Positions 1 to 64,000 of a DNA stretch of 64,000 nt are shown one piece after another; the first letter of the stretch is position 1, and the number at the start of each line of letters is the position of its first letter. Source of the DNA: Mobula hypostoma (taxonomy: Eukaryota); the NCBI RefSeq assembly GCF_963921235.1, contig NC_086108.1, positions 17,546,001-17,610,000 on the forward strand, written 5' to 3'. Position numbers and translations under genes: made by a program. The notes under the pieces are model-generated. The model searched no databases and had not been told where the DNA came from. It was given only the letters and a program-made list of their open reading frames with translations.

Positions 1-383
1 TGAGGTGAGTGCAGAAGGCAAGACAATCTTCAGTGCTGTCTACCAGCCTCTTGCTTGCTGCTGCCAAAGAAGGTGTTTGTATGTGATGGTCTCTTGCATG
101 TTGCTCCTGAGAGAAGGCCTTTGTGTTCAAATGCTCTCTGTCTCTCTTCTCAATGCTGTCAGAGGATGGTACCAAAGTTCTGTGTCTGCGGTTTGTCAAT
201 TGGTCTGTAGTTCAATTGGACTCTTTCAATTTTGTGTTTTTACATTGTGTTTCCGTCTGTTCTTTCTTGTTTGCATATTTTTTTTGCGTGGGTGGGGAGG
301 GGGTTGGTGTTTGAAGTTCTTGTTGCCAGAGTTGTATACTGTGTACATAATTCGACAATAAATGTACCTTGAACCTTGAACCT
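1..383 (+). mobile_element. 3' part of a SINE-like/non-autonomous retroelement ending in AATAAA and a (CCTTGAA)n tail
   Basis: GT-rich 3' region, AATAAA at ~357, then tandem TGAACCT tail. A similar 3' end occurs at 37150-37375. Confidence 0.55.
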
Positions 384-829
384 TTATCTGTAACGATCTG
401 TTCCAAGTTGCTTGCTAAACCACTCAGACAGAAAGATGCCTTCAGGAACATCTCAAACTCTGAGAACTAAGCAATAGCAGCAGATGGTAGTTAAAGCTAA
501 AAGGGTTAAATTATAAGAGTAAACAGGGCAAGTTAGGATCACATTCCCTAGAAGCTGATGATGGACATACCAGCTTGATTGAGGAATTCCAAGTAATTGA
601 AGGATCTGATATACTGTAGATAAAAGAAGGAGAAACTAGTTTCCCTGGTGAGGAAGTCTCCACCATTAGAGACAAGTCATCAGGTTAATTTCAGCATGCC
701 ATTCTTTATACAACCACGCACTCGCATGGGGGTCAATGCAAAGGTTCGTAGGTGACACTGATAAATGCTGAGATAAAGACTGAAGGATGTGAGAGGTGTC
801 AAAACACAAAAATCAGCCATGGTCTAACT

Positions 830-909
830 CAGGGGTTCCCAAACATTTTTATGCCATGCACCCCTACCATTAATTGAGGCGTCCCTTTACCCCAGGCTGG
901 GAACCCCTG
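830..909. mobile_element. 80-bp hAT MITE
   Basis: TIRs CAGGGGTTCCCA/TGGGAACCCCTG; perfect 8-bp TSD GTCTAACT (822-829, 910-917). Confidence 0.9.
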
Positions 910-1074
910 GTCTAACTGAATGATGGGATGAGCTCAAAAGGCTGAACATATTGAGATTATGGTGGTGATATGTTTAAACCTGGAGTCTTACAACATGGAA
1001 ACAGGCCCTTTGGCTCACTGAGTCTGCACCATCAACCATTCATTCACACTAATCTCATTTCATTCTACACACAT

Positions 1075-1280
1075 TCTCATTGGGGCAAAGTACAGTGGCC
1101 AGTTAATCTACCAATCTAAACATCTTTGGGATATGGGAGGAAATCAGAGGATGGGTGAAACCCATTTGCTCACAGGGACAGCACGTAAACTCCACACAGA
1201 CAGCACCTGAGGACGTAATTAAACCCTGGTTTCTGGAGATGAGAAACATTGGCTCCATCTTTGGCACCGCTCTGCTGCCT
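1075..1280 (-). mobile_element. tRNA-derived V-SINE (HE1-like) remnant
   Basis: Reverse complement shows degenerate A/B boxes and the V-domain-like GTGTGGAGTTT...GGGTTTC...TTTCCTCCCA. Confidence 0.6.
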
Positions 1281-1344
1281 TGTTCTATTCACTTGCTGAA
1301 ATAACCCCTGAACTGATAAACCTTTGACCTGGTAAAGTGTTTAC

Positions 1345-1604
1345 CTGGGGACTGTTGAGTGCTCCGTAGCCAACGGCCGGTGTGGATGGCAAGGACACAG
1401 AGGGAGAGCCGATTGACGATGTGATAACGGGGTATGGAGAGCCCAGTCCATTGACTGGAGAGGCCAAGCTTCCCAAGGGGGAGGTGAGGGGGCGCGAAGC
1501 ATTTATTGAAGATCCGATCATTGACTGGTGACCAACTACTGAGTTCACTGTTGAATGTGGGGATGCTGAGCTCATCGACGTGGAGTTCACTTGTATTGCC
1601 GAGT
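1345..1604 (-). CDS. rxrg: Retinoid X receptor gamma, exon 2 (A/B, AF-1 domain)
   Basis: Acceptor TTTCTTCTCCCCACAG|, donor CAG|GTAAAC; 260 nt, phase 1 to phase 0. Encodes (H)[86 protein letters not shown], a typical RXR A/B region ending at SPQ like RXR exon 2. The GSPYxVIT and SRPLxSP motifs favour RXRG. Confidence 0.93.
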
Positions 1605-1624
1605 CTGTGGGGAGAAGAAAGCTC

Positions 1625-1990
1625 ATTGGTAATAGGTTTATTATTCTGACGTGTATGTAAAAACTTTACTTTGCATCTCATTCATGGAGATCATTTAAAA
1701 CATCAACATATTGAGGCAGTACAAAGGGAAAAAGGCAATAACAGAATGCAGAACATTGTGTTACCAGTTGCAGAGAAAGTACATTTCAGGCAGACTAAGG
1801 CCATGACAAGGTAGATTGTAAGGTCAAAGCTCCATCTTATCGTACAAAAGGTCCATTCAATAGTAACAGCAAGATAGAAGTCATCCTTGAACCTGGTGGT
1901 CCATGGAAGGGAGACTTGCTTGTGTCATGAACTGAACTGTGTCCACAACTCTCTGAAACGTTTTGTAGTCTTGTATAGAGTAGATGTCAT
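1625..1990 (-). mobile_element. Degraded LINE (Rex/L2-type) 3' end abutting the exon 2 acceptor
   Basis: Shares a 3' UTR motif series with the copies at 19300-19640 and 61640-62000 (CACAATCTACCTTG...CACT...TGCATTCTGTT...AATAAACC). Confidence 0.5.
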
Positions 1991-2530
1991 ACCATGCCGT
2001 GAGGCAAGACCTAATTCTGCTCCTATATCTTATGGTCCAGTGCCAAGATCACTCCACCCAGCCCCTAGCAATAGAGGCTGAGCTTTTTGCTCACAACTAC
2101 CCACTTCTTAATACAAGATTCCATCTCCGAGAAGGTCCTCAACCCAAAATGTTCATGTGAGAAGTGAACAGACATTGCGTGAGGGAGAGGATCACAGAAA
2201 CAGCCATGACAGGAGAGTGAGTGAAAAGGATCAGGTCAGAAATCAAGTTACTATTAGTTGGCCTTAGAACAGGTGGTCAGCCATTAAGGGGGTAGGAGTA
2301 GAAAAAGTGTTTTAACTGTGTTGACAAGAAGTTCACATACCGCACAGTAAGCTCTGAATCAGGCTTCTCTGAGTGTCCTCACAACCCAGTAGCAAGACTA
2401 GGGGCAAACTAACTTGAAGGCACCTTGAGCAACATGGATGACTAGGGCCGAATGGCCTTTTTCCATGCTGTGTGACTGTAAGACTCTAAATCTTTGGTTC
2501 TCTATCTAAAACTAGAAGGTAGAAGAGAGC

Positions 2531-3240
2531 ATTGAATTGAGTTTATTTCTTATATCCTTCACATACATGAGTAAAAATCATTACGTTACGTCTCCGTCTA
2601 AATGTGCAATGTGCAATGTGCAATCATAGTAATTTGTAATAATTTATAATAAATAGAACAGTCAATGTAATATAGAGTACACTCAAATCAGCGTGAGTTC
2701 ATTAGTCTGATGGCCTGGTGGAAGAAGTTGTCCTGGAGCCTGTTGGTCCTGGCTTTTATGTTGCGGTACCGTTTTCCGGAAGGTAGCAGCTGGAATAGAT
2801 TGTGGTTGGGGTGACTTGGGTCCTCAATGATCCTACAGGCCCTTTTTACACACCTGTCCTTGTAAATGTCCTGAATCATGGGAAGTTCACAACTACAGAT
2901 GCACTGGGCTGTTCACATATCTTCTGATTAAGGGAGATACAGTTTCCTTAACAGGCAGTGATGCAGACAATCAAGATGTTTTCAATTGTGCCCTGTAGAA
3001 AGTTCTTAGGATTTGGGGGCTCATACCAAACTTCCTCAACAGTCTGAGGTGAAAGAGGCGTTGTTGTGCCTTTTTCACCACACAGCTGGTGTGTACAGAC
3101 CACGTGAGGTCCTCGGTGATGTGGATGCTGAGGAACTTAAAGCTGTTCACCCTCTCAACCCCAGATCCATTCATGTCAATAGGGGTTAGCCTGTCTCCAT
3201 TCCTCCTGTAATCCACAACCAGCTCCTTTGTTTTTGCTTT
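2531..3240 (-). mobile_element. Rex1/Babar-type LINE, 5'-truncated 3' fragment
   Basis: ORFs VERVNSFKFLSIHITEDLTW...KKAQQRLFHLR and DPSHPNHNLFQLLPSGKRYR...NFFHQAIRLMN match the Rex1/Babar ORF C-terminus; (ATTCA)-type tail. Confidence 0.85.
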
Positions 3241-4707
3241 GAGAGAGTACAGGAATTGAGTACAGGATTTGCTTTGCTTTGTTTTGAGAGAGTACAGGAA
3301 TTGATTCCGGGAGGTGGGATTTCATACGGGGATCATTTTTGGAGAAGATTAAGAGGTTATTTGATCGGAGTAGGCAATATTAAGGCAGGTTTCAAAAGAG
3401 TGAAGGGAGGCAAACTATTCCCACAAATGGAATCAGAGACCAGAGGGCAAAGAACAAAAGGACTGGAAAAAGATCCAGACGGAAGGAGAGGAAAATGTTT
3501 TTTTCTTCAACACAGTGATAAGATATAATGAGGAATTCACTGTCTGAACATATACTTGATGCAGAGCCAACTGTGTACAGGGAACTGCAAATGTTTTGCT
3601 TTCAACAAATTATCCAATTCCTTCTGAAAGCCAGAACAGGGGAATGGGAGTGACTGCACGTCTCTACAACGTACTGCCATGCATTCAATGGGTTGAATGG
3701 TCCCCTTCTGTGTCCTAGGAAGGATTTGATAAAGTTGTAAAGATTAGGTAGGCTTGGATCTGGCTCAAAGTGGTAATTAAGGAGAAATACCGGCTTCTGG
3801 AAATAACGGCACAAGCCATGAGTCAGTGTTCCCAAGGGAGCTGCAGGCAGTGTGCGTGGTGGTGTAATGGTCAGCCTCAGGGGGCTGGGGGTGGGTTGGT
3901 GGTGGTGATGGTTTGAGTTTCCAGTGTGGGCTCCATTCGGCATGTATGCAGAGTAAGCTCAGTCACAGTTCCCATCAACGTAAACGATCATATTCAGCAA
4001 ATGTAACTACTCTGTCACCTTTCATGAAGACAGGGAGATGTGGGTCTTCCCCTAATGTTACTTGGCACATGTCAGCTTAATTTAACCTTGTGTTATCGCT
4101 CAATGACCTCCAACCATCCTCCTTGCTCAGCTTCAAGGCATTATTGTGGAGTGAATGTACACATAAGAAACTGAGCTGGGCACCTTTGTAATGGCCCGTA
4201 TTCCCAGCTGCAGTAGATGGAGGGAACTCAGCTGGTCTGCCTGCACATGGTCCATATCCATCCATTCTCTGTATATCCAAGAGCTTGTCTAGGAGCCTTT
4301 AATATGCATCCGTCATATCTGCATCCACCATGGCTTTTGGCAGTTTGTTCTAGCCACCACTCTCCTTCACATCTCCTTTGAACTTTCCCTCATTAAATGA
4401 ATGCCTTTTAATAATACCTTCTAACCAGGAAATACTGAAAGGGTTAATGGGAATAGCAGTAGGGCAAAGGCAGCACAGGGGCTATGAGCAGGAGAGACCA
4501 GGAGCTGAAGACTGGAGGGAATGCAATGAAGAGACAGAGAGATTGGGAGCCACAGGGGTTGAAGAGGTCAGAGAGTGATTTGAGATAAACCGATAAATCA
4601 GCAGTCCACCCATTGAAGTACTGGAGTGGTACCTTTAAGGGGAAGCTATGCAGCGGTGTGAGAGAAAAGGTTCATCCAGGGGGAACGTGTTTAGTAATGT
4701 GACCTGG

Positions 4708-5060
4708 CAAAACACAAGATGGTGGGGAACTCAGTGGGTCATGCAGTGGAAGGAAATGGACAGATGTTTTGTGCTGAGATTCTGTATCTGGACTAAATGG
4801 ATAGAGGGGAGATAGGCAGTTTAAAGCTGCAAGGAGAAGGAGTGAAAGAAAGCAGGCAGGAAATAGGTGGATCCAAATGGGAGGAGTGATGGGCAGATGA
4901 GGAGGAGTGAGGGGAAGTGGGAACAGCGACAGAGGCTGGGAGGTGACAAAGGGCTGCAGACTGTGGAATCTGATAGAGGGTGTGCAGCATGGATTCAAGA
5001 GAGGGAATGGGGAGGGCTGATGGGAACATTTGGGGAGGGGACCTGGTAAGAGGAATGTGT
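4708..5060 (-). mobile_element. Degenerate Penelope-like element 3' end/pLTR
   Basis: Pyrimidine-rich tract followed by decayed CAGTCCAGATACAGAATCTCAGCACAAAACATC..., homologous to the hammerhead-bearing pLTR copies elsewhere in the window. Confidence 0.5.
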
Positions 5061-5229
5061 GGGTGATAGGACCATGCAATGTTCAGCACTGACGACGTGC
5101 TCCCTACTTTACACAGCACATTAAGCACACACTGTGGGGAGCCAGCTCTAGTTTCTCACAACCTTGTGGACTTCAGGCACAAGCATGCAGAAGGCTACCC
5201 TAGCGCTGGAATAGGAAGATACTTCCCTA

Positions 5230-8200
5230 TTCAGAAGGGTAGGGAAAGGAAGAGGATGGCAGCAGTGATAGGGGCCTCTATAGTTAGGGGGTCAGACAAC
5301 TGTGGACACAAGGAACAAACACGGATGGTAGTTTGTCTCCCAGGTGCCACGGTCTAGGATGTTTCTGATCGCATCCACGATATCCTGAAGTGGAAAGGTA
5401 AACAGCCAGAGGTCATGGTACATATTGGTACCAACGACATAGGCAGGAAAAGGTCCTGAAAACAGACTACAGGGAGTTAGGAAGGAAGTTGAAAAGCAGG
5501 ATGTCAAAGGTAGTAATCTCCGGATTATATCTCAGTGAGTATAGGAATAGGGTGAGGTGGAGAATAAATGCGTGGCTGAGGGATTGGAGCAGGGAGCAGG
5601 GATTCAGATTTCTGGATCATTGAGACCTCTTTTGGAGCAGGAGTGACCTGTACAAAAAGGACGGGTTGCACTTGAATCTGAGGGGGCCAAATATCCTGGC
5701 AGGGTGTTTTGTTAAGCCTATTGGGGAGAGTTTAAACTAGAATCGCTGGGGGGTGGGAGTCAAACTGAAGAAATGGAGGAAGGGGTGGTACGCTCATAAA
5801 TTGAGACAGTGTGAGAGGGAGGGTAGGCAGGTGGTAGAGAAGGAATACGCTCAGACTGATGGTTTGGGATGTGTCTATTTTAATGCAAGGAGTATCATGA
5901 ACAAAGCAGATCAGCTGACAGCATGGATCCGTACTTGGAACTATGATGTTGTGGCCTTTACAGAGACATGGATGGCTCAAGAGCAAGAATGGCCACTTAG
6001 AGTGCCAGGCTTCAGAGGCAAAAGAGGTGGGAGCATGGCACTGCTGATCAGAGATAATGTCATGGCTGCAGAAAATGAGGAAGTCATGCAGGGATTGTCT
6101 GCTGAGTCTCAGTGGGTGGAAGTTAGGAACAGGAAGGTGTCAATAGAGTTAGTGTTTTTCTATAGAGCACCCAATAATAACAGGGGCATCGAGCAGCAGA
6201 TAGGGAGACAGATTCTGGAATGATGAAATAATAACAGGGTTGTCGTGGTGGGAGATTTTAATTTTCCCAATATTGATTGGCATCTCTCTAAAACAAGAGA
6301 TTTAGATGGAGTGGAGTTTGTTAGGTGTGTTCAGGTAGGTTTCCCGACACAATAAGTAGATAAGCCTACAAGAGGAGAGGCTGTACTTGATCTGGTATCA
6401 GGAAATGAATCTGGTCAGGTGTCAGGTCTCAGTGGGAGAGCATTTTGGAAATAGTGATCACAATTTAGGAAAGCATTTAATTGGAGTAAGGGGAATTATG
6501 AAGCTATCAGGCAGGAACTTGGAAGAATAAACTGAGAACAGATGTTCTCAGAGAAATGTACGGCAGAAATGTGGCAAACGTTCAGGGGATATTTGCGTAG
6601 TGTTCTGTATAGGTACATTCCAATGAGACAGTCAGAATGGTAGGGTACAGGGAACTATGGTGTAGAAAGGCTGTTGAAAATCTAGTCAAGAAAAGAAAAG
6701 CTTATGAAAGATTCAAAAATCTAGGTAATCTAGACAGCAGACACCAACAGAATCAACAAACTCATTCATAAGGCCAGTGATGTTGTGGGGATGGAACTGG
6801 ACTCTCTCACGGTGGTGTCTGAAAAGAGGATGCTGTCTAAGTTGCATGCCATCTTGGACAATGTCTCCCATCCACTACATAATGTACTGGGTGGGCACAG
6901 GAGTACATTCAGCCAGAGACTCATTCCACCGAGATGCAACACAGAGCGTCATAGGAAGTCATTCCTGCCTGTGGCCATCAAACGTTACAACTCCTCCCTT
7001 GGAGGGTCTGACACCTTGAGCCAATAGGCTGGTCCTGGACTTATTTCATAATTTACTGGCATAATTTACATATTACTATTTACCTATTTATGGTTCTATT
7101 ACTATTTATTATTTATGGTGCAACTGTAACGAAAACCAATTTCCCCGGGGATCAATAAAGTATGACTACTACTACTACTACTAATGATAGAGATCTAGAA
7201 AATTATAAGGCTAGCAGGAAGGAGCTTAAGAATGAAATTAGGAGAGCCAGAAGGGGCCATGAGAAGGCCTTGGCAGACAGGATTAAGGAAAACCCCAAGG
7301 CATTGTACGAGTATGTGAAGAGCAAGAGGATAAGATGTGAGAGAATAGGACCAATCAAGAGTGACAGTGGAAAAGTGTGTATGGAACTGGAGGAGATAGC
7401 TGAGGCACATACTTAATGAATACCTTGCTTCAGTATTCACTATGGAAAAGGACCTTGGCGATTGTAGGGATGACTTTCAGCAGACTGAAAAGCTTTAGCA
7501 TGTAGACATTAAGAAAGAGGATGTGCTGGAACTCTTGGAAAGCATCAATTTGGATAATTCACTAGGACTGTTCGAGATATACCCCAGGCTACTGTGGGAG
7601 GTGAGGGAGGAGATTGCTGAGCCTCTGGCAATGTTCTTTGCATCATCAATGGGGACGGGAGAGGTTCTGGAGGATTGGAGGATTGCAGATGTTGTTCCCC
7701 TATTCAAGAAAGGGAGTGGAGATAGCTCAGGAAATTATAGACCAGTGAGTCTTACTTCAGTGGTTGGTAAGTTGATGGTGAAGATCCTGACAGGCAGGAT
7801 TTATGAACATTTGGAGAGGCATAATATGATTAGGAGTACGTAGTCAGAATGGCTTTGTCAAAGGCAGGTTGTACCTTACGAGCCTGATTGAATTTTTTGA
7901 GGATGTGACTAAACACATTGATGAAGGTAGAGCAGTAGATGTAGATATGGATTTCGGCAAAACATTTGATAAGGTACCCCATGCAAGGTTCATTGAGAAA
8001 GTAAGAAGGCATGGGATCCAAGGGGACATTGTTTTGTGGATCCAGAATTGGCTTGCCCACAAAAGGCAAAGAGTGGTTTTAGATGGGTCATATTCTGTAT
8101 GGAGGTCGGTGACCAGTGGTGTGCCTCAGGGATCTGTTCTGGGACCCCTTCTCTTCTTGAGTTTTATAAATGACCTGGATGAGGAAGTGGAGGGATGGGT

Positions 8201-9110
8201 TAGTAAATTTGCTGATGACATAAAGGTTGGGGGTGTTGTGGATAGTGTGGAGGGCTGTCAGAGGTTATACTGGGAAATCGATAGGGTGCAAAACTGGGCT
8301 AAGAAGTGACAGATGGAGTTCAACCCAGATAAGTGTGAGGTGGTTCATTTTGGTAGATCAAATATAATGGCAGAATATAGTATTAATGGTAAGAGTCTTG
8401 GCAATGTGGAGAATCAGAGGGATCCTGGGGTCCATGCCCATAGGACACTCAAAGCTGCAGTGCAGGTTGACTCTGTGGTTAAGAAGGCATACGGTGCATT
8501 GGCCTTCATCAACCATGGGATTGATTTCAAGAGCTGAGAGGTAATGTTACAGCTATATAGGACCCTGGTCAGACCCCACTTGGAGTACTTGCTCAGTTCT
8601 GGTCACCTCACTACAGGAAGGATGTGGAAACTATAGAAAAGGTGCAGAAGAGATCTGCAAGGATGTTGCCTGGATTGGGGAGCATGCCTTCGCATGCCAT
8701 AGGTTGAGTGAACTTGGCCTTTTCTCCATGGAGCGAAAGAGGATTAGAAGTGACCTGATAAAGGTGTATAAGATGATGAGAGGCATTGATCATGTGGATG
8801 ATCAGGGGCTTTTCCCCAGGGCTGGAATGGCTAACACGAGAGGGCACAGTTTTAAGGTGCTTGGAAGTAGGTGCAGAGGGATGTCAGGGGTAAGCTTTTT
8901 TAAGCAGAGAATGGTGAGTGTGGAATGCGCTGCTGGCAACTGTGGAGGAGGCGGATACAATAAGGTCTTTTAAGAGTCTCCTGGATAGGTACATGGAGCT
9001 TAGATAAATAGAGGGCAATGGGTAACCCTAGGTAATTTCTCAGCTAAGTACATGTTCCGCACAGCATTGTAAGCCAAAGGGCCTCTATTGTGCTGTAGGT
9101 CTTCTATGTT
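5230..9110 (+). mobile_element. CR1 LINE, near full-length but decayed (ORF1 SGNH esterase, ORF2 APE + RT)
   Basis: VIGASIVRG...VCLPGA...VHIGTNDIG (esterase); YFNARSIMNK...YDVVAFTETW (APE); GVPQGSVLGP...KFADD (RT). Multiple stops and frameshifts; TTCTATGT tail at ~9102-9110. Confidence 0.93.
6730..7181 (+). mobile_element. Rex1/Babar LINE 3' fragment inserted into the CR1
   Basis: Nearly identical to the 3' ends of the copies at 22630-23070 and 56805-57250; (ACT)n tail; short TAAT duplication (6726-6729 / 7182-7185). Confidence 0.9.
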
Positions 9111-9276
9111 TCCAGATTCCCCAGCAAATTTCAAACCTTTTGTAAAGTTTAAGACCAAATGCTACTCACACACAACTGGCAAACTGCATTGGACTAGTTT
9201 GAGAGATTCACTAGAACAGTTTATTTCATTTTGAAATGGCGGTACAATTTATCCTTGCCTTCTTTACCAGGTTATT

Positions 9277-9470
9277 GGGGTGTATGGGATGTCAGGGAGG
9301 GGTAGCACCTCTGGTGGAGGAACATGCCATGTCCTTTTCAAGGCGGTTAGTCCACCTTTGGTCCCCACCTGGCACTCAGCTCTCACCTGTGGCTCCCCGT
9401 AGCTGTTTGCATGCGATAGCGGCCACACCCCGGGCAACGGCTTCGACAAGCCGGCTAAACCAGGTGAGGG
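9277..9470 (+). ncRNA. HDV-like self-cleaving ribozyme (predicted)
   Basis: P1 GGGGTGT 9277-9283 / ACACCCC 9425-9431. P2 CTCTCACCTGT 9380-9390 / AC(C)AGGTGAGGG 9459-9470. P3 GGC 9391-9393 / GCC 9422-9424. L3 TCCCCGT. P1.1 CC 9395-9396 / GG 9432-9433, followed by GCAA. P4 CGGCTT/AAGCCG. J4/2 G-C9455-TAA (C75 equivalent). Confidence 0.8.
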
Positions 9471-9855
9471 TTGCCGACGGGTCTCAAACCCTCGGTGAGA
9501 TAGGGAGTTGTCTATCCCAGCATGTGACGACAGACTCCGGCGGATTGAGCGGACGAGACCAATGGAAGGTCCAACGGTCAAGAAGGCGGTCTCTGCAAGC
9601 GTCGTGGAATGTGTAGAGCAGGACAAGACACAGAAGACGTTCTGGTCATCCACTGCGCCTAGTCCCATCTCCAGCCACTTCGACTGTGTCTTGCCACTGG
9701 ATCCAGATGGGAATTGGAAAGACAGAGTGAGGCTGATGCTGCGCAACTCTCCCTCACTTAAATCCAAATCACGCGCTAGTTTCGACACCATCATAATGGT
9801 GTCAAGGTCCTCACTGATGTCGACAATGGACGAACACACATACACACACACACAC
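9277..9855 (+). mobile_element. Non-autonomous RTE-derived short retroelement with 5' HDV-like ribozyme and (CA)n tail
   Basis: TSD ACCAGGTTATT(G) at 9266-9277 and 9856-9867; CpG-rich (young); (CA)n tail; no tRNA boxes. The RTE affinity is from recalled similarity to RTE 5' UTR-derived SINEs. Confidence 0.85.
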
Positions 9856-10094
9856 ACCAGGTTATTGCCAGATATGTCAGCAACATTTATGGTGCTCAGA
9901 TAAAGAACTCTGCCCTCATTTCAGAGATAAACCTACCACTTCAAAAGTAATCTTCAGCTCATCGCAGTGCTTTTTCCTGGCAGAAACCACAACCTGTAAT
10001 GCACTTAAAAGTGCTCCCTGCACAATGCAGCAGAGGAACAGGCCTTTTAGCTCATGATGTGTGAAACTAATTAAGTTAAAGGCACCCAATCCCT

Positions 10095-10670
10095 TCTGCC
10101 TACACATTGTCCCTCTCCCTCTGTTCTCTGCATATTCTTGTGCTTATCTAATAACATCTTAAACACCTCTATTAAATCTGCATCTATCACCATCCCTGGC
10201 AACACATTCAAGCTCCCACCACTCTATGTGTAAAAGGAATTTGCTCCATACATCTCCTTTGAAGTTTCCTTCTCTCACTTTAAACGCATGGCCTCTAATA
10301 TTAGACATTTCAACCCGGGCAAAAAGGATACTGGCTGTTCACTTCATCTATTTCATAAACTTCTATTAGGACGAGGAATTATCTGCCACTCCTGAGAAAA
10401 TAGGGTTGTTTGTTCAACATCTCTTTCTACCGCACATCCTCTAATCCAATCTAAGCATTCAATCTTGATAGATTTCTTCAGCACCTTCTCAAAAGCCTTC
10501 CTATAATGGGACAACCAGAATTGATTGCAGATATGGCATAGAGTTTTATAAAGCTGTAGCATAACATCCTGACTCTTGAATTCCGTGCTTCAACTAATAA
10601 AGGCATGCATATGCCTTCTGTACTGCCTTATTGACTTCTGAGGCCACTATCAGGGAGCGAAGGACTTGTT
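10095..10670 (-). mobile_element. Old CR1 3' fragment
   Basis: MLQLYKTL...QFWLSHYRK resembles the CR1 ORF2 C-terminus; heavily decayed. Confidence 0.65.
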
Positions 10671-11688
10671 GTCATATGGAAATCCTGCCATTCAAAAGAA
10701 GTCAGGTCCCACCTCTGAGACCCTGAGCCATTGTTGAATGAACTGTAGGGACAGTTTCCATTTTATTTTGGCTATCCATCACTGGTTCAGATCAGTCCAC
10801 AGTTGTGGGATCTTGCTTTGTGCATTTCCAACATCACTTGGGGAGCACTTTCCTAAATGCAAGCAATCCTCCAGCATGGCACCAGGGGGAGGCAGTGAGC
10901 TTGCAAACTGGCTTTTGACCACAGCTGGACCTGGGGTAGTGATGCCTCTGCTCCAGCCATGCCAGAAATTGCAGCCAGACACTGTCAGAGCTGGGAATGA
11001 GGGGCGAGAAACCGGCCAGAGTCTTGATGAAAAATGGCAGTGAGCCACCAAACAAATATCATTGTTATTACACCAGGAGCAGCCCCTCAAATCCCTACCT
11101 ACACCATCAATTTCACACTGCCCCTGAGAAGTAATCAGTACTACCTTGGCTCACTGCAGAGATTCTGCAAAGGATTACATCACTGTGTTTACAGATGGCT
11201 AGGGCACTGGGGCAGCTAGGCCAACTCATCTTCTGCACTACAGAGCATAGTACAGATACCATTGATTAGATGGTTTATTGGATTATGTCACTGCAATTGT
11301 AATCCACATTCCTCTTGGTACCTGCATCTCCTGCATACACTAAGCCTTCCCACTGCAGATTCTCCCTAGTCCCCTCCCCACCCTGTGTGAAACCCTGCCT
11401 GTGGCTCAGTTTCTTGTCAGTTCCTGTGGCTCACCCCTTCCCCTCTTACCCCAGAAGGAAATATTCCCTCATTACCTCCACAGTTTACATGCAGTCATTG
11501 GACGAGAATTGAGAAGCAATCAGTACTACCTTGGAGATTCTGCAAAGGATTTGGACTGGACCATACTGCTGCCCTGAACAGAATTCTCTCCTCACTCGCC
11601 ACCTCTCCCCCTGCCCCAACAGAATCTTGCTGGATTTGATGCAGAGCAAATCTTCTAATAGTGTGATCTGAAGGCACAGCTTCAGAAT

Positions 11689-12705
11689 AAACATAGAAAC
11701 ATAGAAAATAGGTGCAGGAGTAGGCCATTCGGCCCTTTGAGCCTGCACTGCCATTTATTCATCCAACTCAGAACCCTGCACCAGCCTTCCCTCCATACCC
11801 CCTGATCCCCGTAGCCACAAGGGTCATATCTAACTCCCTCTTAAATATAGCCAATGAACTGGCCTCAACTGTTTCCTGTGGCAGAGAATTCCACAGATTC
11901 ACCACTCTCTGTGTGAAGAAGTTTTTCCTAATCTCGGTCCTAAAAGGCTTCCCCTTTATCCTCAAACTGTGACCCCTCGTTCTGGACTTCCCCAACATCG
12001 GGAACAATCTTCCTGCATCTGGCCTGTCCAATCCCTTTAGGATTTTATACGTTTCAATCAGATCCCCCCTCAATCTTCTAAATTTCAACGAGTACAAGCC
12101 CAGTTCATCCAGTCTTTCTTCATATGAAAGTCCTGCCATCCCAGGAATCAATCCGGTGAATCTTCTTTGTACTCCCTCTATGGCAAGGATGTCTTTCCTC
12201 AGATTAGGGGACCAAAACTGCACACAATACTCCAGGTGTGGTCTCACCAAGGCCTTGTACAACTGCAGTAGTACCTCCCTGCTCCTGTACCCGAATCCTC
12301 TCGCTATAAATGCCAGCATACCATTCGCCTTTTTCACCGTCTGCTGTACCTGCATGCCCACTTTCAATGACTGGTGTATAATGACACCCAGGTCTCGTTG
12401 CACCTCCCCTTTTCCTAATCGGCCACCATTCAGATAATTATCTGTTTTCCTATTTTTGCCACCAAAGTGGATAACTTCACATTTATCCACATTAAATTGC
12501 ATCTGCCATGAATTTGCCCACTCACCCAACCTATCCAAGTCACTCTGCATCCTCTTAGCATCCTCCTCACAGCTAACACTGCCACCCAGCTTCGTGTCAT
12601 CCGCAAACTTGGAGATGCTGCATTTAATTCTCTCATCCAAGTCATTAATCTATATTGTAAACAACTGGGGTCCCAGCACTGAGCCTTGCGGTACCCCACT
12701 AGTCA
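11689..12705 (-). mobile_element. Young CR1 LINE, 5'-truncated (~1 kb)
   Basis: Open ORF 11768-12640 KFADDTKLGG...RPHLEYCVQFWSP...FTQRVVNLWNSLP; (TTTCTATG)n tail; near-identical to the 20.6 kb and 53.3 kb copies. Confidence 0.95.
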
Positions 12706-13238
12706 ACTTCCCTTTAGAAATGCAATGTGGAGGAATTTCTTTAGCCAGAGTCTAGTGAATCTATGGAATTTGTTGCTACGGGGGCCTGTGGAGGCCGCAT
12801 AAAGTGTAAAGTGACACAGGACCAGTTATACTAGTTGTACATAGAACTCCAGTGTGTAATGAAAACACAAATTCATCATAATCGATCCAAACCATTGAAT
12901 TAATTGCACTCATGATACCGATCTCAGACATCCCACCTCTCCCGGAAGTTCTGGGAGTCTCCCGCATATTGATAGCGGCTCCCTGACGCCCGGAAATTAT
13001 ATACAATATCCCGGAAATTGATTTTTTTGAGAGCGAGAGGGAGAGCGAGAACGAGCATGAACATCCTGATTGGTCCCTCTTCATGCTAGGTAGACCTATC
13101 AGTTTTCTCTGTGGGCAGGCTTTATAGTCGACCTCAAAAAGAATGCAACAGTGACTTTTCTATTGCCAATGGTGGGTTAAAATGTAAAAGACATGTTGAG
13201 GTGAGTTTAACAGGTGTCATTCATTCATTAGCATAGCT

Positions 13239-14242
13239 CAGTGGTCCCCAACCACATGCAAAGCATGTGCTACAGGGCTGCGAGGAAAGGGTATGATTTG
13301 GGGTATGAGTCAACTGCACCTTTCCTCATTTCCTGTCACGGCCACTGTTGAGCTTGAACACACGCGAGGTCATTACACATGCGAGGTCATTACCCGTGTG
13401 TCGTCCATGTCAGCGCGGGAAGGAGATCAATTCCTCAAGCTTGCAAATGACGGTGGGCTGAAAAGTATGTCTGACATAACATCTCTGCCGGCATTCTGGA
13501 TCAAAGTCAAGGCTGAATACCCTGAGATAGCCACGAAAGCACTGTAAACATTGCTTCCAGTTCCAACACATCTCTGCAATGAATGCAACGAAAACTAAAT
13601 TGCGGAATAGACTGGACATAAGGAACCCCCTTCGAGTATCGCTGTCTCCCATCACCGCTCGATGTTGCAGGGAAACCAGCCCAGGGCTCCCAATGATTCA
13701 GCGATATTGGTGTGTTGCAATGATTTTATATGTTCATACGGGGAAAATATGTGCTGTGTGTTTAATATCCAAACGTTACATAAAATGTTACAATGCTATT
13801 GACTTACAAGTGATTTATACAGTAATTGACTTATCACTATATTCATGCGAGGAAAATATGCGCTGCGTGTTTAATATTAAATTTGTTAGATAAACCCTTT
13901 TAGAAACAAAATTGAGTGTATTAGCCACTAAAAAGTGAGTTGTAGTTGACTGATCTTCTATATTCCAGTCGTGATTAACGCCCCACCCACCCCGAACAGA
14001 ATCGCCAAAAACGATTTGTAGAAAAAAAAATCGGCACATACACGCATGCGCACACAGGTGCCCGCGCAAGGCTTCATGGTAATTGTAGTCTTCTTGGGGT
14101 AAACACAACGTATTTGATGGTTAATCTTGTTCGTTGGCAACCCTACCCCCATCCCCCCCCCACACCCCCCTGGTTGGCCGGTCTGCAAGAATATTGTCAA
14201 AAACAAACTGGTCTGCGGTGCAAAAAAGGTTGGGGACTCCTG
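13239..14242 (+). mobile_element. hAT Charlie/Buster-type internal-deletion element with transposase C-terminal remnant
   Basis: TIRs CAGTGGTCCCCAACC / GGTTGGGGACTCCTG; perfect 8-bp TSD GCATAGCT (13231-13238, 14243-14250). Encodes SLPAFWIKVKAEYPEIATKAL*...MNATKTKLRNRLDI, the hAT dimerisation domain. Confidence 0.92.
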
Positions 14243-14365
14243 GCATAGCTAACGTTATTTAAACTAGCTGGCTAAGGAGCTACTCTATGGATGCCCTACG
14301 TGATGAGGCCAAACTCCCTGTAGACTTGCTTAAAGTTATAATAGAATAAACATGATAATATAATA

Positions 14366-14969
14366 TTAGATTAGATTATGAAGACACTCAGTCCTCATTT
14401 ATTGTCATTTAGAAATGGATGCATTAAGAAATGATACAATGTTCCTCCAGTATGATATCACAGAAATACAGGGCAGACCAAGACTAAAACTGACAAAAAA
14501 CACATAATTATAGCATACAGTTACAACAGTGCAAAGCAATACTGTAATTTGATAAAGAGCAGACCATGGGCACAGTAAAAAAAGTCTCCAAAATCCCGAT
14601 AGCCCCAATATCTCACGCAGATGGTAGAAGGAAGAAACTCTCTTCCTGCTATGAACCTCCAGCGCCGCAAACTTGCCAGTGCAGCAACCTGGAAGCACCC
14701 GACGACAGCCGACTCTGAGTCCGTCTGAAAACTTCGAGCCTTCAACCAGCCCTCCGACACTGAGTACCGAGCACCATCTCTGCCGAGTGCTTCGACCCCA
14801 CCCCGGCCGCCAAGCAACAAGCAAAGCAGAGGACTCGAGGCCTTCCCCTCCGGAGATTTCAGATCACACAGTAACAGCGGCAGCGAAACAGGCATTTCAG
14901 AAGTTTCACCAGATGTTCCTCCGTACTCTCACGTCTGCCTCCATCAAATCAGAATTGTGCACGGCCCCC
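14366..14969 (-). mobile_element. SINE-like element with (AATCT)n tail, 5'-truncated copy
   Basis: Reverse complement of 15405-16020. Confidence 0.85.
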
Positions 14970-15337
14970 TACTTATATAAGTACATATTTTAATGTCACA
15001 TTTTCTGCGTATAGCCAACTTGGTTTACAGATTAGACAAAATCACTAAACAAAGTATTACATACACCGTTGGAGTTCGACTTGGGGGGGGAGATATGGGG
15101 TTGCGGGGCGGGGGGGGGGGGGTGCTACCTCCCTGAATTGAGTTTTTGCAGGGTGGGATGTTTGCCGATCTGGACACAAAGATTGGGCCCCGTCAGCTAC
15201 AGTGGAGTTGCATACATATAACATACACAATAGTAGAACTGAAAAGGCTGTAAATTTTCACCTGAAGTGAATGTCTTTTTTTCTTATGGTTAACTATGCC
15301 ATTCCTCAATCAGAAATGTAAAATTACACTGTAATAG

Positions 15338-16020
15338 AAGAGGAGAAGATGGCGGTGTGACACAGCACCCAGTAGCCACTCCGGTGATGAATATCTGTTA
15401 TCTGTCAAGTAGGGTGCCATGCACAATTCTGATTTGATGGAGACAGACGTGATAGCACGGAGGAACATCTGGTGAAACTTCTGAAATGCCTGTTTTGCTG
15501 CCGCTGCTACTGTGTGATCCAGAATCTCCGGGGGGGGGGGGGGAGGCCCCGAGTCCTCAGCTTTGCTTGTTGCTTGGTGGCCAGGGTGAGGTTGAAACGC
15601 TTGGCAGAGATGGTGCTCGGTGTTGGAGGGCTGGTCGGAGGCTCGAAGTTTTCAGACGGACTCAGAGGCTGTGGTTGGGTGCTTCCAGGGTGCTGCATCG
15701 GCAAGTTTGCGGTGCTGGAGGTTCATGGCAGGGAGAGTTTCTCCCTTCTACCGTCTGCATGAGATGATGGGGCTATCAGGACTTTGAGACTTTTTTTTTA
15801 CCGTGCCCATGATCTGCTCTTTATCAAGTTACGGTATTGCTTTGCACTGTTGTAACTATATGTTATAATTATGTGGTTTTTGTCAGTTTTAGTCTTGGTC
15901 TGTCCTGTGTTTCTGTGATATCATACTGGAGGAACATTGTATCATTTCTTAATGCATGCATTTCTAACTGACAGTAAATGAGGACTGAGTGTCCTCATAA
16001 TCTAATCTAATCTAATCTAA
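15338..16020 (+). mobile_element. SINE-like/non-autonomous LINE derivative, apparently full-length
   Basis: Starts GAGAAGATGGCGG (YY1 motif typical of LINE internal promoters) and ends in an (AATCT)n tail; non-coding. Confidence 0.8.
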
Positions 16021-16939
16021 TACCAAGTGTGCAATAGACAGACATTGAATTAAAATCAGATTTGTCACATTGTAGTTCATTTGGACCCAACATTTGTGAA
16101 AGTCTGAAGCTCGGTAAATCCTCATCTACATCAGCTTCACTGTGTGTCATAACAGTAGCCACCTCGTCAGCACTATGAGGGACTGCCTTCAGGGTAACAT
16201 TAACCTATTTTGAATCTGCCATCCAGGCTCTCTTTGACACTGATGGGATGTGACACCTGAGTGTCATTGTGTGCAGTCAGTGAGCGAGAAACAGCAGGCT
16301 TCAGTCAACACTGAACATTGGATCTTCATGGCAGGGCCCAGAGGTGGCTTCTGGAAATGCTTCAGAAGTAAACAGTTCATCCAATCAATCAATCAATACT
16401 CGGGGAATGAGAGGGCATGGGCTCAGTGCAGGAATGTGATGCTCAGGTAAAAACTTAACCATGATTTCATTGAATGGTAGAGCAAAAGCAGGGGACAGGT
16501 GGTCTAATGGTTGAACGATCACACAAGTGAAAAAAGGAACTGAAGCAATAGGCCATTCAACCCCTCGTTCCTGTTCTGCCTTCCAGTGCAATAACAGCTG
16601 TCCTTGTATCATTTGTCTACAACAACGTTGTACTCCTGGATTCCCTTAATTCTGTTTGTGCTTCATGTATTTTTACCCAAAGTCCAAGGTTTAGACTATG
16701 AGATATAGAAGCTGAATTAGGCCATTCAGCCCATCAAGGCTGCTCTGCCATTTATTCATGGTTGACTTTTTTAAAATTCTCAACTCCATTCAAAATCATT
16801 TTCAATATCACTTACTTGATTTTAGGTTTGTTGTTTTACAATACAATGCAAAGGGATAAAGTTACTATAAATTGCAAAAATGTAACAAGTTAGTATTTAT
16901 AGGTTCATGGGCCATTCAGAAATCTGAAATATGATGACA

Positions 16940-17410
16940 GAGGGCAGGATGTAATGTTGAGGCTTTATAAGGCAATAGTGAGGACTCACTCGGAGTATTG
17001 TGAGCAGTTTTGGGCCCCTTGTCAAAGAAAGGATGTGCTGACATTGGAAAGGGTTCAAAGGAGGTTCACAAAAATGATTCCGGGATTGAAAGGCTTATCA
17101 TATTGGGAGCATTTGATGGCTCTGGCCTGTACTCTAAGGGATGTCCAGTTAGAATGGAGACAAGAAAGAATTTCTTTAGCTACAGAGTGGTGAATCTGTG
17201 GAATTCATTGCCACAGGCAGCTGTGGAGGCCAGGTCATTGTGTATATTTAAGGGTGAGGTTGACAGATTCTTGATTGGTCAGGGCATGAAGGGATATGGG
17301 GAGAAAGCAGGAGATTGGGGCTGAGAGGGAAATGGATCAGCCATAATGGAATGGCGGAACAGACTCAATGGGCCAAGTGGCCTAATTCTGCTCCTATACC
17401 TTATGGTCTT
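16940..17410 (+). mobile_element. CR1 3' fragment
   Basis: LRLYKAIVRTHSEYCEQFWAP...RVVNLWNSLPQ and the CR1 3' UTR GAATGGCGGAACAGACTCAATGGGCC...CTTATGGT. Confidence 0.8.
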
Positions 17411-17894
17411 AAGGATCCTGTTAACTCCTCCGAGGAACCTTTTCCCTTCTTAACTATCAAGAACTTATCAATTTATCTTAACTACACCCGAAAACATGGC
17501 CTTCACAGATTCCCCACTCTTTGGCTGAATAAGTCCTTCCTCATCTATGTTCTAAAGGGACACTCCTTTATTCTGAGACAGTGCCCTCTGGTCCTACATT
17601 CTCCAACTAACGGCAAGATACTTTTCATGTCCATTCAATCCAGGTCTTTCAATAATCGATAGGTTTCAATGAGATTCCTCCCTCGATATAACCTTTGATT
17701 TTCTACGTCTGTGCACCTTGCAGTGTTGAGAGACTTTAGTCAGAAAGGCAGCTTGCACTTCTGCCACAGTTTCAACATATGATAACTATTTTGCAAGCCT
17801 TCCATCCATGCTATGTCCCTCCTCTTACACGGGCCGCTTCTTTTGCTTCTGGCCCTCTCATCTTCCATCTGCTACATCCCATTCTAAGAAAATG

Positions 17895-18400
17895 GGATCC
17901 AAGAAAAGAAGAGCTTGTATTGGAGGGTCCAGAGCAGGTTCACAAGAATGGTGCCAGGAATGAAAGGGTTAACATACGAGGAGGATTTGATGACTCAGGG
18001 CCTGTACTTACTGGAGTTTAGGAGAATGAATGGGAAATCTTATTAAAACCTATCAGATATTGAAAGGCCTAAATAGAGTGCATATGGGGAGGATGTTTCC
18101 TATAGTGGGGGAGTCTAGGGCCAGAGGGCACAGGCTCAGAATTGAGGGACATCCATTTAGAACAGATGATAAAAATTCTTTAACCAGAAGGTGGCGAATC
18201 TTTTGAATTCTTTGCCACCGTCCGCTGTGGAGGCCAAGTAACTGGGTAGATTTAAAACAGAGGTTGGTAAGTTTCTTGATTATCCAGGAGTCAAAGGAGG
18301 GAGAAGGCAGGAGAATGGGGTTGACAGGGATAATAAATCAAACATGACAGAATGACAGTGCAGAGCCAAATGGTCTAAATTCTACTCCTACGGTCTTATT
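17895..18400 (+). mobile_element. CR1 3' fragment (old)
   Basis: Decayed homologue of the same CR1 3' end. Confidence 0.7.
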
Positions 18401-19835
18401 CTGCTGTCTTTTGCAATGCCAACCTACACTCAGAATCACTCTGGTTCTGCCCCTTCCTTCATCTTTATTCCCCAGCCCTTGCAATCTACAGCCACCCATA
18501 CCTTTCAGGTTCCTCTCATTCCACCTCAGCAATGGATCACTACAGCCTACCTCATGCACGACAATGGACTTGTCTCTAATTGTGGCTTATATACTACTGT
18601 ATTTAACTTCAGTGTCCTGTATAATTAATTCATATGTGTGTTGTTCCTGTGATGCCGCTGCAAGTACCTGTACACACAACAATAAAGTTGACTTGACCCA
18701 CCATTGACCCTGCTATCCCATCCATCATACTGTTACCACACACCCTTCCTGCTTTCTATCCCACACCACTTGTTTCCCCCATCCCAGCTCTATCCCCTCC
18801 TTCACACTCCCCAACTTGCTACACTCCCACTGAGATCTACCTGTTGGCACAGGCTGGTAATCTTGTTTAAGTGTTCTGCTGAATAATGACACGCAACAGA
18901 ATATTGATTTCAAACTGTGGGGGGATCTGTTTATCAGCAGCAATTAAAATGTAAATTAGCCATGAGGTGGCTCTAAGACTTAATGCTAAGTTAACAAATT
19001 GCACAACTTATGCCAGTGATATTAAACCCAATTTCGATTCTGATTCTGCAATTATTGAACACACGTGCTATGAAAGCACACCAGTGCCTCTACTACCAGA
19101 AGGTTAAGGAAATTTAGAATGTTCCCATTCCCATTGTCCCTCACCATTTTTTTTTACAATACAGAAAATATCCTACCTGGATGAATTCACTGTTTGATAT
19201 GGAAACTGTTCTGACCAAGATTGCAAAATGTTGTGGACACAGCCCAATTTATCATGAAAGTCACCTCCCCACCCTGCCCCGTGGACTCTGTCTACTTTTT
19301 GCTGCCTTGGGAATCAAAACCAATGTAATCAAAAACCCCTGAACAGTCTCTCTTGTCCCCCTTCCTTTGGGCAGAATATACAAAAACTTGAAAACACGCA
19401 GTATGTGGGTTAAGGCAACTCCTGCCTTGCTGGTATAAGATTCTTGCATGATCAGATGAAGTTCTGACCTCACAATCTACCTTGCCATTGCCTTTGCACC
19501 TTATTGTCTGCATGTGGTAACTAGAACACTACATTCTCCATTCTCTTATTGTTTTCCCTTTGCTCTACCTTGATATACTGAAGATTTGAAATGATGTGTT
19601 TGGTCAACATGCTAAACACTGCATCTTTAGAACATGTGACAACAAGGCTCCGATTACCAATCACAACAGCTTTATGGCTTTGGTATGTTACCACCCTACC
19701 CTCTCCTACCGTGAAGCCTCCTGATAACTCCAAACATTCAATGCCAGGTCGCAGGAGTGTGTGGATTCTAATGGGGTTGTGGGAGTGGTGTGGGCATATT
19801 GGACGGGTTATGGGTGGGGGGGGGAGGAGATACTC

Positions 19836-22800
19836 TATACAGGTGCTCAAAGCCTGTGCCCCTCAGCTATGTGGAGTACTTCGCCACATCTTCATCCTGA
19901 GCCTGAGACTCCGGAGGGTTCCTGTGCTGTGGAAGACATCCTGCCTCGTCCCTGTGCCGAAGACGCCGCGCCCCAGCGGCCTCAATGACTACAGACTGGT
20001 GGCATTGACCTCCCACATCATGAAGACCCTGGAGAGACTTGTCCTGGAGCTGCTCCGGCCTATGGTCAGGCTGCACTTAGATCCCCTCCAGTTTGCCTAC
20101 CAGCCCTGACTAGGAGTTGAGGATGCCATCGTCTACCTGCTGAACCGTGTCTACGCCCACCAGGACAAGCCATCGAGCACTGTGAGGGTCATGTTTTTTG
20201 ACTTCTCCAGCGCGTTCAACACCATCCGCCCTGCTCTGCTGGGGGAGAAGCTGACAGCGATGCAGGTGGATGCTTTCCTGGTGTCATGGATTCTTGATTA
20301 CCTGATTGGCAGACGACAGTACGTGTGCTTGCAACACAGTGTATCCGACAGAGTGATCAGCAGCACTGGGGCTCCACAGGGGACTGTCTTGTCTCCCTTT
20401 CTCTTCACCATCTAAACCTCGGACTTCAACTACTGCACAGAGTCTTGTCATCTTCAGAAGTTTTCTGATGACTCTGCCATAGTTGGATGCATCAGCAAGG
20501 GAGATGAGGCTGAGTACAGGGCTACTGTAGGAAACTTTGTCACATGGTGTGAGCAGAATTATCTGCAGCTTAATGTGAAAAAGACTAAGGAGCTGGTGAC
20601 AGACCTGAGGAGAGCTAAGGTGACCCCTGTTTCCATCCAGGGGGTCAGTGTGGACATAGAAACATAGAAACATAGAAAATAGGTGCAGGAGTAGGCCATT
20701 CGGCCCTTCGAGCCTGCACCGCCATTTATTATGATCATGGCTGATCCTCCAACTCAAAACCCTGCCTCAGCCTTCCCTCCATACCCCCTGACCCCCGTAG
20801 CCACAAGGGCCATATCTAACTCCCTCTTAAATATAGCCAATGAACTGGCCTCAACTATTTCCTGTGGCAGAGAATTCCACAGATTCACCACTCTCTGTGT
20901 GAAGAAATTTTTCCTAATCTCGGTCCTAAAAGGCTTCCCCTCTATCCTCAAACTGTGGCCCCTCGTTCTGGACTTCCCCAACATCGGGAACAATCTTCCT
21001 GCATCTGGCCTGTCCAATCCCTTTAGGATCTTATACGGTTCAATCAGATCCCCCCTCAATCTTCTAAATTCCAACGAGTACAAGCCCAGTTCATCCAGTC
21101 TTTCTTCATATGAAAGTCCTGCCATCCCAGGAATCAATCTGGTGAACCTTCTTTGTACTCCCTCTATGGCAAGGATGTCTTTCCTCAGATTAGGGGACCA
21201 AAACTGCACACAATACTCCAGGTGTGGTCTCACCAAGGCCTTGTACAACTGCAGTAGTACCTCCCTGCTCCTGTACCCGAATCCTCTCGCTATAAATGCC
21301 AGCATACCATTCGCCTTTTTCACCGTCTGCTGTACCTGCATGCCCACTTTCAATGACTGGTGTATAATGACACCCAGGTCTCGTTGCACCTCCCCTTTTC
21401 CTAATCGGCCACCATTCAGATAATAACCTGTTTTCCTATTTTTGCCACCAAAGTGGATAACTTCACATTTATCCACATTAAATTGCATCTGCCATGAATT
21501 TGCCCACTCACCCAACCTATCCAAGTCACCCTGCATTCTCTTAGCATCCTCCTCACAGCTAACACTGCCACCCAGCTTCGTGTCATCCGCAAACTTGGAG
21601 ATGCTGCATTTAATTCCCTCATCCAAGTCATTAATATATATTGTAAACAACTGGGGTCCCAGCACTGAGCCTTGCGGTACCCCACTAGTCACCGCCTGCC
21701 ATTCTGAAAAGGTCCCGTTTATTCCCATTCTTTGCTTCCTGTCTGCTAACCAATTCTCCACCCACATCAATACCTTACCCCCAATACTGTGTGCTTTAAG
21801 TTTGCACACTAATCTCCTGTGTGGGACCTTGTCAAAAGCCTTTTGAAAATCCACATCCAGTGGTTCTCCCCTATCCACTCTACTAGTTACGTCCTCAAAA
21901 AATTCTATGAGATTCGTCAGACATGATTTTCCTTTCACAAATCCATGCTGACTTTGTCCAATGATTTCACCGCTTTCCAAATGTGCTGTTATCGCATCTT
22001 TGATAACTGACTCCAGCAGTTTCCCCACCACCGACGTTAGGCTAACTGGTCTATAATTCCCCGGTTTCTCTCTCCCTCCTTTTTTAAAAAGTGGGGTTAC
22101 ATTAGCCACCCTCCAATCCTCAGGAACTAGTCCAGAATCTAACGAGTTTTGAAAAATTATCACTAATGCATCCACTATTTCTTGGGCTACTTCCTTAAGC
22201 ACTCTGGGATGCAGACCATCCGGCCCTGGGGATTTATCTGCCTTTAATCCCTTCAATTTACCCAACACCACTTCCCTACTAACATGTATTTCGCTCAGTT
22301 CCTCCATCTCACTGGACCCTCTGTCCCCTACTATTTCTGGAAGATTATTTATGTCCTCCTTAGTGAAGACAGAACCAAAGTAATTATTCAATTGGTCAAA
22401 TGCATAACATGGTGGAGGATTACAAATACCTGGGGGTATGAATTGATAATAAACTAGACTTGTCAAAGAACACTGAGGCTGTCTACAAGAAGGGTCAGAG
22501 CCGTCTCTATTTCCTGAGGAGACTGAAGTCCTTTAACATCTGTCGGACGATGCTGAGGATGTTCTACGAGTCTGTGGTGGCCAGTGCGATCATGTTTTCT
22601 GTTGTGTGCTGGGGCAGCAGGCTGAGTGTAGCAGACACCAACATAATCAACAGATTCATTCGTAAGGCCAGTGATGTTGTGGGGATGGAACTGAACTCTC
22701 TGACGGTGGTGTCTGAAAAGAGGATGCTGTCCAAGTTGCATGCCATCTTGGTCAATGCCTCCCATCCACTACATAATGTACTGTGTGGGAACAGGAGTAC

Positions 22801-23073
22801 ATTCAGCCAGAGACTCATTCCACCGAGATGCAACACTGAGCGTCATAGGAAGTCATTCCTGCCTGTGGCCATCAAGCTTTACAACTCCTCCCTTGGAGGG
22901 TCAGACACCCTGAGCCAATAGGCTGGTCCTGGACTTATTTCCTGGCATAATTTACATATTACTATTTATGGTTTTATTACTATTTAATTATTTATGGTGC
23001 AACTGTAACGAAAACCAATTTCCCCCGGGATCAATAAAGTATGACTATGACTATGAATATGACTACTATGACT
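19836..23073 (+). mobile_element. Rex1/Babar LINE RT region, split by a CR1 insertion
   Basis: WKTSCLVPVPK...NDYRLVALTSHIMKTLERL...LDPLQFAY*, FFDFSSAFNTI, GAPQGTVLSPFLF*, QKFSDD; resumes at 22407; (TATGAC)n tail. Confidence 0.93.
20654..22397 (-). mobile_element. Young CR1 LINE (RT intact except a 9-nt in-frame deletion), inserted in Rex1
   Basis: ORF 20754-22466 with KSPGPDG, NYRPVSLTS, DFQKAFDKV, GVPQGSVLGP, FADD; ACAT duplicated at 20654-20657 / 22407-22410. Confidence 0.95.
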
Positions 23074-23802
23074 TTATACTTTATTATCACCAAACAATTG
23101 ATACTAGAGCGTACAATCATCACAGCGATATTTGATTCTGCTCTTCGTGCCCCCTGGAGTACAAATCGATAGTAAATATTAAAAATTTAAATTATAAATC
23201 ATAAATAGAAAATAGAAAAGGGAAAGTAAGGTAGACCAAAAAAACTGAGAGGCAGGTCCGGATATTTGGAAGGTATGGCCCAGATGGAGGGACAAGTGGA
23301 GAGTGCTGTGGGCGGGGGGGCATTGTTTCAGAAGGGAGAGTGGAGGCACAAAATAGATGTTGGGATGTTTCATCCAGTAGGAGGGTCTTGACCAAGATTA
23401 GAGGGCTTGTCCATTAAAACCAAGGGGTGATAGTTCCAAGATTAAGGGGCTCATCAGTTAAAATCAAGGAGACACAGTTCCAAGATTAGGAGGCTCGCCA
23501 GTTAAAACCAAGGTGTATAGGAGATATTTCTTGCAGATGGTGGTGAATCTCTCGGGGTCTTTGTCCCAGGGCTGGATTAGTGGGGGGGGAGGGGGATTTA
23601 AGGTGGAAGGAGATAAATTATTTGATTGATCGGTGTGTTGAAGACTATAGAGAACAGACGTCTGTTGGGGGTGGTGGGGAAAGGAAGTTCAAGATTGTTT
23701 TTCTGTCATTCTTCAGTATATGAGTGTAAAGCAGAGTGTTACTCCAGATCTGATGCAGCATAAAAATCATAATAAGCATAAAGAATACAATAAATATAAA
23801 TG

Positions 23803-24075
23803 AGGCACTACAGCAGTGTAGTGGTTAGTTAGCACGACAATATTACAGCTAAGGTTATTCCAGAGTTTGGAATTCATTTCTGGCACTGTTCTCTAAGGAG
23901 TCTCTGTACATCCTCCTCATGGAATGTGTGAGTTTTCCCTGGGTCCTCCAGGTCAATTGGTCATTGTAAATTGTCCTGTGATTCAGTTAGGACTAATCGG
24001 GTTTGTTGCGGGGTTGCTGGAGTGGCATGGCTCAAAGGGCTGTAAGGCCCTCCTCCACGTTGTACCGCTAAATAA
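23803..24075 (+). mobile_element. tRNA-derived V-SINE (HE1-like)
   Basis: A box-like TAGTGGTTAG, V domain GGAGT...GTACATCCTCC...GTTTTCCCTGGGT and a CR1-like tail AAAGGGCTG...CTAAATAA. Confidence 0.7.
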
Positions 24076-24299
24076 GTACATCTAGCGGGTAGTCTACATA
24101 ATGAACTGCCAGAAGCAGTGGCTGAGGCAGGTACATTGACAACATTGAACAAGCTCTTGGACAGGGACCTTAGAATGGTTTAAGTTCAAAGTAAACTTAT
24201 TATCAAAATACATATTCAGTACTGAGATTTGTTTTCTTGAAGGCTTGTAAATTCCCTGTAAATTTGCTCATTGATGGGGAGGGCTTTATTTGTGATAAA

Positions 24300-24730
24300 C
24301 CATAAGCCCGTAAGACATAGGAGCAGTAGACCATTCAGTCTATCGAATCTGCTCCACCATGGCTGATTTATTAATCCTCTCAAGCTTATTTTCCTGTCTT
24401 CACCCTGTAACCTTTGACATCCTTACTAATCAAGAATCTATCAACCTCTGCTTTAAAAGTACCCAGAGTCTTTTCCTCCATAGCCATCCATGGCATTGAA
24501 TTCCACAGATTCACCACTCTCCTCATCTCTGTTCTAAAGGGACGTCTCTCTATTCTGAGGCTGCGTCCTCTGGTCCTGGACTCTACCACTATAGGAAACA
24601 TCCTCTCCATGTCCACTCTATCTGGGCCTTTGAATATTTGACATTTTTCAATGAGATCCACCCCCCGCCCATTCTTCTAAACTCCAATGAATACAAGCCC
24701 AGAGATATCAAATGCTACACATACTCATTC
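24300..24730 (-). mobile_element. CR1 3' fragment
   Basis: DLIEKCQIFKGPDRVDMERMFP...RVVNLWNSMP. Confidence 0.8.
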
Positions 24731-25821
24731 TTGAGAACCTACCTTTCAGGTACACAGGCCAAACGCTGGCAAATGGCACTATATTGGAATGTTGTCTGGC
24801 ATGGACCACTTAGGCAAAAGAGCTTGTTTCCATGCTGTATGGTTTTATGACTTCCTGGTGAAACCCCACTCTAGAACAGGATGGCATCATGCAGGCAGTA
24901 CACCTTTTGTAGGAGATGCCTGTCCAAGGTCAAGGAGGGTATGAATTGCCACTCAGATCTCCAGTCCAATTCTCCCCTCACTTCAAAACCTGATTAAATA
25001 GCCAGTTACTCTGCTATTGTCAATATGGTCTTGCTCTGTTCAGAGTTAAAGCTGAATCTACCCTTACAACAGAAGATGTGCTTACTTCAGTTCTGTAAGG
25101 TGTAATCAATATGCCAGGTTGTAATTTTTTTCCCCTCACTAGTTCCCTGCAGGACTCGAGGTTAAAATTAGACATGTGCTCATTAGTGATGATGCGTCAT
25201 TGTGCAGAGGCCCAAGCAGAGATCAGCCAATGGAGAAGCTGCTTCCACATCTTGTCCCCTAGTCACTTAACAGCAATAACACGTCTCCAAGGAAACCACT
25301 TGAAGCTGGCAGCAACAGCTAAATAACTATCTACTTTTCCTTTTTAAAATAATGGAAACACCCCGACTCTCAGCACAGGGAACTGGAATAAATAAAAATG
25401 ATAAGCAAAATCATTGGGATTGCTGTTTCTTAAGAAGCTGGGAAACCCAACATGCATGGTCTTCCAATGGTGTCACTGAGCATCCTTAAAGTATGGCCTG
25501 TTATAATGGCTTAACCTGACTGTCCTGTTGACCCCTTTCTGTGGTCAGAAAAGAAGCAACAACTCTCCAAAGGTGATACAGTGCATCAACAGGCCCTGCA
25601 GACCACCACATCTATCCCCCTATTAAGTATCCATTTACAGCAGCCCTTTTCAATTCTTCCTCATATTCCAATCAATCTTCCAGTTTTTGTACATTGGGGG
25701 CAATTTAGTGGCCAATTAACCCTCGACCTGCATGCCTTTGAAATACGGGAGGAAACCAGAGCACCTGGGGCAACATACAACTCTGCACTGCTAGCATCAG
25801 AGGTAAGAATTGAATCCGGGT

Positions 25822-26730
25822 AACACACACAAAATACTGGAGAAACTCAGCAGGCCAAGTAGCATCTATGGAAAAAAGTACAGTCGACATTTCTGGCTAG
25901 AACTCTTTGGCAGGACTGCAGAAAAATGCTGAGAAGTAGATTTAAAAGGTGGGGGAGGGGAGAGAGAACCACCAGGTGACTGGTGAAACCTGGAAGGGGA
26001 TGGATGAAGTAAAGAGCTTGGAAGTTGATTTGAAAGAGACAGAAGACCATGGAAGAAAGAAAAGCGGGTGGTAATGGGCAGGCAAGGAAATGAGGTGAGA
26101 GAGGGAAAAGGGAGTGGGAAATGGAGAATGAGGGGGGCAGTTTAGGGGCATTACCGGAAGTTTGAGAAATCTTCACAACAGTGGAGGAGGACATGGATGA
26201 ACATATCAGAATGAGAATGAGAAATGGAATTAAAATGGGTGGCCATTGGGAAATTCTGCTTGTTCTGGCAGAAGGAGAGTAGATGCAGGGTGAAGCAATC
26301 TCCCAATCTACGTTGGGTCTCACCGATGTACAGGAAGCCATATTGGGAGCACCGAACACAGTATATGACCCCAACAGACTCATAGGTGAAGTAACACACA
26401 TAAAAGTTGCTGGTGAACGCAGCAGGCCAGGCAACATCTGTAGGAAGAGGTGAAGTGTCGCCTCACCTGGAAGGACTGTTTAAGGCCCTAGATGGTAGTG
26501 AGGGAGGAGGTGTAGGGGCAGGTGTAGCACTTGTTCTGCTTGCAAGGTTAAGTGCCAAGAGTGAGATCAGTGGGGATGGATGAATGGACAGGGAGTCGTG
26601 TAGGGAGAAATCCCTGTGGAAAGAAGAAAGTGGAGGGGGGGAAGATGTGCTTGGTGGTGGGATCCCGTTGGAGGCGGGTGTTTTGGAGAAATATGTGCTG
26701 GACACGGAGGCTGATGGGGTGGTAGGTGAA
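25822..26730 (-). mobile_element. Penelope-like element: GIY-YIG endonuclease remnant + pLTR with degenerate hammerhead (25881-25918)
   Basis: FTYESVGVIYCVRCSQYGFLYIGETQRRLGD...ATHFNSISHSHSDM is a PLE GIY-YIG domain; upstream CKxxKCYTCPY Zn-finger-like motif; CAGTC-CTGCCAA...GAAA-TGTC-GACTG. Confidence 0.85.
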
Positions 26731-26925
26731 TGTAATTGAATCCAGGCCTCCATCACTGAGACTGTGGCTCTAACCACTGCAGAACTGTGCTAATAAGGGC
26801 TGTAGAGACTCAGGAGTTGGAATCCATACTAACCTTTTGGACATTGGCGGAACGAAGGCAAAATCAAAAGTAAAATGGCAGATTCTGAAATGTTGCCTCT
26901 GTTTCTCTTCCCACAGATCCAATGG

Positions 26926-27303
26926 GACCAACCCCCTCCTTCTCCATTTCCCATCCTCTTTTCTCACTCTTACCTCACCTCCTTGCCTGCCCATCGCTTC
27001 CCTCTGGTGCTCCTTCCCCCTTTTTCCTTGTTCCATGGCCTTCTGTCTCTTTCAGCAATCAACTTCCCAGCTCTTTACTTCAATCCTCCCCCTCCGGGTT
27101 TCACCTATCACCTGATGGTTCTCTCCCCTGCCACCTTTTAAATCTACTCCTCAGCTTTTTTCCTCCAGTCCTGCTGAAGGGTTTCAGCCTGAAATATCGA
27201 CTGTACTTTTTTCCATAGATGCTGCCTGGCCTGCTGAGTTCCTCCAGCATTTTGTGTGTGCTGCTTGGATTTCTGGCATCTGCAGACTTTCTCTTGTTTG
27301 TGA
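26926..27303 (+). mobile_element. Penelope-like element 3' end/pLTR, inverted relative to 25822-26730
   Basis: Reverse complement of 25822-26150; hammerhead-like CAGTC CTGCTGA AGGGTTTCAGCCT GAAA TATC GACTG at 27166-27203. Confidence 0.85.
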
Positions 27304-27571
27304 TCAAATCCAGGTCTCCATCACTGTGAGACTGTGGCTCTAACCACAGCAGAACTGTGCTAATATGAAGTAGTAGCCAGAACCTAGGAAGGCAAACCGT
27401 AAGTCAGCCTGAATTACAAAGAGATTTGAGTACAAGAGGAATGGGGCTTTGGTGAAATTAGAAAGAGCTCTGAGACTTCACCTGAAATAATGCATACAAA
27501 GCTGGTATCCCTTCTAAGGGTATACAGGTTGCTCGCAAGTTACAAACACCTGACCGATGGACACCCCTTTA

Positions 27572-27963
27572 TATCATTATGTGCTGTGTCGTATGATGTA
27601 GAAGATCATGGTCTTCCTTTTCTATCCATGACCATGATTGTTCTTGGCAAATTTTCCAGTGGAAATGCTTTGCCACTGTCTTCTTCTGGCCAGTGTCTTT
27701 ACAAGATGGATGACCCCAGCCATTACCAACACTCTTCAGAGATTGTCTGCCTGCTGTCAGTGGTCACATAATCAGGACTTGTGAGATGCACCAGCTGCTC
27801 ATACAACCATCCACCGCCTGCTCCCATGCTTTCATATGACCCTGATGGGGGAGGGGGGTGCTACGCAGGTGCTACATCTTGCCTAAGGGTAACCTGCAGG
27901 CTAGCAGAGGGAAGGAGCACCTTACACCTCCTTTGGTAGAGAATCATCTTCATCTCATCACCC
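27572..27963 (-). mobile_element. RTE-associated SINE-like element (BovA/Sauria-like 3' half)
   Basis: Homologous to 58949-59294, which has GAAGGCGGCAATGGCAAACCACTTCT (BovA/RTE-type motif); its ACACAGCACATAATGAT tail resembles the RTE LINE tail at 31985. Confidence 0.75.
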
Positions 27964-29724
27964 AAAATAATAGACCTCTGATAATATTAGTAAATTCAAT
28001 GGTCGAAAATATATATGCATACAAGTTTATTCCTGCAAATACCAAAACTAACTCTCTTTCTGTAATAGTTGCCTCCTATTAGTTTGGTGTGTTTTTCATA
28101 CCATTACAATACAGTGGAGGTGTTGTTACCACAATCATAGCAAGTTATTTTTCTGTATTTTTGGACTTAAGGACACAATCAACTTGAGGACATCTGTAAA
28201 AGCAGAATTCATTCATTACCAGAGGATGGAATGCTCCTATGCAACAAAGATTTGTTGCTCCAGAGAAGGGCAAAAAGAAAAAGGGAGGACAGCAGGAGAA
28301 TGGGAAGTAGGAGGAGGAAAAATAAGTGGGGCTGGGAAGAGGTGTGAAGGTCTCTTCAGAGTATACTCCCTGAAGCTCAGAAGAGTAAAATCTTGAAACA
28401 AATGTATTTACTTATTTTTTTAAATGATGCAGATCTGGAACTGGGACCACAGCCACAAACTGAAGAGGAGGCCTTTCAGGGCAGAGTTCAGGGGAAATCC
28501 CTTTCAATATAGTTTGATAAATCTTCAAAATTTTCCATCCACGAGTTGTAGAGGCTCTGTATTGGAATCCACACTGACTTTTCGGACATTGGGGGAGCAA
28601 AGGAAAAATCAAAAGTAAAATGGCAAATGCTGAAACGTTGACTCTGTTTCTCTTCCCACAGATCCAATTGACAGGGCACAAAGGTAAAAAAAAACAGATC
28701 CGTGGTCTTAGTGAGTAGCTACACCAGCTTCTGTTTCTGATGTTCTCATCATGAGTTCAGGATTCTGGATGTGCCAGCACAGTAACAAACCATCTCCCTT
28801 TATATAATGAGATACCAGGGAGACAGACTGAATTAGATTCATTGATTGTAAAAAATGGACCCTTTCAGACCTGGCTATCCTCACACCCGCAAGCCTCTGA
28901 TGTCCTTTAATCGTTGGTCAGTACAAACTGAAATGCTGACTGTACAATGGCTTTGCTCTCCGAGGATGTGGGTGTAGCCCCATCACAGGTGGAACAGCTA
29001 TGTCCACAGATCAAGATTCCACAGGGTTCACCAGTGAGGAGTTTCAAGGTCACAAGTGATTCCCAGGGAGTGTGTCACTGTGCACAGGGGAGGGATTCCT
29101 GAAGAGAGCTGGTATCTATAGAAGACATCAGATAATGTATTTCTCTGCATTGAATGAACAAGAGGAATTCATACAGAACCCCAGGGACATCAACTAAAAA
29201 ACTTTCAAGCTAAATTAATTCTGATGAGATATTTATCTTCGGGGTCAGGATTAAGCGGGAATAGTGGCAGGATTTTACCCCCTAACATCTGCTAATCATC
29301 TGGATTCTCAACCTCTCTTCCCAGCTCAAATCAAATCACTCACTGATGATAGATAGTGAGAAGGATAGATATCACTACAAATGTGTTTAATATTGTCAGC
29401 CAAGGAACATGAATTATTCATGTTATTAAATTGTAAGACAGAAAATGAGATATTCCTTTGGTGCCTGAGTGGAGAGGCATTTATCAAAAATCACTCTGAA
29501 GTGGGGACAAAGATCTCCCCTCCCCACAAGCACTTCATCAATGCTGAGAGGAAGGCTAGTTGGCTTAACACAGGTTGCTAATAATACTCAATTATTCTGT
29601 TGTTGGAAGGGCACTTTCACCACCCATCCGCTTGCACCCCCCTCCCACACCACGTGTGACACTGGTGCTCAACATGGCTGCTCAGGCAGCTGCATCCACA
29701 GGTATTCATGATCCCAGTTGAAAA

Positions 29725-30330
29725 TTGAACTTGGGTGAAAAGTCAGAGGTCATGTTGCACATTGGTACCAATGGCATAAATAGAAGGAGTGATGAGGTCC
29801 TGTGCTGCAAATATAGGGAGCTGGGAGAGAATCTAATAGGCAGGACCTCAAGGACAATGATATCTGGATTACTCTTGATGCAAAAGGCCAGTGAGGGTAG
29901 GAATATAAAGATAGTTCAGGTAGAATGAGTGGCTGATGAGCTGGTTCAGGGGGGCAGAATTCTTGAATCATTGGAATCTCTTCCTGGCTAGGGGGTGACC
30001 TGCCCAAGGGAGAAGCGATGCACCTGAAATGGAGGTGGACCAAAATTCTGACTGGAAGATTTGCCAGTGTTACTCAGGAGGGTTTAGAGTTGCAGAGTTG
30101 TGCAGCTGATGAGAAATTAGGGGACAACACTGCAGTCAATGAGAGAAGATTTAGTTGTCAGGATAGACAGGAGATAGTAAAGGGAGAGAAACTGCACTAA
30201 TTTCGATGCAAGAGGCTCGACAAGTAAAGCAGATGAACATGATGTGGATTGGCTCTGAAGTCTGGGATATCATAGCCATAACAGAAATATGGCTTAGGGA
30301 AGGAAAGGACTGACAGCTAAATGTTCAGGA
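29725..30330 (+). mobile_element. Old CR1 ORF1 esterase/ORF2 start remnant
   Basis: EVMLHIGTNGINRRSDEVL; homologous to 5400-6000. Confidence 0.75.
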
Positions 30331-30404
30331 AACTGTGGCCCCTGGCTCTATATTAGCCAGAGGATACATGCTCCCTATAGCTAGCCTAACAGGTCCCATT
30401 AGAA

Positions 30405-30484
30405 CAGGGGGTCCCAGCCTTTTCTATGCCATAGATGCCTACCATGAACTGAGGGGTCTGTGGACCCCAGGTTGGGAACCTCTG
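30405..30484. mobile_element. 80-bp hAT MITE (same family as 830-909)
   Basis: CAGGGGGTCCCA...TGGGAACCTCTG with the same internal sequence; TSD decayed. Confidence 0.8.
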
Positions 30485-31817
30485 TGATGGAACTTTGTAC
30501 ATTTCAATAAAATCCTTCACGTTATTCAATAAAATCCTTCACATTTTAAAAACATGAATGATTACAGGTTTGGTTGATCCAATCCAATTTCTCCTCGTAT
30601 GAAAGCGCTGAAAGCCCAGATGAAGTATGCTGACCATTCACCTGTACTCCATGGCATTCAGTTTCATATCTTCTCAGTGAAAAAATAAAACAGTCCCCAC
30701 TGTGCCAGTCTGTAGCAATCCTGTAACATCAGCCCCGTTCTACCTCTTTTAGTCAATGCCACTTGGGGACAAGGTGCAGCTATCAGTTGAGAGCTGATCC
30801 AGGACAGCACCCTGGGCATATTCAGGCACTTCTCATTACTACCATCAGGAGCATGAATAAAAACACCCAGCATTTTAACAACAGCTTCTTCCCTCCTGCC
30901 ATCAAAATTGTGATCAACCCAAGAATCCATGAACACTATTTTACTACTTATGTCCTTTTTTGCATTACATATTTAAATTTTATATTTCTTATTACAGATT
31001 AATTTTTTATGTATTGCACTGTATTGTTGCCACAAAACAACTAATTTCAGTGATAATAAACCTGATTCTAATTTACTAGTCCCACACATCATGCAGTGGG
31101 TATTTGCATTGGTACCAACATTCACCTCTGCCACAGTGAACTTCAGTGGAATAATCCTTCACCCTTCCATTCACTCTTAAATATATAACATTCCATAATA
31201 ACTGAATTCTTGCCAAATACTGTGTTTCTGAAGCAACATTCAAGTTATGTACAAGTTAATGTGAGTTTATGTCAATTTGTGTTTGTCCTTGTCCTGTTCT
31301 GTGCTGCGATGAAAAGCTAATTTTCATGGCATTTATACCCTGTGTATGTTTTCCTGTGACAATAGAACTTGAATTTGAGACCCCAGTTCCTCAGAGGGTG
31401 TCTCAAATAATGCTCTGATCTTAGTAGGAGATTTGTAGAAAGCTGCACCCAGCAGCAAAGTGGACGGTTTCTTAAGCACATCCCAGTAATTACATTAATC
31501 ATTTTATGCAGGGTGTAGATTCCACCCAGTCCCATTCAAACCAAGTATGTAACACCCATCTACCTCACACATTTCTGTCTACATTGATATGCTTCAAAAT
31601 GGTCATTAAAAACAACTAATTGTACATTAATAATCTGAAAGAATTATTTTATACACTGTTACAACAGATGCTAATTGGCCTATTTAATCCATAAACCCTC
31701 AAAACAATCCCATTCATCCCAATCTCTTGTAAATTCTCTCTCACATGGACTCCACCTCCTCCTGCTCGACTGGCCCACTAATGTTACTCTTAAATACCCA
31801 CTGAAATAGTCTAATAA

Positions 31818-32418
31818 TGGGCAGCACGGTAGCATAGTGGTTAGCACAACACTTTAATTCCCGCCACTGCCTGTAAGGAGTTTGTACATTCTCCCCGTAA
31901 CTGCTTGGGTTTCCTCTGGGTGCTCCAGTTTCCTCTCACAGTTCAGTTGGTAGGTTAATTGGTCATTGGAAATTGGGCCATGATTCATCATCATCATCAT
32001 CAGGTGCCGTGCCCAGTTTGAGCTTTGACTGCTGTGGCCCACACACTCCTGTTTCGGGTCAAGTGGATCAATTCATTGGTATTCATTATTTCTCTTTTTG
32101 TGCTTGCTCTGTTCATGACATCCTCGTTAGATATTCGTTTCATCCATGATATTCTTTGCATCCTCCTCAAAAACCACATCCCTACTGCTTCAATTCGTTT
32201 CCTCATGTTACTAGACATTGTCCAACATTCTGATCCACATAATATAAATGGATAAACGTAACATTTCAGTACTCTGAGGCGGGTTGTCATGCCTAGTTTA
32301 GTGTTGGTCAGTATACTCTTTATTCTTGATTAGGCTAGGATTAAATCAAGTGATTGCTGGGTGTTGGGGCCTGAAGGGCTGAAAGGGTCTATTTCATGCT
32401 GTATCCAAATAAATAAAC
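31818..32418 (+). mobile_element. V-SINE interrupted by an RTE fragment
   Basis: GGGCAGCACGGTAGCATAGTGGTTAGCAC head and V domain; resumes after 32326; (AAAT/AAAC)n tail. Confidence 0.75.
31985..32326 (-). mobile_element. RTE-clade LINE 3' fragment
   Basis: RVLKCYVYPFILCGSECWT...WFLRRMQRISWMKRISNEDV...RNRSVW is the RTE ORF C-terminus; (GAT)n tail; TGATT duplicated. Confidence 0.85.
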
Positions 32419-33259
32419 AAACAAAATCATTCTATTCAGGGGACTTTGAGAAGTGGACAATAAAGATTGACTATGCCAGTGACACAAAGATCCAGAAAAA
32501 ACAAATTACATTAAATCCTCCACTTTAAGACAAACACTATGATTTTGGCTGTACGAGATCTAATTCAGAAGCAGCCGTATTTTCCTTTCAAGTTTACTGA
32601 AATATTTTTAATATGTTTGAGGTTATAAAAGACTGGCGGAATTATGATCAGGAAGGTTTCAGGGCAACATCTGTGACTCGAATGCTATAAATCCTACACC
32701 AAATCCTTTTTCGTTTCCTGCAATGAGATTTATTAATATAGCGTTGCTGTCTGGTTTAATTCAGATGATCTTCATGATACATACAGCTAATACCTGGGCT
32801 GGAAAACCTGAATGAAATCTCACAGGCACTGTGACATTCAGCTGCATGACTGCTGACTGCCGATGAGATGTATTCCAAATCAGTAGGCTGAGGTTACACA
32901 ACACATCACAAACTTTCCACCCAAACCCAGGCAAAATGCTTGGTGCAGTGTTGCAGGGCTCATCTTTCAGCTGAAAGATTTAACTCTCAGCTGATGTAAA
33001 AAAAATCCTACAGAGTCTCAGCCTTAATCAACATCTCTAAAGCAAATTAATTGATTGTTGCTGCACACACCCTGATGCATCAAAGAGACAAGTACAAGAT
33101 CTCACAGCAACATCCAAAACCAAGCCCGTACACCTGTTATGCTTTATTATCAGTCTGAGAAACTCCAAGGATGTTTGCATCATGGTAGATGTCCACACCT
33201 ACTAAACTACTCACTGATTAATACACTCTATTCTTTCTGTCAGTCTTTCCCAAAAACAA

Positions 33260-35735
33260 TATTGCCAATAGAAATGGGAAAGCCTTTGTTCATTGAGGCA
33301 CTGAGTTCAAGCTGGAGGAAGTAACATTCCAGCTTTACAAAGCTCTAACTGGGCCACGTGTGGAGTATTACATTCAGTTCTGGTTGCCCCATTTAGAGGA
33401 AGGATAGGGAAGTTTTGGTAAAGGTATAGAACGAGGATACTGCCCAGATTAGAGGGTATGAGCTGAAAGGAGAGGTTGAACAAATGCTGCCTGACCTGCT
33501 GAGTTCCTCCAGTATTTTGTGTGTGTGGCTTGGATGTCCAGCATCTGCAGATTTTCTCTTGTTTGTGTTTGAACTAATGGGGGTTAGTTTCTCTGGAGTG
33601 GTGGAAGCTAAGACAAGACCTGATAAAAGTTTTTATAAAATTTGTGAGCGCCATGGAGAGAGACAACAAAGATATCTTTTTATGAGGCCTGAAACGTCTA
33701 GCTCCAGAGAGTATATATTTAAGATGCAGGGTGGGGGGGGGGTTCAAAATGTGAAGTGTGGGGCAAGTTTACTCACATAGAGTGGTGGCAATGTGGAATG
33801 TGCTGTCAGGGTGGTATTGAAAGCAGTTAAGAGTTTCTTAGATGGCACATAAATATGTGAGAATGAAATGATATGGGACATGAGCGGGTTTCATTAGCTT
33901 AATTAGTTCAGTGCAAGATCATGGGTTGAAGGGCCTGCACACACACTATTGTACAGTTCTATATTCCATGTTCTAAAATCAGTGTGGATCTCAAAGGAAG
34001 CTCTTCTTGGACCTTTGTGCCTATCAAAAACAATGTATGCCTACAGTAACAATTAGCAACTGTGAGTACAGCTGTGGTTTCAGTAAACAAAAACAACAGG
34101 ATTCATCATGATAATTATTCAGAAATCCAAGAGCTAATTAACCACAGATTTGAGGCATTCTTGGATTGGAAACTCTAACATGCCTCAAAGAAGGGAAAAG
34201 GTTCACAAGAATGATCCCAGGATTGAAAAGGTTAACGTATGAGGAGCATTTGATGTCTCTGGGCCTGCATTCACTGGAGTTTAGAAGAATGAGAGGAGAT
34301 CTCATGGAAGCCTATCCAATATAGAAAGGTCTAGAGTAGACGTTTCCTATAATTGGGGAGTTTAGGACCAGAGGGCACAGGATTTCCCTTTAGAACAGAG
34401 ACGAAGAGGAATTTCTTTAGCCAGAGGATGGTGAATCTGCAGAATTCATTGCCAAAGTGGGCTGTGGGTAATCATTGGGTACATTTAAGGTGGAAGTTGA
34501 TAGATTCTTGGTTTGTAAGGATGTCAGGGGTACAGGGAAAAGGCAGGAGAGGAAAATACTGCAGATCAGCCATGATGGAATGGCAAAGCAGACTCGATGG
34601 GTTGAATAGCCTAATTCTGCTCCTGTGTCTTATGGTCTAAAAAGATCGTGCAGCTACCTGTTGCTCAAAGTTCAAACAAAACCCCAGGACCTAAAGACAC
34701 AAGTGGAAAGTGCACAAGGAGATCTAAAAACCACATTAGTGATGTGAAGAATTGAAATAGGACAGACACTAAAGATGTAATTTCCTCACCATCCACCTAG
34801 AGCCAAGAATGGATAGAGAGGCTGTCACAATTTGTTGGAAGAAGCATGCCAAGGACACCTCACCATACCCTGATCTTCATGGGATTCCATACCAAGCTAT
34901 CTAGACACCTCTGCACTGACCCAGGCACATAACATGTTGAGAAGGCAACACGTCAACCAAAAGATAATCAGACCTCTGGAGTTGATGGGTATTTCTGCTT
35001 CTTAGACTTGGCGGAGAAGATTCAAAAATACAGTTTTATAGATTCCCTTCCCACATGGAAGAGGAAGGCATTGCATCAGAGAGTCTTGCAGCAAGGACAC
35101 AGCCCAGCCTGTCCATCACAACTAAAATGCCCATCTAAGCAGACCCCATTTGCCTCCATTGCCCCATGTCCCTTTAAACCTTTCTGGACTATGTACCTGC
35201 TGAGGTGCCTCTTAAGTTTTGTTAATGTACCTGCCTCAACTATTTCCTCTGGTAGCTTGTTCCTTACATGGTTCTTGATTGAACATGGCATAGGTTCTTG
35301 ATTAGTCATGACATCAAGGATTACAGGAGAAGACTGGGACCTGGGGTTGAGGAGGAAATAGAAAAAAAAGGATCAGCCATGACTGAATGGCAGAGCAGAC
35401 TCGATTGGTCAGATGGCCTAATTCTGCTCCTATGTCTTATGGTCTTATGGACTACCTCTGTGTGAAAATAGTTGTCCCTCAAGTTCCTATTAAATCTCTC
35501 CTCTCTCAGTTTCTTAATCCTGGGAAAAAGATTATGTGCATTCAACCTCTTTATGCCCTGCATGATTTTATAAGTCATTCCTCATTCTCTTATGCTCCAA
35601 AGAAAAGTCCTACTTTGCCCGACCTCCCTCTATAATTCAGCCTATTAAATTATGCCAACATTCTTATAAATCCTTTCTGTATTCTTTCCAGCTTGATGGC
35701 ATATTTTCTATAGTAGTATGAACAAACCTGAACAG
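33260..35735. mobile_element. Cluster of old CR1 3' fragments (33260-33970 +, 34195-34640 +, 35075-35735 -) with a pLTR fragment at 33484-33570
   Basis: Decayed CR1 C-terminal codons and 3' UTR motifs. Confidence 0.65.
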
Positions 35736-36679
35736 ACATGTTAGAGATAGCAGAATCGTGACCATCTTTCATGCCATGAAGTAGATGAATCCAACTGCGA
35801 TAACTGTCAAGGAGCCTACCGCACAGGGAAATATCAAAAGGCCATCCACAATTCCAGCCTTTATTTAAAGCTACAAAAACCTTTGACTTTTGTCAAATGA
35901 GAGAGACCATGTAGATCCTTCTCAAATGTGCCAGACTGTAGAATTAACAAATGGTTTTTGACTTGGAATCTTAAATGCTTCTCTTTCCACAGATGCCTGC
36001 TGACTTGTTGAATATTTCCAACATTTTCTCTATCTTTCTAGCCTGTGCCTCTCTCCAAACAGCTTCCCACTGAAGAGAAGCTAATCTTATAGGATAAATG
36101 GAAAATTGTTCAACTAATGTCATCACTACTCCAGAACCAAGGTTATATCCAACTTCAGTCAGCAATTTGTAAGAGTAAGTACATGTTCAGAGCTCCAAGA
36201 CATTGTCAATACGTTCAGTGAGGGAGGTTGTCTCTCAACATCTCCCAATGCTGCCTACTAATGGATCACAACAAAAGCCTTGAAAATGCAGAGTATTTTG
36301 CATTTCTCGGGAGCAGCTTGAGCAAGGCAGGCATTGGTGATATCATTCACACTTTTCTTTATTAAGGCAGCAGTTACATTAGCAGTTTAAGAAAAGGGGT
36401 GTTGTGAAACAAATATGGCACAGAGTAATCCCCACCCTCCTTTTCACCTTTTTAATACTAGACTACCTACAGGAGACAGCACAAGACACTGGGAAAATAC
36501 AACCAATGCTCTCTACAAAATCCTCCAAATTAATTGCAGGGAGGAGCGAAAAAGATGGCACCAGCTGTTTTTGCAGACTCAGGCAACTACTTCTAGCTCA
36601 TCCACAAACAGCTTATTCTTCTTCTCTTCTGTCTTTCTTTTTTCAAGGTGGCTGGGGTTTTGTCGCAGTCCACGATCTA

Positions 36680-37375
36680 CAGTTCAATCTATGGTTCTTC
36701 GCAAACAGCGGGCTTTCAGACTGGCTGTGTGGTTTAGCACTTCTTAATCTCCAGGAATGGCTGGAAGATGTGAGCTCTCAGGGAGCGGCTTGGTGGGTGA
36801 TCGGTTCCTTGCCGATTTTGCTGACTGAAGTGTCATGGGAGACTAAAACATTGAGGCAGGAGGCGGTGTGTTTGCTAATTTTTGGCAGCTGTTGGAAGAA
36901 GGTCCCTGTACTTGAACTATTGAACTATATATCTCCCTCATTTTTGTCCTTGTGATGGGGTACTTGGAGAAGCCACGCAAAAGATTGTAACATTGGAACA
37001 GCGATTTGCTGGTTTCTGCTCTTGTTGTTGCAGGGCTAACCTTTCTTTCTCTCTTTCTCTCTCAATGGAGAAAGAGAGCCTCTCTGAGGTACCAAAGTGC
37101 TGGGTTATGGACCGGATCAAGGTCTTTTTTTTGGCGGGGGGAGGATTTTGCTGTTGCTTGCATGGTGTGAGGGATCAGTGCTTCTGCTGCTGCGAGAGGG
37201 GGCCGCGGGGAAGGGGTGATTGATGTTTTTGCTGCTGCTTGTGTGAAGGCTGGGGTGGGGTGCTTCGGTTTCTATAATTCATTCTATGGGGTTTCTTGTT
37301 TCATGCATGTCTGTGGAGAGTACAAATTTCAGGTTGTATACTATATACATTCTCTGATATTAAACAAACCTTTAA
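36680..37375 (+). mobile_element. SINE-like non-coding retroelement
   Basis: 3' end CAGGTTGTATACTATATACATTCTCTGATATTAAA resembles the element at 1-383. Confidence 0.45.
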
Positions 37376-38357
37376 AGGATACATGATCATCATCAGTTTC
37401 CTCTCTCAGGTCAATGCCCCCAGCATTCAGGTCCTAGTTACACTTATTTGCCCACACAAGACAGGACATTATTCACATGCCTGACACCAGTCATCTGAAA
37501 CAGACTCTTTATCCCAAGCTCTAACACACTAAGGGATCACCAAACTGGACAGAGGAAACGATTTGAGGATCGGCTCAAAGCAATTTAAGGAATCTGACCG
37601 ACCCACCTACTCCTGGGAAATGTTGGCTCAAGTGGAGAAGGAGGAACTACTGAAGAAGGAATTATACCGAGTCAAATGGCATTGCTGGAGAAACGGCTGT
37701 AATGAGCACTAAGTCAAACCAGCTTATGGACATCTCAGAAACACTGGAAATACCATTTTTGAAAGCATATCTCATCCATGTTAACTATTGTTTCAATTCA
37801 CACTTCAATCTTATCATTGTACTCACTGTTCAAAATTAATTCACATTTGAATTGGGGATAGGCTTTGAACACTAATTGCAGTTCCCCAAACAGTGGCAGG
37901 ATTGGACTGACTTCTGCAGCGCCCCAAACAATTTCAATTTCAAGTACATTTTGCAAAAAACGGCAATGGAGAATTCCATTGCAGGCTAAAGGTAAACTTG
38001 ACAGAAGTTCAACAATTATCAGAGGCACAAATAGAAAAGACAACCAGAATCTTAAGTCCAGGGTAGAAATGTTGAACACTAAAGGGTATAGCTTTAGGGT
38101 GCAAGGTGAAAAGTTTAAAGGAGATGTGCTAGGCAAGTTATTTTTTGTATATGCAGAGTGCCAAGTGCCTGGTATGGGCTTTAGGGATGGTGGAAGCAGA
38201 TGCAATAGAGGCTTCTTGGGGTATAGAAAAGGTTTGCCAGTTGCATGGATTAGAGGGTATAAACTATAAGGAGAGGTTGAACAAATTTGGTGTGTTTTCT
38301 CTGGAACATTGGAGGCTGAGGAGAGACCAGGCAGAAGTTTGTAACATTATCTTCAGG

Positions 38358-39137
38358 TAAGATGGTGGTGTGCTCAGAAGCAGAAGCTGTCCCAGGTCCA
38401 ACCAAAGGTGCAATTGTTCAACCTTTATGTCTTTATTATGATTACATCACTGGTTATCAAGAACATCAAGTACTGCAGGTCTACCCCATCAGCAAGTTGC
38501 TCGATCGAGGAAGAGGAGGTGGAGGAGCTGGAATTGGTGTAGACTATGTTGCTGCCTGCTATAGAAAGGCATTAGAGTCAATGCAAAGGCAGTGTGTAGT
38601 CTAACAGTGTTTTTCTTGTGATCCCAAGACCCTGTTGGACATTGGTAATGTAGAATGCTGCAAACCTGGTTCATTGGTTTATTGATAAGACCAAAGGTGG
38701 GGGAGCTGTGTGGCCTCGGTCGTAGCGCAAACTAGGTCTCATGCTGTAGGCTTCCCTGTTGCAGCCACCCAGGAGGGACAATGCTGTAGACAGTGTGAGA
38801 CAGCATCTATTCTGGGCTGGAGACTGACTCTCCCATTGATACTGCTCTCCAGTGTTCGCTCGGTAGAGGACAAACTAGATTACGTTCATCTGTGGACTGC
38901 TGCAGGCTTGGTTCTTGCCAATGATATCCATGCACCAGTCTACAGGACATAACACTCAGGGACTTGGGCTATACTATTTTTTTGTTACCGCATGTTTTGC
39001 AAGATTATATGTGCCTTTTGCTGTGTATGATGTTAGTACTGTGTTTTGGACCTTGGCCCCAGAGAAACATTGTTTCACTTGGCTATATTGAAGGGTATTT
39101 ATGGATGGTTGAATGACAATTGAACTTGAACTTGAAT
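38358..39137 (+). mobile_element. Internally deleted Rex1-type non-autonomous element
   Basis: AAGATGG start; LPLILLSSVRSVEDKLD resembles the Rex APE start (PSILLxNVRSLxNKLD), joined to a LINE 3' UTR and a (TTGAAC)n tail. Confidence 0.6.
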
Positions 39138-40165
39138 TTGAGATACATAGATTGGGTAGACAAAGTCTTTTTTCCCAGGATAGAAATGTCAATTACCAGA
39201 TGACATACATTTAAACTGACAGGGAGAAAATTTAAATGAGATGTGCAGGACAAATTTCCTTTTTGTTTTACAGAGAGTGGTGGGTGCCTGGAACAGGCTG
39301 TCAGGATGGTGGCAGGTACAATCGTGGCATTCAAAAAGTTTTTAAACACATGAACAGGTAGAGAATGGAGGGACAAGGCATCATTCTCTGCACATTGTGG
39401 GCTGAAGGGCCTGTTCCTGTTCTATACTCTATGAGAATTAAGGAATAAACTAAATGCCAGAATGCCAAAATTTGGAATGGGGACTCAGCTCTGCTTCCAC
39501 AATCTGGACCAGTTGTACCCTGGTGTTCTACTTCACTGGCGCACTACTGACTGCCTCATGTGCACTGCCAGAGAAGATCAGCTTCTATGGACAATAATAA
39601 CATCACTGTTTGCCAATATTCAGATAACTGGCATGCATCTCAGACAGCTTTTCATAAATTTATTACAGACAGACTGATGACACAAGAAATAGTCAGATGG
39701 TCCGACAGATGAAGCTAATTGATGCAGTTACCATGACAATGAAAACTAATTAAAGAATTGACCATTTCCATCACATCAACATTTTCTGAATCCTCAGTAC
39801 AATCTGCCCTGGTCAACTTTTCAGATCACTCAGTGATCTTTATAAAAAGCTTAACAAACTGAGCCCACCCCTATACGCACACACACAAATATTCTCACGT
39901 GCATGTGTAGACAGGAACTTCTGCTGCATGTGCATGTGCACTCTATAAACATTTTCCCATGCGGCACTAGCTCAGTGTTTAGCATGGCCACTGCACCTGG
40001 GCTATATGACAAAGGAGGGATTCACATTTGCCTTCTGCTAGCAGCTCAACCCAGGCCAAAAATAAAACATCAGGTATTAAAAGAGTACTGATTGGATTAC
40101 GAGACAAGCCAGGCACCTGCTCACTCCTAATTCCCACCATTAAACCCTGGACCAATCACACTGAT

Positions 40166-40320
40166 ACTTACAAATTGGAACTGATTTGTCCCTTACTTGA
40201 CTGCAGCCACACTGGGATAATGATTGCCGTCTGCTTTTAAGACGTCAGGTTATCAATGAATTATCTTTACTCAAAGGGAGGTTAGGTCTGCAATGAGACC
40301 TCTGTTTGACCTCTTGCCCT
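40166..40320 (-). promoter_or_regulatory. Candidate internal rxrg promoter and short non-coding first exon
   Basis: Minus strand order: AGGGCA-AG-AGGTCA DR2 (40320-40307), TGACGTCT CRE-like (40247-40240), TTAAAA (40240-40235), then the donor TTT|GTAAGTA (40171-40166), all in unique sequence. Confidence 0.4.
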
Positions 40321-40529
40321 TTACAATGGCAACAGCAAGTGCTTTACTTTTGCATTGTGTCTTCACATCAAAGATGCTACACACCCAACCAGGACTTTAT
40401 TTGTTTAAGTTTGTTTTTCAGGATTTGCGTGGTTTCAAACCCCAATTGTTCTTGAGCAGTGAAGTTTGCAGGCCATTTTAAAAAAAATACAGACTTTACT
40501 ACAAAGCTTTATACAAAGAAGCTAAAGGG

Positions 40530-41310
40530 TACAGTTCCCTGAAAACGGGGATGCAAGTAAACAGGGTGGTGAAGAAGGTGCTTAGTAAGCTTGCCTTCAT
40601 TAGTCAAGGCAGGAATTACAGGAGCTGGAACATCATGTTGCAAATGTACAAGCTGCTGATGAGACCACACTTGGAGTATAGTGCGCCATTCTGGTCACGC
40701 TGCTGGAAAGGGTGCAGAAAAGATTCATAAGCTATAAGAAGAGGCTAGGACTAGTGCAGAAGGCTGAAGGGCAATATCATGGAGGTATACAAAACCATGA
40801 GGGATGTAGATAAGGTAGATGGCCTCAGCCTTTTACCCAGCATAGGGTGACTCAAAGTAGATGGCATAGATTTAAGGTGAAAGGGAAAGATCTAAAAGGA
40901 AGTTAAGGAGTGAGTTTTAGTGGGTATATTAAGCGAGCTGCCAGAGGAAGGGGTAGAGACAGGTGCAATTACAATGTTTAAAAGACATTTAGGCAGATAT
41001 GTGGAGAGGAAAGGTTTAGACACACATGGGCCAAATATAGGCAGTTGGTACCAGGGTGGGTAGACATCTTGGTTGGGAAAGCAAACAACAGGAATTCTGC
41101 AGATGCTGGAAATTCAAGCAACACACATCAAAGTTGCTGGTAAACGCAGCAGGCCAGGCAGCATCTCTAGGAAGAGGTACAGTCAACGTTTCGGACCGAG
41201 ACCAAGACCTAGAGATGCTGCCTGGCCTGCTGCGTTTACCAGCAACTTTGATGTGTGTTGGTCGGGAATAGACAAGTTGGGCTGATTTGTGCTTGTATGA
41301 CTCTCTTCTG
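40530..41310 (+). mobile_element. Old CR1 3' fragment hosting a Penelope fold-back insert
   Basis: AGACCACACTTGGAGTATAGTGCGCCATTCTGGTCA (RPHLEY..FWS) and other decayed CR1 motifs. Confidence 0.7.
41080..41260. mobile_element. Penelope pLTR-derived fold-back mini-element
   Basis: Perfect 53-bp inverted repeat 41119-41171 / 41208-41260; spacer holds a truncated hammerhead; TSD-like TTGGTYGGGAA 41069-41079 / 41258-41268. Confidence 0.85.
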
Positions 41311-41621
41311 GAGAACCAGCAGCTTGGGGTAGGTCTGGAGTCACACATAGGCAAGATAGGGTAGGGATGACAAATTTATTCTCCCAAAGGGCATTAGTGA
41401 ACTAAATGGGTTTTCATGACATTTTGAGGTTATTGTTTTCCACAGGCTGGTGAAGGAGATGGGGAGGAGGAGACAGTTAGTAGAGACTTTGGTGCATTTC
41501 CCCTTTGTATCATGGCTGCCATTAGCAAAAATAAGAGAGGTAATAAAGTGCACATCTTCCACCCTTCCCCCCCCCCACTGGTTACACCCACCACATATCC
41601 ACAAGCTCCTGACTCTTTGCA

Positions 41622-41819
41622 AGTCATGCAGCATCTCTGGAGGAGAATAAGTGGTTGACATTTCAGGCTGAGACCCTTCATCAGGACTCTTCCTGATGAA
41701 GGGTCTCAGCCTGAAAAATTGACTAGTTTATTCCCTTCTGTAGATGGTGCCTGACCTGCTGAGTTCCTCCAGCATTGGGTGTGTTGCTGAAGAATTCCAG
41801 CATCTGCCTAATCTCTTAT
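41622..41819. mobile_element. Penelope pLTR-derived fold-back mini-element with back-to-back hammerhead cores
   Basis: Perfect 26-bp inverted repeat 41661-41686 / 41691-41716 (TCCTGATGAAGGGTCTCAGCCTGAAA); 17-bp TSD GCTCYTGACTCTTTGCA 41605-41621 / 41820-41836. Confidence 0.88.
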
Positions 41820-44689
41820 GCTCTTGACTCTTTGCATAGGATATCACAGTTGAGCCACAAGCTCCATCGATAAGCCCAGTGATGTGGACTAGGATGGTAG
41901 ACATCACAGGTCAGCCCTCACCTCTCCATGCCCCATAACCACACGTCCCCTCCTTTACTAGTGGAGTCTGTTTGACTGGCAGAGGTTTGAGCAGATTCAA
42001 AGTGAATCCCACGTCCCCGTGCTCTTCCTGTTTCGTCTCTGGAGTTTACTTGTATTTCATCACTCCACTTTTACTGCCTTGTTCCTGATAGTCCCTCCCT
42101 AAACCTCCTCCCCCACCACCTCTCTGTCACTCCTTACTACATACCATCTCTGATCACCTATGCCATGCTCTCTCTAAGCATGGAGGCAGGCCTTTAGCCT
42201 ACTATCTGTGCTGACTCTGTGCTATGGTCAGCCTGTTTGGCTGAATCCATGCAGTGCTTAGTGTATTTTGTAACATAAAGGTCACTATATTAATGCAGGT
42301 GATTGCACTATATAACTGCAATGCTCTGTTTTGCCAGTGTAGGAGTGAGGGTTGATCAGCCAATCTCCTATGGGTAGGGGGAATACAGATGGGGCAAAGG
42401 TTGAGTTGTGGATGAAACTTCAACCCCTTGCTCAAAGTCTGATTGATGCCCAGTACTCTGGTAGTGTGGTGGGCAGGACTAGGCAACCCACAGCAATGTC
42501 TGTATATATCAGCTGTACGACAACACAAGGTCAGCAAGGAAGATCCTGCCAAACGTTCCCTGCTTTACACCAAGCACACATTGCAGTCAGTGAAGGATGT
42601 AGGCTCTTGCTGATATCCAGGATGAAGTTTATCTGTTTATTGACCTATAGTGCAAGGGTGAAAGAGCTGTAATGTTAGGAGTCCAAAGTGAATTAGAGTG
42701 ATTGGCCAGGAGTCATCTACACTGAGCCAATGAACAGGAACATTTCACTGTGAGCCTATTTCATCAGCCTCTAACCCTTGACTCTTGGAGTCTGTTTAAC
42801 CTGAAGATATTGGTGCAAATCCAATCAGTGATTACAAAGTTTGTTTTTGAACTTAACCCTCTCACCACCCTCAATTTATAGAGGGGAGGGGAGGTTCCAT
42901 TGTTTGTGTGAGTTCAGGTGAAAGAAGAATTCAGATTGAAAGGCAGCTCTCCAGTGACTCATTCTGCTTAAAATAGTCAGGCTGGGAGGAACCTCTCTAA
43001 AATGAGGGATTGAATGAGCATCAGGGAAATGCTCACAGGCATGAGAGCCTCTGATACGGCAATCTGCTAAGAGAGAGAGAGAGTGTGTGTGGTGCCAAGA
43101 CAGGGGGAAATTGTGATAGGGAAACAGGCCCTTCGGCCCACTTTAGGAACTCCATCTCATTATCTCATGTTCTCGTGATTTATTTATATTTATTTACAGG
43201 TTGTTGCACACAGACTTTTGCTTCCCTTTTCTCCCTGACTCGCGCGCACACACACACTCAGAGTAGTATGGCCCCAGATAACTGAAACATTTCAAAAGTG
43301 ACTCGACAAGTCCTTGAATCCCCAATGCACAGGTGGCTAAGGGCCAAGTGGTTGATGTTCCATTGATCTGTTGTAATTACTATTCTATAGATTTGCGAGT
43401 ATGTCCACAGGAAAATGAATGGGTTGTATATGGTGACATACATGTACATTAATAAATATACTTTCAACTTTGAACTTTGAACCATATCCATGTTGACCAT
43501 CAATGAGCCAGCTGAAAAATCATAACAGTAATACAAAATGGAAACAGGCCAATCGGCCCAACTGGTCCATGCTGATCAAGATTCCCATCAAAGCTAGTTC
43601 CATTTATCTACACTTGGGCCCATATCCTTCCCTATCAATGTAAATACCCAAGTATGTATTAGATGCCGATATACATGCCTCAGTCACTTGCTGACAGCTC
43701 ATTGCATATTCTGACCACTCACTGGAAAAAAAAGCTGCCTCTTAGATTCCTATTAAATCTCACACCCCTCACCTTAAACCTGTACTGATCCCATTTATCA
43801 GCACTCGGTCCTAGCCATCGGTGCATTGGAGATTCAAATGCTTGTCCAGTCACTTACCAAATGTTTCAGTTATCTGGGGCCGGGCTACTCTGTGTCTGCA
43901 AGACAGGGAGCACAGGGAAGCAAAGTCTGTGTGCAAGCAAGGCAGTGGCTCGTGCGGGCAAGTTTGGGAGTGGGACAACGGGATGGACACAGACAAGTTT
44001 GCTGAACATTCACATAGTGGGGCATGTCCACTGGGAGGCAGGTCTCATAGGTTAAAAGGAAAGTGAAAATTAGGAATTGGAGTTCAGGCTTGAATGACTC
44101 TTGTGGTAGGATTTGTTTGTTTTCCTGTTGGGGTTTCTGAATGTGTGTTAGAATGTGAGGATATTAACACAGATAACAAGCTCCTGGTGATCAACCCAAG
44201 AACATCTGTGCAGGCTGCCAGAAATGAGCCTTGGCATTGCTGGGTTACAGGGAATTCTTGCTGCAACAAATGCCTTGTTATGTCTTCAGGAGGGTTGAAT
44301 TTGCCTTGAAAAATGAAACAGAAACTCCCTCTACTTACTCACCAGTTCTATGAAAACATTCCCCAGGCTCAGCTTTGGGGGACAAAGGCCAGTCTTTTCA
44401 CCATGAGGGCAGCATCTCCTCATGCAGAACCAACACCAAAAACAAAAATGGGACCGTCTTATTTTCTCTTCTCTGAAGTCCTTTATTTCTGATCATTCTG
44501 GCTGGCACCCTTCCCATACCTAAGCCAGTGTTATATCCCAGGAGAGAATGGTGTTGAGAAATGGGAATCCTTTGGATCTCACTTTGAAGGACAGCTGAAA
44601 ACAATGATTGGCCAATGCCCCATAGTTCATGGCCCTGGCAGCCTGGCACACTCAGAATAGAACTGTGCTTTTCATGACGGGCTCATTCT

Positions 44690-45050
44690 TTGGTAGTGCT
44701 CCTCCCAGTCCCTTTTCTCTCTCACCTCCTACTCTTGTCCCAGCGACATCACACTGTTTCTTTCCTCTCCTCCACCCACTCCATCTGGCAATCACCCACA
44801 CACTCTTCCCACTGTTCCCATCTGCCTTTCACACTTGATTCCATGTTCCACCTTCCTCTATTATCAGATTCCATCATCTACAACCCTTTGTCATTCCCAG
44901 GATCTGGCACTAATCCTATTCTCCCCTCCTCACCTTCTTTTTACTCCTCCTAACCTGGATCCATCCAGAACCTGCCATGTCTTGTTCCACCCTGCACCCA
45001 CTTGCTTTTTCTGACTGTTGCTCCTTCATCTTTCAGTCCGGATAAAGGTT
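44690..45050 (+). mobile_element. Degenerate Penelope-like 3' region
   Basis: Pyrimidine-rich PLE tail ending at CAGTCCGGATAAAGG (decayed hammerhead start). Confidence 0.45.
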
Positions 45051-45450
45051 TGTAAGGATGGTTTTTCTGACAAAGAGGTTAGAGGTTAGGTTAAGGTTTA
45101 TGGACATGCATGAGGAGGAGTTAAAGTCAGGGTAGTAAAAAATGGTCTAGGCACGAGTTCGTCCAGGTCAGAGCACTCTGTGGTGAAACATCAGTGATCC
45201 TGGAAGTCATGTTTCAGGCGTTGAAGAGACTAGTGATCCCCATGTGGAAGGCTAGTCCTGGGTTGGAAGTCCATATGGGCGGGTAAGGGCAGGAGTCACA
45301 AGGGATGAGTGACACATCGTGTGCACCCCGCCCTTCCCCCCACCCCCCAAGGTGAGCAGGACTGGAGGTTTGAAAGATTCAGGAAGTCAAGGCTTGAAGG
45401 TCAAACTCAGCAAAGTCCAGAGGGCAAAGCTGAAGGTCAAAGACTGAAGA

Positions 45451-48118
45451 TCATAAGACAGAGGAGCAGAATTAGGCCATTCAGCCCATCAAGTCTGATC
45501 TGCCAGTCCATCGTGGCTGATCCCGGATCCCACTCAACCCCATACACCTCACCATGTCCTTTGATGTCCTGACCGATCAGGAAACAATCAATTTCTGCCT
45601 TAAATATACCCACAGACTTGGCCTCCACTGCAGAGCGTTCCACAGATTTATTACTCCCTCGCTAAAAAACTTACTTCTTACCTCTGTTCTAAAGGGTCGC
45701 CCCTCAATTTTGAGGCTGTGCCCTCTAGTTCTGGATACCCCCACCATAGTAAACATCCTCTCCACATCCACCCTATCTAGTCCTTTTAACATTTAGTAAG
45801 TTTCAATGAGATTCCCCCCTCCACATTCTTCTAAATTCCAGTGAGTACAGGCTCAAAGCTGCCAAAAGCTTTGATAACCCCTTCATATGATAACTCCTTC
45901 ATTCATGGAATCATCCTCGTGAACCTTCTCTGAACTATTTCCAATGACAACACATCCATTCAGAGAAATGGTGCCCAAAGAATATAAAAGTGGATAACTC
46001 TCCGGGTCCGGACAAGATATTCCATAGGACCTTGAGGGAAGTTAGTTTGGAAATAGCAGGGGCTCTGACAGAAATATTTCAAATGTCATTAGAAACGGGG
46101 ATGGTGCCGGAGGATTGGCGTATTGCTCGTGTGGTTCCATTGTTTAAAAAGGGTTCTAAGAGTAAACCTGGCAATTATCGGCCTGTGAGTTTGACGTCAG
46201 TGGTGGGTAAATTGATGGAAAGTATTCTTAGAGAGGTATATATAATTATCTGGATAGACAGGGTCTGATTAGGAACAGTCAACATGGATTTGTGCATGGA
46301 AGGTCATGTTTGACAAACCTTATTGAATTTTTTGATGAGATTACTAGGAAAGTTGACGAGGGTAAAGCGGTGGATGTTGTCTATATGGACTTCAGTAAGG
46401 CCTTTGACAAGGTTCCACACGGAAGGTTAGTTAGGCAGGTTCAATCGTTAGGCATTAATATTGAAGTAGTAAAATGGATTCAGCAATGGCTGGATGGGAG
46501 ATGCCAGAGAGTAGTGGTGGATAACTACGTGTCAGATTGGAGGATGGTGTGTAGCGGTGTGCCTCAGGGATCTGTACTGGGTCCAATGTTGTTTGTCATC
46601 TATATTAATGATCTGGATGATGGGGTGGTAAATTGGATTAGTAAGTATGCAGATGATACTAAGACAGGTGGCGTTGTGGATAATGAAGTAGGTTTTCAAA
46701 GCTTGCAGAGAGATTTAGGCCAGTTAGAAGAGTGAGCTGAAAGATGGCAGATGGAGCTTAATGCTGAAAAATGTGAGGTACTACATCTTGGTAGGACTAA
46801 TCAAAATAGGACATACATGGCAAATAGGTAAATAAGACATACATGGGCATTGAAGAATGCTGTAGAACAGAGGGATCTAGGAATAATGGTGCATAGTTCC
46901 CTGAAGGTAAAATCTCGTGTGGATAGGGTGGTGAAGAAAGCTTTTGGTATGCTGGCCTTTATTAATCAGAGCATTGAGTACAAGAGTTGGGATGTAATGT
47001 TGAAATTGTATAAAGCATTGGTAAGGCCAAATTTGGAGTATTGTGTACAGTTCTGGTCACCAAATTATAGGAAAGATGTCAATAAAATTGAGAGAGTACA
47101 GAGGAGGTTTACTAAAATGTTGCCTGGGTTTCATCTCCTAAGTTACAGAGAAAGGTTGAACAAGTTAGGTCTTTATTCTTTGAAGTGTAGAAGGTTGAGA
47201 GGGAACTTGATAGAGGTGTTTAAAATTATGAGGGGGACTGATAGAGTTGATGTGGATAGGCTTTTTCCATTCAGGGTGGGGGAGATTCAAACAAGAGGAC
47301 ATGAGTTGAGAGTTAAAGGGCAAAAGTTTAGGGGTAACATGAGGGGGAACTTCTTTACTCAGAGAGTGGTGGCTGTATGGAACCAGTTTCCAGCAGAAGT
47401 GGTTGAGGCAGTTTTGATGTTGTCGTTTAAAGTTAAATTGGATAGATATATGGACAGGAAGGGAATGGAGGGTTATGGACCGAGTGGGACTAGGTGGGAC
47501 TAGGAGTTCGGCATGGACTAGAAGGGCCGAGATGGCCTGTTTCCGTGCTGTAATTGTTATATGGTTAAAACTGTTGACAATACTCCAAGTGTGGCCTGAC
47601 TAGTGAAATAAATGCCAACATTGCATTTGCCTTCTTTATCACAGACAACCTGTAAATAAACAGTCTGGGAGTCTTGCAAGAGGACTGCCATGTCCCTCTG
47701 CACCCCTGATGTCTGAACCTTCCCCCTATTTAGATTGGTCCTTTTACCAAAATGCATTATCATACATTTCCCAACACTGTATTCCATCTGCCACTTTTTT
47801 GCCCATTTCTAACTTGTCGAAGTCTTGTTGCAATCACATTGCTTCCTCGGCACTACCTACCCCTCCACTTATTTTCATATCATCTGCAAACTTTGTCACA
47901 AAGCCATCAATTCCATTATCTAAATCACTGACAAACAATGAGAAAAGTAGCAGTCCCAATACTGACTGCTAAGGAACACCACTAGTCACTGGCAGCCAAC
48001 CAGAAAAGGCTCCTTTTATTCTCACTCGCTGCCTCCTGCCTGTCAGCCATTTCACTATCCATGCTAGTACCTTTCCTGTAATGCCAGCGGATTTTATCTT
48101 GTTAATCAGCCTCATTTG
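45451..48118 (-). mobile_element. Older CR1 fragment split by a younger opposite-strand CR1
   Basis: MLKGLDRVDVERMF... (45577-45792) continues at 47557-48118 (MEYSVGKCMIMHFG); TGAAGA duplicated at 45445-45450 / 48119-48124. Confidence 0.8.
45979..47556 (+). mobile_element. CR1 LINE RT region, 5'-truncated
   Basis: NSPGPDKI, NYRPVSLTS, MDFSKAFDKV, GVPQGSVLGP, KYADD, RPNLEYCVQFWSP; TTATATGG tail. Confidence 0.93.
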
Positions 48119-48959
48119 TGAAGACCAAAGCTAGAGGTCTGAAGGAGACATGAAAGCCAAGGTCACTGGGGTTGGAGGTCTATTACCTGTCTAATCGCCT
48201 CTGAGGGACATTAATGAAAAAGCAATTCTTTTGATTGTTCCAGAACCTGCATTTGCTTGTTTCTAATTGGGTAGGATCAAAACCTTGACAAAGCAGCAGG
48301 CTCTGTGAGCATCCCCAGGCCTCATTGATAGTGGTTCTCAACACTCTGTACATGACATTAATGTGAAACACCTTCAGCCAGCTTGAGAGCACGATCCATT
48401 CACTGTCCAACCATCATGACACCTATTTGATTTACTCTATGCAACACAAGGAGCTGAGCACACTGGACTGGACAACATCACGGCTATAATGCTGAGGTCT
48501 GGTATTCCAGCAATGCTCTGGCATTCCTGATACAGGTGAAGTGTAAGTTTGTCCAAGTATGTTCTGTGTGTAAAAAGCAGAGGAAATGCATTTGACTCCA
48601 TCAACACTTCCCGCTGACTTGGGAAAGCAACCAATATAATCAAGGACTTCTGCCACCCCTGTCATTCTCTCTTACCCCCACCCTTCTCCATACCTCCTGC
48701 AGGCAGAATACACAAAAGCTTGAGGACACATACCAACAAGCTCAGGGACAGATTCTATCCCATTGTTATAGCACTCTTGAAAATCTGTAAATTTTGCTAA
48801 AGCTGTACTCAGAGTATTAAGTGTAGATCTGATCACCCCATTATGGGAAGCAAGTGGAAGCTTTGGAAAGGGTGCCATGTGAAATGTAGCTCATCAGTTT
48901 CAGTGCACATTACATTGTAAAACTTAGATGGCTCACTGATGTCATGGAGTCCCAGAGAA

Positions 48960-49485
48960 GTACAGCACAGAAACAGGCCCTTCAGCCCATCTAGTCTATG
49001 TCAAAACCATGTAAACTGCCCACTTCCATCGACCTGCACCAATCCTCCATACCCCAACTATTCATGTACCTATCCAAACTTCTCTTAAATGTTGAAATCA
49101 AACTCATATGCACCACTTACACTGGCAACTCTTTCTACACTCTCATGACCCTCTGACAGGAGAAGTTTCCCCTCATATTTCCCTTTCAACCTGAAATCAT
49201 GACCTCTGGTTGTAGTCCCACCCAATCTTGCTGGAAAAAACCTGCTTGCATTATTCTATCTATACCCCTCATAATTTATATACCTCTATCAAATCTCTCA
49301 ATCTTCTACATTCTAAAGAATAGAGTTCTAATCTATTCAATCTTTCCTTGGAACTCAGGTCCTCCACACCCGGCAACATCCTTGTAAATATTTTCTGTAC
49401 ACTTTCAACCCTGTCAACATCTTTCCTGTAGGTAGGTGACCAAACTGCACACGATACACCAAATTAGGCCTCACAAACGTCTTAA
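48960..49485 (-). mobile_element. CR1 3' fragment
   Basis: Reverse complement of the CR1 C-terminus and 3' UTR (GAAGGGCCTGTTTCTGTGCTGTA). Confidence 0.7.
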
Positions 49486-49870
49486 ACTGCTCAGCGCAGT
49501 ATGCACATTGGGTTATATTTCAGTTATTTAGGGACTGGTGGACCACATGTGGAGCATTATAGAGTTTCTTTAATGAAGTATATTTACAGATTTACCAGAC
49601 TAATAGAGGCTGTCCTCAGATTATGAATACCTGACTTATGGTCACACTGTGTACACAATCAAGCATTTGGGAGACTAGTGGGATGAATGGGGATGGATTT
49701 GCCAGCTGCTGTGGACTGCAGCCATCTTCTGCCAGGTGGGAATGGGGAATTCCTCACCCTCCTCCACTCAGACAGAGCACAGTTGGGAATACTGAACAGG
49801 TTCATTTACTGAGTCAGTGAGACTGGCTGGTGGCCACTCTTCCTGTGCCTGCTTACTCTCCCTTCACAGC

Positions 49871-50052
49871 AGATCGGGCAGCATCCGTGGAAACGATCAG
49901 TCAACGTTTCGGGCCAGAACCCTTCATCCTGACAAAGGGTTCCGGCCCGAAACATTGACTGATCGTTTCCACGGATGCTGCCCGACCTGCTGAGTTCCTC
50001 CAGCGTGTTGTGAGTGCTGCGTTGACCCCAGCATCTGCAGAATATTTTGTGT
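49871..50052. mobile_element. Penelope pLTR-derived fold-back mini-element
   Basis: 51-bp inverted repeat 49874-49924 / 49935-49985 (2 mismatches) made of hammerhead stem II-GAAAC-GACTG; perfect 18-bp TSD TTACTCTCCCTTCACAGC 49853-49870 / 50053-50070. Confidence 0.92.
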
Positions 50053-50440
50053 TTACTCTCCCTTCACAGCTGTTTCTGTAATACACTCCCACTGATTGTT
50101 TCTGTTCACTTTTGACTGGAGAACGGACAGCTAGATTCTATCATAGCCTGGGGACTGCCTGTATCTAGAAAGGATAGCTTCAAAGTTCAAAGTAATTTTT
50201 TAAACATCATTTACATCACCATATATAATCCTGAGATTCATTTTCTTGCAGGCATTCACAGCAGAACAAAGAAGTATAATAGAATCAATGAAAAACTACA
50301 CACAAAGACTGACAAAGAACCAATGTACAAAAGAAGATAAACTATGCAAATACAAAAAAATTTAACAATGATAAATAAATAAAATAATACTGAGAACATG
50401 AGTTATAGAGTTCTTGGAAGTGCATCTATAGTTTCTCTTA

Positions 50441-50796
50441 TGAGGGAAGCTGTATAACTCATCTCCTTCTACCTTAGGCCATGAACCTATCAATCACCAC
50501 TGCTGTGGACCACCTGGAGGTCCAAGGCGCTCTCGTTACATGCATGTGCAGTTCAACTCTTTGAGTGATCATGCAGAAAGCCTGAAGTTAATAATTCACC
50601 TCCTTTTACCTTAGACCACAAACTTATCAATCACCCCTGCTGTGGATCACTTCTACAAAGAAGGGATCCGTATGCTCCACGACCGCTGGACCAAGTGTGT
50701 ACATGTAGGAAGGGACTATGTTGAAAAATAAATGTGCTAGGTTTTCTAAAATTGACGCCTTCTGCCTTAGGCCACAAACTTATCAATCACCCCTCG
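50441..50796 (+). mobile_element. Mariner-derived non-autonomous element with triplicated right TIR
   Basis: TA flanks; FYKEGIRMLHDRWTKCVHVGRDYVEK* (50651-50731) is a mariner transposase C-terminus; CCTTCTACCTTAGGCCAC/TAAACTTATCAATCACC occurs three times. Confidence 0.82.
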
Positions 50797-50798
50797 TA

Positions 50799-51455
50799 TG
50801 CTGCTTAACTGGGACAGGAGACTGTTGCCGAACAGTTTCTAATTAGCTTTAGTTGCATGCACATGTTGAGATACTACACTGCTTTTTGAACACACAAGTG
50901 ATACTATTTCAAAACTGTTCACTCTAAGCATAGTGATTTTCATCACTAATAGTTGGCAAGTAACGAGCAGTAAGACAATTCAGAACTGTTTTGCTCACTG
51001 TAGTTTCAAGTATTCAGGCTTGGAGATGCCAGATATGGCTGTGAGTGAAAATTTCACTACTTCAGCAAGTTAGGACCTATGAAGAATTTTAAGGTATTGA
51101 CAATTATGTCGAACATTATAAAGAAAATGAAGATTTGGAAGATGCAATCGTCAAGAGCATTGTTTGAAGGCAGTGATTTTCTACACTAGTTGTCTGCGAT
51201 GATTTTATTCACTTACAATCAAAAGAACACAGCAGTGTACACTGGATTAATTCCTCCATCAGTAATTATTTGGAACTAATACACAGTTTTATAGTACTGT
51301 AGTAGTTTTGATTTAAATACTGATGTACAATGAAAATTCTTTTTCTATACAAGATTTTAAACTATTTCCATGAAACCTCGGCTATTTGGGGCTGTCGCTT
51401 AATTGAGCCAAAATTTTCTGGTCCCATTGTGTCACAATTAACTAGAACCCACTGT
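50799..51455. mobile_element. Possible pogo/Tigger-type DNA transposon remnant
   Basis: Ends ...AATTAACTAGAACCCACTG-TA, a Tigger-like terminus; left end not identified. Confidence 0.35.
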
Positions 51456-53341
51456 ACGATCAATCTCTTCATTAAATACATCCAATGACTTGGCCTCCAC
51501 ATCCATCTTTGGCAACGAATTCCATAGGTTCACCACCCTCTGACTGAAGCAATTCGCCAATTGTTTGAAAGAATCACCTTTTCATTCTGAGGCTGTCTTT
51601 CGGATCCAAGACTCTGCTACAAATGCAAACAACCTTTCCAAAGCCACTCTATCCAGGCCTTTCAGTATTACTATTACTACTATTTTAGTAGGTCTCCACA
51701 AGATCCTCTCTCATCCTTCAGAATGAGGGGGGATCTTATTGTACAGACCAGAGCGATCAAACAGTCTTCAAACAAAACAAAGAATCTGAGTAACATTTTT
51801 ATAGTCAAGGTAGGTAATCAAAGGGGGTGAAAAGGATAATTAAGTCAAAGTTACAATTAGACTCACCGTGATCTTACTGAATGGGTGAGTGAATTTGAGG
51901 GGCTAAGTAACCTATTTGTGCCCCTAATTCATATTTCAAAATTCAAAGTACATATACATCACCATAAACAACCCTGAGACTTGTTTTCTTGCAGGCATGG
52001 TCAGAAAATTCAAGAAACACAATACAGTAGAATCATCCAACAGGATGGACAAACAACTAATGTGCAAAAGACAAAAATGTAAATATAAAAGAAAAAAAAA
52101 AATCACAATAAATAAATAAATAAATATTGAGAACACGAGGTGAAGAGTCCTTGAAAGTGAGTCTATAAGTTTGGGAACAGTTTGGTAATGGGGCGAGTGA
52201 ACTTATCCCCACTGGTTCAAAGCCTGATGGTTCAGGGGCCATAATGGCTCCTGAGTCTGGTGGTGTGGGTTCTGAGGCCTCTGTACATTCTTTCTGATGG
52301 CAGCAATGAGAAGAGACCATGGAGAGTCCTTGGTGATGGATGGTGCTTTCCTGCGACAGCACTCCATGTAATGTGATCAATGGTGATGGATTGGGTCGTA
52401 TCTACTACTTTTTGTAGGATTTTTCAGCCAAGGACACTGGAATTTCCATACCAGGCCGTGCACATCTGCACATGACATTACATTGTCCCTGTCCAGCCAG
52501 CTCCTCACAAGCATTTCTTCAAGATTCAGCAATGATGGACAGTTAACACACCAGGTTCAAAAGCCCCTTCTGCATGGTAAGATCCCAAACCAAGTTATTT
52601 AAATGCAACAACAGTTTGAATTTTGGATTGCAATGGCATCATTATTGAAAAGCATAACTGACGCCTGTGTGCTAAGCACTGAACATTGCCAATGAATGAC
52701 TTAATTAACTCAGAAGTCACTGTCCTGGAAACATTTATAGTACAGTAACTAGTTAGTGTCAACTGGCATGACTGACAATAAACACAACACTTTCTAATCC
52801 ACATCAACCACTGCTGCACAGTGACCATGTTTGTACTCAAATAGGTCACATCATGCTAGGTTATGTTCTTTGAAACTACAACTTCTAAAGTACTTTAACC
52901 ACCAAATAAAGACTGGTTACAGTTGATTTTTCATCTCCAAATCAGAAAGTTGAAGTTTCCTGCTCTTGGGTCTCAAGCACAAAATTCTCAGGCAAAGGGA
53001 GAAATACAATAGTGCTGTACAATCAGAAGTGCAGTGTTTCAGATGAAAGAACAGGGTCCACTCTTCCCAAGAGCAGAAAAATCACACATCACAATTTGAC
53101 AACCATCATCAGTATCTTGGCAATTAACTCATCATTCAGTCAACACGACTGCAAGCAGATTGTCTGGTTATAATCTCATTGTTTGGGGGCTAGTTGTGTA
53201 CAAATTAGCTGCCGCTTTTTCTACATTCCAGCTGCAACTACATTTCAAAAGTATTCCAATGAATGAACTGTGCTTTGTTCAGATGTGGAAAGCATGAGAA
53301 AAATTGTTCCCCTTCAAAACAAAATTAAACTCTTTGGGAGC

Positions 53342-55253
53342 ACATAGAAACATAGAAAATAGGTGCAGGAGTAGGCCATTCGGCCCTTCGAGCCTGCACT
53401 GCCATTTATTATGATCATGGCTGATCATCCAACTCAGAACCCTGCACCAGCCTTCCCTCCATACCCCCTGATCCCCGTAGCCACAAGGGCCATACCTAAC
53501 TCCCTCTTAAATATAGCCAATGAACTGGTCTCAACTGTTTCCTGTGGCAGAGAATTCCACAGATTCACCACTCTCTGTGTGAAGAAATTTTTCCTAATCT
53601 CGGTCCTAAAAGGCTTCCCCTTTATCCTCAATCTGTGACCCCTCGTTCTGGACTTCCCCAACATCGGGAACAATCTTCCTGCATCTAGCCTGTCCAATCC
53701 CTTTAGGATTTTATACGTTTCAATCAGATCTCCCCTCAATCTTCTAAATTCCAATGAGTACAAGCCCAGTTCATCCAGACTTTTTTCATATGAAAGTCCT
53801 GCCATCCCAGGAATCAATCTGGTGAATCTTCTTTGTACTCCCTCTATGGCAAGGATGTCTTTCCTCAGATTAGGGGACCAAAACTGCACACAATACTCCA
53901 GGTGTGGTCTCACCAAGGCCTTGTACAACTGCAGTAGTACCTCCCTGCTCCTGTACTCGAATCCTCTCGCTATAAATGCCAGCATACCATTCGCCTTTTT
54001 CACCGCCTGCTGTACCTGCATGCCCACTTTCAATGACTGGTGTATAATGACACCCAGGTCTTGTTGCACCTCCCCTTTTCCTAATTGGCCACCATTCAGA
54101 TAATAATCTGTTTTCCTATTTTTGCCACCAAAGTGGATAACTTCACATTTATCCACATTAAATTGCATCTGCCATGAATTTGCCCACTCACCCAACCTAT
54201 CCAAGTCACCCTGCATCCTCTTAGCATCCTCCTCATAGCTAACACTGCCGCCCAGCTTCGTGTCATCCGCAAACTTGGAGATGCTGCATTTAATTCCCTC
54301 ATCCAAGTCATTAATATATATTGTAAACAACTGGGGTCCCAGCACTGAGCCTTGCGGTACCCCACTAGTCACTGCCTGCCATTCTGAAAAGGTCCCATTT
54401 ATTCCCACTCTTTGCTTCCTGTCTGCTAACCAATTCTCTATCCACATCATACCTTACCCCCAATACCGTGTGCTTTAAGTTTGCACACTAATCTCCTGTG
54501 TGGGACCTTGTCAAAAGCCTTTTGAAAATCCAAATATACCACATCCACTGGTTCTCCCCTATCCACTCTACTAGTTACATCCTCAAAAAATTCTATGAGA
54601 TTCGTCAGACATGATTTTCCTTTCACAAATCCATGCTGACTTTGTCCGATGATTTCACCGCTTTCCAAATGTGCTGTTATCGCATCTTTGATAACTGACT
54701 CCAGCAGTTTCCCCACCACCGACGTTAGGCTAACTGGTCTATAATTCCCCGGTTTCTCTCTCCCTCCTTTTTTAAAAAGTGGGGTTACATTAGCCACCCT
54801 CCAATCCTCAGGAACTAGTCCAGAATCTAACGAGTTTTGAAAAATTATCACTAATGCATCCACTATTTCTTGGGCTACTTCCTTAAGCACTCTGGGATGC
54901 AGACCATCTGGCCCTGGGGATTTATCTGCCTTTAATCCCTTCAATTTACCCAACACCACTTCCCTACTAACATGTATTTCGCTCAGTTCCTCCATCTCAC
55001 TGGACCCTCTGTCCCCTACTATTTCTGGAAGATTATTTATGTCCTCCTTAGTGAAGACAGAACCAAAGTAATTATTCAATTGGTCTGCCATGTCCTTGCT
55101 CCCCATAATCAATTCACCTGTTTCTGTCTGTAGGGGACCTACATTTGTCTTTACCAGTCTTTTCCTTTTTACATATCTATAAAAGCTTTTACAGTCAGTT
55201 ATTATGTTCCCTGCCAGTTTTCTCTCATAATCTTTTTTCCCCTTCCTAATTAA
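53342..55253 (-). mobile_element. Young CR1 LINE, 1.9 kb, single frameshift
   Basis: ORFs 54447-55271 and 53434-54450 are split by a 1-nt deletion relative to the 20.6 kb copy; ACAT at both junctions; (TTTCTATG)n tail. Confidence 0.95.
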
Positions 55254-56227
55254 ACATTCAACATTCCACATTCAACATTTTAGCAGTGATCTAATAGCTT
55301 TTCTCAGTAGTAATGAGAGCTGCACATCCACTGTGGTACAGCTGAGCACAGAGAAACAAGTCATTGCAGAAAGACGTGCTTCCACACAATGCAACTAGAA
55401 ACAGAGATGATTAATTGTGAGGCTATGACTGAACTCAAACTACCATCATCCCAATCAGATGGTCAAGCTGCTCTCAATTCATGCCATATATCTGGGGCAA
55501 ACAGAATGGGCAAGCAAGGGTTAATAAAACAAAGTACATGGTCATTCCTTAGGATAGTAGTGCATATACAATATCCCTTCACGTTCCAGCGATGAAAGAC
55601 CCCCTCTTGGTCTTCTTATGGTCCTCTTCCCTTGTGGCATTAGATACTTATTTTCTCATGCGGTATTTAATTCAGTTAATTGTGACAAATCAAGGCAGAA
55701 CTTTTCACAGTGAACACCACGGCCCTGGGCAGTGTTGTACAACAGAGAGACTTAGAAGTACAAGTATATAATTCACTCAAAGTAGCATCAGATGTGGACA
55801 GAATTGTAAAGGTGTCTGGCACACTGGCCATCATTATATGAGTACAGGAGTTGAGACAGGATGCTGCAGTTGGTGAGGCTGCATTTGGAACGTGCCCAGT
55901 TTTGATCACCCTGCTATAGGAAAGAAACCATTAAGCTGGAAAGATTTCAGAAAAGATTGATTGGGATATTGCTGGGATTTGATGGACTGAGTTATAGGGA
56001 GAGGTTGAGAAGGCTCGGACTTTATTCATTGGAGTAGGTGGATGAGATGTGGTCTGATAGAGTTGAATAACATCATAAGGGGCATAGAAAGGGTGAATGC
56101 ACACTGAAAGGGGAATCAAGAACTAAAGGGTATAGGTTTAAAGTGAGAGGAGAAGAGATTTGATAGCGCCTGAGGGGCCAGATGATAGTACATACAGTAT
56201 ATGGAACGACTGGTATATGAAATATGG

Positions 56228-57250
56228 ACAGGCAGACCACAGTACATGTGCTTGCAACACTGTGTGTCCGACAGAGTGATCAGCAGCACTGGGGCTCCAC
56301 AGGGGACTGTCTTGTTTCCCTTTCTCTTCACCATTTACACCTCGGACTTCAACTACTGAACAGAGTCTTGTCATCTTCAGAAGTTTTCTGATGACTCTGC
56401 CATAGTTGGATGCATCAGCAAGGGAGATGAGGCTGAGTACAGGGCTACGGTAGGAAACTTTGTAACACGGAGTGAGCAGAATTATCTGCAGCTTAATGTG
56501 AAAAAGACTAAGGAGCTGGTGGTGGACCTGAGGAGGGCTAAGGCACCGGTGACCCCTGTTTCCATCCAGGGGGTCAGTGTGGACATGGTGGAGGATTACA
56601 AATACCTGGGGATACGAATTGATAATAAACTGGACTGGTCAAAGAACACTGAGGCTGTCTACAAGAAGGGTCAGAGCTGTCCGTATTTCCTGAGGAGACT
56701 GAGGTCCTTTAACATCTGCCGGATGATGCTGAGGATGTTCTATGAGTCTGTGGTGGCCAGTGCTATCATGTTTGCTGTTGTGTGCTGGGGCAGCAGGCTG
56801 AGGGTAGCAGACACCAACAGAATCAATAAACTCATTCGTAAGGCCAGTGATGTTGTGGGGATGGAACTGGACTCTCTGACGGTGGTGTCTGAAAAGAGGA
56901 TGCTGTCTAAGTTTCATGCTATCTTGGACAATGTCTCCCATCCACTACATAATGTACTGGTTGGGCACAGGAGTACATTCAGCCAGAGACTCATTCCACC
57001 AAGATTCAACACTGACCGTCATAGGAAGTCATTCCTGCCTGTGGCCATCAAACTTTACAACTCCTCCCTTGGAGGGTCAGACACCCTGAGCCAATAGGCT
57101 GGTCCTGGACTTATTTCCTGGCATAATTTACATATTACTATTTAATTATTTATGGTTTTATATTGCTATATTAATACTGTATTCTTGGTTGGGGTAACTG
57201 TAACGAAATTCAGTTTCCCTCGGGATCAATAAAGTATGACTATGACTATG
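56228..57250 (+). mobile_element. Rex1/Babar LINE 3' ~1 kb
   Basis: GAPQGTV, QKFSDD, KTKELVVDLRR...YKYLG...KSFLPVAIKLYN; (TATGAC)n tail. Confidence 0.93.
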
Positions 57251-57336
57251 AGTTGCCAGATGAAGTGGTTGAGGCAGGTACATTAACAACATTTAAAAGG
57301 TATTTGAACAGGTACATGAATTGGAAAACTTTAGAA

Positions 57337-57418
57337 CAGGGGTTCCCAACTTTTTTTTTATGCCATGTAGCCTTACCATTAACTGAGGGGTCTGTGGACC
57401 CAAGGTTGGGAACCCTTG
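57337..57418. mobile_element. hAT MITE (same family as 830-909)
   Basis: CAGGGGTTCCCAAC...GTTGGGAACCCTTG; imperfect 8-bp flanks CTTTAGAA/TTTTAGAG. Confidence 0.85.
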
Positions 57419-57544
57419 TTTTAGAGGGTAGGGGCTAATCATGGGCAAATGGGACCAGCTTAGATGGGCATTTTGATCGGCATGGACTAATTGAGCCAAA
57501 GGGCATGTTTTTGCACTGTGTGACTTCTTGACTCTGTATAGAGG

Positions 57545-57843
57545 GACATGGCACAACAATGCAACTTGTAGAACAGCTGCCTCCCACCTTGAGAACTGGG
57601 TTCGATCCTGAACTTGGGTGCTGAGTGTGAAGAGTTTGCACATTCTCACTGTGCCTGTGTGGGTTTCCTCCTACATCCTAAATCAACTTGTGCAGTTAGG
57701 TTAGTCACTACTTCTACTACGTCAACTCAAGCCTAGGAGGCCGGCGTTGGACACAAAAAAGGGCATAGGTTAATCAGGCATTATAAACTGGCCTAGTATG
57801 GATGAGTGGTGGAATTGTGGGAGGAAGTGTGGGGAGAATAAAA
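57545..57843 (+). mobile_element. V-SINE remnant
   Basis: B box GGTTCGATCC at ~57599-57608 and V domain GAGTTTGCACATTCTC...GTGGGTTTCC. Confidence 0.65.
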
Positions 57844-58948
57844 ACAGTGTTCCTCTTTCCAACTCATCTCAGCACATCCAAGCTCTTATCTTCTCACCAG
57901 TGCTGTCCAGCGTCTTTGCTGTCAGTCTCCAACTTTGGATTTGGATATTGGTGCAAGTCTGCAGCTGAAGGTGGCTGGCAGAGAGCTAGTGTGGTTCTTG
58001 ACTGGGGCTCTGACTGAGTTTCCTCTCATTGTCAGAGCAGTGGGAGCCCCTCCTCCACTCAGCTGACCTTTCCCACAATGACAGGTTAAGAACTCTCCCA
58101 TCATAGAAGGGCCTAAATACGATGCCGTACATGATGTAGCTGTCAGCATTTTATGTGCGCAGTAACCTCTGAAGTTTGACATCTACTCTAACCTATTGGG
58201 TGACTGTCTATGTACCAGCCCCTTGGGGAAGGTCAGGTCTTAAGTTTGTGAATACAAACACAAGTTGGAAATGTTGCTGGTAATATTTCCATGCACAGCA
58301 ACCACACCAGTATCAATACCAATGCTGCTGTCCTTTGCTACTGTGTCAGACTGCTTAAGGCAGAAAGAGATTGCTTTGGTCTTCTACCTTCAACTAATCT
58401 TGCAACCTACCACAGTACTTCATACTCGGCTCTGCCTTAGTGGAAGCACAGCCACTGTGGTGATCCAGGAAACTAGTGTGCAGGTGGCAGGTTCCAGGAT
58501 CAGCGACGTGCTAACACCTAGGTAATTTGCCTCAATGAAGGCAGGCAGGCCTGCAGGATGAGAAATGATCACAAACACCAAAAGGAGACCAACAGTAACC
58601 CCTTCTCTTTTGCTCACATTAGATCTGTACTTTAATGAATCATCTGCTGATGGGAACCACTTCTCTCTACTGACTCCAAGCCACACATGATCTTGTACAC
58701 ACTGACCAAATCTGACGTCAGTCTTCACTGTTCTAAAAAGGGCAACCTCAGCTTCTCCTGTTGAATTGTGCAGCTAAAATCTGCCATCCAGTGAGTCTTT
58801 CCTGCTCTCTCCAAGAGATCAGGAGATCCTTTCTAAAGTATGATGCCTTCATCAGTCGGGGCATTGAATTATAGAAGCTGGTGTGGCTATATTTGGAATA
58901 TTGCATTCAGTATCGGTCACCCCACAAAAGAACATATTTGGTTGCCAT

Positions 58949-59294
58949 GGTGGAGATATGTCTCTACCAAAGGAGGTGTAAGCCTGCAGGTCACCCTTGA
59001 GTAAGGTGTAGCACCTGCTTAGTGACTCCACCCCCTCGCCCCAATCAGGGTCACATAAAGCCGTCGATAGTCATATGAGTAGCTAGTGCATATCTCAAGT
59101 CCTAGTTATGCAACCACTGATGCGAGACAGACAATCTCTGTAGAGTATTGATAATGGCTGGGGTCGCCCATCTTGTAAGGATACTGCCTAGAAGGCGGCA
59201 ATGGCAAACCACTTCTATACAAGGCAAGTACAATCATGGTCATGGAAAGACCATGATCGCTCACATCATATGACATGGCACACAATGAACAAAC
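58949..59294 (+). mobile_element. RTE-associated SINE-like element (same family as 27572-27963), internally deleted, within an old CR1
   Basis: TCTCTACCAAAGGAGGTGTAAG...GGCAATGGCAAACCACTTCT...CATGGTCATGGAAAGACCATG. Confidence 0.75.
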
Positions 59295-60747
59295 TATAGG
59301 AATGATACCAGTAAACTGGAAAGAGTGCAGAAGAGGTTTACAAGGATGTTGCAAGGACTTGAGGGACAGAGGCATGGAAAGAGGCTGATTGAACAAGTGG
59401 GGACTTCGTTCACTGGGGCCTAGGAGAATGAGGGTTGATCTTACTGAGGTATAAAATCACAAGTAGCATATACAAGGTCTTTTTACTAGATTTGAGGAAT
59501 CAACAATCAGAGGGCAGAGGCTTAAGATGAGAGAGCAGAGATTTAATAGGAACCCAAGGAGCAACTTTTTCCATTCAGAGATGGTAAGTACATAGAATGA
59601 GCTGCCAGAGGAGGTGGTTGAGGCAGATACATTAAAAGACACTTATACAGTTACTTGGATAGGAAAGATTTAGAGAGAAGCAAGTTAAAAACTGGACAAA
59701 TCAGGCTGGCTTGGATGGCACAGGGCCCATTTACAAGCTGTACGACAAGAACTGCATGCAATAATCTGGGTATGGTTAACGTAATGTCTTTACTTTTATA
59801 TTCTTTTCTTTGCCTCTACTCATGAAGTATGGCATCTCAGTTGCAAATTGACTGTTCTCTTAACGTCAGGCTGCCATTTAAAAAATGGGCAAAGATGTGC
59901 ACACTGGTCCACATCATTCCTGCACAAGCTTCACAACTCTACCATCTGGTCCATGTTGTCTCCCTTGATAACTCCACTTGCCCCATCATTGAAATGTTCC
60001 CACAACCAATGGACTCCCTTTCAAGTACTCTTTCCTCTCATGTTCTCGATATTTATTGCTTATTTATTATTATTTCTTTCTTTTTGCATTGCACAGTTCG
60101 TTATCTTCTGCACTCTGGTTGAATGCCAAGTTGGACGATCTTTCATTGATTCTGTTATGGTTATTATTCTATAGATTTATTGAGTATGCCCACAAGAACG
60201 TGGATCTCAGAGTTATATATGTACCTTAAACTTTGTTTTGCCAAAGCCTTGCAACTTATGTTTCTTAGTATTAAGTTTCTCCTCATCAAAGTCTGTTCCA
60301 GTCCTCCTCACAATCAGCTCTCCTACCACAACTTGTAAGCTGTGCCGGCAGATATAGAAGTAAATGCTTCAAACTTTTGGGACCTGGTCGATTATATTTT
60401 AGTGTTATGTAGCCACTAACACTCAATTTTATTCAATTAAAGGTCCTGAGAGCACTAATTAACTGGAGGGATAATTGGACTCTAGTTGGTCAGAGGATTC
60501 CATAATATTTACGTCCTGTGGCTTTAGAGGCAGACTGAATTATGCACAGCTATTATTTGGCAGTGCAACATCATGTAACAGTGTTCTGCCTGTGAAGCAG
60601 TATTGTCCTTTTATCACAATCTTGTAGCAACAGGAAGTCAGCTATGTATTTACAGCAAGGAAGGCCAAGTGGTTCGACAGACAGCTTCAGAGCTTCACCT
60701 GATATTCCACAGCCCTAGAGATGCCATACCAACACATACACTGGAGG

Positions 60748-61335
60748 GTTCCAGTCACCATCCATTTTAATTTGGCATTCCATTCACACATCTGCCCATG
60801 GCCTCCTGGACTGTCACAATAAAGCCACACTCAGGCTGAAGGAACATCTTATATTCTGTCTGGGTAACTTCCAACCTGATTGCATGAATAGCAATTTCTC
60901 TAACTTCTGGTAATTTCTCCCCTGTCTCTTCTCTCTTTTTTCTATTCCCCATCTGGTTCCCCTCTCACCTTTCTCTTCTCCTCACCTGCTCATCACCTCT
61001 CTTGGTACCCTTCTTCCTTCCCTTTTTTCTATGGTCCACAGTCCTCTCCTGTAAGATTCCTTCTTCTTCAGCCCCTTACCTCTTTGACCTATCAACTCCC
61101 AGGTTCTTACTTCAACCCCCCTCCCCACTCAGCTTCCCCCTCACCTGCCAGCTGTACTCCTTAACCTACCCCCCCCCCCGACTTCTTATTCTGTCCCCTT
61201 CATCTCCGGTCCTGATGAAAAGGCTCAGCATGACACATCGATTGTTTATTCTCTTTCATAAATGCTGCCTGACTTGCTGAGTTCCTTCAGTACTATGTAC
61301 TCAAGATTACCCGAATCTGTAGATTCTTTTATATT
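60748..61335 (+). mobile_element. Penelope-like element: GIY-YIG C-terminal remnant + pLTR
   Basis: PVxxHFN...GLLDC...LRLKEHLIFCLGNFQPDCMN..FSNF*, then a pyrimidine tract and GGTC-CTGATGA-AAAGGCTCAGCA-TGACA degenerate hammerhead near 61208-61245. Confidence 0.75.
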
Positions 61336-62949
61336 TAATATATAACCATATTTGGGACAGAGAAGCCCTGTAGACGGTCAATATTAGGACTTCATGCAAG
61401 TCATCCAGACTTGAATAAAGAGGAGATAATTTTGACATGTATAGCCAATGCAAAATCTGACAATGTAGTGAGGATCATTGTAACCAGAAGTTAGGACATG
61501 AATAGGAGAAATGTGTAATCTAATGCACATGTGAATTAAATAATGCAAAGTGTGAGATACAAAAGGGAGAAGCTGGATCATTAAATGGCTTACTCCAAAG
61601 GGATAATGACATCTATGTTGTCTCGGAAAAACAGACAACATAATCAAGGACTCCTCCCACCCTGACATTCTGTCTTCTCCTTCTCACAATGGGCAGAAGG
61701 TACAAAAGCTTGAGAGTACACACCACCAGACTAAAGGACAGCTTCTATCCCACCCACTGTTACACGACTCTTGAAAGGACCTTTCATATGCTGAGGATGA
61801 ACACTTATCCCCCAATACATCTCATTGTGGCCTTTGCACTTTGGTTGTTTACTAGCAACTGCACTTTCTCTACAATTGCAGGCATTATATTCTGCATTCT
61901 GCTTTCCTTTAGTACTACCTTGATGCACTTATATATGGAATGATCTGTTTGAAGGATCTGTAAAGCAGAAGTTCTTTACCATACATGTGACAATATACTA
62001 ACATCAAAAGAAACGTGTGCCCAAAGAATTGATAAAAGGACATGCTACTCAGAAGAAGTGGTACATACAGCAAGTGAAGCATGTGCTGAAGCTTTAGACA
62101 GAAGATTTACCTTGGTGACTGCTGCATGTTAATGCTAGAATCAGAATCAGGTGTAATATCACTGGCATTCTGCATGTCATGAAATTTGCTGTTTTGTGGC
62201 AGCAGTACATTGCAATACATAATAAAAAAACTAAATTACAATAAAAATACATCTCTAAAAATTAAATAAGTAGTTCAAAAAGAAAGAAAAAAAGAAAAAT
62301 ATATTGAGGCACTGTACAGTGTTCATTTAGAAATCTGATGGTGCACTATGCAGTAAGGTTCCTCCAATCCTACTCCAGGATTTCCAAAATTCTGGCAGCA
62401 GCCTATCGTCCTGCATTGGGATACAGGACAATATCCAATTGTGTGTATGTTGAGTGAAGACACACTGCCCAGAAGGAACTATGGATAGACCACCTGGTTG
62501 AGGTGATCTCAAATCCCCTTTTGTGGGAGGGGCAGATCACCTCAATTCTTCTCACCTGCCGTTTAGTGGAGGCGATGGGGAGATACTGAAGGGAGCCTCG
62601 GAGACGGGGTATTGGAAAAAGAGGTGCCATACAACACTGTCACTGCAAGTTCAAAAACCTCCCCAAGCTGGAGGATGAAATGATCCAGGGCTCTGAACCC
62701 AATGGCACACAGCTAGGAGCTGAGATTCACACTCCTCTGTCCCGTGATAACCCTCCTCATCCCTCACCCCAGGGTAGTGCTTCCCCCACACTCCTCCATT
62801 CCATGACTTCCTCCTCCCCCACCCACAAACAACATCTGTATCCCCCTGTCCAGGGAAACAGCCAGAACAACAATGAGGGAAGGGTTGACAAGTCTTTCCT
62901 TTAATAAATCAATCAAAGCAATATTTAATCTTAAAAACATTTTAACTTC

Positions 62950-63420
62950 AAAGGAGGGGGTAGAGGGGAAAAGAACATAAACAAGGGGATGGGTGAAGGA
63001 AACTGTGGGGGGGGGGGTTGAAGGGAACCAGGAGAGAGGAGGGGGTGTGAAGGGTACCAGGGGTAAGGAAAAGAGGGGAGGGGGAAGGGAAAGATGAGAG
63101 GGAGAAAGAAGAGGGGAGGGGGAAGGGGAAGAGGGGAAGGGGAAGAGGGGAAGGGGAAGAGGGGAAGGGGAAGAGGGGAAGGGGAAGAGGGGAAGGGGAA
63201 GAGGGGAAGGGAATGGGGGAATGGGGAAGGGAAAGAGGGAATGGGGAAGGGAAAGAGGGAAGGGGAATAGAGCAAGAAGAAGGAAAGGGAAAGAAAAAGA
63301 GATATAGAGAAACGGGGAAGGAAGGAGAGGGGGAAGGAAGATAAAGAGAAAGGAGGGTAAAGGTAGACTGAAAAAGAAAGGGGTAAAGGGAAAGAGAGAG
63401 AGATGGAAGGCAGCGGGGGA
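62950..63420 (+). repeat. Polypurine tract with a (GGGGAAGAGGGGAA)n core (~63119-63210)
   Basis: Almost pure A/G on the plus strand; about six copies of a 14-bp unit. Confidence 0.9.
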
Positions 63421-63800
63421 GCGTAACAGGAGATGCGCGTACGGAGGAAGTGATGAGTGTGGGAATGTGCCGGCGCTTTACTTACGGCTGTAAGTGACAG
63501 GGAGCTTCACCAAGTGATGGTAGTGTCCGTACATGTTGCTGCCTGGCTGCTACTGGCGCTTCATTGCTGATGACTGCAGAGGCTGTTCTACGGACGACCA
63601 CAGGGTGCCGAGTCACCGGCCGTCCCACTGCCGGACACGTAAGAGCGCACCCCGTTTTAAGCGCTGTCCGTGCCCAGCTCCAGCACATGTGTCAGCGGCC
63701 GGTGGGTGCAACCGCTCCTGACTGCGCTCCTCCGCGCTCTTAAAGGAGCAGGGCAGCATAGCAGCACGAGTCGGCCGCTCAGCCTCTCTCGCCATGACTG
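63410..63800 (-). promoter_or_regulatory. rxrg: CpG-rich rxrg promoter / 5' UTR with TATA-like TTAAAA (63660-63655) and Inr-like GCAGTG (putative TSS ~63629)
   Basis: CpG-dense non-repeat segment surrounding exon 1. The TTAAAA first T lies 31 nt upstream of the A of CAGTG (canonical TATA-Inr spacing). The TSS is an inference. Confidence 0.6.
63486..63534 (-). CDS. rxrg: Retinoid X receptor gamma, coding exon 1 (MYGHYHHLVKLPVTYS + 1 nt)
   Basis: Minus strand reads gcaacATGTACGGACACTACCATCACTTGGTGAAGCTCCCTGTCACTTACAGCC|GTAAGT: 49 coding nt, phase-1 perfect donor. The peptide resembles the tetrapod RXRG N-terminus MYGNYSHFMKFPAGYG, whose first coding exon I recall as also 49 nt. Phase matches exon 2. 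Confidence 0.92.
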
Positions 63801-64000
63801 CCCCAGCTACAGAACAGCTGGAAGACTCGATTACATGGAATGTAATTCACTGGGGCCGTGCAAAGTGCGGACTTTCTACCCCATCATGAGATCTGTTCCC
63901 ACAACTCTTGTGAAACAACTTCATTTCTACCTTCAGCGTTTTGTAACCACTGAACCCCTTCCCTCTCCCCTGATCTGTTGTAACCAGAAAAACAGACAAT

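What the first reader, a model, noticed from the sequence alone, without database searches (positions are those of the whole stretch)
9277..9470. Complete HDV-like ribozyme forming the exact 5' end of a young short retroelement
Seen in sequence: every element of the HDV nested double pseudoknot is present in order. These are a 7-bp P1 (GGGGTGT/ACACCCC), an 11-bp P2 with one bulge, P3 GGC/GCC, L3 UCCCCGU, P1.1 CC/GG, the GG-GCAA-C...G-G-C motif identical to the genomic HDV ribozyme around C41/C75, a 6-bp P4 and J4/2 GCUAA. The 96-nt J1/2 itself folds (TGTCAGG 9290-9296 / CCTGGCA 9368-9374; GGTGGA 9313-9318 / TCCACC 9351-9356). The predicted cleavage site (5' of G9277) coincides with the element/TSD boundary. 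Established: HDV-like ribozymes process the 5' ends of R2, RTE and L1Tc non-LTR retrotransposons. Inference: this promoter-less, tRNA-less ~580-nt element is released from read-through host transcripts by self-cleavage and mobilised in trans, i.e. a ribozyme-headed SINE family in a cartilaginous fish. It is antisense to rxrg, so it would not cut the rxrg pre-mRNA.
Basis: partly seen in the sequence, partly recalled or inferred. Interest (0 to 1): 0.9.

Follow-up and report, generated by a model that had tools for sequence, protein, structure and literature searches.

The report
Ribozyme-headed short retroelement family
A short, very abundant jumping element in this vertebrate genome begins with a well-conserved RNA fold of the hepatitis-delta self-cutting type, which would let each copy trim itself out of any longer transcript, though cutting itself has not been shown.

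Summary
Window 9277-9855 is one copy of a non-coding retroelement with an 11-bp target duplication, a simple-repeat tail and 2293 exact copies of a 23-nt head motif in the genome (control 0).

Its first 195 nt can be drawn as a complete HDV-type nested double pseudoknot. The 7-bp P1 starts at element base 1.

A relaxed HDV descriptor found 0 matches in 701 kb of background from the same genome and 0 in 4485 shuffles.

Five lineages were compared: young family A, older family B and three lineages from metagenome contigs.
- P2, P4 and the long J1/2 hairpin keep pairing through compensatory changes.
- P1, P3, P1.1, the L3 U-C-C..G residues and the J4/2 C never change.
- The head core is the best-conserved part of the element (91% between A and B, against 39-75% downstream).

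- L3 is 28 nt and carries a conserved inserted hairpin.
- The cleavage-site pair is G-C, not G.U.
- The HDV-identical GGGCAAC is peculiar to family A.
- Rfam models do not detect the fold.

Self-cleavage, expression and the partner LINE remain unshown.

Verdict: a probable HDV-like ribozyme heading a SINE-like family, and a new variant of a known kind.

The parts
9266..9276 (+). 5' copy of the target-site duplication ACCAGGTTATT
   Evidence: The same 11-mer lies at 9856-9866. One search finds it as the exact duplication abutting the first G.
9277..9283 (+). P1 5' strand GGGGUGU. The predicted cleavage site is immediately 5' of G9277, which is element base 1.
   Evidence: It is identical in families A and B and in the metagenome lineages L094, L105, L099 and L101. 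Copies start here after unrelated flanks.
9284..9378 (+). J1/2: one long irregular hairpin (element nt 11-101). It closes 3 nt after P1 and 1-2 nt before P2, like a P1.2 peripheral domain.
   Evidence: RNAfold gives -43 to -47 kcal/mol in A, B and the window copy. The architecture is the same in L094, L099, L101 and L105. Family-level compensations: G-C 45 / A-U 24, and A-U 46 / G-C 24.
9379..9389 (+). P2 5' strand
   Evidence: It pairs with 9461-9471: 11 pairs, 2 of them G.U. 99.2% of cells are paired across 11 sequences. C9387-G9463 becomes A-U in L101, and C9386-G9464 becomes U.G in L094 and L105.
9391..9393 (+). P3 5' strand GGC
   Evidence: It pairs with 9422-9424 and never varies in 11 sequences.
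9394..9421 (+). L3, 28 nt: core UCCCCGU (U, C, C and G invariant; the two middle positions and the last one vary), then an inserted hairpin 9402-9407 with 9415-9420.
   Evidence: L3 cores are UCCCCGU (A), UCCAAGU (B, L094, L105, L101) and UCCACGA (L099). The hairpin is kept in all five lineages with wobble-compatible changes. A contig of run X10 joins UCCAAGC directly to GCCACACC, without the hairpin.
9422..9424 (+). P3 3' strand GCC
9425..9431 (+). P1 3' strand ACACCCC
   Evidence: It is invariant in all lineages.
9432..9433 (+). P1.1 GG, pairing with C9396 and C9395 of L3
   Evidence: GG is present in the A and B consensus and in L094, L105, L099 and L104. L101 has AG at a CpG.
9434..9437 (+). 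J1.1/4 (GCAA here). It varies among lineages.
   Evidence: GCAA, UACA, CAAA, UAAA.
9438..9453 (+). P4 hairpin: 6 bp (9438-9443 with 9448-9453), loop CGAC
   Evidence: The second pair is G-C in A and C-G in B and the other lineages. The fifth pair is U-A, U.G or C-G.
9454..9460 (+). J4/2 GCUAAAC with candidate catalytic C9455
   Evidence: It is identical in the A and B consensus. In the metagenome loci it was fixed by the search pattern, so those loci are no independent evidence.
9461..9471 (+). P2 3' strand
9472..9783 (+). Non-coding body of the element
   Evidence: No Pfam family at E below 0.1 for the open frame 9499-9837. Identity between the A and B consensus falls from 75% to 55% along it.
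9784..9803 (+). 3' stem-loop GACACCAU-CAUA-AUGGUGUC of family A. Family B lacks it.
9826..9855 (+). 3' end ...AUGGACGAACA followed by the (AC)n tail. Other copies carry (ACA)n or (ACCA)n.
9856..9866 (+). 3' copy of the target-site duplication

Best explanation
Window 9277-9855 is a copy of a non-coding, non-autonomous non-LTR retroposon (SINE-like). Its conserved 195-nt head is an HDV-like self-cleaving ribozyme.

Proposed mechanism:
1. The element has no recognisable Pol III-type head, so it is probably transcribed as part of longer transcripts or from a weak internal promoter (inferred).
2. The head folds into the nested double pseudoknot P1/P1.1/P4 and P2/P3. The long J1/2 hairpin pinches P1 and P2 together (inferred from comparative data and from published work on J1/2 domains).
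3. C9455 in J4/2 and a bound Mg2+ would cleave the backbone 5' of G9277. This gives an RNA whose first base is the first base of the element (inferred, not tested).
4. A LINE reverse transcriptase, still unidentified, recognises the 3' end with its simple-repeat tail. It copies the RNA by target-primed reverse transcription, making 5-13-bp target duplications and some 5'-truncated copies (pattern shown, enzyme inferred).
5. Full-length copies carry the ribozyme with them, so any new copy in a transcribed region can again be released.

The 21-nt hairpin inserted in L3 is a lineage-wide peripheral addition. It is unusual for this fold.
For: Fold and its significance:
- The fold is complete and anchored at base 1.
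- The relaxed descriptor gives 0 hits in 701,320 background bases and 0 in 4485 shuffles.

Family and ends:
- 2293 exact copies of the 23-nt J4/2-P2 motif, control 0.
- 27 of 40 best matches start at query position 1 and 37 of 40 at positions 1-3.
- 19 of 29 copies anchored by their 3' end are full length.
- 26 of 46 full-length copies have an exact target duplication of 7 nt or more. 21 of those 26 end directly at the first G.
- Older family B and the four metagenome copies with a 5' end also start at GGGGTGT after unrelated flanks.

Selection on the head, A against B consensus identity:
- P1 7 of 7.
- Core nt 103-195 85 of 93.
- J1/2 77 of 95.
- Downstream, 75%, 68%, 55% and 39% in successive segments.
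- All 8 core differences lie in L3 positions 4-5, in J1.1/4, or in P4, where pairing is kept.

Covariation:
- 73 copies: 93.7% of cells paired against 38-49% when slid. P4 second pair G-C 39 / C-G 14 / U.G 7 / U-A 3. Two J1/2 pairs swap G-C and A-U between families.
- 11 sequences of 5 lineages: 96.0% paired against 40-48% slid. P2 is 99.2% paired, with one C-G to A-U double change and three one-sided changes.

Pattern of invariance, which matches what is described for HDV-type cores:
- The L3 U, CC and G are fixed while positions 4-5 vary.
- C21 and C22 of L3 form P1.1 (PMC1874588, passages).
- G25.U20 is a reverse wobble at the active site (PMC13635239 and PMC3774820, passages).

Precedents (PMC3774820 and PMC4908430, passages):
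- J1/2 loops of 216-498 nt occur in active R2 ribozymes.
- A helix in J1/2 accelerates mosquito HDV-like ribozymes.
- Ribozymes cleave at the 5' end of R4, Dong, Baggins and L1Tc.

Not a classical SINE head: ARAGORN finds no tRNA and Rfam gives no small-RNA match at E up to 10.
Against: - No experiment and no RNA data show cleavage.
- No Rfam HDV-family model matches, at gathering score or at E up to 10. This holds for the window copy and for six other copies of the lineages.
- L3 is 28 nt instead of the usual 7-8. I found no published HDV-like ribozyme with a hairpin there, so the insert might disable catalysis.
- The cleavage-site pair is G-C rather than G.U. The G.U wobble is reported to contact the catalytic metal (title of a reference listed in PMC13635239).
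- P1, P3 and P1.1 never vary, so these helices rest on complementarity and position alone. The P1 5' strand is also the element's terminus and could be fixed for another reason.
- A second GGGGUGU at element nt 10-16 could pair with the same 3' strand.
- A sharp 5' end would also result from a fixed transcription start.
- The thermodynamic signal of the nested fold is modest (z -1.87).
- For the metagenome lineages, the P2 3' strand and J4/2 were fixed by my search pattern apart from one G/T position.
- The partner LINE was not found.
Confidence: 0.74

Rival explanations
1. The head is a conserved structured RNA or DNA module with another role, and it does not self-cleave. The role could be an internal Pol II or Pol III promoter with a 5' leader, or a binding platform for the partner's proteins. 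The HDV-like drawing would then reflect descent from a ribozyme that the L3 insert and the G-C cleavage-site pair have disabled, or convergence.
For: - The L3 insert and the G-C pair depart from canonical HDV cores.
- No Rfam hit.
- P1 shows no covariation.
- A defined 5' end also fits a fixed transcription start.
- L1Tc's first 77 nt are both promoter and ribozyme (PMC3383444, abstract), so promoter function in such heads has a precedent.
Against: - The residues that stay fixed are those that matter for catalysis rather than for mere structure: L3 U, CC and G, the P1.1 GG and the J4/2 C. Helices are free to covary.
- The inserted hairpin is itself conserved in five lineages that have each produced copies. 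The 2293 exact motif copies were counted for the window's genome only.
- Family A has a TTTT run at element nt 59-62 (consensus; window 9335-9338). By general knowledge this would tend to stop Pol III.
Confidence: 0.16
2. The ribozyme is real and active, but it is inherited baggage from a parent LINE's 5' end. The short element would be an internally deleted LINE, like R2 SIDEs or NARTc, rather than an independent ribozyme-headed SINE lineage. The head would serve the LINE's biology, for example processing and translation.
For: - Known ribozyme-headed non-autonomous elements arose this way (PMC3414825 abstract; PMC3383444 abstract).
- 12 genomic matches (control 1) to a core without the L3 hairpin might belong to such a parent. 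So might a hairpin-less contig in run X10 that has different sequence after P2.
Against: - The short element as a whole is conserved across lineages that are only 71-77% identical. This covers the head plus body motifs such as GGTCATCCACTGC and GAGAGAGTG. The short form has therefore evolved as its own lineage for a long time.
- No copy examined continues into LINE sequence.
- Families A and B share the head but not the 3' end: 39% identity over the last 61 nt.
Confidence: 0.08
3. Chance resemblance: a G+C-rich repeat that happens to allow an HDV-like drawing.
For: The nested-fold z-score is only -1.87.
Against:
- Compensatory changes in P2, P4 and J1/2.
- The core is the most conserved part of the element.
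Confidence: 0.02

Closest known systems
HDV-like ribozymes at the 5' ends of non-LTR retrotransposons (R2, R4, Dong, Baggins, L1Tc; RTE from my recollection of Ruminski et al. 2011, a paper not held here)
   Same: Nested double pseudoknot placed so that cleavage creates the element's own 5' end. L3, P3 and P1.1 are highly conserved while the helices covary. J1/2 is large (PMC3774820, passages and section 15).
   Different: Here the carrier is a roughly 580-nt non-coding element spread through the genome, not an autonomous LINE. L3 carries a 21-nt hairpin insert. The cleavage-site pair is G-C. No Rfam model recognises it.
NARTc, RIME and SIDER of trypanosomatids (Pr77/L1TcRz head) and R2 SIDEs of Drosophila
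   Same: Non-autonomous retroposons that keep an HDV-like ribozyme at the 5' end and depend on a LINE in trans (PMC3383444, PMC4035085 and PMC3414825, abstracts).
   Different: Those are recognisable deletion derivatives of a known parent LINE, and R2 SIDEs are rDNA-specific. Here no parent is known, insertion is dispersed with variable target duplications, the host is a vertebrate, and the short form itself is conserved across diverged lineages.
Mosquito drz-Agam-2 type ribozymes with a structured J1/2 (P1.2) domain
   Same: A stable helix in J1/2 closes next to P1 and P2. [quoted passage not shown]
   Different: The J1/2 hairpin here is about 90 nt. Its effect is untested.
Other ribozyme-bearing short retroelements (twister variants in Schistosoma non-LTR elements, PMC8501958 abstract; hammerhead-bearing retrozymes, PMC7761336 abstract)
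   Same: A small self-cleaving ribozyme processes the RNA of a mobile element.
   Different: A different ribozyme class and a different architecture.
Classical SINEs (tRNA-, 7SL- or 5S-derived head with an internal Pol III promoter)
   Same: Short, non-coding and high in copy number, with target duplications, 5' truncations, a simple-repeat tail and a modular structure: a shared head with differing 3' ends in families A and B.
   Different: No tRNA, 7SL or 5S similarity. The head is a ribozyme-like fold.

Membership tests
HDV-like self-cleaving ribozymes | P1 helix (6-7 bp) whose first nucleotide is the cleavage site | tested here: met
   7 Watson-Crick pairs, 9277-9283 with 9425-9431. The helix is invariant in all lineages, so there is no covariation test.
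HDV-like self-cleaving ribozymes | P2 helix forming the outer pseudoknot with P1 | tested here: met
   11 pairs. 99.2% of cells are paired in 11 sequences, with one C-G to A-U double change and three one-sided changes. The 3' strand of the metagenome sequences was constrained by the search pattern.
HDV-like self-cleaving ribozymes | 3-bp P3 stacked directly on P1's 3' strand | tested here: met
   GGC with GCC, adjacent to ACACCCC. It never varies.
HDV-like self-cleaving ribozymes | Short L3 (7-8 nt) with conserved U, CC and G | tested here: inconclusive
   U, C, C and G are present and invariant, and positions 4-5 vary. But L3 is 28 nt with an inserted hairpin. I found no precedent in the passages read.
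HDV-like self-cleaving ribozymes | P1.1: two G following P1 pair with the two C of L3 | tested here: met
   G9432 and G9433 with C9396 and C9395. GG is kept in the A and B consensus and in 4 of 5 metagenome copies.
HDV-like self-cleaving ribozymes | Catalytic C in J4/2, a few nt before P2's 3' strand | tested here: met
   C9455 in GCUAAAC is identical in the A and B consensus. Its catalytic role cannot be tested here.
HDV-like self-cleaving ribozymes | G.U wobble at the cleavage site | tested here: not met
   G9277 pairs with C9431, in all lineages.
HDV-like self-cleaving ribozymes | P4 helix (dispensable in some members) | tested here: met
   6 bp with two pairs changed on both sides across lineages.
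HDV-like self-cleaving ribozymes | Match to a curated covariance model (Rfam HDV-type families) | tested here: not met
   No hit at gathering score or at E up to 10. The 95-nt J1/2 and the 21-nt L3 insert are a likely reason. That reason is an inference.
HDV-like self-cleaving ribozymes | Divalent-ion-dependent self-scission giving a 5'-OH product | not testable with these tools
   No RNA run on record holds the stretch. The contigs laid cannot show RNA ends.
SINE / non-autonomous non-LTR retroposon | Short, non-coding and dispersed in high copy number, with target duplications, 5' truncations and a simple-repeat tail | tested here: met
SINE / non-autonomous non-LTR retroposon | Head derived from a Pol III gene (tRNA, 7SL, 5S) | tested here: not met
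   ARAGORN finds 0. No Rfam small-RNA match at E up to 10.
SINE / non-autonomous non-LTR retroposon | 3' end shared with a partner LINE | tested here: inconclusive
   No LINE sharing the 3' end was seen in 29 loci anchored by the 3' end or in the window. A genome-wide look was not possible.

The most novel reading that the evidence does not exclude
This is a distinct class of vertebrate SINE. Its head is a self-cleaving HDV-like ribozyme instead of a Pol III promoter, it has been maintained as an independent short lineage in several species, and it swaps 3' modules between families. Each genome would then hold thousands of potential self-cleavage sites, and sense-oriented copies in introns could cut host pre-mRNAs. 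The conserved hairpin inside L3 would widen the known sequence space of the HDV fold, which explains why standard models miss it.
Probability: 0.55. Interest if true: 0.8.

Novelty: new variant of a known kind. Interest (0 to 1): 0.68.

Why it matters
- HDV-like ribozymes are known to process LINEs and a few of their deletion derivatives in insects and trypanosomes. A high-copy, evolutionarily persistent, ribozyme-headed short retroposon in a vertebrate would show that self-cleavage can replace an internal Pol III promoter as the head function of a SINE.
- It would add at least 2293 candidate ribozyme sites to one genome, with possible effects on host transcripts.
- It would give a natural HDV-fold variant with a hairpin in L3 and a G-C cleavage-site pair for testing what the catalytic core tolerates.
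- It shows that covariance models in current libraries miss such variants.

Tried and rejected
RNA-family and small-RNA searches:
- Rfam found nothing relevant at gathering score on the whole window, or at E up to 10 on 9150-9950 and on six other copies. The miRNA-like hits in L094 come from an unrelated inverted repeat upstream of that copy.
- ARAGORN found no tRNA.
- The bacterial promoter/terminator scan is uninformative for a eukaryote.

Expression:
- No RNA holder is listed for the stretch. All four runs laid were contigs, so no RNA starts or ends can be read.

Partner LINE:
- The upstream DNA of the 10 truncated copies is not homologous between copies.
- No other copy or 3'-end relative lies in the window.
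- LINE fragments in the window carry RVT_1, Exo_endo_phos and PF09004 domains but do not share the tail.

Coding potential:
- The open frame 9499-9837 has no Pfam family at E below 0.1.

RXR context:
- Motif searches for the DNA-binding and ligand-binding exons found none in the window. Only the AF-1 exon was found.

Access limits:
The 12 matches to a core without the L3 hairpin could therefore not be inspected, and no further subfamilies could be fetched.
- The metagenome records could not be extended.
- Ruminski et al. 2011 (PMC3308841) is not held, so statements about RTE ribozymes are recalled.

Literature searches:
- HDV-like + ribozyme + shark + retrotransposon gave 1 paper, on R2.
- ribozyme + SINE + cartilaginous fish gave 1 paper, on R2.
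- HDV-like ribozyme + SINE + retrotransposon gave 12 papers, none on a vertebrate SINE.

Earlier findings of this scan: nothing bearing on this element.
Full report
**What is there**

The sequence read shows a 579-nt insertion, window 9277-9855. It is bounded by a perfect 11-bp target-site duplication, ACCAGGTTATT, at 9266-9276 and 9856-9866. It ends in ...ATGGACGAACA followed by an (AC)n tail. I first took the end as 9857; the tail and the duplication share AC.

The same element is highly repeated in the window's genome (G000, 3.48 Gb).
- A search with the whole element gave 3210 first-look candidates. The 40 that were scored were 93-95% identical.
- An exact 23-nt motif from the head occurs 1150 times forward and 1143 times reverse, against 0 for the reversed control.
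- Other copies carry (ACA)n or (ACCA)n tails after the same terminal motif.

**The 5' end**

- Of the 40 scored full-length matches, 27 start at query position 1 and 37 at positions 1-3. That set is biased towards full length.
- A less biased sample came from a search with only 75 nt of the 3' end. Among 29 loci other than the window itself, 19 are full length and 10 are truncated at scattered positions: 55, 71, 114, 124, 225, 311, 354, 357, 360 and 467. The DNA upstream of the truncated copies is not shared between them, so none continues into a longer parent.
- 46 full-length family-A copies were examined and one more was skipped. 26 have an exact duplication of 7 nt or more, and in 21 of these it ends directly at the first G. 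29 of 46 have exactly four leading G.

This is the pattern of LINE-mediated, target-primed insertion of an RNA whose 5' end is GGGGUGU.

**The fold**

From 9277 the sequence can be drawn as a full HDV-type nested double pseudoknot:
- P1 9277-9283 with 9425-9431, 7 Watson-Crick pairs.
- P2 9379-9389 with 9461-9471, 11 pairs of which 2 are G.U.
- P3 9391-9393 with 9422-9424.
- P1.1 G9432 and G9433 with C9396 and C9395.
- P4 9438-9443 with 9448-9453.
- J4/2 GCUAAAC with C9455.

Two parts are larger than in textbook members.
- J1/2 (95 nt) folds into one long hairpin of -43 to -47 kcal/mol. It closes 3 nt after P1 and 1-2 nt before P2.
- L3 is 28 nt: UCCCCGU, A, a 6-bp hairpin (9402-9407 with 9415-9420) and G.

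The ordinary nested minimum-energy fold contains the J1/2 hairpin, P2 and P4, and leaves the P1 5' strand free. It is -84.8 kcal/mol, z -1.87, and 5 of 200 shuffles fold as well. The opposite strand gives z -0.49.

**Is it chance?**

I wrote a deliberately loose descriptor with these requirements:
- P1 of 7 bp with at most one G.U.
- GG straight after P1.
- A 3-bp P3 directly before P1's 3' strand.
- L3 of 7-30 nt starting UCC.
- P2 of at least 7 bp ending 0-2 nt before P3.
- CNAA within 3 nt of P2's 3' strand.

It recovers the element at base 1. It finds nothing in 701,320 bases (both strands) of the window plus 86 loci of the same genome with the element copies masked. There, 12 places reached the P3/UCC stage and 1 of them also had a P2. 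It finds nothing in 4485 dinucleotide shuffles of the G+C-rich 5' 300 nt.

**Comparative evidence**

A diverged copy seen by accident in the flank of L060 led to an older family B. Copies of A differ from their consensus by 1.9% on average (29 copies). Copies of B differ by 14.1% (30 copies) over the head region.

Identity between the two consensus sequences:

| Segment | Identity |
|---|---|
| P1 | 7 of 7 |
| J1/2 | 77 of 95 |
| Core nt 103-195 | 85 of 93 |
| nt 196-300 | 75% |
| nt 301-400 | 68% |
| nt 401-500 | 55% |
| nt 501-561 | 39% |

The head is thus the most constrained module. The 3' ends differ, and the A-family stem-loop 9784-9803 is absent in B.

One scan of public metagenome contigs with an 18-nt pattern from J4/2 and P2 gave 15 loci. 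Five are true homologues: L094, L105, L099, L101 and the truncated L104. These are at most 77% identical to any scored copy of this genome, so they represent further lineages. The four that include a 5' end begin with GGGGTGTATGGG after unrelated flanks.

Contigs of four coded sequencing runs from other organisms also lie on the element at 80% likeness or more. They show the family-B-type variants.

**What varies and what does not**

- P2: C9387-G9463 is A-U in L101. C9386-G9464 is U.G in L094 and L105. Two outer pairs change one-sidedly in L101. 99.2% of cells are paired.
- P4: the second pair is G-C in A and C-G elsewhere. The fifth pair is U-A, U.G or C-G.
- J1/2 hairpin: two pairs swap G-C and A-U between A and B (45/24 and 46/24 copies), and several change between wobble and Watson-Crick. 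The hairpin architecture is kept in every lineage.
- Overall, 96.0% of cells pair in the 11-sequence alignment, against 40-48% when the partners are slid. In the 73-copy alignment the figures are 93.7% against 38-49%.
- P1, P3 and P1.1 do not vary at all, so they are neither supported nor contradicted by covariation.
- In L3 the U, the two C and the G are fixed, while positions 4-5 are CC, AA or AC and position 7 is U or A. J1.1/4 is GCAA, UACA, CAAA or UAAA.

This matches what is described for HDV-type cores. C21 and C22 of L3 form P1.1 (PMC1874588, passage). The L3 G forms a reverse wobble with the L3 U next to the active site and is highly conserved (PMC3774820 and PMC13635239, passages).

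Caveat: in the metagenome sequences, J4/2 and the P2 3' strand were fixed by my pattern except for one G/T position. The compensating A in L101 lies in the unconstrained strand.

**Departures from the family**

- No Rfam model matches, even at E up to 10.
- The cleavage-site pair is G-C rather than the G.U wobble.
- L3 carries a hairpin. I recall that the last L3 nucleotide of the genomic HDV ribozyme (U27) can be deleted, which would make this a plausible place for an insert.
- One contig of run X10 joins UCCAAGC directly to GCCACACC without the hairpin and continues differently after P2.
- A pattern for such a hairpin-less core has 12 matches in this genome against 1 in the control. These could belong to a parent or partner element, but they could not be fetched.
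- A second GGGGUGU at element nt 10-16 lies in the J1/2 hairpin and could compete for the P1 3' strand.

**How it most likely works**

Shown:
- A family of short non-coding retroposons with a precise 5' end.
- A head that is under stronger constraint than the rest of the element.
- A pattern of pairing and invariance that fits an HDV-like ribozyme placed to cut exactly at base 1.

Inferred:
- The RNA is made as part of longer transcripts.
- It cleaves itself 5' of G9277 through C9455 and Mg2+.
- It is then copied by a LINE reverse transcriptase that recognises the 3' end.

Published precedents:
- Ribozymes cleave at the 5' end of R4, Dong, Baggins and L1Tc, and active R2 ribozymes have J1/2 loops of 216-498 nt (PMC3774820).
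- A J1/2 helix activates mosquito ribozymes (PMC4908430).
- Ribozyme-headed non-autonomous elements are known: NARTc (PMC3383444, PMC4035085) and R2 SIDEs (PMC3414825).

I put about 0.74 on this reading. The rivals get 0.16 for a conserved but non-cleaving head module, 0.08 for an active ribozyme in a mere deletion derivative of a LINE, and 0.02 for chance.

- A Pfam Nuc_recep-AF1 match (E 5.8e-27) at 1288-1665 on the minus strand shows an RXR-type receptor gene on the opposite strand. No other RXR exon motif was found in the window.
- The element lies 7.6 kb on the 5' side of that exon. Being antisense to the gene is plausible only if the transcript starts further upstream. The paralogue was not determined.
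- The organism could not be named with the tools.

**Novelty**

My literature searches found no vertebrate SINE-like element with an HDV-like head. The principle itself is known from insects and trypanosomes. I therefore rate this a new variant of a known kind.

It is of real interest for four reasons: its copy number, its persistence across lineages, the L3 insert, and its invisibility to standard models.

Noticed in passing
window 1288-1665 (-): An open frame matching Pfam Nuc_recep-AF1 (PF11825, E 5.8e-27), that is an RXR-type N-terminal exon on the minus strand. No DNA-binding or ligand-binding exon motif was found elsewhere in the window.
   Followed up: partly
window 20757-22532 (-), 53437-55271 (-), 46232-46732 (+), 7830-8306 (+), 5741-6220 (+), 56360-57094 (+), 22442-22918 (+), 2974-3321 (-): Several LINE fragments with RVT_1, Exo_endo_phos and PF09004 (ALKBH8_N-like) matches, including a 592-codon open reverse-transcriptase frame. 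None shares the 3' end of the element.
   Followed up: partly
L104:1-477 and L105 (same metagenome contig WLWI01056178.1): The contig starts inside a head copy. Its homology to the family stops about 60 nt after P2, and an open frame running from inside the head remnant (L104:93-467) matches Peptidase_M16 there (residues 15-96, E 1.5e-20). The frame reads LLLEH where, from memory, M16 enzymes carry the HxxEH zinc motif. A second, full head copy lies at the other end of the contig. This may be a chimeric retrocopy or an exon next to an insertion.
   Followed up: partly
element nt 1-7 and 10-16 (window 9277-9283 and 9286-9292; the window copy has A at 9289 where the consensus has G): The P1 5' strand GGGGUGU is repeated 9 nt downstream, where it forms the base of the J1/2 hairpin. 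Either copy could pair with ACACCCC, which suggests a possible alternative register or folding switch.
   Followed up: no
G000, 12 places listed: A core pattern without the L3 hairpin (GGC-UCCNNGN-GCC-ACACC) has 12 genomic matches against 1 in the control. Three of them have L3 UCCUCGU. They could belong to a parent or partner element with a canonical L3. They could not be fetched.
   Followed up: no
3' junctions of family A copies (L002-L060): Tails are (ACA)n, (ACCA)n or (AC)n. Most exact target duplications start with A (for example ACCAGG..., ATTACA..., AGTTGG...), so tail and target overlap by microhomology. A link between tail repeats and the first base of the duplication is described for RTE-related retroposons (PMC6007223, abstract).
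   Followed up: partly
window 9335-9338 (element nt 59-62): Family A has a TTTT run inside the J1/2 hairpin and family B does not. By general knowledge, four T would tend to terminate Pol III, which argues against Pol III transcription of family A.
   Followed up: no
L094:58-195: A long, near-perfect inverted repeat lies just upstream of that element copy and produces miRNA-precursor-like Rfam hits below gathering score. It is unrelated to the ribozyme.
   Followed up: no
L101 (reverse strand), oriented positions 221-260: This copy has GGGGTGTATGGG twice, separated by (AT)n, at its 5' end. This may be a duplication of the terminus or a tandem or partial insertion in an AT microsatellite.
   Followed up: no
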